Shown here: positions 1-64,000 of the stretch, one piece after another
Numbering within the stretch: the first letter of the stretch is position 1
Layout of the letters: each line of letters starts with the position of its first letter
Source of the DNA: Raja brachyura
Taxonomy: Eukaryota
DNA: 64,000 bases
Direction of reading: 5' to 3'
Assembly (NCBI GenBank): GCA_963514005.1
Contig: OY740783.1
Location: 5,642,001 to 5,706,000 of the forward strand
Notes under the pieces: model-generated
What the model was told of the DNA's origin: nothing
The model's database searches: none
What the model saw: only the letters and a program-made list of their open reading frames with translations
Made by a program: the position numbers and the translations under genes

Positions 1-690
1 AGACTTCTGCACGGTAATTTAAGTAGGGTAAGATTAGTGAACAGTAGAGAATGCGGAGTGATTTGTGATCCAGAACCTGCTTAACTTTGTGTAATACAGA
101 AATGCTTTTTGACAGTTTGGATTGTACATGTGTGATTTCCAGCTGATTCTATCATCCATTATAACCCCAAGAAATTTATTTTCATGAACTCGTTCAATTT
201 GAACCTCATTTATCTTTATATTCGCTTGTGTATTTGTTCTGCAATTACCAAATAACATTATTTTGGTTTTGCTCAAGTTTAATGAGCTGCCCAGCTTCAC
301 AAACTGTTGCCTGTTACTTAAATAACTTTTTATCCAATCCAGTACTAGACCTCTGATGCCATACCTTTCTATTTTTTAAAAAATGATATCATGATTGATT
401 GTATCAAATGCTTTCTTTATATCAATAAATATCCCAGCTGCATATAGTTTATTGTCAATAGCGTTTTTGTGATATCTTCAATTGATTCTATTATTGCAAG
501 TGATGTTGATCTGTTTGATCTGAATCCATATTGACTTTCAGTGATTAGTTTATGCTTTTCTACAAATATATCTAGTCTATTGTTGAACATTTTTTCTAGT
601 ATTTTGGAGAATTGAGGGAGTAAAGAAACAGGTCTGTAGTTTGTGAAATTATGCTTGATCGCAGTTTTGTATTTTGGTATGACTAATGGT
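1..690 (-). mobile_element. Degraded non-LTR retrotransposon RT fragment (CR1/L2 group, Crack/Daphne-like), distinct from the dominant CR1 family
   Basis: ORF 34..300 (KTKIMLFG...KFLGVIMDDRISWKSH). Upstream minus-strand translation gives NYRPVSLL, QYGFR and DIRKAFDT RT motifs. Confidence 0.7.
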
Positions 691-698
691 ATGACTAA

Positions 699-1910
699 TC
701 ATGCTCGACTAATCTTCTGGAATTTTTTGAGGATGTAACTAGGAAAATGGACAAGTGAGAGCCAGTGGATGTAGTGTAGTTGGACATTCAGAAAGCATTT
801 GATAAGGTCCCACATAGGAGAATAGTGGGCAAAATTAGGGCACATGGTATTGGGGGTAGAGTGCTGAAATGGATAGAAAATTGGTTGGCAGACAGGAAAC
901 AAAGAGTAGGGATTAATGGGTCCCTTTCAGAATGGCAGGCAGTGACTACTGGGGTACCGCAAGGCTCAGTGCTGGGACCGCAGCTATTTACAATATACAT
1001 CAATGGTTTGGATGAAGGGATTCAAAGTAACATTAGCAAATTTGCTGATGGCACATAGCTGGGTGGCAGTATGAACTGTGAGGAGGGTACTATGACAATG
1101 CAGGGTGCCTTGGACAGGTTGTGGGAGTGGGCAGATGCATGGCAGATGAAGTTTAATGTGCATACATTTGAGGTTATCCACTTGGGTAGCAAAAACAGGG
1201 AGGCAGATTATTATCTAAATGGTGTCAATTTCGGAAAAGGGGAAGTACAATGGGATCTGGGGATCCTTGTTCACGTCAATGAAAGTCAGCATTCAGGTAC
1301 AGCAGGCAGTGAAGAAAACGAATGGCATGTTGGCCTTCATAACAAGATGAGTTGACTAGAAGAGCAAAGGGGTCCTTCTGCAGTTGTATAGGGCCCCAGT
1401 GAGACCACACCTGGAATATTTTTTGCAGTTTTGATCCCCTAATTTGGGGAAGGACATTCTTGCTATTGAGGGAGTGCAGCGTAGGTTTACAAGGTTAATT
1501 CCCGGGATGGCGGGACTGTCATATGCTGAGAGAATGGAGCAGCTGGGCTTGTATACTCTGGAGTTTAGAAGGATGAGAGGATATCTTATTGAAACATATA
1601 AGATTAGTATGGATTTGGACACACCAGAGGCAGGAAACATGTTCCCAATGTTGGGGGAGTCCAGAACCAGGGGCCACAGTTTAAGAATAAGGGGTAAGCC
1701 ATTTAGAACGGAGACAAGGAAACAATTTTTCACACAGAGTTGGAATTCTCTGGCGGGCAGTGGAGGCAGGTTCGCTGGATACTTTCAAGAAAGAGTTAGA
1801 TAGGGCTCCTACGGATAGTGGAGTCAGGGGATATGGGGAGAAGGCAGGAACGGGATATTGATTGGGGATGATCAGCCATGATCACATTGAATGGCAGTGC
1901 TGGCTCGAAG
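699..1910 (+). mobile_element. CR1-clade LINE, 5'-truncated and frameshifted (RT and 3' end)
   Basis: ORFs 780..1058 (KAFDKVPH, GVPQGSVLGP, KFADG) and 1444..1803, followed by the family 3' UTR. Confidence 0.9.
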
Positions 1911-3756
1911 TATAAATAGGTAAAATGCATGTCGCCTATGATCGTGGTGAATACAGAAAACAGACTAATATATTCACAGGTGCAGATATTTGTTGAATAT
2001 TGGCTGTAACAGAAGGTTACGACCGAGTGGTGAATCTACGGAATTCTCTGCCACAGAAGGTAGTTGAGGCCAGTTCATTGGTTATATTTAAGAGGGAGTT
2101 AGATGTGGCCCTTGTGGCTAAAGGGATCAGGGGGTATGGAGAGAAGGCAGGTACAGCATACTGAGTTCGATGATTAGCCATGATCATATTGAATTGCGGT
2201 GCAGGCTCAAAGGGCCGAATGGCCTACTCCTGCACCTATTTTCTATGTTTCTATGCAATGTTTGTAGCGAACATTATGCCGAATTAAACTGACCTCTCTG
2301 TCTTGATCCACATCCTTGTACTCTCTGAACTTCCCTGTGCCTACATGGAGCCTCTTAAACACTGCTATCATATCCACCCACACCACCATCATCATACGTT
2401 CCAGGTCCGTACCACACTCCGTGTAAAATAACATGCCTCGCCCATCTGCATTAAATGTTCCCCCTCCCACATTATAACTCTGTCCTCTCACGTTGGCCAT
2501 TTCATCCTGGAAAATGATTCTGATGGTCTGCCCTATGAATGCCTCTCATTATTTTATTTAATTCTATCAAGTCTCCCATGAAATCGGAAGTGTCTGTGAT
2601 GTAGTTGAACAAAGGGGACTATGAAGGCATGAGAGGGGAGCTGGCCATGGTAGACTGGAAAGGGATCCTAGCAGGAATGATGGTGGAACAGCAATGGCAG
2701 GAATTTCTGGGCATAATCCGGAAGACGCACGAGGGGAGTAGGAGGCAACCGTGGCTGACGAGAAGTTAGGGATAGAATAAAACTAAAATAAAAGATGTAT
2801 AACACAGCAAAGAGTAGCTGGAAGCCAGAGGATTTGGAAACTTTCATAGGATAACAGAAGGAAACAAAACGGGCAATACGGGCTGAAAAGATGAAGTACG
2901 AAGTACTGGAGGACAGAGGACCTAAGGGGGTAAAGGAAGTGAAAGAAATTTTCAATAGGCGAGAAATAGTATTGGGTAGGCTAATGGGACTGAAGGATGA
3001 TAAATCCCATGGACCTGATGGTTTGCATCCCAGGGTCCTCAGGGAGGTGGCTCGAGAAATAGTGGACGCATTGATGATCATTTTCCAATGTTCAATAGAT
3101 TCAGGATCAGTTCCTGTGGATAGCTACTGTTATCCCACTTTTCAAGAAAGGAGTGAGAGAGAAAGCGGGGAATTATAGACTAGTTAGCCTGACTTCGGTG
3201 GTGGGAAAGATGCTGGAGTTAACTATTAAAGAGGTACTAATGGAGCATTTGGATAGCAGTACAATTATTAGTCCAAGTCAACATGGATATATGAAAGGGA
3301 AATCATGCTTGACTAATCTTCTGGAATTTTTTGAGGATGTGACAAGTAAAATGGATGAAGGGGTGCAAGTGGATGTAGTGTATCTAGACTTTCAGAAAGT
3401 ATTTGATAAGGTCCCGCACGGGAGACTGGTGACTAAAATTACAGCATATGGTATTGGGGGTAGGGTGTTGACATGAATAGAAAATTGGTTGGCAGACCGG
3501 AAGCAAAGAGTAGGAGTGAACGGGTCCTTTTCAGAATGGCAGGCAGTGGCGAGTGAGTGCCGCAAGGCTCGGTGTTGGGGCCGCAACTGGTTACCATTTA
3601 TATTAATGATTTGTTAGTGGGAATTAGGAGCAACACTAGCAAGTTTGTAGATGACACAAAGCTGGGTGGCAGTGTGAACTGTGAAGAGGATGTTAGGAGG
3701 TTGCAGGGTGACCTGGACAGGTTGTGTGAGTGGGCAGATGCGTGGCAGATGCAGTA

Positions 3757-5457
3757 TCTATATTACTAAAATCTGATCTTGACCGCTTTTGGCTCGTTGT
3801 GCTGTGATTTCCGAGAGAACACCACCACCTGCGGCCGTCATTTTTGGCCCACTCGTTCAGAGCCCCCCTCCGCCTTCCTGGACCAGAGGATTTTTCCCAT
3901 CGATGAAAATTCAGAGATATATTAATGTTTTTTAAAAATTCCCCATTCTCTCTGCTGCCCCTGCTGGAGGGAGGGGGAGGGACTATGAAACCAGGAAGTG
4001 GTGTGCCTCAGTCTCTGAAAGATGGAGGAAGCCAGAGGTTCACGTCTCTCTGATCTCTGAATAGCACTGAACACATGTCTACTAAACTGTGAGTGCCCTT
4101 AATGAGGTTTGAAAATGAAAATTTCATTGGTTTGAAGTAAAAGGGCACTGCCTGCAAATGGTTGTTTGGCTGCTTTGGGTTGAAGATAAAAGGCACTACT
4201 GTAAATGGTGGCTTGGGTGCTTTGGGTTGAAGTTAAAAGGCACTACTGCAAATGGTGGCTTGGGTGCTTTGGGTTGAAGTTAAAAGGCACTACTCACTGC
4301 AAATAGTGGTTTGGCTGCTTTGGGTTGAAGTTCAAAGGCACTACTTACAGCAAATGGTGGTTTGGCTGCTTTGGGTTGAGGCAAAAAGGCACTACTTACT
4401 GCAAATGGTGGTTTGGCTGTTTTGGGTTGAGGCAAAAAGGCACTACTTACTGCAAATGGTGGTTTGGCTGCTTTGGGTTGAGGCAAAAAGGCACTACTTA
4501 CTGCAAATGGTGGTTTGGCTGCTTTGGTTCAGGTTAAAAGGCACTACTTTCTGCAAATGGTGGTTTGGCTGCTTTGGTTTGAAGTTAAAATGCACTACTT
4601 ACTGTAAATGGTGGTTTGGCTGCTTTGGGTTGAAGATAGCAGGAAGATTGTTCCCGATGTTGGGGAGGTCCAGGACATGGGGTCACAGCTTAAGGATAAG
4701 GGGGAAATCCTTTAGGACCGAGATGAGAAGGACTTTTTTCACACAGAGAGTGGTGGGTCTCTGGAACTCTCTGCCACAGAGGGTAGTTGAGGCCAGTTTG
4801 AGGCCAGTTCATTGACTATATTTAAGAGGGAGTTAGATGTGGCCCTTGTGGCTAAGGGGATCAGAGGGTATGGAGAGAAGGCAGGTACAGGATACTGAGT
4901 TGGATGATCAGCCATGATCATATTGAATGGCGGTGCAGGCTCGAAGGGCCGAATGGCCTACTCCTGCACCTAATTTCTATGTTTCTATGTTTCTATGTTT
5001 CTATAGGCACGACTTGCTGCAAATGGTGGTTGGCTGCTTTGGGTTGAAGTTAAAAGGCTCTAATTACTGCAAATGGTGGTTTGGCTGCTTTGGGTTGAAG
5101 TTAAAAGGCACTACTTACTGCAAATGGTGGTTTGGCTGCTTTGGGTTGAAGTTAAAAGGCACTACTTACTGCAAATGATGGTTTGGCTGCTTTGGGTAAC
5201 TTCCTGTTTGCACTGCATAATGATTTTAGATAAAACGCTACTACTTATGGCTGTGATTTTTGGCCATCTTACTCAGTCGCCCTCCGCTCAGCAGGTGCAG
5301 AGGATTCTTCCCATCAATTAAAAATAAAAGTGGTATTACTGTTTAAAAAATGTTGAGAGTCTCTCTCCTGCCAATCACGCCATGAAGGCCACACCTTTTC
5401 CAGGGGGACCAGCCTTCCTGTGTGAACATGGGACCCAACGGGTCCCACTTAGTCTAG
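3757..5457 (+). mobile_element. Non-autonomous Helitron
   Basis: Starts TC (3757), ends CTAG (5454-5457), has subterminal hairpin TGGGACCC-aac-GGGTCCCA (5429-5447), and sits between host A and T with no TSD. Confidence 0.85.
4125..5197. repeat. 51-bp minisatellite inside the Helitron, interrupted by a CR1 3' end (~4635-5003)
   Basis: Unit aaaaggcactacttactgcaaatggtggtttggctgctttgggttgaagtt; period 51 (4381 vs 4432); 17-aa repeats in the spurious ORFs. Confidence 0.92.
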
Positions 5458-6309
5458 TAATATAGATAAATGTGAGGATATCCACTTTGGTGGCAAAAAC
5501 AAGCGGGCAGATTATTATCTAAATTGGGGTTAGGTTAGGTAAGGGGGAGGTGCAGCGAGACCTGGGTGTCCTTGTACACCGGTCACTGAAAGTTGGCTTA
5601 CAGGTACAGCAGACAGTGAAGAAAGCTAATGGAATGTTGGCCTTCATAATAAGAAGATTTCAGTGTAGGAGTAAAGAGGTTCTTCTGCAGTTGCACAGGG
5701 CTCTGGTGAGACCACATCTGGAGTATTGTGTACAGTTTTGGTCTCCTAATTTGAAGAAGGACATCCTTGTGATTGAAGCAGTGCAGCGTAGGTTCACGAG
5801 ATTGATCCCTGGGATGGCGGGACTGTCATATGTGGAAAGATTGAAAAGACTAGGCTTGTAGTTACTGGAGTTTAGAAGGATGAGGGAGTATCTTATAGAA
5901 ACATAAAATTATCAAATGACTGGACAAGCTAAATGCAGGAAAAATGTTCCCACTGTTGGGCGAGTCCAGAACCAGGGGCCACAGCCTTAGAATAAAGGGG
6001 AGGTCATTTAAGACTGAGGTGAGAAAAATTTATTTCACCCAGATAGTTGTGAATTTATGGAATTCCCTGCCACAGAAGGCAATGGAGGCCAAGTCGCTGG
6101 ATGGATTTAAGAGAGAGTTAGAAAGAGCTCTATGGGCTAGTGGAGTCAAGGGATATGGGGAAAAGGCAAGCATGGGTTATTGATAGGGGACGATCAGCCA
6201 TGATCACAATGAATGGTGGTGCTGGCTCGAAGGGCCGAATGGCCTCCTGCAATACCTTTTTTTCTGTGTTTCTGTTTCTAATGTTCTTCCAACTCTGGAT
6301 ACGTTCCTG

Positions 6310-7690
6310 TGTCCTGGAGGGTAGCCAATGTACCTCTACCTTTTAAGAAAGGAGGGATAGAGATAACAGGAAATTATAGACCAGTTAGCCTTAAATCGGT
6401 CGTGGTTTGCGTCGACTATTAATGATGTTATTGCGGCCCATTTGGAAAGCAGTGACAGGATTGGTCAAAGTCAGCATGGATTTATGAAGGGGAAATCATG
6501 CTTAACTAATCTTCTGGAATTTTTTGAGGATGTAACCAGTAGAATGGATAAGGGAGAGCCGGTGAATGTGGTGTATCTGGACTTTCGAAAAGCCTTTGAC
6601 ATGGTCCCACACAAGAGATTGGTGGGCAAAATTAGATCACATGGTATTGGGGGTAGGGTACTGACATGGATAGAGAACTGGTTGGCAGACAGGAAGCAAA
6701 GAGTAGGAATTAACTGGTCCTTTTCAGAATGGCAGGCAGTGACTAATGGGATGCGGCAAGGCTCGGTGCTGGGACCCCAGTTATTTACAATATATATTAA
6801 CGATTTAGATGAGGGGAATTAAATGTGACATTTCCAAGATAGGTTTACGGATGACACAAAGCTGGGTGGCAGTGTGATCTGCGATGAGGATGCTATGAGG
6901 CTGCAAGGTGGCAATATAATGTGGATACGTGAGGTTATCCACTTTGGTGGCAAGAACAGGAAGGCAGTTTATTATCCGAATGGTGTCAGATTTGGAAAAG
7001 GGGAGGTTGAGTGAGACCTGGGTGTGCTTCAGTCACTGAAAGTAAGCATGCAGGCACAGCAGGCAGTGAAGAAATCTAATGACAAAAATGCTGGAGAAAC
7101 TCAGCGGGTGAGGCAGCATCTATGGAGCAAAGGAAATGGGCAACGTTTCAGGTCGAAACCCTTCTTCAGACTGATGTGAGGGTGGGGGGGTGGTGGGGGG
7201 GGACTGGAAGAAGAAAAACTTAATGGCAAATTGGCTTTCATTGCGAGAGGATTTGAGTTTAGGAGTAAGGAGGTCCTACTGGCAGTTGTACAGCCCCTGG
7301 TGACACCGCACTTGTAGTATAGTGTGCAATTTCGGTCTCCTAATTTGAGGAAGGACATTATTGCTATTGAGGTAGTGCAGTGGACCATAACATCCATTAA
7401 TTTCACCAGGTTTATTCCCGGCATGGCGGGACTGAGAGGCTCGATGCAGGAAAAATGTTCCCGCCCTTGGGGGAGACCAGAACCAGGGTCACAGTTTAAG
7501 AATAAGGGATAGGCCATGTAGGACTGAGATGAGGATAAAAAAATTCACCCAGAGAGTTGTGAATCTGTTGAATTTTCTGCCAGTGAAGGCATCAGAGGCC
7601 AATTCACTGGATCTTTTCAAGAGAGAGTTAGGTTTAGATCTCAGAACTAAAGGAATCATGGGATATTGGAAAAAGCAGGAACAGGATATG
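6310..7690 (+). mobile_element. CR1 LINE fragment with a small Penelope-derived insert near 7082-7215
   Basis: ORF 6442..6822 (SQHGFMKGKSCLTNL, YLDFRKAFD) and C-terminal remnants. Confidence 0.85.
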
Positions 7691-7719
7691 TTTCTCACAT
7701 ATGACGCTTCAAGTATCAA

Positions 7720-8432
7720 ACATAGAAAATTAGAAATGTAGAAAATAGGTGCAGGAGGAGGCCATTCGACCCTTCGATCCAGCACCGCCATTCATTGTGA
7801 TCATGGCTGATTGTCCCCAATCAATAACTCGTGCCTGCCTTCTCCGCATATCCCTTGACTCCACTAGCCGCTAGAGCTCTAGCTAACTCTCTCTTAAATC
7901 CATCCAGTGATTTGGCCTCCACTGCCCTCTGTGGCAGGGAATTCTACAAATTCTACAACTCTCCGGGTGAAAACGTTTCAATCTCGTGAACCTACGCTGC
8001 ACTGCCTCAATCACAAGGATGTCCTTCCTGAAATTAGGAGACCAAAACTGTACACAATACTCCAGATGTTGTCATATCAGAGCCCTGTACAATTGCAGAA
8101 GAACCTCTTTACTCCTGTACTGAAATCATCTTGTTATGAAGGCCAACATTCCATTAGATTCCTTCACTGCCTGCTGTACCTGCACGCCAACTTTCAGTGA
8201 CTGGTGTACAAGGTCACCCAGGTCTCTCTGTACCTCCCACTTACCTAACCTAAGCTCATTGAGATAATAATCTGCCCCCTTGTTTTTTCCGCTGAAGTGA
8301 ATAACCTCACATGTGTCTATATTGTACTGCATCTGCCACGCATCTCCCCACTCACTCGACCTGTCCAGGTCGCCCTGTAACCTCCTAACATCCTCTTCAC
8401 AGTTCACACTGCCACCCAACTTTGTGTCATCC
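7720..8432 (-). mobile_element. CR1 LINE 3' fragment
   Basis: ORF 8126..8491 (ADDTKLGG, WQMQYN) and reversed catagaaa tail. Confidence 0.85.
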
Positions 8433-8936
8433 GCTTTGTGATTCCTCCATTGACCTCGTTTGCTCAAACATCCCTGCAAGTGGAGATTCAAGTGGGCAGC
8501 AAAATAATATTCTGAAGTGAATCCATAATTTAAAATCCCATCAATTTATTTGAATGAGAAATGAAGAAATAGACTCCTTCAGAGAATTCAGTTGATTCGC
8601 GCCAACTGCCAATATCTTTAAAACATCATCGCTGTTGAGAATGGTGTCTTCATTGCCTTGTTTGTGTTGCTCTAAAAATGGCTGGAAACAGAGATGAGCT
8701 GATTTAAATAAACGCTGATTTCAACAGCCCCAGACCTAAGTTCGTTTACTGAAGGACAGAAACGGAGTCAATGTTTCCCGAGAGGTGCAAAACTGATAAA
8801 GTGAGAACGAAATGCAAATCTCCCAACTGACTACTTCAGAGATATTTATTTTAAGTTGTCAACGTTCACTCGTAGAAAAAATAAACAAAGTTGAAGTGCA
8901 TATGGATGATGGTAGTCAATAATATTCCCTACAAAG

Positions 8937-9092
8937 GTACACAAAAGGCTGGAGAAACTCAGCGGGTGCAGCAGCATCTAAGGAGCGAAGGAGATATCTC
9001 CTTCGCTCCTTAGATGCTGCTGCACCCGCTGAGTTTCTCCAGCCTTTTGTGTACCTTCGATTCTCCAGCATCTGCAGTTCCTTCTTTAACAC
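8937..9092. mobile_element. Short Penelope-derived insertion containing a perfect palindrome, flanked by a 16-bp TSD
   Basis: Palindrome 8934-9057; direct repeats aatattccctacaaag (8921-8936) and aatactccctacaaag (9093-9108). Sequence resembles the flanks of the GIY-YIG fragment at 51 kb. Confidence 0.7.
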
Positions 9093-10589
9093 AATACTCC
9101 CTACAAAGCTAGGTTAACTAAGAACATGTATCATATTTTCCAACAATGGCTGGGATCAATAGCATTCTCTGCATACATTTGAATGCCACACGTAACAAAT
9201 TCATAGATGCACAGAAAATACAATGATTAATTCCAATTCAAAGTCGTGGAAGAATAGTATGTTGGAACGCAGGAACATTGATTTGCCTGTCTGCACCTTA
9301 AATGTTCGACATTCCTCGTGTTTTCCTCACGCATCGGTTAATGACTATTTCTATCTATCTCCTCAGATAACACTAGTGGATTCTTCTTCAGATATCTCTA
9401 TTAGACACCATTCGCCCAACCAGTGCAGTCTGGATCATTGTAACACTGTCCAACAAATGTGTTCATTGATTCATTGTTTGGAACTTGTCTTCATTCAACT
9501 TTGCTCTATGGAATATCAACACCACAGGAATCATCCCTAATGCCGATAATTTCTCCAATCACTCGACAGATCTACAATTCCACTCCTGCACCACAACATC
9601 CATTAATTTCCTTTGGAACTCATGATGGCATTTTAATATAACGTTGTGTTTGCATTATTATCATTTCTCCCTACTGCCTTTTCTGTAACTAAACTCGAAA
9701 TTGGAATGGACAGTCCCAATATGATTCGATATTGACAACGAATGTGTAGGAAGGAACTGCAGGTGTTGGTTTAAATCGAAGGTAGACACAAAATGCTGGA
9801 GTAACTCAACGGTGACAGACTGTATCTCTGGAGAAGTCTGAAGAAGGGTCTCGACCAGAAACGTCAAAATAAAGGGGAATAAATGTCTTAGAATAAAGGG
9901 GAGAAAAATACGTTTTCACCCAGAGAGTAGTGAATTTATGGAATTCTCTGCCACAGGGGGCAGTGGAGGCCAAATCACTGGATGGATTTAAGAGAGTGTT
10001 AGATAGAGCTCTTGGGGCTAGTGGAATCAAGGGATATGGGGAGAAGATAGGCACGGGTTATTGATAGCGGACGATCAGCCATGATCCCAATGAATGGCCG
10101 TGCTGGCTCGATGGGCCGAGTGGCCTCCTGCACCTATTTTCGATGTTTCTATGTCACTAGCATTCTGTGTCTACCTTTGAAAACAACAAAGGCCTGTCTG
10201 TCTGTGTCTGTCTGTGTCTGTCCGTCCGTCTGTCTGTCTGCCTCAAATATTGCTCACACACTCACATCTCTTTTCATTTTATTTCCATTTTGTTCAGCCT
10301 GAATCTATGGTTTTCATCCTTCAATTAATGTGGTCAACTGTCAATGCATAGGCTGTGCTTTTGCATCCTGGCATTTCGAAACCACTGAATACAGCGGTGC
10401 AATGAAACATAATCTCCCGAACTGTTGCCTTGTCGGTCTGTTTTAAATTAGACTGCGCTGAATCACATGGGAAGGTTTCAACCTCTGTTACCTCAAGTAA
10501 CTATCTATCTATGAAACATTTATTTTTTCCCAGTGGACTCAATATAGGTTTTGCGACGCATGGTCGTTTCTTGAGCCCATTACATTACA

Positions 10590-11340
10590 TGGAAACATAG
10601 AAAATAGCTGCAGGAGTAGGCCATTCGGCCCTTCGAGCCTGCGCGGCCATTCAATATGATCATAGCTGATCATTCAACTCAGTATCCTGTCCCTGTCTTC
10701 TCTCCATACCCCCTGATCCCTTTAGCCACAAGGGCCACACCTAACTCCCTCTTAAATATAGCCAATGAACTGGCCTCAACTACCTTCTCTGTGTGAAAAA
10801 TGTTTCTCTCATCTCGGTCCAAAAAGATTTCCCCCTTATCCTTAAACTGTGACCCCTTGTTCTGGACTTCACCAACATCGGGAACAATCTTCCTGCATCT
10901 AGCCTGTCCAACCCCTTAAAAATTTTGTCAGTTTCTATAAGAATTTAGAAGATTGAGGGGGGATCTTATAGAAACTTACAACATTCTCAAGGGGTTGGAC
11001 AGCTAGATGCAGGAAGATTGTTCCCGATGTTGGGGAAGTCCAGAACCAGGGGTCACAGTTTAAGGATAAGGGGGAACATTTTTAGGACCGAGATGAGAAA
11101 AACATTTTTCACACAGAGTGGTGAGTCTGTGGAATTCTCTGCCACAGAAGGTAGTTGAGGCCAGTTCATTGGCTACATTTAAGAGGGAGTTAAATATGAC
11201 CCTTGTGGCTAAAGGGATCAGAGGGTATGGAGAGAAGGCAGGTACAGGATACTGAGTTGGATGATCAGCCATGATCATGTTGAATGGTGGTGCAGGCTCG
11301 AAGGGCCGAATGGCCTACTCCTGCACCTGTGTTTCTATGT
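10590..11340. mobile_element. Two CR1 3' ends arranged head-to-head (foldback)
   Basis: Minus copy ~10590-10942 and plus copy ~10942-11340 are reverse complements of each other, with tails pointing outward. Confidence 0.85.
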
Positions 11341-11362
11341 TTCAATGGGAGCCGTGTCTCAG

Positions 11363-11431
11363 CTCCGCCCGTTGCACCACTCGGTTTACAGGCCCCGCCC
11401 ACAGCCACGCCCTCTGTTGCCGGGTATTTAA
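11363..11431 (+). promoter_or_regulatory. Candidate VH promoter: three GC/CACCC-type boxes and a TATA-like element, no octamer
   Basis: ctccgccc 11363, ccccgccc 11393, ccacgccc 11405, TATTTAA 11425-11431, about 95 bp upstream of the leader ATG. Confidence 0.55.
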
Positions 11432-11524
11432 TTCTCTCTAAGAGGGTCCGAAATCCATCTTCCTTGCAGTGGGTTTGTTGCGAGGTTCTGTACAGAAACA
11501 AACCGGGTCACACTTCCCAGCGGG

Positions 11525-11570
11525 ATGAGGTCGGCGGTTTCACTGAGTCTATTCCTGGCGTTAATAGTCC
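11525..11570 (+). CDS. IGHV: IgH leader exon (MRSAVSLSLFLALIV)
   Basis: ATG, hydrophobic signal peptide and phase-1 donor gtgagt at 11571; in frame with the V exon. Confidence 0.92.
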
Positions 11571-11744
11571 GTGAGTAACGAGTTGGACAAAATCCTCACG
11601 CATGTTTCTCAGTGGTAGATCCCCAATGCCATTCCCCTTCTACCCACTCTTCAACCCTCCCAATGTCTTTCCTCTTGATAATTAGTGTCGGGGATTAATT
11701 GTCAGTATTTTATCCTCACCATTCATGCCTTTTATAACTTGCAG

Positions 11745-12048
11745 ATGTCCATTCCGATGTCGTTCTAACTCAGCCCAAGACAGCGACGGCCCGTCCTGGA
11801 GGCTCCATTACACTGGAATGTAAAACCAGCGGGTTCACTCTTAGCAGCTACGCAATGTATTTGGTCCGTCAGGTCCCTGGGCAGGGGCTGGAGTGGCTGA
11901 TTTCCTACAACAGTTATTATAGCAAGAACATCGCTCCGGGGATAGAGAGCCGATTTACTCCGTCCAAAGACAATTCGAATAATATGTTCACCGTGACCGC
12001 CAGGGACCTGAGGATCGAAGACACCGCTGTCTATTACTGTGCGAGAGA
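11745..12048 (+). CDS. IGHV: Immunoglobulin heavy-chain V segment (unrearranged, open frame)
   Basis: Acceptor ttgcag at 11744. Translation [52 protein letters not shown]...DTAVYYCAR, with both canonical Cys. Confidence 0.97.
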
Positions 12049-12087
12049 CACAGTGTGAGGATTCAGTGACAAGAGCGGCACGTTGGG
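12049..12087 (+). other. V recombination signal: consensus heptamer, no recognisable nonamer at 23-bp spacing
   Basis: CACAGTG at 12049-12055. The nonamer position (12079-12087) reads CACGTTGGG. Confidence 0.8.
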
Positions 12088-12628
12088 AAGTCCAGCTTTC
12101 ACCATCAAAGACCAGAGGTGAGAATTTTTTTTCAACAGCTATAATAACAGTCGGAAAATGGAGCGCAAACTACCGTTGGCAAATCCAACACGATATGTTG
12201 TTCCATTGTTTAAAAAGGGTTCAAAGAATAAACCTAGCAATTATTCAAAATGTAACCAGCGCATTGAAGTGAGATTGGTTTGTTCTTTCCTTCACTCATA
12301 CCGACAGCGTTGTGTACAATCATAGACCACGAATATATGCTGATTCCATTACGCAGTTGAGATGCAGGGAGATTGTTGGTGTTATGTCTACTATGTTCCA
12401 GTTCATTGGCTATATTTAAGCGGGAGTTAGATGTGGCCCTTGTGGCTAAGGGGATCAGAGGGTATGGAGAGAAGGCAGGTACGGGATACTGCGTTGGATG
12501 ATCGAAGGGCCGAATGGCCTACTCCTACACCTATTTTCTATGTTTCTATGTTCTCTGTGAACTGCTGGGCCATTTAAAATCGTGTCGAAGGCCATTTCAA
12601 ATGAAACCCAAGTGTGAACTGTATGGGA

Positions 12629-12656
12629 GGTTTTTGTGTGGGTCTGTCTCACTGTG
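12629..12656 (-). other. Consensus 12-RSS on the 5' side of the D(D)J unit
   Basis: GGTTTTTGT (12629-12637), 12-nt spacer gtgggtctgtct, CACTGTG (12650-12656). Confidence 0.96.
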
Positions 12657-12726
12657 TATGCGGTGGGTAGAATACTTACGGGTTTTGACTACTGGGGAGG
12701 AGGCACCATGTTGACCATAACCAACG
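12657..12726 (+). CDS. IGHJ: Pre-joined D(D)J segment (YAVGRILTGFDYWGGGTMLTITN)
   Basis: About 27 nt of D-like sequence runs directly into the FDYWGxGT J motif with no internal RSS; phase-1 donor gtaag at 12727. Confidence 0.92.
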
Positions 12727-14803
12727 GTAAGAAACTTCATCCTATTCAGTCTCTAGATGTATCCAGTTGTAATTTTAATATATATTTCCAATAATTGTCT
12801 TCTGCATTAATTACCAATTCATTGCAATGTTGGATCGATGTTGCTTTAGAATGTTATGTGATTTCGCTGCAGTAAGATTACCAAATTAAACGTGCCTTGT
12901 ATGCTATGACTTCGATCCTTTGATGATGGAACGGGTGTGATTTAGTTCCTAATTAGTCGAAAAATGTGCTTGAATTTGCCTTCACCATGCTTTCAAATTG
13001 TTTGAGACTGTTGTTGTCCAAGATCAGCGATGCATCTAACTGTGTTTTCTGATCAACAGCGGGTACTTTGTCTCAGTTTGTTTGTTCTCAACGCATATTT
13101 CTCAACACATGGATTTAAGAGAGAGTTAGATAGAGCTCTAGGGACTAGTGGAATCAAGGGATATGGGGAGAAGGCAGGCACGGGTTATTGATTGGGGATG
13201 ATCAGCCATGATCACAATGAATGGCGGTGCTGGCTCGAAGGGCCGAATGGCCTCTTCCTGCACCTATTTTCTATGTTTTTATGTTTCTATATGAAACAAA
13301 CGATAGAAAGGGATAAATCCTGGGTGTAAAATGTCCAAGTTTTGTATTTAAGAAGTGTATGTATTAATTGGTGGAATCGCATTGCTACCTTTGATCCAAT
13401 GGCTAACAAAACTTGCATTGAAGATGTATCATTTTCTTGCAGCAAAGCACAGAAGTGCAAAGTTCTTTAGTAACTTGTCAGTTTCTTTGTTGAACTCAAT
13501 TAAGGAGCATGTTGCAATCAAGATCGCTTGAACAATGGGTTGGGAAGGCGGTGTGTCTCCATATCGTGGAAGCATTGGTAATCACTCTCCAATGTCCTAT
13601 ACATTCTGCATCAGTTCCTGTGGATTAAGGGTAGATAATGCTATCCCACTTTTCAAGATAGGAGGGAGAGAGAAAGCAGGGAATGACAGAGCAGTTGGCC
13701 TGACATCGGTAGTGGGAGAGATGCTGGAGTCAATTAGCAAATAAGTAACATCGGCGCGTTTGGTTAGCAGTAACAGGATCTATCTATTGTCTATGTATCT
13801 ATGTATTGGTGGAGTCCATTTGTTATTATGTTATTTCAACAATGATTGGCTCGGCCGTCTTTGGGCCAATGAATTTCGGTGGTCTATGGACAGAGATATT
13901 TGGATTTTTGTGAAGAGTTTCAGTCAATGTGTGTTGTGTGATTCAGCCCATCAGCGGTATCATTCAGCCGGTCATTGCGGGAGACGATGGTGTTGCACAA
14001 TTGGATGTTTTTGTATGTTCAATTCGAATGGCAACGACCGGGTATTGCTGTCGGATTGGGTTATTTCAATAAACGCAAAGAAGACATATGTTTAAAAATA
14101 AGCAGGAATTGATGTAAATTAATAAGACCAATACATTCTGCAAACACTTAAAGGGTCAGGCAACCTGCGGCGAAAGTCAAATCTCAGGCAGGGGACCAGA
14201 AAGACAGCTGGTAGCGCCAGAGCGCCGACTACGTTTCCGAAATCAGTGGCAGACTGTGTAGGAATTTGTGCATTTTCCCTGTGGTTTAAATGCTATTTAC
14301 TGGTGCTCTGCTTTCCTCCCACGTCCCGAAGACGTGCAGGTTTGAAGTTTAATTGACCTGTGTGATTGTCCCTGGTGTGTCAGGGGTGGATGCGATAACG
14401 TAGAACGTGTGTGTCGCCGTGGATTCGGTTGGCAGAAAGATCTATTTCTTTGTTCCATCTCTAATCTTAATTGAATTTGCCATGAACTGGTCATCCAAGT
14501 ATCGTTGACCTGGAAATGTATTGGTTTTCCCCTTCCACAAGTGTTGCCCGACCCGATGACCCATGTCTCAATTTCCTGTTCAATACCACGACATTACCTA
14601 TTTGGAAAATACCTTGACTGTCAAATGGGGACATTTCGGAATAGCTGTAGTATTTAAATAATTTTTAATCCACGCATTTATTAGAAAGACAATTTGAAAT
14701 CAAATTTTGTCTACGGCGCCCAATGTCATTTAAACATAACGTTCCTCTATTTACTAAATTGCTAATGAAAAATGTAATTTACGGTTAAAAAAAAGAAAAT
14801 TGG

Positions 14804-14960
14804 GGAAATGAAGTGGAATGTTGGAAACGACATTTTCTGCTATTTTAATTATAGAACAGGGTATCCAACTAATCCTTGAATAGAATCAGAATTTAAATCG
14901 ATGGCTCATAGGAGGGTTTGAGCGACGTTCAAAATTACATTTGCATTTAATTAATTAAAA
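14804..14960. promoter_or_regulatory. Candidate intronic enhancer, arm 1 (octamer ATTTGCAT 14939-14946)
   Basis: Consensus octamer in the J-C intron; the block is the reverse complement of ~17329-17484. Confidence 0.5.
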
Positions 14961-15349
14961 CATTGATTTACCAACATTGTGCATTTTCAATATTAAAAGT
15001 AGACTTCCTCTATATGAATTAAAGACTTTTGCCGTTAAAGTCACGAAGCAAACTTAGAATTTTTTTTAATAGATTGCAGGTTGTAATTTATGATGGGTAT
15101 CTTTTTAATTTGTTTCCGATCAGACAGTGATACAACGTTAATCATTCGTTCTCCAGTGCCGATGATATTGTAAACGTAAACTCGTTTTAAAGATGCTGGA
15201 AACGGAACTGAGCGTCATTGCAAAAACATTAATATTCATTTGATTAATTTTTGAATCCATTAAGGGACAGTCCATTGCAATGATGCACACAGACAAACAT
15301 TTGAAACCTGTGCCAATTGATTCAATGGCGAAGTACTAACATGTTCTTA

Positions 15350-15930
15350 CTATTTATTTATTTATTTGTTTTTCTTTTTGTTAAATATTTTTATTAGAAG
15401 TACATATTAAAGGAAGAATATACATGTCACATTAATATTAACAATTATTTCTGATTTGTACTTCTATGCATTTAAATTTTTTTTTAATACAGGTAGAAAA
15501 TAATAGAGAAAAATAAAGTAAAAATAGAAAATCAAAAAGATGAATGAAGTATTAAGCAGGTTATACATCATTGGAGATATATCCATGGATTATTATATGT
15601 GATTCTTCATCTATTCCTTCATTCAGGCTTCAGTCAGGTTCTCGCACCGAGCCATTTTGACCCTTTAAATATTCAATAAATGGAGACCATATCCCTCTGA
15701 ATTGATCCAACTTGCCCAGTAGGACAAGTCTTAATCTTTCCAGGTGAAGTGTCTCCGACATTCCTGTAATCCACATTTTGATTGTGGGGGATGTAGGACC
15801 TTTCCAAAATTTCAATATTAATTTTTTCCTATTTATTAAACTGTGATCGATAAAAATTCTTTTATTCGTTGTTATTAATTGATCTGTTCTAATATCCGTA
15901 ATATTATTAATTTTGAGTCAGGAGTGTTCT
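15350..15930 (-). mobile_element. L1-clade LINE 3' end, same family as 28127-34368
   Basis: ORF 15630..15815 (KFWKGPTSPTIKMWI...REPD) matches the C-terminus of ORF 32589..34028; T-rich tail. Confidence 0.85.
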
Positions 15931-16459
15931 TACAATTTATATGCTACATTTAGCTTCCAGATGTTGGAATACATAACGTTTATTAATGTAGACATTATAT
16001 TGAGAGAGTTCATTAAAATCTTTACCAATGCAATCTCTTACATATTTTTTATCTGGTATGAATGTAATGTTCTTATCCAATGTCGGCTGGATTGCTTTTC
16101 GGAATTTACTTGTAATTACTGTCGGCTTACAAATGATCAGTATATTTTCGTGAGTGATAGGAGCACAAAATACAGTGCTAAGTGACATTTTAGGTGTGTT
16201 ATTTGTCGTTAAATAATAGAGCTACCATTTCAATCCCATCCACCTCCTTAGTTGGTTTGGTTCGATTGACACATTTTAGGGAAAAGTTCACGGCAAGATT
16301 GTGATTTTTTTTTTTTTGTCTTCTCTCAATTTATGTTCGGGAGCCCGATATGGTAAACCAGTCATCTTTCCAATTTCTGTGAATTGATCGGATAGTCTCT
16401 GAACCATTTATAAAACCAAAACTCTTCCCTCCAAATCAAAGGTTTTGCCATGGGCACTC

Positions 16460-17280
16460 TCAAGGTTCAAGGTTCAAGGTTAGTTTATTTGTCACATACA
16501 CCAATTGGTGTAGTGAAATGTTTCTTGCCATGCAGCACATAAAATAAAGAATACAGACATAACACTAATAAAGAGATTTAAACATAAAAAACATTCCCCC
16601 CACAATGGTTCCCATTATGAGGGAAGGCACAAAGTCCAGTCCCCAACCCATGTCCACCCATAGTCAGGCCTATTGAGGCCTCCATAGTCGCCTTCACGGA
16701 GGCCCAATGTTCCAGGCCGTTCTCGCCGGGTGATGGTGCTCCGGCGTCGGGAGAATCCTCTCAGTGGCTTGGGACACCTGGAACGGCCGCTTCCTACTGG
16801 AGTCCGCGGCTTCCGAAGCCGACAAGGCCGCGCTGAATGGAGCTCCCCCACTGGCTCCCAATGTTAAAGTTCACGCCGCCTCCCGCTGCTGGCCGCTCCA
16901 CAGACCCGCGGCTCCGCGATGTTTGTCTCGGCGGTCTCAGCTCACCGGAGTTCCAGCGCGGCGACCCAGGCAAGGCATCACCTGCTCCGCCCCGCGATGG
17001 CGCTCCGCCGCTGCCGAAGCCGAGGTTCTGGGCGGTCTCCTCAGGAAACGACGCTCCAGGCCCGCTGGTGGGCCGCGAGGATGGGTCGAGCCCGGAGAAA
17101 GGCTGCCTCTCCGACCAGGTAGGGACCAGGAAAAGTAGTTTCCCCCTCCCCCCACCCCCCCTCCCACAAAAAGAATAGACTCCAAAAACAAAACACTTTA
17201 AACACACTAAAATAAAGAAAAGGGTGAAAAACATACAGCTGCAGGCTGGGCAGCCATACCATACAGGACGGCGCCCCCTA
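16460..17280 (-). mobile_element. GC-rich non-autonomous retroelement with an (aaccttg)n tail
   Basis: Reversed aataaa and tandem caaggtt at 16461-16488; no recognisable protein; family not identified. Confidence 0.5.
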
Positions 17281-17328
17281 TCAAAAACCCATCTCATGGG
17301 TCCAAGCGAAACCTATCTAAATTATTTA

Positions 17329-17484
17329 ATTTTAATTAAATTAATGCAAATGTAATTTTGACGTCAGTCAAATCCTCCTTTGAGCCATCGATTCCAATTC
17401 TCATTCTATTCAAATATTAGTGGGATACCCTGTTCTATAATTAAAATAGCAGAACATTTCGTTTCCAACATTCCACTAATTTCC
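17329..17484. promoter_or_regulatory. Candidate intronic enhancer, arm 2 (octamer plus CRE)
   Basis: ATGCAAAT at 17344-17351 and TGACGTCA at 17359-17366; inverted copy of 14804-14960. Confidence 0.5.
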
Positions 17485-17499
17485 ATTTGGTTGGGTACA

Positions 17500-17955
17500 T
17501 GGAACAAACCCTGACACAGACTGCCCCTATCCCCATATTCTTCCTCCTATACTCGTGGAGAACTCATGGACTTCATTAGCTACTAACTGAGACCCTACGA
17601 TCAATTTCACCGGGTCCATCCCCGACACATACCTCCACTTTGTTGATTTCACCGTCTCCATCGCAGGAGATAGACTATCGACTGTCGTAAATTGCAAATC
17701 TACGGACTCTCACAGCTATCAGGACTACAGCTCTTCCAACCTTGCCTCCTGCAAAGACTCTATGTCCTATTCCCAAATTCAACCATCTCCGCGCAACTGC
17801 TCCCAAGATGAGTTGTTCCATACCAGAATATCCGCGGTCCTCATTCTTTAGAGGAGCTGGTATTCCCCACGTTTACCATAGACGAGGCCCTCACACGTGT
17901 CCACACTGTGTCCCCCAGTTCTGCCCTTACTCCATCATCCCCAGTCACAACAAGG
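17500..17955 (+). mobile_element. Penelope-like element RT remnant
   Basis: Frameshifted DSHSY.DYSSS...ASCKDS..YSQ-like sequence typical of the PLE RT thumb region. Confidence 0.6.
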
Positions 17956-18395
17956 AGTTTGGTGAGATTGTAACGTTAGTTATGGCCATTGAGCATTCCT
18001 GAGAAACCCAGGGAATTTTACAGTAATTAATACTGGAGGCCTATTGATATATTTCCAACTCAAAATTGTGCATACATTTGACAGTAACTGCCAGATATTG
18101 GCACCCCAAGAAGTTTTCAGCCAATGAGCTCCAAGGTGGGATCAAGGTGGAATGTTGAATCAGCCATGATCACAACGAATGGCGGTGCTGGCTCGATGGG
18201 CCGAATGGCCTCCTCCTGCACCTATTTTCTATGTTTCCATTTTCTATGTTGAACTAATAGTTTATGATACTCGGGTGAAGTTTCATGAAATAGAATATTG
18301 CGTAACGAATTGCTGTATAATGATTCTTCGCACTGAATATTTTGCAAAATGAGCAAGAGAGAGAGTTTAACATTCATGTGACCTTTGACTTGCAG

Positions 18396-18692
18396 CGGCT
18401 GATTCCCCCCCCAGCCCCTTCATTCTCTTCACGTGCGAGGATCGCGGCTCCAGTGGTTCGTTCACCTACGGTTGTTTGGCGTTGGGCTATTCCCCTGCGG
18501 GCGCCAGTGTCTCTTGGAAGAAAGATGATACAGACCTGGTCGATGGAGTGAAGGAATACCCGGCAGTGTTCAATAAGTTGGGAACTTACACCCGGAGCAG
18601 CGAGTTAACCATCACAGAGGCAGTGGCTGGGGGAAGCGACATCTTCTGTGTGGTTTGGCACAACCAAAAAGAGTATAAAGTGAAAGTACCAG
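18396..18692 (+). CDS. IGHM: IgM constant exon Cmu1
   Basis: ttgcag acceptor, phase 1. AADSPPSPFILFTCEDRGSSGSFTYGCLALGYSP...SWKK...IFCVVWH; donor gt at 18693; N-terminal Cys for light-chain linkage present. Confidence 0.95.
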
Positions 18693-18854
18693 GTTCGTGT
18701 TGGGGTGCAATGCAAGGCTGAGGGTGGAGTTGGGGTCAAGTGTGTTTTATTGTCATGTGTCCCAGATAGAACAATTAAATTCTTGCTTGCTGCAGCACAA
18801 CAGAATATGTGAACATCATAAATAATATGATAAACGAGAGTGAGAAAAAAAGTT

Positions 18855-18856
<2 letters not shown>

Positions 18857-18900
<44 letters not shown>
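18857..18900. repeat. (GT)n microsatellite
   Basis: About 22 GT units. Confidence 0.95.
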
Positions 18901-18902
<2 letters not shown>

Positions 18903-19229
18903 ATATTCAAAGAACAAACAATAACAGTGCAATAATAATAGTCTATTGTCGTTCAGAGCTTATGAGGTTGTACTGTTTAATAGCCTGGACGTTACAGTTC
19001 TCAGGCTCTTGTACCTTCTTCACGATGGCAGTGGTGAGATGAGTGTGTGGCCCGCATGGTGTGGGTCTCCGATGATGTTGGCTGCCTTTTTTGAGGCAGC
19101 AACTCCGATACATCCCTTTGATGATGTAGAGGTCAGCGCCGGTTATAGACTGGGCAGTGATTGCAACTTTTTGCAGTCTTTTTCCGTTCCTGGACTTTCA
19201 AATTGCCGAACCAATCCATGATGCAATGC

Positions 19230-19930
19230 ATATAATTTGCGGGAAAGGAAGCTCACAAAGGGATAGGAGAGTATGGCCAAGTGTAATAGGGATCGATGTG
19301 AAAGGTGAGATGCGTAAGGAATTAAAAGTATTGTATATGAATGCGTGAAGTATAAGAAGTAAAGTAGATGAGCTTGAGGCTCAGTTGAAGGTTGGTAGAT
19401 ATGACATTGTGGGGATTACTGAGACGTGGCTGCAGGAGGATCGGGCCTGGAAACTTCATATTCAGGGTTAGACATCCTATCGAAAGGACAGGCAGGTGGG
19501 CAGAGGAGCGGGGGTAGCTCTGCTGGTGAGGGGGAATGTTATAGAAACATATAAACATATAAACTTATAAAAGGACTGGACAAGCTAGATGCAGGAAAAA
19601 TGTTCCCAATGTTGGGCAAGTCCAGAACCAGGGGCCACAGTCTTAGAATAAAGGGGAGGTCATTTAAGACTGAGGTGAGAAAAAAAGTTTTCACCCCGAG
19701 AATTGTGAATTTATGGAATTCACTGCCACAGAGGGCAGTGGAGGCCAAGTCACTGGATGGATTTAAGAGAGAGTTGGATAGAGCTCTAGGGGCTAGTGGA
19801 GTCAAGGGATATGGGGAGAAGGCAGGCACGGGTTATTGATTGGGGACGATCAGCCGTGATCACAATGAATGGCGGTGCTGGCTCAAAGGGCCAAATGGTC
19901 TCCTCCTGCACCTATTTTCTATGTTTCTAT
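19230..19930 (+). mobile_element. Internally deleted CR1 (endonuclease start fused to the 3' end)
   Basis: LKVLYMNA/GITETWL-like sequence followed by ORF 19600..19839 and a ctatgttt tail. Confidence 0.8.
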
Positions 19931-20411
19931 CTCAACAGAAAGTGACAATATGCCTTGCCCGCTAAATTATTCCAGCTCTTTGCTTTAAAAAAAAAATTGA
20001 ACACCATCTGCTGTTGTTGATTGGATAAAACGGTAAGTTTTGTTTCCTGGCACCGAGGAGCGAGAGCGATATTTATAATACCGAAGCACTGTCGTTCGTT
20101 CTTGGCATGGAACGAAAGGTGGTGCTTAAATTATCGAGGCAATTCACCATTTACAAAATCATAAAAAACCAAAATGACTTGGAAGAGAGCTTGAAAAGAG
20201 TGCTCATAAATGTATTATCATCACGAGCACGTTCATATAAATCGCGAGGAACTGATCTATCCGTAGATAAGTTACATTTTAACTCGCGAACAATCGAAGT
20301 GGCTGAGTGCATCATGTTGAGAACATTATCAAGGGTATTAAAAGCACAGACACAGACATAGAGGACAGAAGCAGAACAGTTGGCCCATAACATCCATGTG
20401 ACAACCACTTA

Positions 20412-20679
20412 TGCCCCTGTCCATCTTAGGAAACCAGAACGGAAGCCTCTAAGACTTTGCGCCCCACCCAATGTTTCCGTGTGGTTCCCGGAGGTTTTCG
20501 TCAGTCTCCCTAATGGTCGAAAGTGGTTTCCGCTTCTTCTATGTTCCGGCCATTATTTCAAAAATTTGAAAAAACCTCTGGGAACCTGACAAAAACCTCC
20601 GGGAACCGCACGGAAACCTTGGGTGGGGCACAAAGTCTCCAGAGGTTTCCGTTCAGGTTTCCTAAGTGGGACAGGGGCA
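20412..20679. mobile_element. PIF/Harbinger-type MITE
   Basis: ~95-bp terminal inverted repeats (tgcccctgtcc...gggacaggggca) with TTA on both sides (20409-20411 and 20680-20682). Confidence 0.85.
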
Positions 20680-20879
20680 TTACCGAGCTATAATTTCCCC
20701 ATTTACGAGCACTCGATGTACCATGGTAAACAAAGAATTTAGCAGCATCTCTGCAAGTCCAAGTGAGTGGGTGGCTACGTTTAATCGGAAAAAGTGATTT
20801 ATTTTTTGGTCAAAATAATGTGTCAATATTAATCGACGATTGTTTTAGAGCAATTCCAATGAAGTTTATTTTCTTTCAG

Positions 20880-21194
20880 AACATGTGGTATATCATCCAA
20901 CCGTCACCATTACCGTAACTTCCCTTGATGAAATCAAGCGCAGCAAAAAAGCGATCGCCGTGTGTTTGGTCAACGATTTCACCCCAGCAAAATTTGCTGT
21001 GAACTGGCTGAAGAATGGAAAGCAAGTGGATTCTGGCATCGTCACCTCTCCCGCCTTCCAGGTGAACGTTAACGGTAACTTCTCAGCGACCAGCCAGTTG
21101 ACAATCCCAGCTCTAGAGTGGAACGGACGTGCCGTCTATACCTGCCAAGTCAACCATGAAAAACATATAAAAAGCCAAAATATCAGTAGGCAAG
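20880..21194 (+). CDS. IGHM: IgM constant exon Cmu2
   Basis: tttcag acceptor; C1-set motifs VCLVNDFTP, WLKNG and YTCQVNH; gtaag donor at 21195. Confidence 0.95.
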
Positions 21195-21655
21195 GTAAGA
21201 AATACATCCGTGGTGTGTCTCGGGTATTAGTGTAAACATTAGTGCTTACAGTGGTAGAACTTCACTGACATGGACATAGGAAGGAAGTGCTGATGCTGGT
21301 TTACACCGAAAGTGGACACAAAATGCCGGATAACAGCGGGTTAGGCATCTCTAGAGAAAAGGAACAGGTGACGATTCGGGTCGAGACTCTTCTAGTATTA
21401 GTGGAGAGGGACACTAAAGGTATGAGTGTACAAAAAAACGATAGCCCATGGTGCGATCTCACATTTCATTCATTGTGTTGTTCTCTGCACAGAGACTAGA
21501 GTCAGTTCAAGATGATTTAGGACGACAGTTCCTAGAATCACAACTCGGAAGCGATCGTGTACACATTAAAGTTCTGGGGGTGAATGATTGGTGTAAACCT
21601 TCCATCCCAATTATCCCTGGAAATGCTTATATTCACATTAATTATTGTGCTATAG

Positions 21656-21958
21656 ATGATGGTCCCTGCGACGAACTGAAGATTACAATCCTTCCACCAC
21701 CTGTTGAACAAGAGTTAATGGAGATGACCGTGACGTTAACCTGTCTGGTATCCGATGCACCTTACGGTATCACAGTATCTTGGAAGCGCATAAAGGTGCC
21801 TTTGGCATTAGATATCCAGTCCACAGAACATGGGGAAATCGTAGAGAGCAAAGTAAACATTTCGACTCGTGACTGGCTGAGTGGGGATTATTTCGAATGT
21901 GTGGTGAGCTATGAAGATCTGCCGTATCCAAAATCTAAACAAATCAACTGGAAGAAAG
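21656..21958 (+). CDS. IGHM: IgM constant exon Cmu3
   Basis: tatag acceptor; DDGPC...LTCLVSD...SWK...DWLSGDYFECVVS; gtgag donor at 21959. Confidence 0.95.
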
Positions 21959-22089
21959 GTGAGCCGGGGTAGCTGCAGAGAGGTTCTGTGGGCCAGAGGT
22001 GACTGGTGCTCTTTTTTCTGAGATAAAGCTAAAATTAATGATTGAGATCACTCCGTCGGAGAAGAAATATCTATGCAAAATGAAATAGT

Positions 22090-23107
22090 GAGGGACCTTA
22101 TCAAAGGTAATTTTACTTGTCACATCCTCAAAAAATTCCAGTAGATTAGTCAAGCATGATTTCCCTTTCATAAATCCATGTTGACTTGGACTAATACTTT
22201 TACTGCTATCCAAATGCCCCATTATTACCTCTTTAATAATTGACTCCAGCATCTTTCCCACCACCGAAGTCAGGCTAACTGGTCTGTAATTCCCCGTTTT
22301 CTCTCTCGCTCCTTTCTTGAAATATGGGATAACATTAGCTATCCTCCAATCCACAGGAACTGATCCTGAATCTATTGAACATTGGAAAATGATCACCAAT
22401 GATTCCACTATTTCGAGAGCCACCTCCCTGAGGACCCTGGGATGCAGATCATCAGGCCCAGGGGTTTTATCATCCTTCAGTCCCATTCGCCTACCCAATA
22501 CTATTTCTCGCCTAATGAACATTTCTTTCAGTTCCTCTACCCCCTTAGATCCCCTGTTCTCCAGTACATCTGGGAGTTTGTTTGTGTCTTCCTTAGTGAA
22601 GACAGATCCTGTTCAACTCTTCTGCCATTCCCTTGTTCCCCATAATAATTTCACCCTTGTCTGCCTTCAAGGGACCCACATTTGACTTTGCTACTCTTTT
22701 TCCCTTAAAATATCTAAAGAAGCTTTTACTCTTCTTCTTTATATTCCTGGCCAGCTTCCTCTCGTACTTCATCTTTTCAGCCTGTATTGCCCATTTTGTT
22801 TCCTTCTGTTGTCCTATGAAATTTTCACAATCCTCTGGCTTCCGGCTACTCTTTCCTGTGTTATACATTTTTTTTCTTTTAGTCTTATTCTATCTTTTGT
22901 CATCCACAGTTGCCTCCTACTCTCCTTGGAATCTTTCTTTCTTTTTGGAATGAAGTGATCCTGTGTCTTCCGGATTTTGCCCAAAAATTCCCGCCATTGC
23001 TGTTCCACCATCATTCCTGCTAGGATCCCTTTCCAGTCTACCTTGGCCTGCTCCTCCCTCATGCCTACATAGTCCCCTTTGTTCAACTGCATCACTGACA
23101 CTTCCCA
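22090..23107 (-). mobile_element. CR1 LINE internal fragment
   Basis: ORFs 21944..22522 and 22593..22868 (PGPD.LHPRVL, NYRPVSLTS). Confidence 0.88.
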
Positions 23108-23207
23108 TTTCATACAAATCTTCTCCCGTGCAAAGGGGAGATGCACATTCAGGTGTATATGTCTGAACAAAGAGACGTCACAAAAGGGGAATGTAATACC
23201 GTTAATA

Positions 23208-24097
23208 GGGGGGTTGCACGTAAGGTCACTGGGCTTGATGCACAGAGCCACTCAATCCATCTGGAGGACATCACAGCTTCCGGTACATGTTATTAATGCA
23301 AGAAACGCACACTTTCCCACCTGTTCAAAACCGCCAAAATGTTGAATTTTTGCGCTGTAAAAAATTGTGGAAGTCGGGGCAAGCGTGAGGGACACGTACC
23401 CAACTTCAGAATTCCAAAGGTGAAGTGAAATGAAGGTAAAGAGAAGCGAGAGCTGAAGGGACAACAACAGCTAAAGTGCTTGGCGAACATTGGCCGTGCA
23501 GATATCAGAATTTTAAAATATTGGGAATTCTCGCGTTTGCTCACTGCATTTCATCAACAGTAAGGCATTATTTGTGGTTTTTCTTGATTCCTTTGGTATC
23601 TAAAAAGTCTCAGAAGTGATAAAGCTGGCTGTAAATTTTACTTCAGAGGCGTTTTCTTTTCGTATGTAAAAACCCACTTGAGAACCATGGGCGATTTTAA
23701 AATTTTACTGCCAGATTTATCACTTCGGAAACTTTTTAGATGCCAAAGGAATCAAGAAAAAACACAAATAATGTCTTAGTTGATGAAATACAGTGAGCAA
23801 ACGGCCAATGTTCACCAAGCACTCGGACTGTTGTTGTCCCTTTAGCTCTCGCTTCTATCTACCGTCATTTCTCCTCACTTTTGGAATTCTGAAGTAGGCT
23901 AAATGTCTCTCGCGTTTATCCCGATTTCCATAATTATTTACAGCGCAGAAATAGACCATTTCGGTGGGTTTTAACGGGCCCGCCACGCTGGAAACAATGG
24001 CCAGTGCTTACCTGCAGTTCATCGCGTGTACTCCAGTTGGTGTGGAGCGGCGACAGTACGGGTCACGGGTCGTGAGCCGACTGCCGTGAAACCTCCC
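23208..24097. mobile_element. Foldback non-autonomous DNA transposon with two inverted THAP-domain remnants
   Basis: ~23325-23640 is an imperfect reverse complement of ~23698-23975. From 23339: MLNFCAVKNC...FRIPKV...(frameshift) RVCSLHF. Termini ggggttgcacg / cgtgaaacctcc. Confidence 0.75.
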
Positions 24098-24130
24098 AAA
24101 TAAATAAACGCCATTTGAATTGTCCCATAG

Positions 24131-24522
24131 GTCAACATCTGCTGACACCGTCCGTCTCAGTCCTTCTGCCGCCGACAGAAGAGATCTCCGCGCACAAGAC
24201 TATCACCCTCACCTGCTTTGTGAGAGGATTCTCCCCTCGCAGGGTCTTCGTAACGTGGACGCATGATGACAAGCGGGTGCATTGGAGCAAGTACAAGAAC
24301 ACCGAGGTGGTGGCGGAGAACGGCAATGAAACATTCTTCACCTACAGCCTGTTATCCGTTGGGGCAGCGGAGTGGGCTAGCGGAGCCTCCTTCTCCTGTC
24401 TGGTGGGGCACGAAGCACTCCCCATGAAGACCATTGTCAGAACGGTCAATAAGTCTAGCGGTAAACCCAGTTTTGTCAACGTTTCCCTTGTATTGATGGA
24501 CACTGTCAATTCCTGTCAATAA
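24131..24522 (+). CDS. IGHM: IgM Cmu4 plus secretory tailpiece
   Basis: [21 protein letters not shown], and tail [20 protein letters not shown] with NVS sequon and penultimate Cys. Internal membrane-form donor G|GTAAA at 24461. Confidence 0.97.
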
Positions 24523-24549
24523 GAATGAATTAGTTTCAATTTTCTCTGA

Positions 24550-24555
24550 AATAAA
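24550..24555 (+). terminator. Polyadenylation signal of the secreted mu form
   Basis: AATAAA 27 nt after the stop codon. Confidence 0.8.
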
Positions 24556-25081
24556 TATTAATACATACATTTAACTTCCAATTTTGAGCTGAACACATGG
24601 CCACCCAATTAATTATATAGAACATTTGCCAAAACGATGATGTTGATACGTGTAAATCTTGCCGACCATTCACGGAAAACGGATGCAGACTGCACACACA
24701 GTAACATCGGGGTTTGGGAGATAAGTCACAGCTGCACGAATAGCGGACTCACTTCAACATTATTGCTCTTGCTGGGTAGATATGGGTCCATGTCTGTGGA
24801 TCTCCATTTCTCTCCTTCTCCTGTTTCCAATCCATTCAGATCCAAGGCAGGATGTGAGACGTCGTAGCAACTCACCCTCTTCCGCCCGCATGAGGGGAAC
24901 TTGTAATTTGCCGTGCGTCTGTCACGCATATTTCTGCACACATTTCTATTTCCACATATAGATTGAAATCCACATTCAATGTCTTATTATGTGAACGCCC
25001 ATCTGCACAATCACGTGAAACGTTTACATAGTGCCATGTACTCAACATATTTGCACAATTGCACGAGGATTAACAATATAA

Positions 25082-25403
25082 ACACACACACAGTCACACA
25101 CACACTCACGCACATACTAACACACACACACACTTATTTTTTTTCTTCACAAATGCTGATAGATGTTGAAATAGATTTTCTACAACTACGCCTGCATTAT
25201 ATGTGCTTACACACGCATGCACATGCACATGCACACGCACACATGCACACACTCACATACGCACCCACTCACACACACACATGCGCACACACACACATTC
25301 ACATGCACAGGCACACATGCACAGGCACACACTCAAAATCACACTCACACGAGCGCACACACACACTCACAGGCACACATACACACAAGCTCATGAACAA
25401 GCA

Positions 25404-25442
<39 letters not shown>

Positions 25443-25445
25443 GCC
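25082..25445. repeat. Degenerate (CA)n tract
   Basis: CA-rich sequence giving His/Thr-rich spurious ORFs. Confidence 0.9.
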
Positions 25446-26324
25446 CAAAAAGAAGGAATGAGAGTGGAACCTCCATATATTAATGAAAAGACAATGTTAT
25501 CGCTGAAAGTCTTCAGGAACGCAGAGTCCAAACAGCCGATATCAATGCAATAACCATATAACAATTACAGCACGGAAACAGGCCATCTCGGCCCTTCAGG
25601 TCCGTGCCGAACACTTACTCTCACCTAGTCCCATCTACCTGCACTCAGACCATAACACTCCATTCCTTTCCTGTCCATATATCTATCCAATTTATTTTTA
25701 GAAACACAGAAAATAGTTGCAGGAGGAGGCCATTCGGCCCTTCGAGCCAGCACCGCCATTCATTGTGATCATGGCTGATCGTCCGCTATCAATAACCCGT
25801 GCCTGCCTTCTCCCCATATCCCTTGACTCCACTAGCTCCTAGAGCTCTATCCAACTCTCTTAAATCCATCCAGTGATTTGGCCTCCTTTAAATGATAAAA
25901 ATGAAAGCAACGTAATGCCAAGTACAACTAAGTGCAACTTGAAAGCTCAGGAATAAAGTGTCACCAGAATAGATTATTCCCATGAAGAAGTGGGCCGTTT
26001 AATTTCGGGTCGAGAATACTGTGGCGCTCACTTAATAAACGGTCATCACCCCTGATAGTGTGTGCAGGCGATTGATGGGATCACCGCTCTGAGCGGCTGG
26101 TGAGAACACGAACTTCGAGCCCAATATCAGATGCAGCGAGGGATTTAATAGAACCCGTCTCAAGCGTTAGACAAGGGCAACTCCGTTTCCAGCTCTCCCC
26201 CAGAAGTACACGGAGCACACTAATCACAAAACATCAGCCAGCGCACAAAAATAAAATAATTTATGGGTCGCATAGAAACATACATAAAACGCAATTAACG
26301 ACATATATACACCATAGCACATGG

Positions 26325-27030
26325 ACATATAACCATATAACCATATAACAATTACAGCACGGAAACAGGCCTTCTTGGCCCTTCCAGTCCGTGCCGACCA
26401 TTTATTTTCCCCTAGTCCCATCTACCTGCACTCAGACCATACCCCTTCATTCCCTTCCCGTCCATATACCTATCCACTTTACTTTTAAATGTTAAAATCG
26501 ATCCTGCCTCCACCACTTCTGCTGGAAGATCATTCCACACAGCCACCACTCTCTGAGTAAAGAAGTTCCCCCTCATGTTACCCCTAAACTTCTGTCCCTT
26601 AATTCTCATGTCATGCCCTCTTGTTTGAATCTTCCCTACCCTCAATGGGAAAAGCTTATCCACGTCAACTCTGTCTATCCCTTTCATCATTTTAAAGACC
26701 TCAATCAAGTCCCCCCTTAACCTTCTGCGCTCCAAAGAATAAAGACCTAACTTGTTCAACCTTTCTCTGTAACTTAGTTGCTGGAACCCAGGCAACATTC
26801 TAATAAATCTCCTATGTACTCTCTCTATTTTATTGACATCCTTCCTATAATTAGGCGACCAAAATTGTACACCATACTCCAAAATTGGTCTCACCAATGC
26901 CTTGTACAATTTTAACATTACTTCCCTACTCCTGTATTCAATGCTCTCATTTATAAAGGCCAGCACACCAAAAGCTTTCTTTACCACCCTATCTACATGC
27001 GATTCCACCTTCAGGGAACTATGCACATAC
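26325..27030 (-). mobile_element. CR1 LINE of a second subfamily, 3' portion with (atatggtt)n tail
   Basis: ORF 26412..27068 (LYKALVRPILEYGVQFWSP); reversed aaccatat repeats. A shorter tail copy lies at ~25550. Confidence 0.88.
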
Positions 27031-27282
27031 CTAAACAGGCCAGCAATCAAACATTCTGTGAAATGCAAAATAATAGGAACGGTTATCTAAAAGCGCATAT
27101 TTACACAAAATAAAACACATGAATACAACACAAATACATTTAGGCGCTCACTTTAATACCAATGGACCTTCACAGCAAATTTCCCGTGCCAATACACGGC
27201 AGCAGATATATTGACTCATATAATATATTTCTTCTTCACAAATGCTGATTGATGTTGAAATAGATTTTCTACAACTACGCCT

Positions 27283-27941
27283 NNNNNNNNNNNNNNNNNN
27301 NNNNNNNNNNNNNNNNNNNNNNNNNNNNNNNNNNNNNNNNNNNNNNNNNNNNNNNNNNNNNNNNNNNNNNNNNNNNNNNNNNNNNNNNNNNNNNNNNNNN
27401 NNNNNNNNNNNNNNNNNNNNNNNNNNNNNNNNNNNNNNNNNNNNNNNNATCACGCTCACACGCGCGCACGCACTCACACACACACACACACACACTCACA
27501 TGCACAGGCACACACTCACAATCACACTCACATACACAGGCACACGCGCACACACACTCACGCACACAGGCACACATACACGCAAGCACATGCACACACA
27601 CTCACAATCACACTCACATACACAGNNNNNNNNNNNNNNNNNNNNNNNNNNNNNNNNNNNNNNNNNNNNNNNNNNNNNNNNNNNNNNNNNNNNNNNNNNN
27701 NNNNNNNNNNNNNNNNNNNNNNNNNNNNNNNNNNNNNNNNNNNNNNNNNNNNNNNNNNNNNNNNNNNNNNNNNNNNNNNNNNNNNNNNNNNNNNNNNNNN
27801 NNNNNNNNNNNNNNNNNNNNNNNNNNNNNNNNNNNNNNNNNNNNNNNNNNNNNNNNNNNNNNNNNNNNNNNNNNNNNNNNNNNNNNNNNNNNNNNNNNNN
27901 NNNNNNNNNNNNNNNNNNNNNNNNNNNNNNNNNNNNNNNNN
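27283..27941. other. Two assembly gaps (27283-27448 and 27626-27941) around CA-rich sequence
   Basis: Runs of N. Confidence 0.99.
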
Positions 27942-28126
27942 AACTATGTTAGGATTTAAGCAAACATACTTATACACGTCTACCCAGTTACAGGCAAAGG
28001 GAAGGGCAATTCAGATCATTTAACCAGTAGTTTTCCACGCGTTCCAAAAGACTAAGTGTAACCGTAGATTAATTCATGCTCCATATTTTACACCAGAAAA
28101 AATGTTGCCTATTAAATAGTTTAAAG

Positions 28127-31100
28127 CTTCCGGTGGCGCTATGCTGGAGTGAGGAGGCACGCCAGCCAGCTCCGTGAAAAAAACGGGGAAAAAAACGGGA
28201 GATAAAGCCCTGCCTGCTGCCTGCCGTTTCTGCACGAACTGTTGTGAGTGACGTTATCAGGCACACGACCGTAATGGCAACACAGCGCAGACCACCCGCG
28301 GATAAACCCAAACTCAGATATGGAAGACCGAAAACGGCAGAAGAACAAGGCCTGACTGAAGCACCGGGCTCAGGTAGGACATCCTCCCAGGAATATGTGT
28401 CTAAAAAGTTAAATAAAAAATCGGAGATGGAAGAACTTAAAACTTTTTTTACACAAGAAATAATAGAGTTAAAATCGGAATTGGCAAAAAAAGAAGATAT
28501 AGAAAAAATGAAGGAGGAGATGAAAAAGTTAAAGTTTGAAATTAATGCCTCTACTCGGGAACTATCTGATAATTTGCGAAAGGAAATTGCAGAAATATTA
28601 GCGGAACAAGCTGCAATTGCTGCTGAAGAGATGAACGCTAAAATAAAAAGCAAGCTGGAAAAGGAGCTGGAACCTATCGAAACTGTACTTAATGAGCAGT
28701 CGTCGACCATAAAGGACCTTGAGGAGATAGCCGAAACAAATACTCAGTCTATGAAAGCACTCCTGAAAGAAAATCAACGCTTATCTGATCAACTGGGCAA
28801 AATAACTGAAAAATGTATCGAGTTGGAAGGGCACCAGCGAAGGCAGAACTTGAGAATCGCAGGTATTCGAGAAGGGAGAGAATCGAATCAAGATACCCGA
28901 GAGTTTACTGCAAATTTACTGCAAAAGGTTTTATCTCTGGATCAGAAACCTTTATTAGCCTGAGCACACAGAGTAATGAGGCGTTATACAAGACCAGACG
29001 CCCCCCCAAGACAAATGATAGTGAAACTCCAGTATGATCATGTTTTGGAGGAGATGATGAACAAAATAGTAAGAAGCAGAAACCTCACATTCGAAGGAGA
29101 CTCTATCAGCATTTATCGAGACTACCCAGCAGAGGTTTCTAAGAAGCGGAATGCGTTCAAGGAGACCAAAAGAATTCTGAGAGAAGTGAACAACGTGAAG
29201 TACACTCTGAGATATCCACCACTCTCAGAGTCACCCACAACCAGGAAGAACACTACTTCAAAAACCCAGCAGAAGCACTGGACTTTGCCAAGAGGATCAA
29301 GAGTCAAGAGGAAGACTGAATGAAAGTTTCTAAGACGAACCTCATTGATAAATAAATCGTACCCTCACGACTGGAATGGGCTATGGACTTGTGGTACTTA
29401 AAGAAGATGGAGAAGGAGGCGGCTTGGAGACTCGGATGGGAGATATGGATTGGACATTCGTTTATGGATATTAATAATTAGAGTAATAACATTACTAATA
29501 TTAACTAATAAATTCTAAAAAATTCGGCGTAGTATTATTACTAATTTACAGCGCGGTACTAATACTAATTAAAGTTGATAATCTTCAATCAGGGATTCAT
29601 ATTTACTCATGGCTGATTTAAATAGAATTAGATAATTATTAAGTATAATCATATAGAATATAAAGCTTGATTTTATTTACATCCCATGGTAATTTTTTAT
29701 TTTTCTCCCCCTTTTTTTATTTTTTAAATTTTTTTTAACTTTTTTATTTTTCCTCCCTTCTTTTCATTACATTTTATGATATATCTTTAATTTGTTTCAA
29801 GTACAGATATTATTATATACTTGAATGATAGACACCGTATACATCAGATTTTATTACTCCCAGTTAAATATTTTTATGAATTAATAATATTAAGGAGCTG
29901 GAAAGATACAAACAACGTCTACGGATGTCCTTAGATTATTAGCCATGTTAGAATGGCTAACACTCACTGCACCAATCTTAGATGTAGTTTTTTCTTTCTT
30001 TGAGCACTCTTTTAACCTCTTAATCTATCCTTTTTTTAATATCACTTTCTATTATTATTATTTTACATTTGAATGGAGTTGTAAATCAAAGCAAAGGAGA
30101 TATATGCGTGAGCATTACTTAAGGGTCTTGAAATTCATCTATTTGAAGTTCGGGTGTAAGGCCGGGTATGTCGAGCTGAACCATTTGCTCTATTACAGAC
30201 CCCCTTAGACAAATGATGCAAGACTTAAAAACGAATATGGGGAATGGAGGAATAACGTTTTGCAGCTGGAACGTAAAAGGTATTAATGAACCAATTAAGA
30301 GAGGTAAAGTATTATCACACCTAAAAGCACTCAAAACAGATGTGGCATTCATCCAAGAAACACATTTAAAAAAAGACACAGAGCATAGATTAAAAGCCAA
30401 ATGGATTGACAAAGTGTATCATTCTTCTTTTACAAACAAATCAAGAAGCGTAGCAATATTAATCCGTAAAGGTACCTTATTTAAACATACTTCAACTATA
30501 ACAGATAAGGAGGGCAGATATGTTATCATAACAGGAGAATTATATACACAAAAAATGATTTTTGTTAACATTTACGGCCCAAATTTTGACAGTCCGTCGT
30601 TTTTTAGGAAAATACTAAATACTATCCCAGAACTAGTACAATACAATTTAATAATTGGAGGAGATCTAAATTGTACATTAGATCCTTACTTAGACAGATC
30701 ATCAAGACAACGGAAAACTAAATCGCTTTCTAGCGATCTAATAAATGCATATATAGATTCGAGCAACATTATGGATGTTTGGAGAATGGAAAACCCAACG
30801 GGACGAGAATACTCGTTTTACTCATCAGTACATAAAACATACTCAAGAATAGACTACTTTCTAGTAGACTCAAAACTTATTCCACTCACTTATAATTCAA
30901 AATACCACAATATTATAATTTCAGATCATGCACCATTATCTTTTATGATTAAAATAACTGGAAAAATGGGGAAGCAGGGACAATGGAGACTCAACCCACA
31001 AATTTTAAAGGACAAAACAACTCAAGAATACATTTCAAAACAAATTGAGATCTTCTTTGAAACAAATGACAAACCAGAAATATCCCCGTTACTACTATGG

Positions 31101-34100
31101 GAAACTTTTAAAGCATATACACGTGGAATTATGATATCTTCTCAAGCATTCTTTAACAAAGAGAATCGGAGGATACAGCAGGCATTGGAAAAAGAGATTA
31201 AGCAAATAGATATAGAAAACGCTGCTAATCCAACCATGATTAAACATAATAAAATCTCTGCATTGAAATATAAATTAAATAAATTACAATCAGACCAAGT
31301 TGTAAAACTTTATCAATATACAAAACAAATACAATTTGAATTTGGAGATAAACCACAAAAATTATTTTCTGGTCAATTAAGAAAATTGGAGGGAGAAAAA
31401 ATAATCCATAGGGTTAAATCAGATACAGGAGAATTATTAACACAAACCAAAGACATTAACGAGAGATTTCTGCAATATTATAAAAAATTATATTCAGTCA
31501 AAACGATAGAAAATCATATAGGAATAGAAACATTTCTAAAAAATTGTAATTTAAAGGAATTAGATATGGAAGACAGAGAATCATTAAACGCTGAAATAAC
31601 AATTAAAGAAATCGAAGAATCTATTAGGTCATTAAAAAATGGTAAAGCACCAGGACCGGATGGAATTGGTTCGGAATTTTATAAAATATTTGATGATTTA
31701 ATGATACCACGGTTAAAGACACTTTATGAACACATTTATACACAACAGAAATTGCCTGGAACATTAAATGAATCTATTATTACATTAATACCTAAAGTAG
31801 ATAAAGATTTGGAGGACCCTGATCATATAAAGCCATAGCTCTTTTAAACACTGATCAAAAAATATTAACTAAAATATTAGCACGAAGATTAAATATGGTG
31901 ATCAACAAAATAATACACCCAGGCCAGACTGGATTTATACCAAAATGATACTCTTCATATAACCTGAGACGATTATTTAACATTATATACTCGAAAAGAA
32001 ATACTAGTAAAGACCTAGCAATTATCTCATTAGATGCAGAGAAAGCTTTTGATCAGGTTGAATGGTCTTATTTATTCTCGGTTTTGGAATCCTTCCAGCT
32101 AGGAGAAAAGTTTATAACGTGGGTCAAGTTATTATACACCAATCAGACAGCTAGAATACAAACAAATCAAATGTTATCAAGTAAATGTAACTTATTCAGA
32201 GGCTGTAGACAAGGTTGTCCGCTATCACCACTACTCTTTGCGTTAGCAATAGAACCATTAGCACAGCGTGTGAGACTATACCCTGAAATATATGGGTATG
32301 AAACCAAAGAAACGGAAAATAAAATTTCTTTATACGCAGATGATGTATTACTCTATATTACAAAGCCTGAAATTAGTATACCTACCCTGCTAGATTTAAT
32401 AACTCAATTTGATCTACTCTCAGGATATAGAATTAATTGGAATAAAAGTGAACTTATGTCAATAATGGAAATAACTCACACATATTACAACGATTCCTTT
32501 TACGATAGCAAATGAAAAAATTAAATATCTTGGAATTTATGTAACAAAAAGACATGACTCTTTATTTAAATCTAATTTCCCACCTTTATTGAATAAATTA
32601 CTTAAGAATATTCTATATTGGAAAACATTACCTATCTCAATGTTAGGTAAAATAAATGCGATAAAAATGATCTTTCTCACGCAAGTATTATATTTATTTC
32701 AAATGATCCCGATATATCTTCCCAAAAATTTTTTCAAAAAGGTGGATTCTATAATTACAAATTTTATTTGGGATTATAAGAGCCATAGAATAAATAAGAA
32801 ACATCTATGTAAAGCAAAAATAAGTGGAGGTTTAGCGTTGCCTAATTTTATGTTTTACTATGGGGCAGTTTATATTAAAAATATGAATTTTTGGTTGGAA
32901 GAATTAGATATACAGCCGAATTGGTTAAAATTGGAAAAGGAAGACTGCTTACCTTTTGAAATTAGCTCGATTATATTTGCTAATACCAAATTACATAAAA
33001 AAACTTATAGAGGAAACCCAATAATAGAAAATGGGATACGTATTTGGAAACAATTTAAAAAATCTTTAAAATTGGAATGTATACCACTGGATCTTCATAT
33101 TGCAAACAATATCACTTTTAAACCCTCTAGGATGGATAAAGGTTTTTCACAATGGAAAAATTATGGAATTAATAAGATACGGGATCTCTCTAGGGACAAC
33201 CTTTTTCTTACATTTCAAGAATTACAACAAAAATATGGACTACACTCAAAAGAATATTTTAGATATTTACAAATTAGAGATTATGTTAAATCAAATACAC
33301 AAGCATTTAGAAATAGAAAGACAGAAATTCTAGATGAATGTTTAAATAAACATCCAAACACAGAAAAATTAATATCATATATTTATAATATTTTATTGGA
33401 AAATGATGCACCACCGTCGGAAATATATAGGCAAGCATGGGAAAGCGAATTAGGACAATCAATTAGTTTAGAAGTATGGGAGGAAAGTTTACAACATATA
33501 CACTACTGTTCATTAAATGCCAGACACTCTCTGATACAATTTAAAATTTTACATAGATTACATCTCTCAAAGTCCAAACTAAATAGAATTTTCCCAAATG
33601 TTTCTGCTATATGTGACAAATGTCAACACCTAGAAGCCAACCTAACGCATTCATTTACCAAATGTATTAAAATTACTAATTTTTGGTCGGACATTTTTAA
33701 GATAATTTCGAAGGTAGTTAATACAAATCTGTATCCAGATTCTAAATTAATTATATTAGGTATATTAGAAACTGATCAATCACTAACAACAAAACAACTA
33801 ATTTTTATCGATTATAGTTTAATAATTGGTAAAAAATTAATACTAAAATTTTGGAAAGGTCCTACCAACCCCACTATTAAAATGTGGATTAAAGAAATGT
33901 CGGAGACACTTCATTTGGAAAGATTAAGACTTGTCCTCTCGGACAGGCTAGATCAGTTTAGAGGAACATGGTCTCCATTTATTGATTATCTAAGGGGACA
34001 AATGGGCTCGGTTCGAGGGCCTGACTGAAACCTGGACGGGGAATGGATGAAGAATTATATATAATAGATCACTGATATATCTCCAATGTAGAATAGAATG

Positions 34101-34368
34101 TTTAAAACTCCACTCATATTATTGATTTTCTATTTTTATTATTATTTTAATTTCTTTTATTATTTCTTTCTATTAATTTCCTTCTTTATTAAAAATAAAT
34201 AAAAAATATGTAGAAGTATAAACAAGAATGACTGTAAATTTTATAAATATTAAGAATGTATGTGATGAATAGCAAATTCTTTGGTTTCTCTTTTTTTTCT
34301 TACATTTTAAATTGTCTTAATATGTATCAATATGCATTAACTTCTAATAAAAAATATTAACAAAAAAA
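28127..34368 (+). mobile_element. Full-length L1-clade LINE with disrupted ORFs and a 15-bp TSD
   Basis: ORF1 pieces at 28244-29323 (RRQNLRIAGI). ORF2 pieces at 30213-34028 (SWNVKG, QETH, SDH endonuclease; RQGCPLSP, YADD; C..C...H...C). A-tail. TSD AAATAGTTTAAAGCT at 28114-28128 and 34369-34383. Confidence 0.95.
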
Positions 34369-34878
34369 AAATAGTTTAAAGCTATTTTTGTACACAAGCC
34401 TTCCTCCATTACCTATCCGAAAACAAGATACATCAGACAACAGGGTTCTAATGTGGGAATTATGGCAATGTTTGCGTTCAGTGAGTTCCTTCGCCGAGGT
34501 CCGGTCGCCAACTCCAAATAAAGGTTTATCTGATAACATTGTTAGCAATAACGAGTTTCCATTTTTATATCATCTCGGTTAGTAAATTATATTAATGGGA
34601 AGCGGACGTTTATAAAATGAACAATTAATCCCAGAAATATACATACACATGGCTTTCTCTAAAACTATTCATAAATGGTTCTTTATTAGCTGCTGTGGCT
34701 ACAAATGGTCATGATTTTGTATATATTTATTGAGGGTGATTATCTCAACGTAAAAACAGTTCATAGTAAATTAATATCCCCAATATTAATATTCGTATTA
34801 TTTTGGTAAGTAATAAATAAAATACAATGTCCTATATTAGAAAACACTGTGAATGTCTTCGCGTTCTGCTTTGCGTAG

Positions 34879-35006
34879 ATTACGCCGATGACGTTTGTCT
34901 TGAGGACTATGAGGAAGACAGAGACAACATCTGGAGAACCGCTTCCACATTCATTATCCTGTTCTTCCTGAGCATTTCCTACGGCACTGCCGTAACTCTG
35001 GTGAAG
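34879..35006 (+). CDS. IGHM: IgM transmembrane exon TM1
   Basis: cgtag acceptor, phase 1. DYADDVCLEDYEEDRDNIWRTASTFIILFFLSISYGTAVTLVK (acidic spacer plus conserved mIg TM motif). Donor AAG|GCGAGT. Confidence 0.93.
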
Positions 35007-35122
35007 GCGAGTTCATTCCACTTACTTTTCCACCTGATTGAAGAGTCGGGCAAAATATCGATTATCGTACTCTTTGAAGGCCCAGGCATCTTTGTCACAG
35101 ACTGCTAATGCACTTTCATATT

Positions 35123-35565
35123 AGAAACATAGAAACATAGAAAATAGGTGCAGGAGTCGGCCATTCGGCCCTTCGAGCCTGCACCGCCATTCAATATGAT
35201 CATCCAACTCAGTATCCTGTACCTGCCTCTCCATACCCCCTGAACCCTCTAGCCACAAGGGCCACATCTAACTCCCTCAACTGGTCTCAACTACCTTCTG
35301 TGGCGGAGAATTCCAGAGACTCACCATTCTCTGTGTGAAAAATGTTTTTCTCATCTTGGTCCTAAAAGACTTCCCCCTTATCCTTAGACTGTGACCCCTT
35401 GTCCTGGACTTCCCCAACATCGGGAACAATCTTCCTGCATCTCGCCTGTCCAACCCCTTAAGAATTTTGTAAGTTTCTATAAGATCCCCCCTCAATCTTC
35501 TAAATTCTAGCGAGTGCAAGCCGAGTCTATCCAGTCTTTCTTCATATGAAAGTCATGACGTCCCA
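35123..35565 (-). mobile_element. CR1 3' end in the TM1-TM2 intron
   Basis: ORF 35277..35519 and reversed tail. Confidence 0.85.
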
Positions 35566-35587
35566 TATTCTCTCCCTCTCTTTACAG

Positions 35588-35596
35588 GTCAAGTGA
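35588..35596 (+). CDS. IGHM: IgM TM2 exon (VK*)
   Basis: Strong pyrimidine tract and tacag acceptor, then GTC AAG TGA, completing the KVK cytoplasmic tail. Confidence 0.88.
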   Translation, partial: VK

Positions 35597-38424
35597 CAAT
35601 TGAATGTTGAAAACCGCGTATTTTTCTGACCGGCCTATGGACAATATCCGTTGTAAACAAGGGAAATGTTCCAATCTGAAACGGACAATACCATAAGCAA
35701 TACTTCGTTCTGTCGATCGGACTTGTTGTATATTGTTTAGTTGCCATTAGTATAGCGTTAATGTATCAAATTGTAATCATAATTTGAATATCATGTGAAA
35801 ATAAGTCGGTTTTCTCAAACGGTATACATGTTTTTTTTAATGTTTTTCTCTACATTCTCATTTTCTTTACATGGGCCAAATTCGTGTCATTCCGGTGTTG
35901 AATGCCGTTGTATAGAATTGCGTGACATCACAAACTTCATGTTAAATTCAGACACACTCTCTACGCCTGTAAATGTCATTATTCCAAAAACTTCTATCGG
36001 GTCTTCCTTCAACCTCCCTCCGAAGCTCCAAAGAAAACAATCCATGTTTAGCTCACCACTTCTTGTAGCTAACAACTCTAAACCCCTGCAGCATTCTAGT
36101 AAACCTCTTCTGCATCTTCTCCAAAGCCTCCACATTATTCCTTCGAAGGGACGACCTGACCTCCACACTGTGCTCCAAGTGTGGCCTAACCGAAGTCCCG
36201 TAAATAAAATGTAATGTGAATGCATGTGTAAATGCATACCCGAAAATCCAAACGCGTGCGCACATTCCGCGTATGAGCAAATATCTCTTTACTCCTTTTA
36301 CTGCACAATTGTCCTCTCCAGAATTCAGAGCAAATCTTCGACTCTCGAGCTAAATGTTGAGTGTACCTGTTGTCGTGTGGAATTCAGTTGTTTTGACCAC
36401 TTCGTGTTATGCTTTTGAAAGTTTCTCTGTAATATGTTTTCTGTGAAATCACAAATAAAAGCGGAACTACTTAAAGCCGAACCTGGTTTGCTATGTTCGT
36501 TTCTCGAAGGAACCAGCACCTGGTGCTAAATACGCCTAAAGATAATTTCGCTCAAATCGCTGGTTGGTAGAATAAGAATCACTACAATTATGCGGTCATT
36601 GTGCGCTTGGGTGTCCGATGACATTAAGGCCATATATATTTGAGTGCATTTTATGCCAAAGTTCCAGGAGAAGCTTTTCGCAACCTCCCCTTATACAGTA
36701 ACTATCTTCGACAAATAGGTTGTGATGACGAACTGTCTGCTCCACCAAGCACTAAGCAATATCACACACCTTCTTATATGTCTGTCGAATATTCAAAGAA
36801 ATGTTTCAAAGCAACGAGTGTGCACCTGATGCAGCCAACACCGTCAGAGAGACCAGCAACGTACATGGGTATGATTCTGGGTATGGAGTCTAGAACGGGC
36901 AAGAGACAAGGATAGACATTAAGAATTATTCGTCAGCATCTGGAATTAGCTGGGATCACATTACACCAACGGATAGTAAATTAGTTCAGATCGATTTGCC
37001 TCGTACCCATCGTGGTTACGCTTTCACTGGGACGTTGGTGCGGCCTTTGACGGCGAGGAGTGAGGGAATATCGCCCCCCAAATAAGAATAGTCCACACGG
37101 AGACAAAATGTGATGCTATCTACTCATCCCACTAGTTGGGTATCATGGACTAGTCTCGTTTGGTTGCATTTGGCCCATTCAGCGCACTATCAGGGTAACT
37201 GCGACTATAGTTACTGGGCCCAGAGTAATTTGAATAGAGATTGGGCCTACTTTCCGTGGCATAATGCAAGACCAACTCTGTGTGCTTTGTGTTTCCGGAC
37301 CTTAGGTTGTTTGAATACTGACTGGGCCTGCCGTCATAGGGCCCAGTGTCGGGCCCGTGTTCCCTCCAGATCTACCACCCTTAGGAGAGATAGAGCATAT
37401 GTTAGATGTTTTGCCACCGAAGTTAAAGGAGTAATATGGCGTGAAAAGGTTTATTCAGCTCCAGGGCCGAGTTGAGTCTCTTACCAAGCATATAAACGTG
37501 CACCTGATGTGCTTAGATTCTCGCAGACGCTTTTGCGAATAGTTTGGCAGAAGCAGGTCATACCAAGGGTTTGGAGGAGGGCAGGGGGGATTTTCATTCC
37601 CTCGAAGAAAGAGTCTCCAGACTTAAGTCAGTTTAGGCTCTATGTCTCCTAAATGTAGATTTTTTTTTAGCATAAAGTCACAGAGGCCAGCAAGTTATTT
37701 ATAAAGGTTTAATTTCGCAGGTTAATCGATATCAGTGCAGAAGCAGATTAGAACACATGAGTAAAATATAGAAACATAGAAAATAGGGGCCATTCGGCCT
37801 TTCGAGCCAGCACCGCCTTCCATATGATCATGGCTGATCATCCAATATCATTACCTCATTCCTGCTTTCTCCCGATATCCCTTGATTCCATTAGATCCAA
37901 GATGTATAGTATATCTAATTCTGTTTTGGAAACATACAGTGAAGTGGCCTCCACTGCCTTCTGTGGCAGTGAATTCCACAAATTCAAAACTCTCTTGCTG
38001 TCCCACCTCCCATGGTGGGAAGCTTTTGCATTTTTCAGTTTGAAATTGTGGAATCTGGTGCATACTTTTAACTTACACGATGCAACATTTATGCTTCAAA
38101 TTGGATCAGGTGTGAATAAGGTTAGGCTAAATTACATTCCTAATTACATTCCACAGTAGAGCCAGGCTCTGATCAACAGGTGCAGCACATGAATGACCTT
38201 AGTATATTCATGTATGGAAATCAGATTATAATTCATATATAGAGCTGTTATGCATATATAGAGAAACAAAAACATCGAAAAAAGCAAGAAGAATCAGACT
38301 TCCATCACTGATCTGCATAAATAAATCAATTAACCTCACCCTTTGACTATAGAAACAAGATGAGAATAATGCCACATATTCAACCGTATATGGTTCAATG
38401 AAATTAAGATATATATGTAAAACA

Positions 38425-38702
38425 TATATGGAAACAGGCCCTTCTGCCCACCAAGTCGACACCGGCCGCAATCTATCATACACCAGTTGTATCCTACACG
38501 CCACGGACAATTTACAGAAGCCAATTAACCTACAAACCTGCACTTCTTGCAGATGTGGGAGAAACCGGAATTTCCACAGAAAACCATGTGGTCATAAGGA
38601 GAATGTATAAATACTGTACAGACAGCACCCATAGTCAGGATCCAATCTGGGTCTGTGGTGCTGCAAGGCAGCAACTCTACCGATGTGCCACCGTGCCACC
38701 CC
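38425..38702 (-). mobile_element. tRNA-derived SINE (V-SINE/HE1-like); partial relatives near 14290-14460 and 60560-60660
   Basis: Reverse strand begins ggtggcacggtggcacatcggtagagttgctgcc with A/B-box-like motifs and ends in a LINE-like tail. Confidence 0.65.
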
Positions 38703-40604
38703 ATTATATTATCTTTTCTGTAATATTTATTATGGTGTCACGTCAACAAAGATGAACACATGATTCTAATTCCTGCCCTTAGTTGGATAACACACATCTC
38801 CAGTCATTGTTTTATGGCTGGTTTTCAACCTCTTCAGTCTGAAGGTCTCGACCCGAAACATCACCTATTCTTTCTCTCCAGAAATGCTGCCGGTCCTGCT
38901 GAGTTATTCCAGCTTTTAGTGTCTATATTCAGTTTAAACCACCATCTGCAGTTCCTTCTTACACTCCTTATTAAGCGAAACAGGTCCTATTCTCATAATA
39001 TTATTCACCTCAACTAAGTCTCTTCTTCACCTCTGTTGCTGCAGAGAATACAATTCCAGTTATCAAATCTTTCTTCAAAGTGAAAATAAAAATTCCAGCC
39101 CCGCCAATATGTTCATAAATCGCCCCTGGATCCTCTCCAGAGCAATTGCACCCTTTCTACAGTGTGTCATAGTCTTACAGCATGGAAACAGGCCCTTCAT
39201 CCCAACTTGTCCATGGAGATCAAGATGCCCCATCTAAAGTAGTCCCATTTATCCGCATTTGTCTCAAATCCCTTTAAACTTTGTGTGTGCCAATGTGTGT
39301 GAGAGTGTGGGTCAGTGAAGCGGCGACAACACCCGGAGTGAGCGGAGACTTGGCGATATCCGGGGAGCATTTCCCTCTCTCCCCCCCTCCCCGGGAATGC
39401 GGGCCGGCCCAGGTGCTCTGTGTCCAGCTTGAGTCCAGGGGAGGTGAGGGTCAGTGGCCTGGGGATCTGGGGGAGGTGAGGGACAGTGACCCGGGGGTCA
39501 GGCATCGGAGCGGCGCCTTAGCCCGAGATTCATCCCCGCGGCTCCGGAGGCGGCCCCGATGCCCCCACTCACCCGGTCGGCTCCTGGCTCCGGGCCGGGG
39601 TTAAAACTCCATGTGGTGTGGACAGAGCCGCCGGAGGTGAGGGTGGGAGATGTGAGCGGTGCCTCAGGGGGGGACACGGGGGCAGTGCTGGGACCACCCA
39701 TCTGCACGGGAATGTGAATGCGGGTGAGGCAGCATCTATAGAGCGGTAGATAAAAATCCTGGAGTAATGCTTGAATCTGAAGAAGGGTCAAACTCAGACA
39801 TAGATGCTGCCTCACCCACTGGGTTTCTCCAGCATTTTTGCCTACATTGCCATTTTAAATAGTGTGAGATGGGCTTAAGCCAATAAAATTGCTCGTTCTT
39901 TACGGGGTACCTGCCAACAAAAAACTATTCCCATTGGTGAGTGTGGAGGAGCGTGACTTTATTTATTTATTCATACATTTTTTAAAATATTTTTTTCAGC
40001 GTGAGAACTTCTGCCATCAGCGTGAGTGCGTGAGAATTTCCTCAAACGCGTTAGTCTCACGCTCAGTGTGTGAGAGTTGGCAGCCCTGCCATTGCAGGAG
40101 CACCGAAAAGCGGTCTCCCACCAGGGACCTGCGAGCTCCCTATGTCACTGTCCACCGGACCTGCAGCTGGATCCTCCGCGCTCTGGAGTCGGGTCGCAGC
40201 CGCGCGCCACCACAGCTCTCCATGGCCCGAAGCCGGCCAGCTCCGCGATGGTGAGTCCGCAGGCTCCGCAACTGGAGCGCCCGGGTCATACCGGTTGGAG
40301 GTCGCTCCACGGTGCTAGGCCCCAACGACAACGGGGACCCGACGGGGAAAAGGTCGGGTCACCCGTACAGGGAAGAGATTTAAGCCTAGTCGCTCCATTC
40401 TTTCATCATATTGGCCACGTATATGCAGTCACAAAGAATTTGTCTTGGTGCTCCGCTCGCATTAAGACTAAACCATTAAGAATAAAACATTAAAAAATAA
40501 AATATTAAGAATAAAACATCATAGTTCAAACATGTGAATGAAATAAAATAGCAGAGCAAAAGGAGTTTACAGACTTTTGGTTATTAAGTAGAACTACTGT
40601 TTGT

Positions 40605-43140
40605 GGAAAAAAGCTGTTTTTATGTCTGGCATCCCGGGAATTAACCTGATGAACCTAAGCTGTACTCATTCAATGGCAAGAATGTTCTTCCTCAAATTAG
40701 GAGATAAAATTGCACACCATACTATAGGTGTGGATTCACCAGGGCCCTGTACATCTGCAATGGGACATCCTTGCTCCTATACTCAAATCCCCTCTCTGTG
40801 AAGGCCAACATGCCATTCGCTTTCTTCACTGCCTGCCTAACCTGCACGCTTATTTTCAGTGACTGATGTACAAGGACACACAGGTCTCGTTGCACCTCCC
40901 CTTTTCCTAATCTGACACCATTCAGATAATAATCTACCTTATTTTTCTTGCCACCAAAATGGATAACCTCAAATGTATCCACATTATACTGCATCTACCA
41001 TGCATATGCCTACTGACCCAACATATCCAAGTCACCATGTAGCCTCAAATAGTCCTCCTCGAAACTCACACTACCACCCAGTTCTGTGTCATCCGCAAAC
41101 TTGGAGATGTTAAATTTAATTCCTTCGTCCAAATCGTTTATATAGAGAATACCTGGGGGTACTAGCATTGAGCCTTGAGTCACCCACTAGTCACGGCCTG
41201 TCATTCTGAAAATGGCCCGTTAATTCCTACTCTTTGCTTCCTGTCTGCCAAACAGTTTTCTATCCGTGACAATATCTAACCCCCAATACCATGTGCGCTC
41301 ATTTTGCACACTAATCAATTGTGTGGGACCTTTTCAAAGGGCATTATGTAGTCCAGATACACCACATCCATTGGCTCTCCCTTATTCATTTTCCCTCTTA
41401 CATACTCAAAAAATTCCGGAAGATTAGTCAAGCATGGTTTCCAATTTTTCAAGCATTAATTCAATTTAAAATTTTACATAGACTATATTACTCGAAAACC
41501 AGGTTGAATAAAATATTTCCAAATGTTTCCCCCATTTGTGACAAATGTCTAACTCAAAATGCCACTATAGCACATTCCTTTGTCTCTTGTACAAAACTTC
41601 ATCAATGTTGGAATGAAATCTTCGGAACTTTTACAAAACTATTCAACACAAAATTGAACCCCAATACAGAACTGATTATCTTCAGATCAATGGAAGAGGG
41701 GCGTAATTTAAGTATGTTCCAAGAAGCGCTCTTTAATAATCCAAAAAAACTTATACTTAAATTTTGGAAAAACGTATCCACGCCAATGTTCAAAATGTGG
41801 ATTTCAAATATGACGGAAACGCTACATCTTGAAGAAATTAGATTCCTCCTACTAGGCAAAGTAGACCAATTCTTAAAAGACTTAATCTCCTTTTATCGAC
41901 TTCTTACAAGCATATGGTGCAACATAACATTACCTTAGAAATTAAATGGTTCAGAAACGGGTGATGGATGGGTAAAGATATTAAATAGGTATATCTCTCC
42001 TAATTTCTTTTCTTTCTATTTTCTTTTTCTTTTTCAATCTCCTTAGCTTCTTATCTCTGCTTTTTGTCTCTCTCGTTATCTGTTTCTCCTCTCTTGTCTA
42101 TCTATCTCGACACTCATTATTTTCCTTTTTCTATCACTGCTATTTTATTATTAAATAAAAAATAAGAACTTGTACAAGAATGACAACATGTATGTATGTA
42201 TGTATGTATCAGGTACTACATTATTGTACTTCTAACAAAAAAAAGCAAAAAAAAAAGCATGGTTTCCCCTTCATAAATCCATGCCGATTTTGAGCGATCC
42301 TGTCAGTGCTTTCCAAATGCGCTGCTATAACATCTTTAATAATCGACTCAAATATCTTCCCCACTACCGATGTCAGGCTAACTGGTCTATAATTCCCTGT
42401 TTTCTCTCTCCGAGCTTCCTTAAAAAGTAGGGTTACATCTGCTACCCTCCAGTCCACATGAGCTGATCCTGTGTCTATAGAACATTGGAAAATGATCATG
42501 AATGCATCCACGATTTCGAGGGCCACCTCCTTGAGTTGGTTTGCATGCAGACCATCAGGCTCTGGGGATTTATTTGCCTTCAGTCCCAACAGTTTACCTA
42601 ACAACATTCCCTGACTGATATGGATTTCCTTCACTTACTCCCTCCTACTAGATCCTGGGTCCCCTTGTATTTCTGGGAGAATGTTTGTGTCTTCCTTAGT
42701 GAAGACAGAACCAAAGTATTTGTTTAACTGGTCTGCCATTTTCTTGTTTCCCATTATAAATTAACCTGTTTCTGACTGTAAGGGACCAACATTTGTCTTC
42801 ACTAATATTTTCCTCACAAGCTTCCTTTCATTCTCCACTTTCCCCCTCTTAATTAAACCCTTTGTCCTCTTATGTTAAATTTTAAATTTCTCCCAGTCCA
42901 CCGGTTTGCTGCTTCCTCTGGCCAATTTATCCGCTTTGGATTTAACACTGTCCCCAATTTCGATCGTTAGCCACAGTTGAGCCGCCTTCCCTGTTTTATT
43001 TTTACGCCAAACAGGGGTGAACAATTGTTGCAATTCATCCATACGATCTTTAAATCTTTGCCATTACATACCCATCGTCAAGCCATTAAGTATCACTTGC
43101 CAGTTTATCCTAGCTAATTTCCGTCTCATACTGTCAAAAC
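40605..43140 (-). mobile_element. Degraded CR1 LINE hosting an L1 fragment
   Basis: ORFs 40722..40994 and 42221..42634. Confidence 0.85.
41443..42254 (+). mobile_element. 5'-truncated L1 with poly(A) and a 13-bp TSD
   Basis: LIQFKILHRLY...CDKC...HSFVSC. TSD aagcatggtttcc at 41430-41442 and 42255-42267. Confidence 0.88.
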
Positions 43141-45121
43141 CTGATTCTGTTTGAACACAGTTTTGAACAGTTATGGCACCAGATTCAGACTGCCATGCTT
43201 GAGAGAAGATATTGGAATGTAGCGTTTTTAGACGTGGAAAATGCATTCGGATTTGTACCACATATTAGTAAGATTAAATGAGAACTTACCAGTTTGAAGT
43301 TTGATCTTTATGTTATGAGGAGTTACGATGAGCGATTATGTGAAGAAGGTCGTCAACCCGCATGCGCGTCAATCTTCAAAGCAGCGATGTGAAATCACAG
43401 AAGAACAGTTGTTGACCTAAAATAGTAATATTTGAGCTGACTAGAACTTCCAGAAAGATCTTTATGTTACGAGGGTCGGGAGCGGAGGGCACGTAATCGC
43501 TCATCGTAACGTCTCATAAAATAAAGATCAAACTTCAAACTGGTAAGTTCTCGCTTAATCTTACTATTTTACTTCGGAGTCACGTGAGTGACTACGTGAA
43601 GATTTTGAAGCTCTGTGATTTCATGCCGTGGAAACGAGTCTATGCGTTACACACTGCATCAATTGACCAGGATGAGTGAGAAAGAATTAATGCATTCAAA
43701 CATGACATGGATAAAAATGCTAATGCTTTAATAGCGAAAAGAAAATTAACAGTGACCCCTCTGACCCAGGGGGAAACTGTGAAACAGAACTTAAAACAGA
43801 ATTAGCAAAAGTCCCCGGTCTGGCGATAGGTTTGTTATAAAACCTTTGGTACGTCCGCTCATTAGACCATCCCGCAGCCGCTAGAATGTGGTCGAGAGGG
43901 ACATCCATATCCCTTGCTGCTGACGTCGATGCCACCCTGGTGGAATGAGGTTTAAAAGTGTCAGTGTTCACTCCTGCACATGCCAGAACCTGTTTAATCC
44001 ATTTTGAGATGGTCTGCACTGTAACCTTCCTATGAGGTTTGGTGTAGCTGACGAATAAGGATAGTTCCGAGCCTCAGAGGCTCTTAGTGACCTTAATGTA
44101 TTGTAATATGTGAGATACCACACACAACCGTAGGTCTAAGGGGTAATCCATAAAACTCAATTCTAGCCCCAATATCCCCGGCCTGCTCTGCTTAATGAGA
44201 TCATGAACAAAAAAGGTGATGTGGTCACAAGATGCAACCATGCTGTCCAGTCTAAGTTTATGTAACGTCTGGACCCGTTGAGCTGAGGCCAGCGCCATGA
44301 GCATGACTAAATTGAGTGTAAGATGGTGCAGAGACAGGGATGAAGCTGGTGCCCACTCACGGAGCAGCGTAAGAACCACGCTCACATCCCATATCTGTGA
44401 ATACGTAGGCCTAGGGGGAGCAGAGTTAAAAATGCCCTTCATAAATTTAGTTATTCAGGGATGAGATCCTACAGTGTGATTACCTGACCCCAGCCATAAA
44501 TAAGATGACAAAGCACCCCTAGCACTATTTATGGCACTGTAACTGAGCTTCTGATCATAGAAAAGTGATGAAAGAAACTCCAAAACATTTGTGATGGAAG
44601 CCGTGTCATATGAAATTTTTGAGAGAGAACAGTACATCTCCCATTTCCTTATGTGAGTGAGGTACTGTTTTTGGGTGCTCTTCCTCCAGGCCGCAGTGAT
44701 CACATCTATCGTACGCTCTGAAAGCCCGAGCCCCAGGAACGGTCTCCTCAGAATCGGCAAACCAATACATTTATACGGTCATGAAGAGGATGGCTTTCCC
44801 CTGTCACAGGGTGTACCAGCAGATTTCTGCTCTTGGGGAGAGCCACAAAAGGCTGTGTAATTATAGCTCGGACGAGTGGGAACCAATGCTGAGTAGGCCA
44901 GTCTGGTACAACTAATATGCCAGAAGTGGAGTCTTGCTTGATCTTGGCCAAGCATCAACTGATGAGGCAGAATGGGGGAAATACATACAAATATTTTCCA
45001 CCCAAGTGTAGTGAGAATGCATCAACTGCTACTGCCCCTACGTCTGGCTCCCATGACATGTAATTTGGTAACTGATGATTAAACCTGGATGCAAACAGAT
45101 CAATGTCCGGTACACCATAAC

Positions 45122-48100
45122 ATAGAAACATAGAAAATAGGTGTAGGATTAGGCCAATCGAGCCTGCACCGCCATTCAATATGATCATGGCTGATCATCC
45201 AACTCAGTATCCCGTACCTGCCTTCTCTCCATACCCCCTGATCCCTTTAGCCACAAGGGCCACATCTAACACCCTCTTAAATATATCCAATGAACTGCCC
45301 TCAACTACCTTCTGTGGCAGAGTATTCCAGACACTCACCACTCTCTGTGTGAAAAATGGTTTCCTCATCTCGGTCCTAAAGGAATTCCCCCTTATCCTTA
45401 AACTGTGACCCCCTTGTTCTGGACTTCCCCAACAATCGGAACAATTTTCCTGCATCTGGCCTGTCCAACCCCTTAAGAATTTTGTAAGTCTCTATAAGAT
45501 CCCCCCTCAATCTTCTAAATTCCAGCGAGTACAAGCCGAGTCTATCCAATCTTTCTTCATATGGAAGTCCTGCCATCCCAGGAATCAGTCTGGTGAACCT
45601 TCTCTGCACTCAATACTCCAGGTGTGGCCTCACCAAGATCCTGTACAACTGCACTAGAACCTCCCTGCTCTTGTACTCAAATCCTTTTGCTATGAATGCC
45701 AACATACCATTCGCTTTCTTCAGTGCCTGCTGCACCTGCATGCCTACTTTAAATAACTGGTGTACCATGACACCCAGGTCTCGTTGCATCTCCCCTTTTC
45801 CTAATCGGCCACCATTCAAATAATAGTATACTTTCCTGTTTTTGCCACCAAAGTGGATAACCTCACATTTATCCACATTATACTGCATCTGCCATGCATT
45901 TTCCCAATCACCCAACCTATCCAAGTCACCTTGAAGCCTCCTAGCATCCTTCTCACAGCTAACACTTCCCGCCAGCTTCATGTCATCTGCAAACTTGGAG
46001 ATGTTGCATTCAATTCCCTCATCCAGATCATTAATATATATTGTAAATAGCTGGGGTCCCAGTACTGAGCCTTGCGGTACCCCACTAGTCACTGCCTACT
46101 GCCTACTAGTTACTGAATTTGAAAATGACCTGTTTACTCCTACTCTTTGCTTCCTGTCTGCCAGCCAGTTCTCTATCCACATCAATACTGAACCCCCAAT
46201 ACCATGTGCTTTACGTTTGTATACTAATCTCTTATGTGGGACCTTGTTGAAAGCCTTCTGAAAGACCAGATATAACACATCCACAGGTTCTCCCTTATCC
46301 ACTCTACTAGTTACGTCCTCGAAAAATTCTATAAGATTCGTCAGACATGATTTACCTTTCATAAATCCATGCTGACTTTGTCCAATGATTTCACCACTTT
46401 CCAAATGTACTGCTATCCCATCTTTAATAACTGACTCGAGCATTTTCCCCACTACCGATGTTAGACTAACTGGTCTGTAATTGCCCGTTTTCTCTCTCAC
46501 TCCCTTTTTAAAAAGTGGGGTTACATTAGCTACCCTCCAATCCTCAGGAACTACTCCAGAATCTAAAGTGTTTTGAAAAATTATCACTAATGCATCCACT
46601 ATTTCTGGGGCTACTTCCTTGAGTACTCTGGGATGCAGCCTATCTTTGCCCTGGGGATTTATCGGCCTTTAATCCATTGAATTTACCTAACACCACTTCC
46701 CGGCTAACCTGGATTTCACTCAGCTTCTCCATCTCATTTGACCCCCGGTCCCCTGCTATTTCCGGCAGATTATTTATGTCTTCCTTAGTGAAGACAGAAC
46801 CAAAGTAGTTATTCAATTGGTCTGTCATGTCCTTGTTCCCCATGATCAATTCACCAGTTTCTGACTGCAAGGGACCTACATTTGTTTTAACTAACCTTTT
46901 TCTCTTCACATATCTATAAAAACGTTTACAGTCAGTTTTTATGTTCCTTGCCAGTTTTCTTTCATAATCTATTTTCCCTTTCTCACTGAGTTCCTCACTG
47001 TGATTAACAGGCACTCAGTCTTGACATAATGGATGTCCGAAGGACCCTAAAAGGAGAGAACGCACGAAAAGCGGCAGGCCCTGATAACATACCAGGGCGG
47101 GTGCTCAGGGAATGTGCTGATCAGCTGGCACATGTCCTTATGGACATCTTTAACACCTCGCTGAACCAGGCTGTCGTCCCATCGTGTTTCAAGGCTGCCA
47201 CCATCATACCAGTGCCAAAAAAATCCAATATCCAATGTCTCAACGACTACCGTCCTCTGTAGCACTCACTCCCATAATGATGAAGTGTTTCGAGAGGCTG
47301 GTCAGGGATCATATTACCTCCAGACTCCCCTCCACACTTGACCCATACCAGTTTGCTTACAGGCCAAACCGCTCCACAGAGGACGCTATATCCTCCGTAC
47401 TCCATCTGAGCCTGGAACATCTAAAGGAGAAGAACACTTATGTGCGAATGCTGTTCGTGGATTTTAGTTCAGAATTCAACACAATTATCCCTCAGCACCT
47501 GATAAGCAAACTGGTACCATTGGGCCTCAGCACCCCCATGTGTAACTGGCTACTGGACTTCCTCACTGACAGACGCCAGTCAGTGAGGGTTGGAAATAAC
47601 ACCTCTAACATCATCTCTCTGAGCACCGGCTGAGCATCAGGGCTGTGTCCTGAGTCCACTGCTGTTTACCCTGATGACCCACGACTGTTGTGCCAGGTTT
47701 AGTACAAAGCACATCATGAAGTACGCAGATGACACAACATTGGTGGGCCTCATCCGGGATGACAATGAGCTGGCTTACAGGGAGGAGGTGAAACAACTGG
47801 TGGACTGGTGCAATACGAACAACCTGATCCTGAATGTCAAAAAAACAAAGGAGGTCATCATCGACTTCAGGAAAAACCGGCATAGTCCCACACCACTTCA
47901 CATCAATGACAGAGATGTGGAGGTGGTCAGCAGCACTAAGTTCCTAAGTCAAATAACATCTCATCAACAGTTAAGAGAGCGCAGCAGCGGTTGCACTTTC
48001 TGCGCCGGATGAGAAGAGCTCACCTCCCCCATCCCATCCTCACTACTTTCTACAGGGGCACCATAGAGAGTATTTTGACCAGCTGTATCTCTGTCTAGTT

Positions 48101-48613
48101 TGGGGACTGTAAAGCCTCCGACTGGAAGTCCGTGCAGAGAGTGGTGAGGACAGCGGAAAAAATAATTGGGACTTCTCTCCCCTCAATCGGGGATATTGCG
48201 ACCAAACGTTGCGTGTCTAAGGCCAGCAGTATTATAAAAGACCCCACACATCTCCATCACGGACTGTTCACTCTGCTGCCCTTGGGCAAAAGATATTGTA
48301 GCATAAGGAGCAGAACATCAAGGTTCTGCAACAGCTTCTTTCCACGAGGCATCAGACTCCTGAATGCCATGTAATGGGCTGCTACCATTGTCTATTTTAT
48401 CCTTTTATCCTTTTATCCATTTTTTTTCCATTTTACCCTTTTGTTAATTAACGTGTTGCACAGGGAGCCAAATGCAACGGAATTTCATTTGGAATTGCAT
48501 ATATCAATGTATTTCTAAATGACAATAAAGTTTGTTTGACTTTGACTTTGACTTTCCTAATTAAGCCCTTTGTCCTCATCTGCTGGACTCTGTTTTTTCT
48601 GGCTAATTTGTAA
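45122..48613 (-). mobile_element. CR1 LINE nested in the DIRS element
   Basis: ORFs 45204-47014. The CR1 sequence resumes at ~48556, and the DIRS frame rejoins across ataac repeats. Confidence 0.9.
46983..48555 (+). mobile_element. Rex1/Babar-type LINE nested in the CR1
   Basis: [35 protein letters not shown]; aataaa followed by a (tgactt)n tail. Confidence 0.88.
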
Positions 48614-51051
48614 ATAACGAATGACAATGTCATTAAACACTTCGTGATTCAACATTCATTCCTTGTTGTAATTGAATTGTCGTGACCTGGTGTCTGCCAT
48701 CATGTTATATCTACCTGGTAAGTAGATTGCTGAAACCCAGATATTTCTCGTAATACACCAGTGCCAAATGAGATTAGACAATTTATCACAGGATACAGAC
48801 TTACTTCCACTCATGTGATTAATGTACGCTACTGCTGTAGTGTTGTCAATCAGAAATTGAACATGCACATGATGCATAAAGGTACAATAAGTCTTTAACC
48901 CATAGAGTGCTCCCAACAATTCAAAGTAGTTAATACCATGTGACTGAAGCATCGATGATTCCTGCAGATTCCATCTGCTCCCGCAGCTAGAGGTGGTGTT
49001 GTTAGCACCCCAACCTAGCGCACTGGCATCAGTTTTTAGGATAACTTATGGTGTATCAACTAAAATAGTAATAGAACACTAATAAATATTGGTAACACAC
49101 CATTGTATCTCAGCAATGGCTTCAGCTGGCAACTGCATAGGCCTATCAAAGCAACCTCTATGAAGCTTGAGTGCCTGCTCCTTTGCACGCCGTAAATGTT
49201 GGTAGTGCAAAGGCTCGAACTGAGCAGCTGGGAAAGCAGCCACGAATTTGTCAATTATACTAGCCACATGTCTAATTGAAGGTTGGTTCTTAACAACGAG
49301 ATTTCTGCAGGCTTCGATTAACTCTAATTGCTTGCCCCAATTTGCATTGAGTTAATGGTGAATCCCAAATAATCAATTATCCTAGATGGTACCAATTTAG
49401 ACTTAACTGAATGGATTAGAAAACCCAGTCTCTCAAACATGAGTTTGGTAGCTGACACAGATAATTCAGCTAATTCCAAAGTCTTCCCAATGATTAAGAT
49501 GTCATCCAAATATGCCATGACTATATGATTCTGTGCCCTGAGTACCTCCAGGACTGGTTTTAGCAATTTTGTGAATAGTCTGGGCACTGAGATTAACCCA
49601 TTAGGCAATGCTTTAAACTGCCACAATTGCTCCATCCAGCTAAACTTCAGATATCTCCTGTGGCATTAATGAATGGCCACTGAATAGCAAGCATCTTTGA
49701 GGTCAATGCATGCCATGTAACATCCTTTGGAAACCAGTTGTTTGGCAGTGACAAAGTTTTCCATTTTGAAGTGTTTATACTGCACAAAGTTGTTAAGCTC
49801 AGTTAAATCAAGAATGATTCGACATCCTCCATCCTTCTTTTGCCTAGTAAATATATTGGACACAAACTGGTGAGGCTCATGACTCGACCTCTCAATTACC
49901 CCTTTCTTGAGTAAAGACTCAATTTCCCCTTGTGCACTCACACACTCCTGTTGTGAAAGAAGAAAAGTGCGGCTCGGTGTATGCTGGCTGGGTGGAGACG
50001 AGTCGAAATGGAACTCAATTTGAAAACCTTGTATACTGCGCAGTATAAACGGGTCAGATGTTATCTAATGCCATTCATGTAAGAAAAACTGTAGTCTACC
50101 CCCAACTTGTAACTGATCCATCAAAGATATGTTATGCAAACAACCAGACTCACTTAGTGCTTATCGGCGGTATGGCTTCTGCCCCCGAGATCTGGGGGGT
50201 AGGGCTGTTGGAGAGCGCCATGCGCGCATCTTGCACATGGCCCAGCTTGGGCCCTGCCCTAAAAAAGGCCTCTGTGCCTGCTGCTCGTGACGTCCACCAT
50301 ATCTGGCGGACCGTTTGAAGTGGAGAGGAGGGTAGGGGTACTGTCGCCAGAAAGATGAAATCCTAGGAGGTGCCTTGATAAGGCCGACGGTTTTAGCCTC
50401 CTCATCCATTTCCTTTACCTGCTTAGGCAGGTCTTCCCCGAATAGTAGGTTTAGGGGTTGCACATTCCCCGGCTTGCACAGCCCTGCAAATTTCGGGTTC
50501 AGAGCAGGATGGATGGCATTCTTCCGGAGGCAATTGATTTCAAAATGTGCATTGCACATTAATGCCATCGCATCCTGCTGGGTATCAGAGAGGGGCGCCC
50601 CATCCACTGACCTGGCAAAGGCCGTGATACTTGAAGCAAGTAATTGTAAAACTTTTTGAAGTTTTACTTCCTGGGCTCTGATGCCCCCTCCAATGTGTCC
50701 CCAGATGGAATTGTTCATTGCCGGGACATTGAGTGAGGCACAGTTCAGTGGGGTAATGTATTTGGCAGTAGTTTCTTCCATGGCCTGGTCTTGGAGTTGG
50801 TGAGAGGCCAGGTAATTGATGCTCATGGCCAGTTCTTCTCCCAATGGCTCCCCTGTTAGGGCAGGGATAGCAAATTTGGATGCCATCGGGGTTACTCCCA
50901 GGGTATGGCCCGCATGCCTTGAAGCATGCAGCCCAGCTGTGCCTCCGTACACTGAGTCAGTATAGTACTGGCCTCATACGCTTCCCTCATCAGAGAGGGG
51001 AATATGCTGCCCTGACACAGGTGCTGCTGCCTCGGGTTCCCCGTAATACCC

Positions 51052-51508
51052 GGGCTCAGATAGCATCTCTGGAGAGAAGGAATGGGCGACGTTTCGGGTC
51101 GAGACCCTTAGGCTGATGTCAGGGGAGGGGGTGGGGCAGAGATAGAATGTAGTCGGAGACAATAAGACTGGTGGGAGAACTGGGAAAGGGGAGGGGATGG
51201 AGAGAGGGGGAAAGCAAGGGTTACCTGAAGTTATAGAAGTCAATGTTCACACCGCTGGGGTGTAAACTGCCCAAGCGAAATATGAGGTGCTGTTCCTCCA
51301 ATTTACGGTGGGCCTCACTCTGGCCATGGAGGAGGCCCAGGACAGAAAGGTCGGATTGGGAATGGGAGGAGGAGTTGAAGTGCTGAGCCACCGGGAGATC
51401 AGGTTGGTTAATGCGGACCGAGCGGAGGTGTTCAGTGAAGCGATCGCCAAGCCTATGCTTGGTCTCACCGATGTAGAACAGCTGACACAGAGAGAGAGAG
51501 AGGGAACC

Positions 51509-51539
<31 letters not shown>

Positions 51540-51920
51540 GCTCTCGTCTTACTCCCCATCCCCCTTCTCGTAACAAGGACAGAGTCCCCCATGTCCTCCC
51601 CATCCACCTTACCAGCCGTCACATACAACAGATAATCCTCCAACATTTTGCCACCTCAAATGGGATCCCACCACTGGCCTCGTCTTCCCATTCTCCAATA
51701 TCAGTGGTTTCTCCCTCCTTCCCTTTCCCAGCTCTCTCACAGCCTACTGTTTCTGCCTCTTCTTGTATTTTTCCTGCCCACCCCAATTTCAGTCTGAAGA
51801 AGGGTCTCGACCTAAACAGTCACCGATTCCTTCATAGGTGACCATAGATGCTTCCTCACCTGCTGAGTTACTCCAGCATTTTTGTCTACCTTTGATTTGT
51901 CCAGCATCTGCAGTTCTTTT
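51052..51920 (-). mobile_element. Penelope-like element fragment (GIY-YIG endonuclease C-terminus and terminal repeats)
   Basis: ORF 51221..51646: YIGETKHRLGDRFTEH...VAQHFNS...KLEEQHLIFRLGSL.P.G.N. Confidence 0.85.
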
Positions 51921-51931
51921 GTAAACCACTC

Positions 51932-52068
51932 GGTGGGAGTGTTGACCACAAATTGGACGGGCCTGCAGTGCAGTGGATTACCACATGGTGGGAGTGTTGA
52001 CCACAAATTGGACGGGCCTGCAGTGCAGTGGATTACCACATGGTGGGAGTGTTGACCACATATTGGAT
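51932..52068. repeat. 55-bp tandem repeat, about 2.5 copies
   Basis: ggtgggagtgttgaccaca... at 51932, 51987 and 52042. Confidence 0.9.
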
Positions 52069-53393
52069 GACCTGTTCTGTGATTTCACTGCACATTGGGA
52101 GCGCTGTCTCCAAATTAGATATAGTTCTCTTTACTGCAAAATGGTGGTTTATTGCTCTGTGACCCTTTTCCTTTCCCTGTAATGCACCCATTGCCCAGAT
52201 GCCAAATTTAGTAAAAGCCCTGAAACTAGGGAAGATTTGGGATGAAAATCAAGGAACTGCAGGTGCTGGTTTACAAAAAAAGACACAAAGTGTTGGAGTA
52301 ACTCAGCGGGTCAGGCAGCATCTGTGGAGAACATGGATAGGTGACGTTTCACAGAGTGCTGGAGTAACTCAGCGGGTCAGGCAGCATCTGTGGAGAACAT
52401 GGAAAGGTGAGATTTTGGGTGGGGAGCCTTCAGACTGATTTCTGGGTGTGGTTCTGTTTACTTCATGAAGGCAGTGGCAAGAATGAATTTGTCTCCAGGA
52501 TAGCTGTCCAATTGTGTTTTAATTGGGGCACTTTATGAAGACTGGTTTTCAGTTGATGACTAATTGTTATGATTAAGAAGACATTGAGGAATTTAAAGTG
52601 AATCTACATTGTACTTGGTTGAGGAACGTTAATGTGAACTAGTTGTTAACATTAACCATTTCACACAAGTGGTTAACCCTAATCAGACTTTGTTTGTTAT
52701 GAATTCTTATGAAGGACTTTCAAGTGAAAGGAATCTGTGATGTGTGGAGTGGTCATTCATAGAAACATAGAAATTAGGTGCAGGAGTAGGCCATTCGGCC
52801 CTTCAAGCCTGCACCGCCATTCAATATGATCATGGCTGATCATCCAACTCAGTATCCCGTACCTGCCTTCTCTCCATACCCTCTGATCCCCTTAGCCACA
52901 AGGGCCACATCTAACTCCCTCTTAAATATAGCCAATGAACTGGCCTCAACTACCCTCTGTGGCAGAGAGTTCCAGAGACCCACCACTCTCTGTGTGAAAA
53001 AAGTCCTTCTCATCTTGGTCCTAAAGGATTTCCCCCTTATCCTTAAGCTGTGACCCCTTGTTCTGGACTCCCCCAACATCGGGAACAATCTTCCTGCATC
53101 TAGCCTGTCCAACCCCTTAAGAATTATGTACGTTTCTATAAGATCCCCTCTCAATCTCCTAAATTCTAGAGAGTATAAACCGAGTCTATGCAGTCTTTGT
53201 TCATAAGACAGTCCTGACATCCCAGGAATCAGTCTGGTGAACCTTCTCTGCACTCCCTCTTTGCCAATAATGTCCTTCCTCAGATTTGGGGACCAGAACT
53301 GTACGCAATACTCCAGGTGTGGCCTCACCAAGACCCTATACAACTGAAGTAGAACCTCCCTGCTCCTATACTCAAATCCTTTTCCTATGAAAG

Positions 53394-56300
53394 TCTTCCC
53401 GTGGATTTTGAAGCAACAGCAACAAAGAGAAGCAGGAGAAAGCACTGATTGGCTCTAGCCCAAGTGGGAGGAGAGTTCTCAGTGAGTCAGAGGGGGAAAA
53501 CAGTTGAAAAGGAGAGACAAAGCACAGGCAGACTTCACTCAGTCTTCCCGTGGATTTTGAAGCAACAGCAACAAAGAGAAGCAGGAGAAAGCACTGATTG
53601 GCTCTAGCCCAAGTGGGAGGAGAGTTCTCAGTGAGTCAGAGGGGGAAAGCAGTTGAAAACTGAGGAATTTGGTTTGTGAATTAGGCAATTGAACAGTCAA
53701 TATAAGCAAGGCAGCTCTTGGGGAGCAGCCTTGTGAGGGAAGTGCCCTGTGAGTAAAGTGTGAGTCTTTGGCTCGAGAGTCTTCGGAGAGGAGGCTGCGC
53801 AAAACACTGGATAGGGAGAGACCGAGGCAAAAGAAGGAGATGTCAAGCAAGCTGATGCAGTGTGATGCTTGCAGTATGTGGGAGGTCAAGGACAGTGCTG
53901 GTGCCTCTGGATGCTACAAATGTGAGAAGTGCATCCAGGTACAGCTCCTGAAGGACCGTGTTGGGGAACTGGAGAAACAAGTGGATGACCTCAGGTTCAT
54001 CCGAGAAACTGAGTCGTTCCTCGACAAGTCCTTCAGTGAGATTGTTACACCCAAGGCACTAGAAGAGAGAAGGTGGGTGACGGTGAGAAAGGGAGGAAAA
54101 CATGGAATGCAAAGGTCCCCGGGTGTTGTACCTCTTGTGAACAGGTTCACCCACGTGGAAGCTGCCGGGACAGAAGACGGTATCCCACTGAGCGGCGGAC
54201 TGGCTTGCAAAACAAAAAGGGCTGATGAGCCAAAACCAAAGAGGCCAAAGTCGGGCAACGCCATTGTAGTTGGAGACTCCATTGTGAGAGGTACGGACAG
54301 GGGTTTTTGCGGCAACAGACGGGATTCCAGGAGGTGTGCTGCCTTCCTGGTGCCAGGATCCAGGATGTTACGGACAGAGTGCATACAATCCTCAAGGACG
54401 AAGGTGAACAGCCGGAAGTGGTCGTGCATGTTGGCACAAATGATGTTGGAAAGAAGGGGATGAATATTTTGCAGCGGGACTTCAGAGAGCTTGGAAAAAT
54501 GCTGAAAAGCAGGACTTCCAGGGTTGTTATCTCCGGTTTGCTTCCAGTTCCTCGTGCTGGCGAGAGCAGGAACAGGGAGATACGGGACCTGAATGTGTGG
54601 CTGAGGAACTGGTGCAGGGGGCAGGGATTTAGATTCTTAGATCACTGGGATCTGTTTTGGAGTAAGGGGGAACTGTACAAAAGGGATGGATTGCATCTTA
54701 ACAGGTGGGGGACCAGCATTCTGGCCGGCAGGTTTGCCACTGCTACACGGATGGTTTTAAACTGAATAAGGGAGGTGGGGTGTCAAATGGGATAATTGAG
54801 AACGGAGTTAAAGGGAAAGAGAGTAAAGGGATGGTTAATGACCCCAGAATTAATGGGAAAGAAAGCTCACAAAGGGATAGGAGAGTATGGCCAAGTGTAA
54901 TAGGGATCGATGTGAAAGGGGCCACTTGTCAACATAATTGTATAAGGAGTAAGAGTGTTGTAAAAACAAGTCTGAAGGCTTTGTGTCTCAATGCGAGGAG
55001 CATTCGTAATAAGGTGGATGAGTTGAAGGTGCAGATAGCGATTAATGACTATGCTATAGTTGGGATCACGGAGACATGGCTCCAGGATGACCAAGGCTGG
55101 GAGCTGAACATCCAGGGATATTCAATATTCAGGAGGGATAGACGAAAAGGAAAAGGAGGTGGGGTAGCGTTGCTGGTGAGAGAGGAGATTGATGCAATAG
55201 AAAGGAAGGACATTAGCGTGGAGGATGTGGAATCGATATGGGTAGAGCTGCGAAACTCTAAGGGGCAGAAAACGCTAGTGGGAGCTGTGTGCAGGCCACC
55301 TAACAGTAGTATTGGAGTTGGGGATGGCATCAAACAGGAAATTAGAAATGCGTGCAACAAGGGTAACACGGTTATAATGGGTGACTTCAATCTGCATGTA
55401 GATTGGGTGAATCAAATTGGCAGGGGTGTTGAGGAAGAGGATTTCCTGGAATTTATGCGGGATAGTTTTCTCAACCAACATGTGCAGGAACCAACGAGAG
55501 AGCAGGCTATTCTAGACTGGGTATTGAGTAATGAGGAAGGGTTAGTTAGCAGTCTTGTTGTGCATGGCCCCTTGGGCAAGAGTGACCATAATATGGTTGA
55601 GTTCTTCATTAGAAACATAGAAACATAGAACATAGAAAATAGGTGCAGGAGTAGGCCATTCGGCCCTTCGAGCCTGCACCGCCATTCAATGTGATCATGG
55701 CTGATCATCCAACTCAGTATCCCGTACCTGCCTTCTCTCCATACCCCCTGATCCCTTTAGCCACAAGTGCCACATCTAACGCCCTCTTAAATATAGCCAA
55801 TGAACTGGCCTCAACTACCTTCTGTGGCAGAGAATTCCAGAGACTCACCACTCTCTGTGTAAAGAATGTTTTCCTCATTTCGGTTCTAAAGGAATTCCCC
55901 CTTATCCTTAGACTGTGACCCCTTGTTCTGGACTCCCCCAACATCGGGAACAATCTTCCAGCATCTAGCTTGTCCAACCCCTTAAGAATTTTGTAGGTTT
56001 CTATAAGATCCCCCCTCAATCTTCTAAATTCCATCGAGTACAAACCGAGTCTATCCAATCTTTCCTCATATGAAAGTCCTGACATCCCAGGAATCAGTCT
56101 GGTGAATCTTCTCTGTACCCCCTCTATGGCAAGGATGTCTTTCCTCAGATTTGGAGACCAAAACTGTACGCAGTACTCCAGGTGTGGCCTCACCAAAACC
56201 CTGTACAACTGCAGTAGAACCTCCCTGCTCCTATACTCAAATCCTTTCGCTATGAATGCTAACATACCATTTGCTTTCTTCACTGCCTGCTGCACCTGCA

Positions 56301-58830
56301 TGCCTACTTTCAATGACTGGTGTACCATGACACCCAGGTCTCGTTGCATCTCCCCCTTACCTAATCTGCCACCATTCAGATAATAGTCTACCCTCATGTT
56401 TTTGCCACCAAAGTGGATAACCTCACATTTATCCACATTGTACTGCATCTGCCATGCATCTGCCCATTCACTCAGCCTATCCAAATCACCCTGCAGCCTC
56501 CAAGCATCCTCCTCACACCTAACTATACCCCCCAGCTTGGTATCATCTGCAATTCATCTGCATCTGCATCATTAGGATGGAGAGTGACAAAATTAAGTCA
56601 GAAACAAGGGTTCTGAACTTGAACAAAGGGAACTTTGAAGGTATGAGATGTGAATTGGCCAAGATAGACTGGCAGGTGATTCTTAAAGGGTTGACAGTGG
56701 ATGTGCAATGGAAGGTATTTAAAGACTGCATGGATGAAGTACAAAAGTTGTTCATACCAGTTTGGCAAAATAATAAATCGGGGAAGGTGGTGCATCCATG
56801 GATAACAAGGGAAATCAGTTATAGTATAAAAACAAAAGATGAGGCATACAAATTTGCCAGAAAAAGCAGCCTACCGGAGGACTGGGAGAAATTCAGAATC
56901 CAGCAGAGGAGGACAAAGGGCTTAATTAGGAAAGGGAAAATAGATTATGAAAGGAAACTGGCAGGGAACATAAAAACTGACTGCAAAAGTTTTTATAGAT
57001 ATGTGAAGAGAAAGAGACTAGTTAAAACAAATGTTGGTCCCTTGCAGTCAGAAACAGGTGAATTGATCATGGGGAACAAGGACATGGCAGACCAATTGAA
57101 TAAGTACTTTGGTTCTGTCTTCACTAAGGAAGACCTAAATAATCTGCCGGAAATAGCAGTGGAACGGGGGTCAAATAAGATGGAGGAACTGAGTGAAATC
57201 CAGGTTAGCCGGGAGGTGGTGTTGGGTAAATTGAATGGATTGAAGGCCGATAAATCCCCAGGGCCAGATAGTCTGCATCCCAGAGTACTCAAGGAGGTAG
57301 CCACAGAAATAGTGGATGCATTAGTGATAATTTTTCAAAATTCCTTAGATTCTGGAGTAGTTCCTGAGGATTGGAGGGTAGCTAATGTAACCCCACTTTT
57401 TAAAAAAGGAGGGAGAGAGAAAGCGGGGAATTACAGACCAGTTAGTCTAACATCGGTAGTGGGGAAACTGCTAGAGTCAGTTATTAAAGATGGGATAGCA
57501 GTGCATTTGGAAAGTGGTGAAATCATTGGACAAAGTCAGCATGGATTTACGAAAGGTAAATCATGTCTGACAAATCTGATAGAATTTTTCGAGGATGTAA
57601 CTAGTAGAGTGGATAAGGGAGAACCAGTGGATGTGTTATATCTAGACTTTCAGAAGGCTTTCGACAAGGTCCCGCATAAGAGATTAGCATACAAACTTAA
57701 AGCACACGGTATTGGGGGTTCAGTATTGATGTGGATAGAGAACTGGCTAGCAGACAGGAGGCAAAGGGTAGGAGTAAACGGGTCCTTTTCAGAATGGCAG
57801 GCAGTGACTAGTGGGGTGCCGCAAGGCTCAGTGCTGGGACCCCAGCTATTTACAATATATATTAATGATTTGGACGAGGGAATTCAATGCAACATCTCCA
57901 AATTTGCAGATGATACCAAGCTGGGGGGTATAGTTAGGTGTGAGGAGGATGCTTGGAGGCTGCAGGGTGATTTGGATAGGCTGAGTGAATGGGCAGATGC
58001 ATGGCAGATGCAGTATAATGTGGATAAATGTGAGGTTATCCACTTTGGTGGCAAAAACATGAGGGTAGACTATTATCTCAATGGTGGCAGATTAGGAAAG
58101 GGGGAGATGCAACAAGACCTGGGTGTCATGGTGCACCAGTCATTGAAAGTAGGCATGCAGGTGCAGCAGGCAGTGAAGAAAGCAAATGGTATGTTAGCAT
58201 TCATAGCAAAAGGATTTGAGTATAGGAGCAGGGAGGTTCTACTGCAGTTGTACAGGGTTTTGGTGAGGCCACACCTGGAGTATTGCGTACAGTTTTGGTC
58301 TCGAAATCTGAGGAAAGACATCCTTGCCATAGAGGGGGTACAGAGAAGATTCACCAGACTGATTCCTGGGATGTCAGGAATTTCATATGAGGAAAGATTG
58401 GATAGACTCGGCTTGTACTCGCTGGAATTTAGAAGATTGAGGGGGGATCTTATAGAAACTTACAAAATTCTTAAGGGGTTGGACAAGCTAGATGCTGGAA
58501 GATGGTTCCCGATGTTGGGGGAGTCCAGAACAAGGGGTCACAGTCTAAGGATAAGGGGGAATTCCTTTAGGACCGAAATGAGGAAAACGTTCTTTACACA
58601 GAGAGTGGTGAGTCTCTGGAATTCTCTGCCACAGAAGGTAGTTGAGGCCAGTTCATTGGCTATATTTAAGAGGGCGTTAGATGTAGCACTTGTGGCTAAA
58701 GGGATCAGGGGGTATGGAGAGAAGGCAGGTACGGGATACTGAGTTGGATGATCAGCCATGATCACATTGAATGGCGGTGCAGGCTCGAAGGGCTGAATGG
58801 CCTACTCCTGCACCTATTTTCTATGTTTCT
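53394..58830 (+). mobile_element. Full-length CR1 LINE (5' UTR repeat, zinc-finger/esterase ORF1, APE-RT ORF2)
   Basis: 5' UTR with ~150-bp tandem unit. ORF1 from 53840 (CDAC..CEKC, GDSIVRG, HVGTND, DGLHL; one frameshift near 54330). Endonuclease 54705-55612 and RT 56577..58742 (FADD). TSD ctatgaaag at 53385-53393 and 58829-58837. Confidence 0.95.
55613..56568 (-). mobile_element. 5'-truncated CR1 inserted antisense into ORF2 of the full-length CR1
   Basis: ORF 55714..56484 is nearly identical to the host C-terminus; TSD tcattag at 55606-55612 and 56569-56575. Confidence 0.93.
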
Positions 58831-61807
58831 ATGAAAGCTAACATACCATTCGCTTTCTTCATTGCATGCTGTACCTGCATGCCTACTTTCAATGACTGGT
58901 GTACCATGACACCCAGGTCGGGCTGCATCTCCCCTTTTCCTAATCGGCCTCCATTTAGATAGTAGTCGGTTTTCCTATTTTTGCCACCAAAGTGGATAAC
59001 CTCACATTTATCCACATTATACTGCATCTGCCAAACATTTGCCCACTCACCCAGCCTATCCAAGTCACCTTGCAGTCTCCTAGCATCTTCCTCACAGCTA
59101 ACACTGCCCCCCAGCTTAGTGTCATCCACAAACTTGGAGATATTGCCTTCAATTCCCTCATCCAGATCATTAATGTATATTGTAAATAGCTGGGGTCCCA
59201 GCACTGAGCCTTGCGGTACCCCACTAGTCACTGCCTGCCATTGTGAAAACGACCCGTTTACTCCTTCTCTTTGCTTCCTGTTTGCCAGCCAGTTCTCTAT
59301 CCACATCAATACTGAACCCCCAATGCCGTATGCTTTAAGTTTATATACTAATCTCTTTTGTGGGACCTTGTCGAAAGCCTTCTGGAAGTCCAGATACACC
59401 ACATCCACTGGTTCTCCCCTATCCACGCTATTAGTTACATCCTCGAAAAATTCCACAAGATTTGTCAGACATGATTTACCTTTCGTAAATCCATGCTGAC
59501 TTTGTCCAATGATTTCACCACTTTCCAAATGTGCTGCTATCCCATCTTTAATAACTGACTCTAGCAGTTTCCCCACTACCGATGTTAGACTAACTGGTCT
59601 GTAATTCCCCGTTTTCTCTCTCTCCCCCCCCCCCCCCCCCCCCTTCTTAAAAAGAGGGGTCACATTTGCTACCCTCCAATCCTCAGGAACTACTCCAGAA
59701 TCTAAAGAGTTTTGAAAGATTGTCACTAATGCATCCACTATTTCCGGAGCTACTTCCTTAAGTAGTCTGGGATGCAGCCTATCTGGCCCTGGGGATTTAT
59801 CGGCCTTTAATCCATTCAATTTACCCAACACCACTTCCTGACTAACCTGGATTTCACTTACCTTTGGACTGTACAGACTGTTGTCGAGATTTGTAAAGGT
59901 TTTTTGAGCAGGAGCATCCAAATATAAAGTGCTGGAGTAACTCAGCAGGTCAGGCAGCATCTCTGGAGAACATGGACAGGTGACATTTCACAGAGTGCTG
60001 GAGTAACTCAGCGGGTCAGGCAGCATCTGTGGAGAACATGGACAGGTGACGTTTCACAGAGTGCTGGATTAACTCAGTGGGTCACGTTTGATGCCAAACG
60101 TGAAGAGTACAACATTGGGCAGCTCAGTCGGGGAGTTCACTGTTTGTGTGAAGTATTGTCTTTGATATAGCTCGGATGTTGCTGTGCCAGTTTGATTATG
60201 AAAATAGTCAATGTATTCTTCTGCCCTGTAGGATTCACTACTGCAGACAGTACATGTGACTAACCTTGAAACATTGGGCCTAGGGTTATTTTTCCAGGCC
60301 CTTAATAACTGTTGAAGATTAATTTAACTTTTTATTTTCAGATAGACTAAGTTACATACAAAACAAACCAATGTCACGTTAGTGATTTGAAGTCTGACGA
60401 CATCCTCCTTCACACCTAGGGAGGAAGAGATTCCAATTGTAATTGAAGGTCATGAGAAACAGGATCAGCCATTGAAAGGATTGTAGTGAACCTTACAGGG
60501 TAGCAGAATACATTGACTACTGTAATTCCCTGCCACAGCAACATGCCAGCTTTGTTGAAGGGCAGCACAGTGGTTGAGTTGTTGCCTTAGTGCCAGAGAC
60601 ACTGGTTCTGTACGGAGTTTGTACGTTCTCCCGGTGACCAAGTGGGTTTTCTCCGATTTTATCCTTCATGTTTTCCCCCTTATCCTTCATGTTTTATCAC
60701 TGTCACATCTGGCCTTCGTCACTTATTCCATCCATTTGCCAACCACCCACCCTCACATGCCAGGCTTTGTCCCAGCCCCACTTTCCATCTTTCTCCCCCT
60801 TCAGTCTGAAGGTTTCTAACCCAATCTGTCTATTTCCCCCACAGATGCTGCCTGACCCTAAGTTCCTCCAGTATTTCTGCTCGGCATTCCAGCAACCTGA
60901 AATCCAAGGAATGTGACCACAAAGCAATTGGGAAAAGACATTGTTAATCTTTCTCAAAGATTTATCCCCATTGAAACCACGAGAGGATCTAAACAAGGAC
61001 CTTCTCTTCATACCATCTCCACAAAGACTAGATTAGGTAGACATGGTTATAACAAAAAACAGATCACTTTAAGGATTGAAAACTCCTGACATCCTTGATC
61101 ACACCCTCTATCACAAGCAGTACTTGGAACAGCAAGTTGACAAAGCACATCTATCACAAACCATAGGAAACTGGGGACATTAGAAGATATCCAAAGACCT
61201 TGGCACATCAACCAGAAACAAGCAGAGTAATTGTAGATGGAGAAACAGGTAGATTCTACATTCACCTCAAAGTATCAAACATTGGATGGTCAAGGCCTGG
61301 AAAAATAACACTTGGCCCAATGTTTCAAGGTCAGTTTACGTCACATGTACCAATTAAGGTACAGTGGAATTCAAATGAGTCTGCAGTAGTGAATCCTACA
61401 AGGTGGAAGAATACATTGACTATTTTCATAATCAAACTGGCACAGCAACATCCCAGCTATATCAAAGCCAACACTTCACACAAACCGTGAACTCCCCGAC
61501 TGAGCTGCCCAATGCTGTACTCTTCACGATTGGCATCAAACGTGACCCACTGAGTTACTCCAGTGCTCTGTGAAACATCACCTATCCATGTTCTCCACAG
61601 ATGCTGCCTGACCCGCTGAGTTACTCCAGCATTTTGAGCAAGAGCATCCAAGTATCTACAACAGTCTGTCCAGTCCAAAGCTCAATGAATGACCACTCCA
61701 CGCATTCCTTTCACCTGAAAGTCCTTCATAAGAATTCATAATAAACAAGCTTTGATTAGGGTAGTTAATATTAACCATTTCACACAAGTGGTTAACAACT
61801 AGCTCAC

Positions 61808-64000
61808 GGACTTCCGTCGGTGCTTTGGAGTAAGGCAGACTCGCGCCGTTTAGCTCCACAAAAAATTGATTACAAACGGCGGGGGCAAAAATCGGACTTA
61901 CTTGCAGTACAACGGTACCGGTTGCTTGCAGTAAGCGTGTGACGTCATCAAGCGTGCGACAACACCGGCGGTATGTCTACTCTACATACACACACACCAA
62001 GTTGAGAAAACCCGGTAAGAAGTAGGCCCGACTCAGGTTTAACATCGTCCCAAGAAGAGATCTCAAAGAAGAAGAAAAACAGATGTGGAAGAATTAAGAA
62101 GTTTCCTCGCACAAGAAATCTCAAATATAATGGAAGAATTGAAAAAACTTAAACAGAACTTCAAGGAAGAATTGAATTTTTTTTTTAAAGAAATTAAAGA
62201 AGAAATTCAAGGAGATGTCGTAGCCTCTGTACATGAAGTACTGGAATCCTGGAAGTTAAACATGGAAGAAAATCTTAATCAAAAGATTGAAGAGGTAAAT
62301 GTTAAATTGAATTTGATGGAATCCGCATTTAATTCAAAGTTGGACCCCATTTCCCAGGCACTAGAGCAACAACATAACACTGTAATTGAATTAGAGGAAA
62401 TAGCTGAAACAAGCTGTAAAACTACAAGAAAGCTTCTCTCCGAGAACAAGCATTTATCAGACATTGCATAAAATAACTGAAAAATGTATTGACTTGGAGG
62501 GATGTCAGAGACGCCAGAATCTAAGAATTATGGGTGTTTGGGAAGGCAGAGAGGGGAACCGTGACCCCCGTGAATTTGCTGCAGATCTATTGAAGAAAGT
62601 TTTAAATCGGATCAAGCACCTTTACTTGCTTGGGCACATAGAGCATTGAGACGCTGCCCAAGGGCGGACGCCCCCACAAGACAACAGATAGTGAAGGTGC
62701 AATATGACCATGTTTTGGATGGTATGATGAAGAAAATCGTTCGCAGCAGAAATCTCGAATTTGGATCGGTATATTTCGAGATTACCCTGTGGAGGTCGCC
62801 AAGAAAAGAGCATTGTTTACAGACACAAGAAGAATACTTAAGAACATAAAAAACCTGAGATATGGACTGATGTACCCCGCAACATTGAGAATCACCTACG
62901 ACAAGAAGGAATATTTCTTCTCCAAGCACACAGAGGCCCTTGAATTTGCAAAGAACATCGAGAGCGAGAGTGAGACTGAGGATTGAATAACATTCAACAC
63001 TCACCTGACGATACCGGATATTGTTACCCCACAGAGAAGAAATTGAACTTTAAATTGCTATACTTAAGGACTGTCTAGAATTTAGAATGAGAATTGAGTA
63101 GTTATCTTGTTATTGTTATATAATATTTTATATTTTAGTACTAATTATTACTAATTACTACTAATCATGATTACTAATTATTATTAATTATTGTTAACTG
63201 GATCAAATTAGAATTAGCTAAAAGGATGAATTATAAGTAATGTGTGATTCAGGCAATTTATTAATAAAAATGTTGGAGGTTTACTCCGTGGTACTTTTGA
63301 CTAATCGTTGACTAATATTTTTGCTATACGAGACTAATATTTTACTTTGAGACTAATTATTATATTCCACTAGTGGAATATAACCATTGTTTTCCATCCC
63401 CCATGTAATGTTTTTATTGAAATTGAAGATTTCCTTTTAAGGAAAGTACGGAGCTAGTAATATTTTTTTTACCAAAAGAAGCCCTTAGATGTCTAGCCAC
63501 ATTAGGGTGGCTATCACTAACTGCACTAACTATAGATGTAGTTTTTTTTCTTTCTTTTACACTTTACTAATATAACACTCTTACTTTTTCTATTTTATAT
63601 TATATTATAATTTTTATTTTGAATGGAATTATAAGTTTTATTTAAGGAGATATGTCCGAGAAGAAAATCTACGAGATCTAAAATTAATCTATCTGAAGTT
63701 CGGGTGTAAGGTAGGGTTTAATGTGCTGAACCATCTGCTCAATCATAGACCACCTTAATCATGATGCAAGATGTAAATGTGAAAACTGGGGGTGAAGGAA
63801 TTGCATTCTGTAGTTGGAATGTTAAGGGAATTAATGAACCCATCAAGAGAGGTAAAGTATTAGCTCATTTAAAATTGCTTAAAACGGATATATTTCCCCA
63901 GGAAACTCATCTTAAAAAGCACAACACAGATTGAAAGCAAAATAGATTGCTCAAACACGTCACTCTTAATTCACACATAAATCTAGAGGGGTTGCAATAT
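61808..64000 (+). mobile_element. L1-clade LINE 5' portion (ORF1, inter-ORF spacer, start of ORF2), running off the window
   Basis: Begins gacttccg. ORFs 62085-62986 parallel ORF1 at 28244 (KITEKCIDLEG.QRRQNLRI). FCSWNVKGINEPIKRGK at ~63805. Confidence 0.88.

Follow-up and report, generated by a model that had tools for sequence, protein, structure and literature searches.

A germline V-DDJ immunoglobulin heavy-chain cluster of Raja brachyura with a 10-bp deletion in the spacer of its V signal

The window analysed here, a stretch of 64,000 nucleotides (C3:5642001-5706000) of a 2.7-Gb genome, carries one immunoglobulin heavy-chain cluster amid LINE-like and DIRS-like repeats. D1, D2 and J of this cluster are fused in the germline, V stands apart from them, and the spacer of the V RSS has been shortened from 23 to 13 nt. 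From the comparison with related clusters of the same genome we consider it somewhat probable (roughly 0.55) that the cluster is a pseudogene of recent origin, whose V segment was stranded by a deletion that preceded the joining.

The cluster and its V signal

The window cluster is an elasmobranch IgM heavy-chain cluster. It runs in the order leader, V, RSS, 12-RSS, fused D1-D2-J, Cmu1-4 and TM1-2 (Table 1; coordinates are window positions), with leader-VH, D/J segments and C exons all in one orientation, as in elasmobranch clusters, and it has the four Cmu exons with a secretory tailpiece and the TM1/TM2 exons of an IgM gene. The IgM label is based on this exon layout and on features of the Cmu4 tailpiece that we take to be of IgM type, rather than on naming the C region from a database. 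In a protein search with most of V as the query, all 13 candidates were hits but none was close; identity of the VH translation to shark VH proteins was 58-63%.

As the sequence-only reading had claimed, every exon is intact: leader, V, J, Cmu1-4 with the secretory tail, TM1 and TM2 are all open, no stop or frameshift is found, and splice sites, promoter and polyadenylation signal match those of the sister clusters. The intron that follows TM1 (from window position 35007) begins with GC in the window cluster, in its twin copy and in 13/13 unjoined sisters, and with GT in the joined locus L019. Read-through from V ends at a TGA immediately 3' of the heptamer. Inspection by eye found no usable splice acceptor before the DDJ and showed that GT sites at the end of V, common to the sisters, are out of phase with Cmu1. 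Among the repeats, the L1-like element is full-length, with long ORF pieces and a target-site duplication of ~13 bp, and, by visual inspection of the translations, ORF fragments on the minus strand of 43700-51000 resemble gag, RT/RNase H and tyrosine recombinase of a DIRS-type retroelement.

Table 1. Features of the heavy-chain cluster, in window positions
Feature	Position	Strand	Remarks
Proximal promoter region	11345..11524	+	by alignment, almost the same sequence as in unjoined sisters
Leader exon	11525..11570	+	open, GT donor
VH exon	11745..12048	+	open; identical in twin copy
V RSS	12049..12077	+	consensus heptamer, 13-nt spacer, family nonamer ACAAGAGCG at 12069-12077
Spacer deletion site	12068..12071	.	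10 bp, ACA microhomology; only in window cluster and twin
D1 5' 12-RSS	12629..12656	-	intact; heptamer and nonamer both consensus
D1	12657..12668	+	3' end untrimmed; 2 substitutions vs commonest sister D1
Germline junction	12669..12684	+	3 nt (first possibly a P base), 5-nt D2 remnant (12672-12676), 8 untemplated nt
JH	12685..12726	+	6 nt trimmed; entire DDJ open in J frame (YAVGRILTGFDYWGGG...)
Cmu1 exon	18396..18692	+	open
Cmu2 exon	20880..21194	+	open
Cmu3 exon	21656..21958	+	open; His-to-Tyr change private to window copy
Cmu4 exon	24131..24522	+	with secretory tailpiece; AATAAA downstream
L1-like insertion	28129..34369	+	6.2 kb, sense, poly-A end, target-site duplication; in Cmu4-TM1 intron
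TM1 exon	34879..35006	+	open; GC donor as in unjoined sisters
TM2 exon	35588..35596	+	VK-stop

The heptamer directly 3' of the V exon, at 12049, is consensus, which agrees with its description as perfect in the sequence-only reading, and the reported lack of a nonamer at the expected distance was confirmed. In a scan of spacers 10-26 against the consensus nonamer, spacers of 22, 23 and 24 nt score 2, 0 and 2 of 9, and the previously noted match at a 13-nt spacer (12069-12077), ACAAGAGCG, is the only one to reach 6/9. The identical nonamer is present in 6/6 unjoined sisters on C3, there at a 23-nt spacer, and 7/7 unjoined sisters on C2 carry a variant that matches the consensus at 7/9 positions, ACAAGAACG, also at 23 nt. 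Since the unjoined sisters carry the same or nearly the same nonamer at 23 nt (the V spacer in 13/13 of them), the lesion is in the spacer and not in the nonamer. A deletion in the V 3' flank had been predicted near 12080; there is one, of 10 bp relative to the sisters, and it is located at 12068-12071 instead. It is a clean loss between two ACA repeats, with 3 bp of microhomology and four equivalent placements, and apart from poly-T length it is the sole cluster-private indel in the ~600-bp interval between V and D1. An identical 3' flank was sought in the sisters and found in 0 of the 13 unjoined ones.

As a result, the V signal is now of the 12 type and faces a consensus 12-RSS downstream (12629-12656), so that the supposed incompatibility under the 12/23 rule is real, and the cluster lacks what a functional one has, a V with a 23-spacer RSS that can be paired with a 12-RSS. 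A cryptic right-facing signal of the 23 type was sought in 11500-12628, where the best candidate carries 6 mismatches. According to mammalian assays, a 13-bp spacer retains ~11% of 12-RSS activity (PMC11520388); the weak new V signal would therefore lose to the D signals. In all unjoined sisters (L003-L015) the V nonamer departs from consensus, having G at position 5, and would rate as weak by mammalian data. An RSS-like motif that faces V, with a 13-nt spacer and a near-consensus nonamer, occurs in the J-Cmu1 intron (13903-13931); it was rejected as a cluster-specific signal, being present in most sisters.

Sister clusters, twin copy and the DDJ joint

A search of the same genome scored 30 candidates and yielded 27 loci of the window VH family and three of a distant one. 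The latter (L028-L030, on C10 and C283) form a second VH family at ~70% identity, with unjoined clusters and near-consensus RSSs. Thirteen loci of the window family are fully unjoined, six on C3 and seven on C2, and all 13 have the RSS pattern V23, D1 12/22, D2 3' 12 and J23; the D2 5' 12 signal was seen in the six C3 sisters, which were scanned for it. Exact-pattern searches of the genome returned 15 D1 5' signals, namely those of the 13 unjoined sisters and of two V-DDJ copies, and two copies of the deleted spacer. Both copies with the 13-nt spacer are the V-DDJ ones.

Counted by junction, the window family contains nine germline-joined lineages. There is one VD-D-J lineage (L017, L018), one VD-DJ lineage (L020), six fully joined lineages (L016, L019, L021-L024 counted once, L025, L026 and L027) and the V-DDJ lineage made up of the window cluster and its twin. 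V is joined in 8/9; the V-DDJ lineage is the sole one with V unjoined, and it is also the one with a broken V signal. The twelve joined loci L016-L027 are spread over nine contigs. In L021-L024 the second V cysteine is lost at the joint, and L016 has a V-J junction of 3 nt and frameshifted C exons. L023 was classed as joined and left out of junction parsing. In four of the eight parsed fully joined loci (L019, L025, L026, L027), 14-35 nt separate V from J and the D matches among them are only short, so that N addition looks like a general feature of germline heavy-chain joints in this genome.

The twin cluster is found at C3:6126777, offset by ~473 kb, in a block of >100 kb that is mostly 98-99.6% identical. 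Over 6449 aligned non-coding columns the window cluster differs from the twin by 0.29% and from the six C3 sisters by 2.4-2.7%, and trees of the C exons and of the introns set the pair apart from these six (support 98 and 100). The L1-like insertion is common to the twin and absent in 4/4 sisters compared. The deletion and the DDJ junction are germline, because the twin carries both; judged from the two copies, they are inherited in either case, with the twin as a paralogue or as the other haplotype. The surrounding region (C3 5.26-6.33 Mb, L001-L008) has eight IgM clusters in a repeated block, with only the V-DDJ pair on the + strand. Near-identical pairs there (L003/L004 at 0.16%, L007/L008 and window/twin at 0.29% each; overall range 0.16-0.5%) suggest a tandem duplication of ~470-600 kb or two haplotypes placed in tandem.

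In the DDJ joint, the 3' end of D1 is complete, J lacks 6 nt, and 16 nt lie in between. Five of the 16 match D2, a match that is weak taken alone (shuffle p=0.10), and the other 11, one of which may be a P base, match no germline segment. D2 was presumably used, since direct joining of D1(22) to J(23) would be illegal. The D1 3', D2 and J signals are absent, the RSSs and the intersegment DNA having been fully excised at the joints, and in the J frame no stop interrupts the DDJ from the first base of D1 onwards.

Order of events and alternative explanations

We propose that replication slippage or end-joining between the ACA repeats deleted one helical turn and would thus have left a weak 12-type V signal. 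When RAG later acted in germ cells, only D1(22)-D2(12) and D2(12)-J(23) would have been efficient legal pairs. RAG would have fused D1-D2-J with trimming and TdT-like N addition (~11 untemplated bases), and V would have been left facing a 12-RSS with which it could not pair. Somatic completion to VDDJ would be blocked as well, because the cluster retains no 23-type signal. The exons may still be intact because too little time has elapsed.

That the deletion preceded the joining is the order we lean towards, since V-DDJ is the expected end state with V blocked and is otherwise unseen (0/8 other lineages). V-to-D1 joining is also favoured by the Group 2 genes of nurse shark (PMC2435157). The idea of the sequence-only reading, that the V RSS defect explains why joining stopped at DDJ, thus gains from the census, in which 8/9 lineages have V joined, but it concerns a single event whose order cannot be read from the sequence. 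The twin is a copy and does not count as a second event, and the case was picked after the fact. Moreover, nurse shark Group 5 forms V-DDJ as a prominent somatic intermediate, often in thymocytes (PMC2435157), so that this layout can arise with a working V signal, especially with a non-consensus nonamer as in the window family. The multi-base indels that part the pair from the six C3 sisters number two if well aligned and four if poorly aligned ones are included (6449 non-coding columns), which puts the chance that such an indel hits the 39-bp RSS at 0.7-2.9%, a figure that does not choose between the orders because both need the deletion.

As to whether the gene is dead, C-exon changes on the window lineage (11 nonsynonymous, 5 synonymous) fit neutrality (p=0.39) in a test without power, and the sister branches, at 21:6, do not differ (Fisher p=0.72) and have no purifying signal either; the dN/dS result therefore does not show pseudogene status. 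Under neutrality, the probability of survival without stops, frameshifts or splice lesions is 0.18-0.44. The L1-like insertion between Cmu4 and TM1 may hamper the membrane mRNA. On the other side, promoter, DDJ frame and 12-RSS are all intact. With CDR limits set by us, 5/8 lineage-private V changes fall in CDR1/2 in comparison with the six C3 sisters (p=0.008), and 3/5 in comparison with all 13 (p=0.05). This clustering suggests that the gene was working for at least part of the branch.

A search of sequencing runs matched 21 runs, none with half of the query words and none of RNA, and gives no evidence either way on expression. Assembled contigs of four runs from other organisms were compared over 12062-12800 only, a range that leaves V-side joints outside. 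Pieces from three runs end at the end of D1 (12668), and one piece begins at the nonamer (12069) with ~30 further letters unmatched, as expected for unjoined, undeleted clusters. None of the listed pieces in this range from the four runs bridges the DDJ junction, and such contigs show presence, not absence.

The same pseudogene could have been reached in the reverse order, which appears rather unlikely to us. Germ-cell RAG would have made V-DDJ while the V signal was still working, the resulting gene with a half-fixed CDR3 would have served for a time, and the deletion would then have killed it. The reading frame of the DDJ, open throughout, and the CDR bias of the private V changes speak for this order, as does the frequency of somatic V-DDJ in one shark subfamily (PMC2435157). 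Because position 5 of the family nonamer is not the A/T that has been tied to function (PMC12711392), V joining may be the slow step anyway. However, V is left unjoined in 0/8 of the other joined lineages, and a rare layout and an indel of 0.7-3% probability would have to coincide in one cluster.

Low-level use of the cluster, which we think unlikely, could take several routes: the V heptamer might act as a cryptic signal for the 12-RSS of the DDJ, a 23-RSS V from an oppositely oriented cluster 164-209 kb away might join the DDJ by inversion, or Cmu might be a switch acceptor for VDJ from other clusters, through switching of the shark type. Both copies are intact apart from the spacer, a clear nonamer is missing in many cryptic RSSs (PMC12711392), and nurse shark expresses V regions together with C regions from clusters >120 kb away (PMC4279169). 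Yet V(D)J joining between loci is a great rarity in nurse shark, with one possible case in 97 (PMC2435157). A neighbouring V would need an inversion, because 6/6 unjoined C3 neighbours lie on the opposite strand; the absent purifying signal and the possible effect of the L1 insertion also weigh against use. An artefact of assembly, or the capture in the assembly of a somatic rearrangement from lymphocytes, is a very improbable source of the layout. V-DDJ is admittedly a known somatic intermediate, and the twin could be a second haplotype placed in tandem, given how little the C3 pairs differ. However, two copies with flanks 0.3-1% apart over >100 kb match letter for letter in junction and deletion, which requires inheritance for paralogues and alleles alike, and the lineage is ~2.5% from every unjoined sister, so that it is not the somatic product of any of them.

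Meaning and comparison with known germline-joined clusters

For the germline-joined heavy-chain genes of sharks and skates, the roles of RAG, TdT and RSSs have been called unclear, and an origin through them was left open since joined and split genes were too divergent, whereas germline light-chain joints pointed to little TdT activity (PMC2193156). The window joint can be parsed because its unjoined sisters are ~97.5% identical. The sole cluster with a V signal that breaks the 12/23 rule is the cluster with V left out, and it thus provides a natural control. The sequence evidence suggests that germ-cell heavy-chain joining is rule-bound RAG recombination with N addition. If the deletion came first, as we favour, the V-DDJ cluster frozen by a 12/23 violation can, on balance, be taken as a fossil, which indicates that germ-cell joining reads RSS spacer length and uses TdT. 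In its boldest form, which is quite doubtful, the proposal would make the in-frame DDJ-Cmu unit a V-less acceptor cassette that takes a V from a neighbouring cluster by inversion, a first step from cluster to translocon logic. The fixed DDJ junction is a barcode: if B cells were found to have a V in front of it, that V would be a direct measure of recombination between clusters or against the rules. The importance of the gene itself is limited, because the family has many copies and this one is probably dead; what it offers is a well-defined lesion, useful as a control in the study of V(D)J joining in germ cells.

The original horn shark survey reportedly lists unjoined, VD-J and VDJ types. 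Described germline IgH joins of sharks and skates are partial (VD-J, VD-DJ) or full VDJ (PMC5192425), and the genome analysed here likewise holds VD-D-J, VD-DJ and fully joined clusters. The window cluster shares with the partially joined ones the V-D1-D2-J-Cmu minilocus, the fusion in the germline and the excised RSSs (PMC5192425, PMC2193156), and differs from those described in that V is unjoined and a spacer deletion breaks the 12/23 rule. A germline V-DDJ was not found in the literature searched on shark IgH, where V-DDJ is somatic only (PMC2435157), and primary surveys or supplements may list one, or a cluster with a defective RSS; PMC12227049 contributed nothing further here. The somatic V-DDJ of nurse shark lymphocytes is alike in layout and trimming and carries N/P additions (PMC2435157), which the window joint may share, whereas that of the window is inherited and duplicated, and the 13-nt spacer would keep it from being completed to VDDJ.

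The germline-joined NS4 light chains of nurse shark are similar to the window cluster in recent germ-cell joining, in having close unjoined relatives against which the junction can be parsed, and in a possible P base (PMC2193156). In contrast to the NS4 joints, for which that source gives little evidence of TdT, the window joint has ~11 untemplated bases in 16. Nurse shark IgM1gj is also a germline-joined IgM gene (PMC4279169, PMC5192425). According to these sources it is fully VDJ-joined, neonatally expressed and without Cmu2, whereas the window cluster retains Cmu1-4 and lacks a finished V region.
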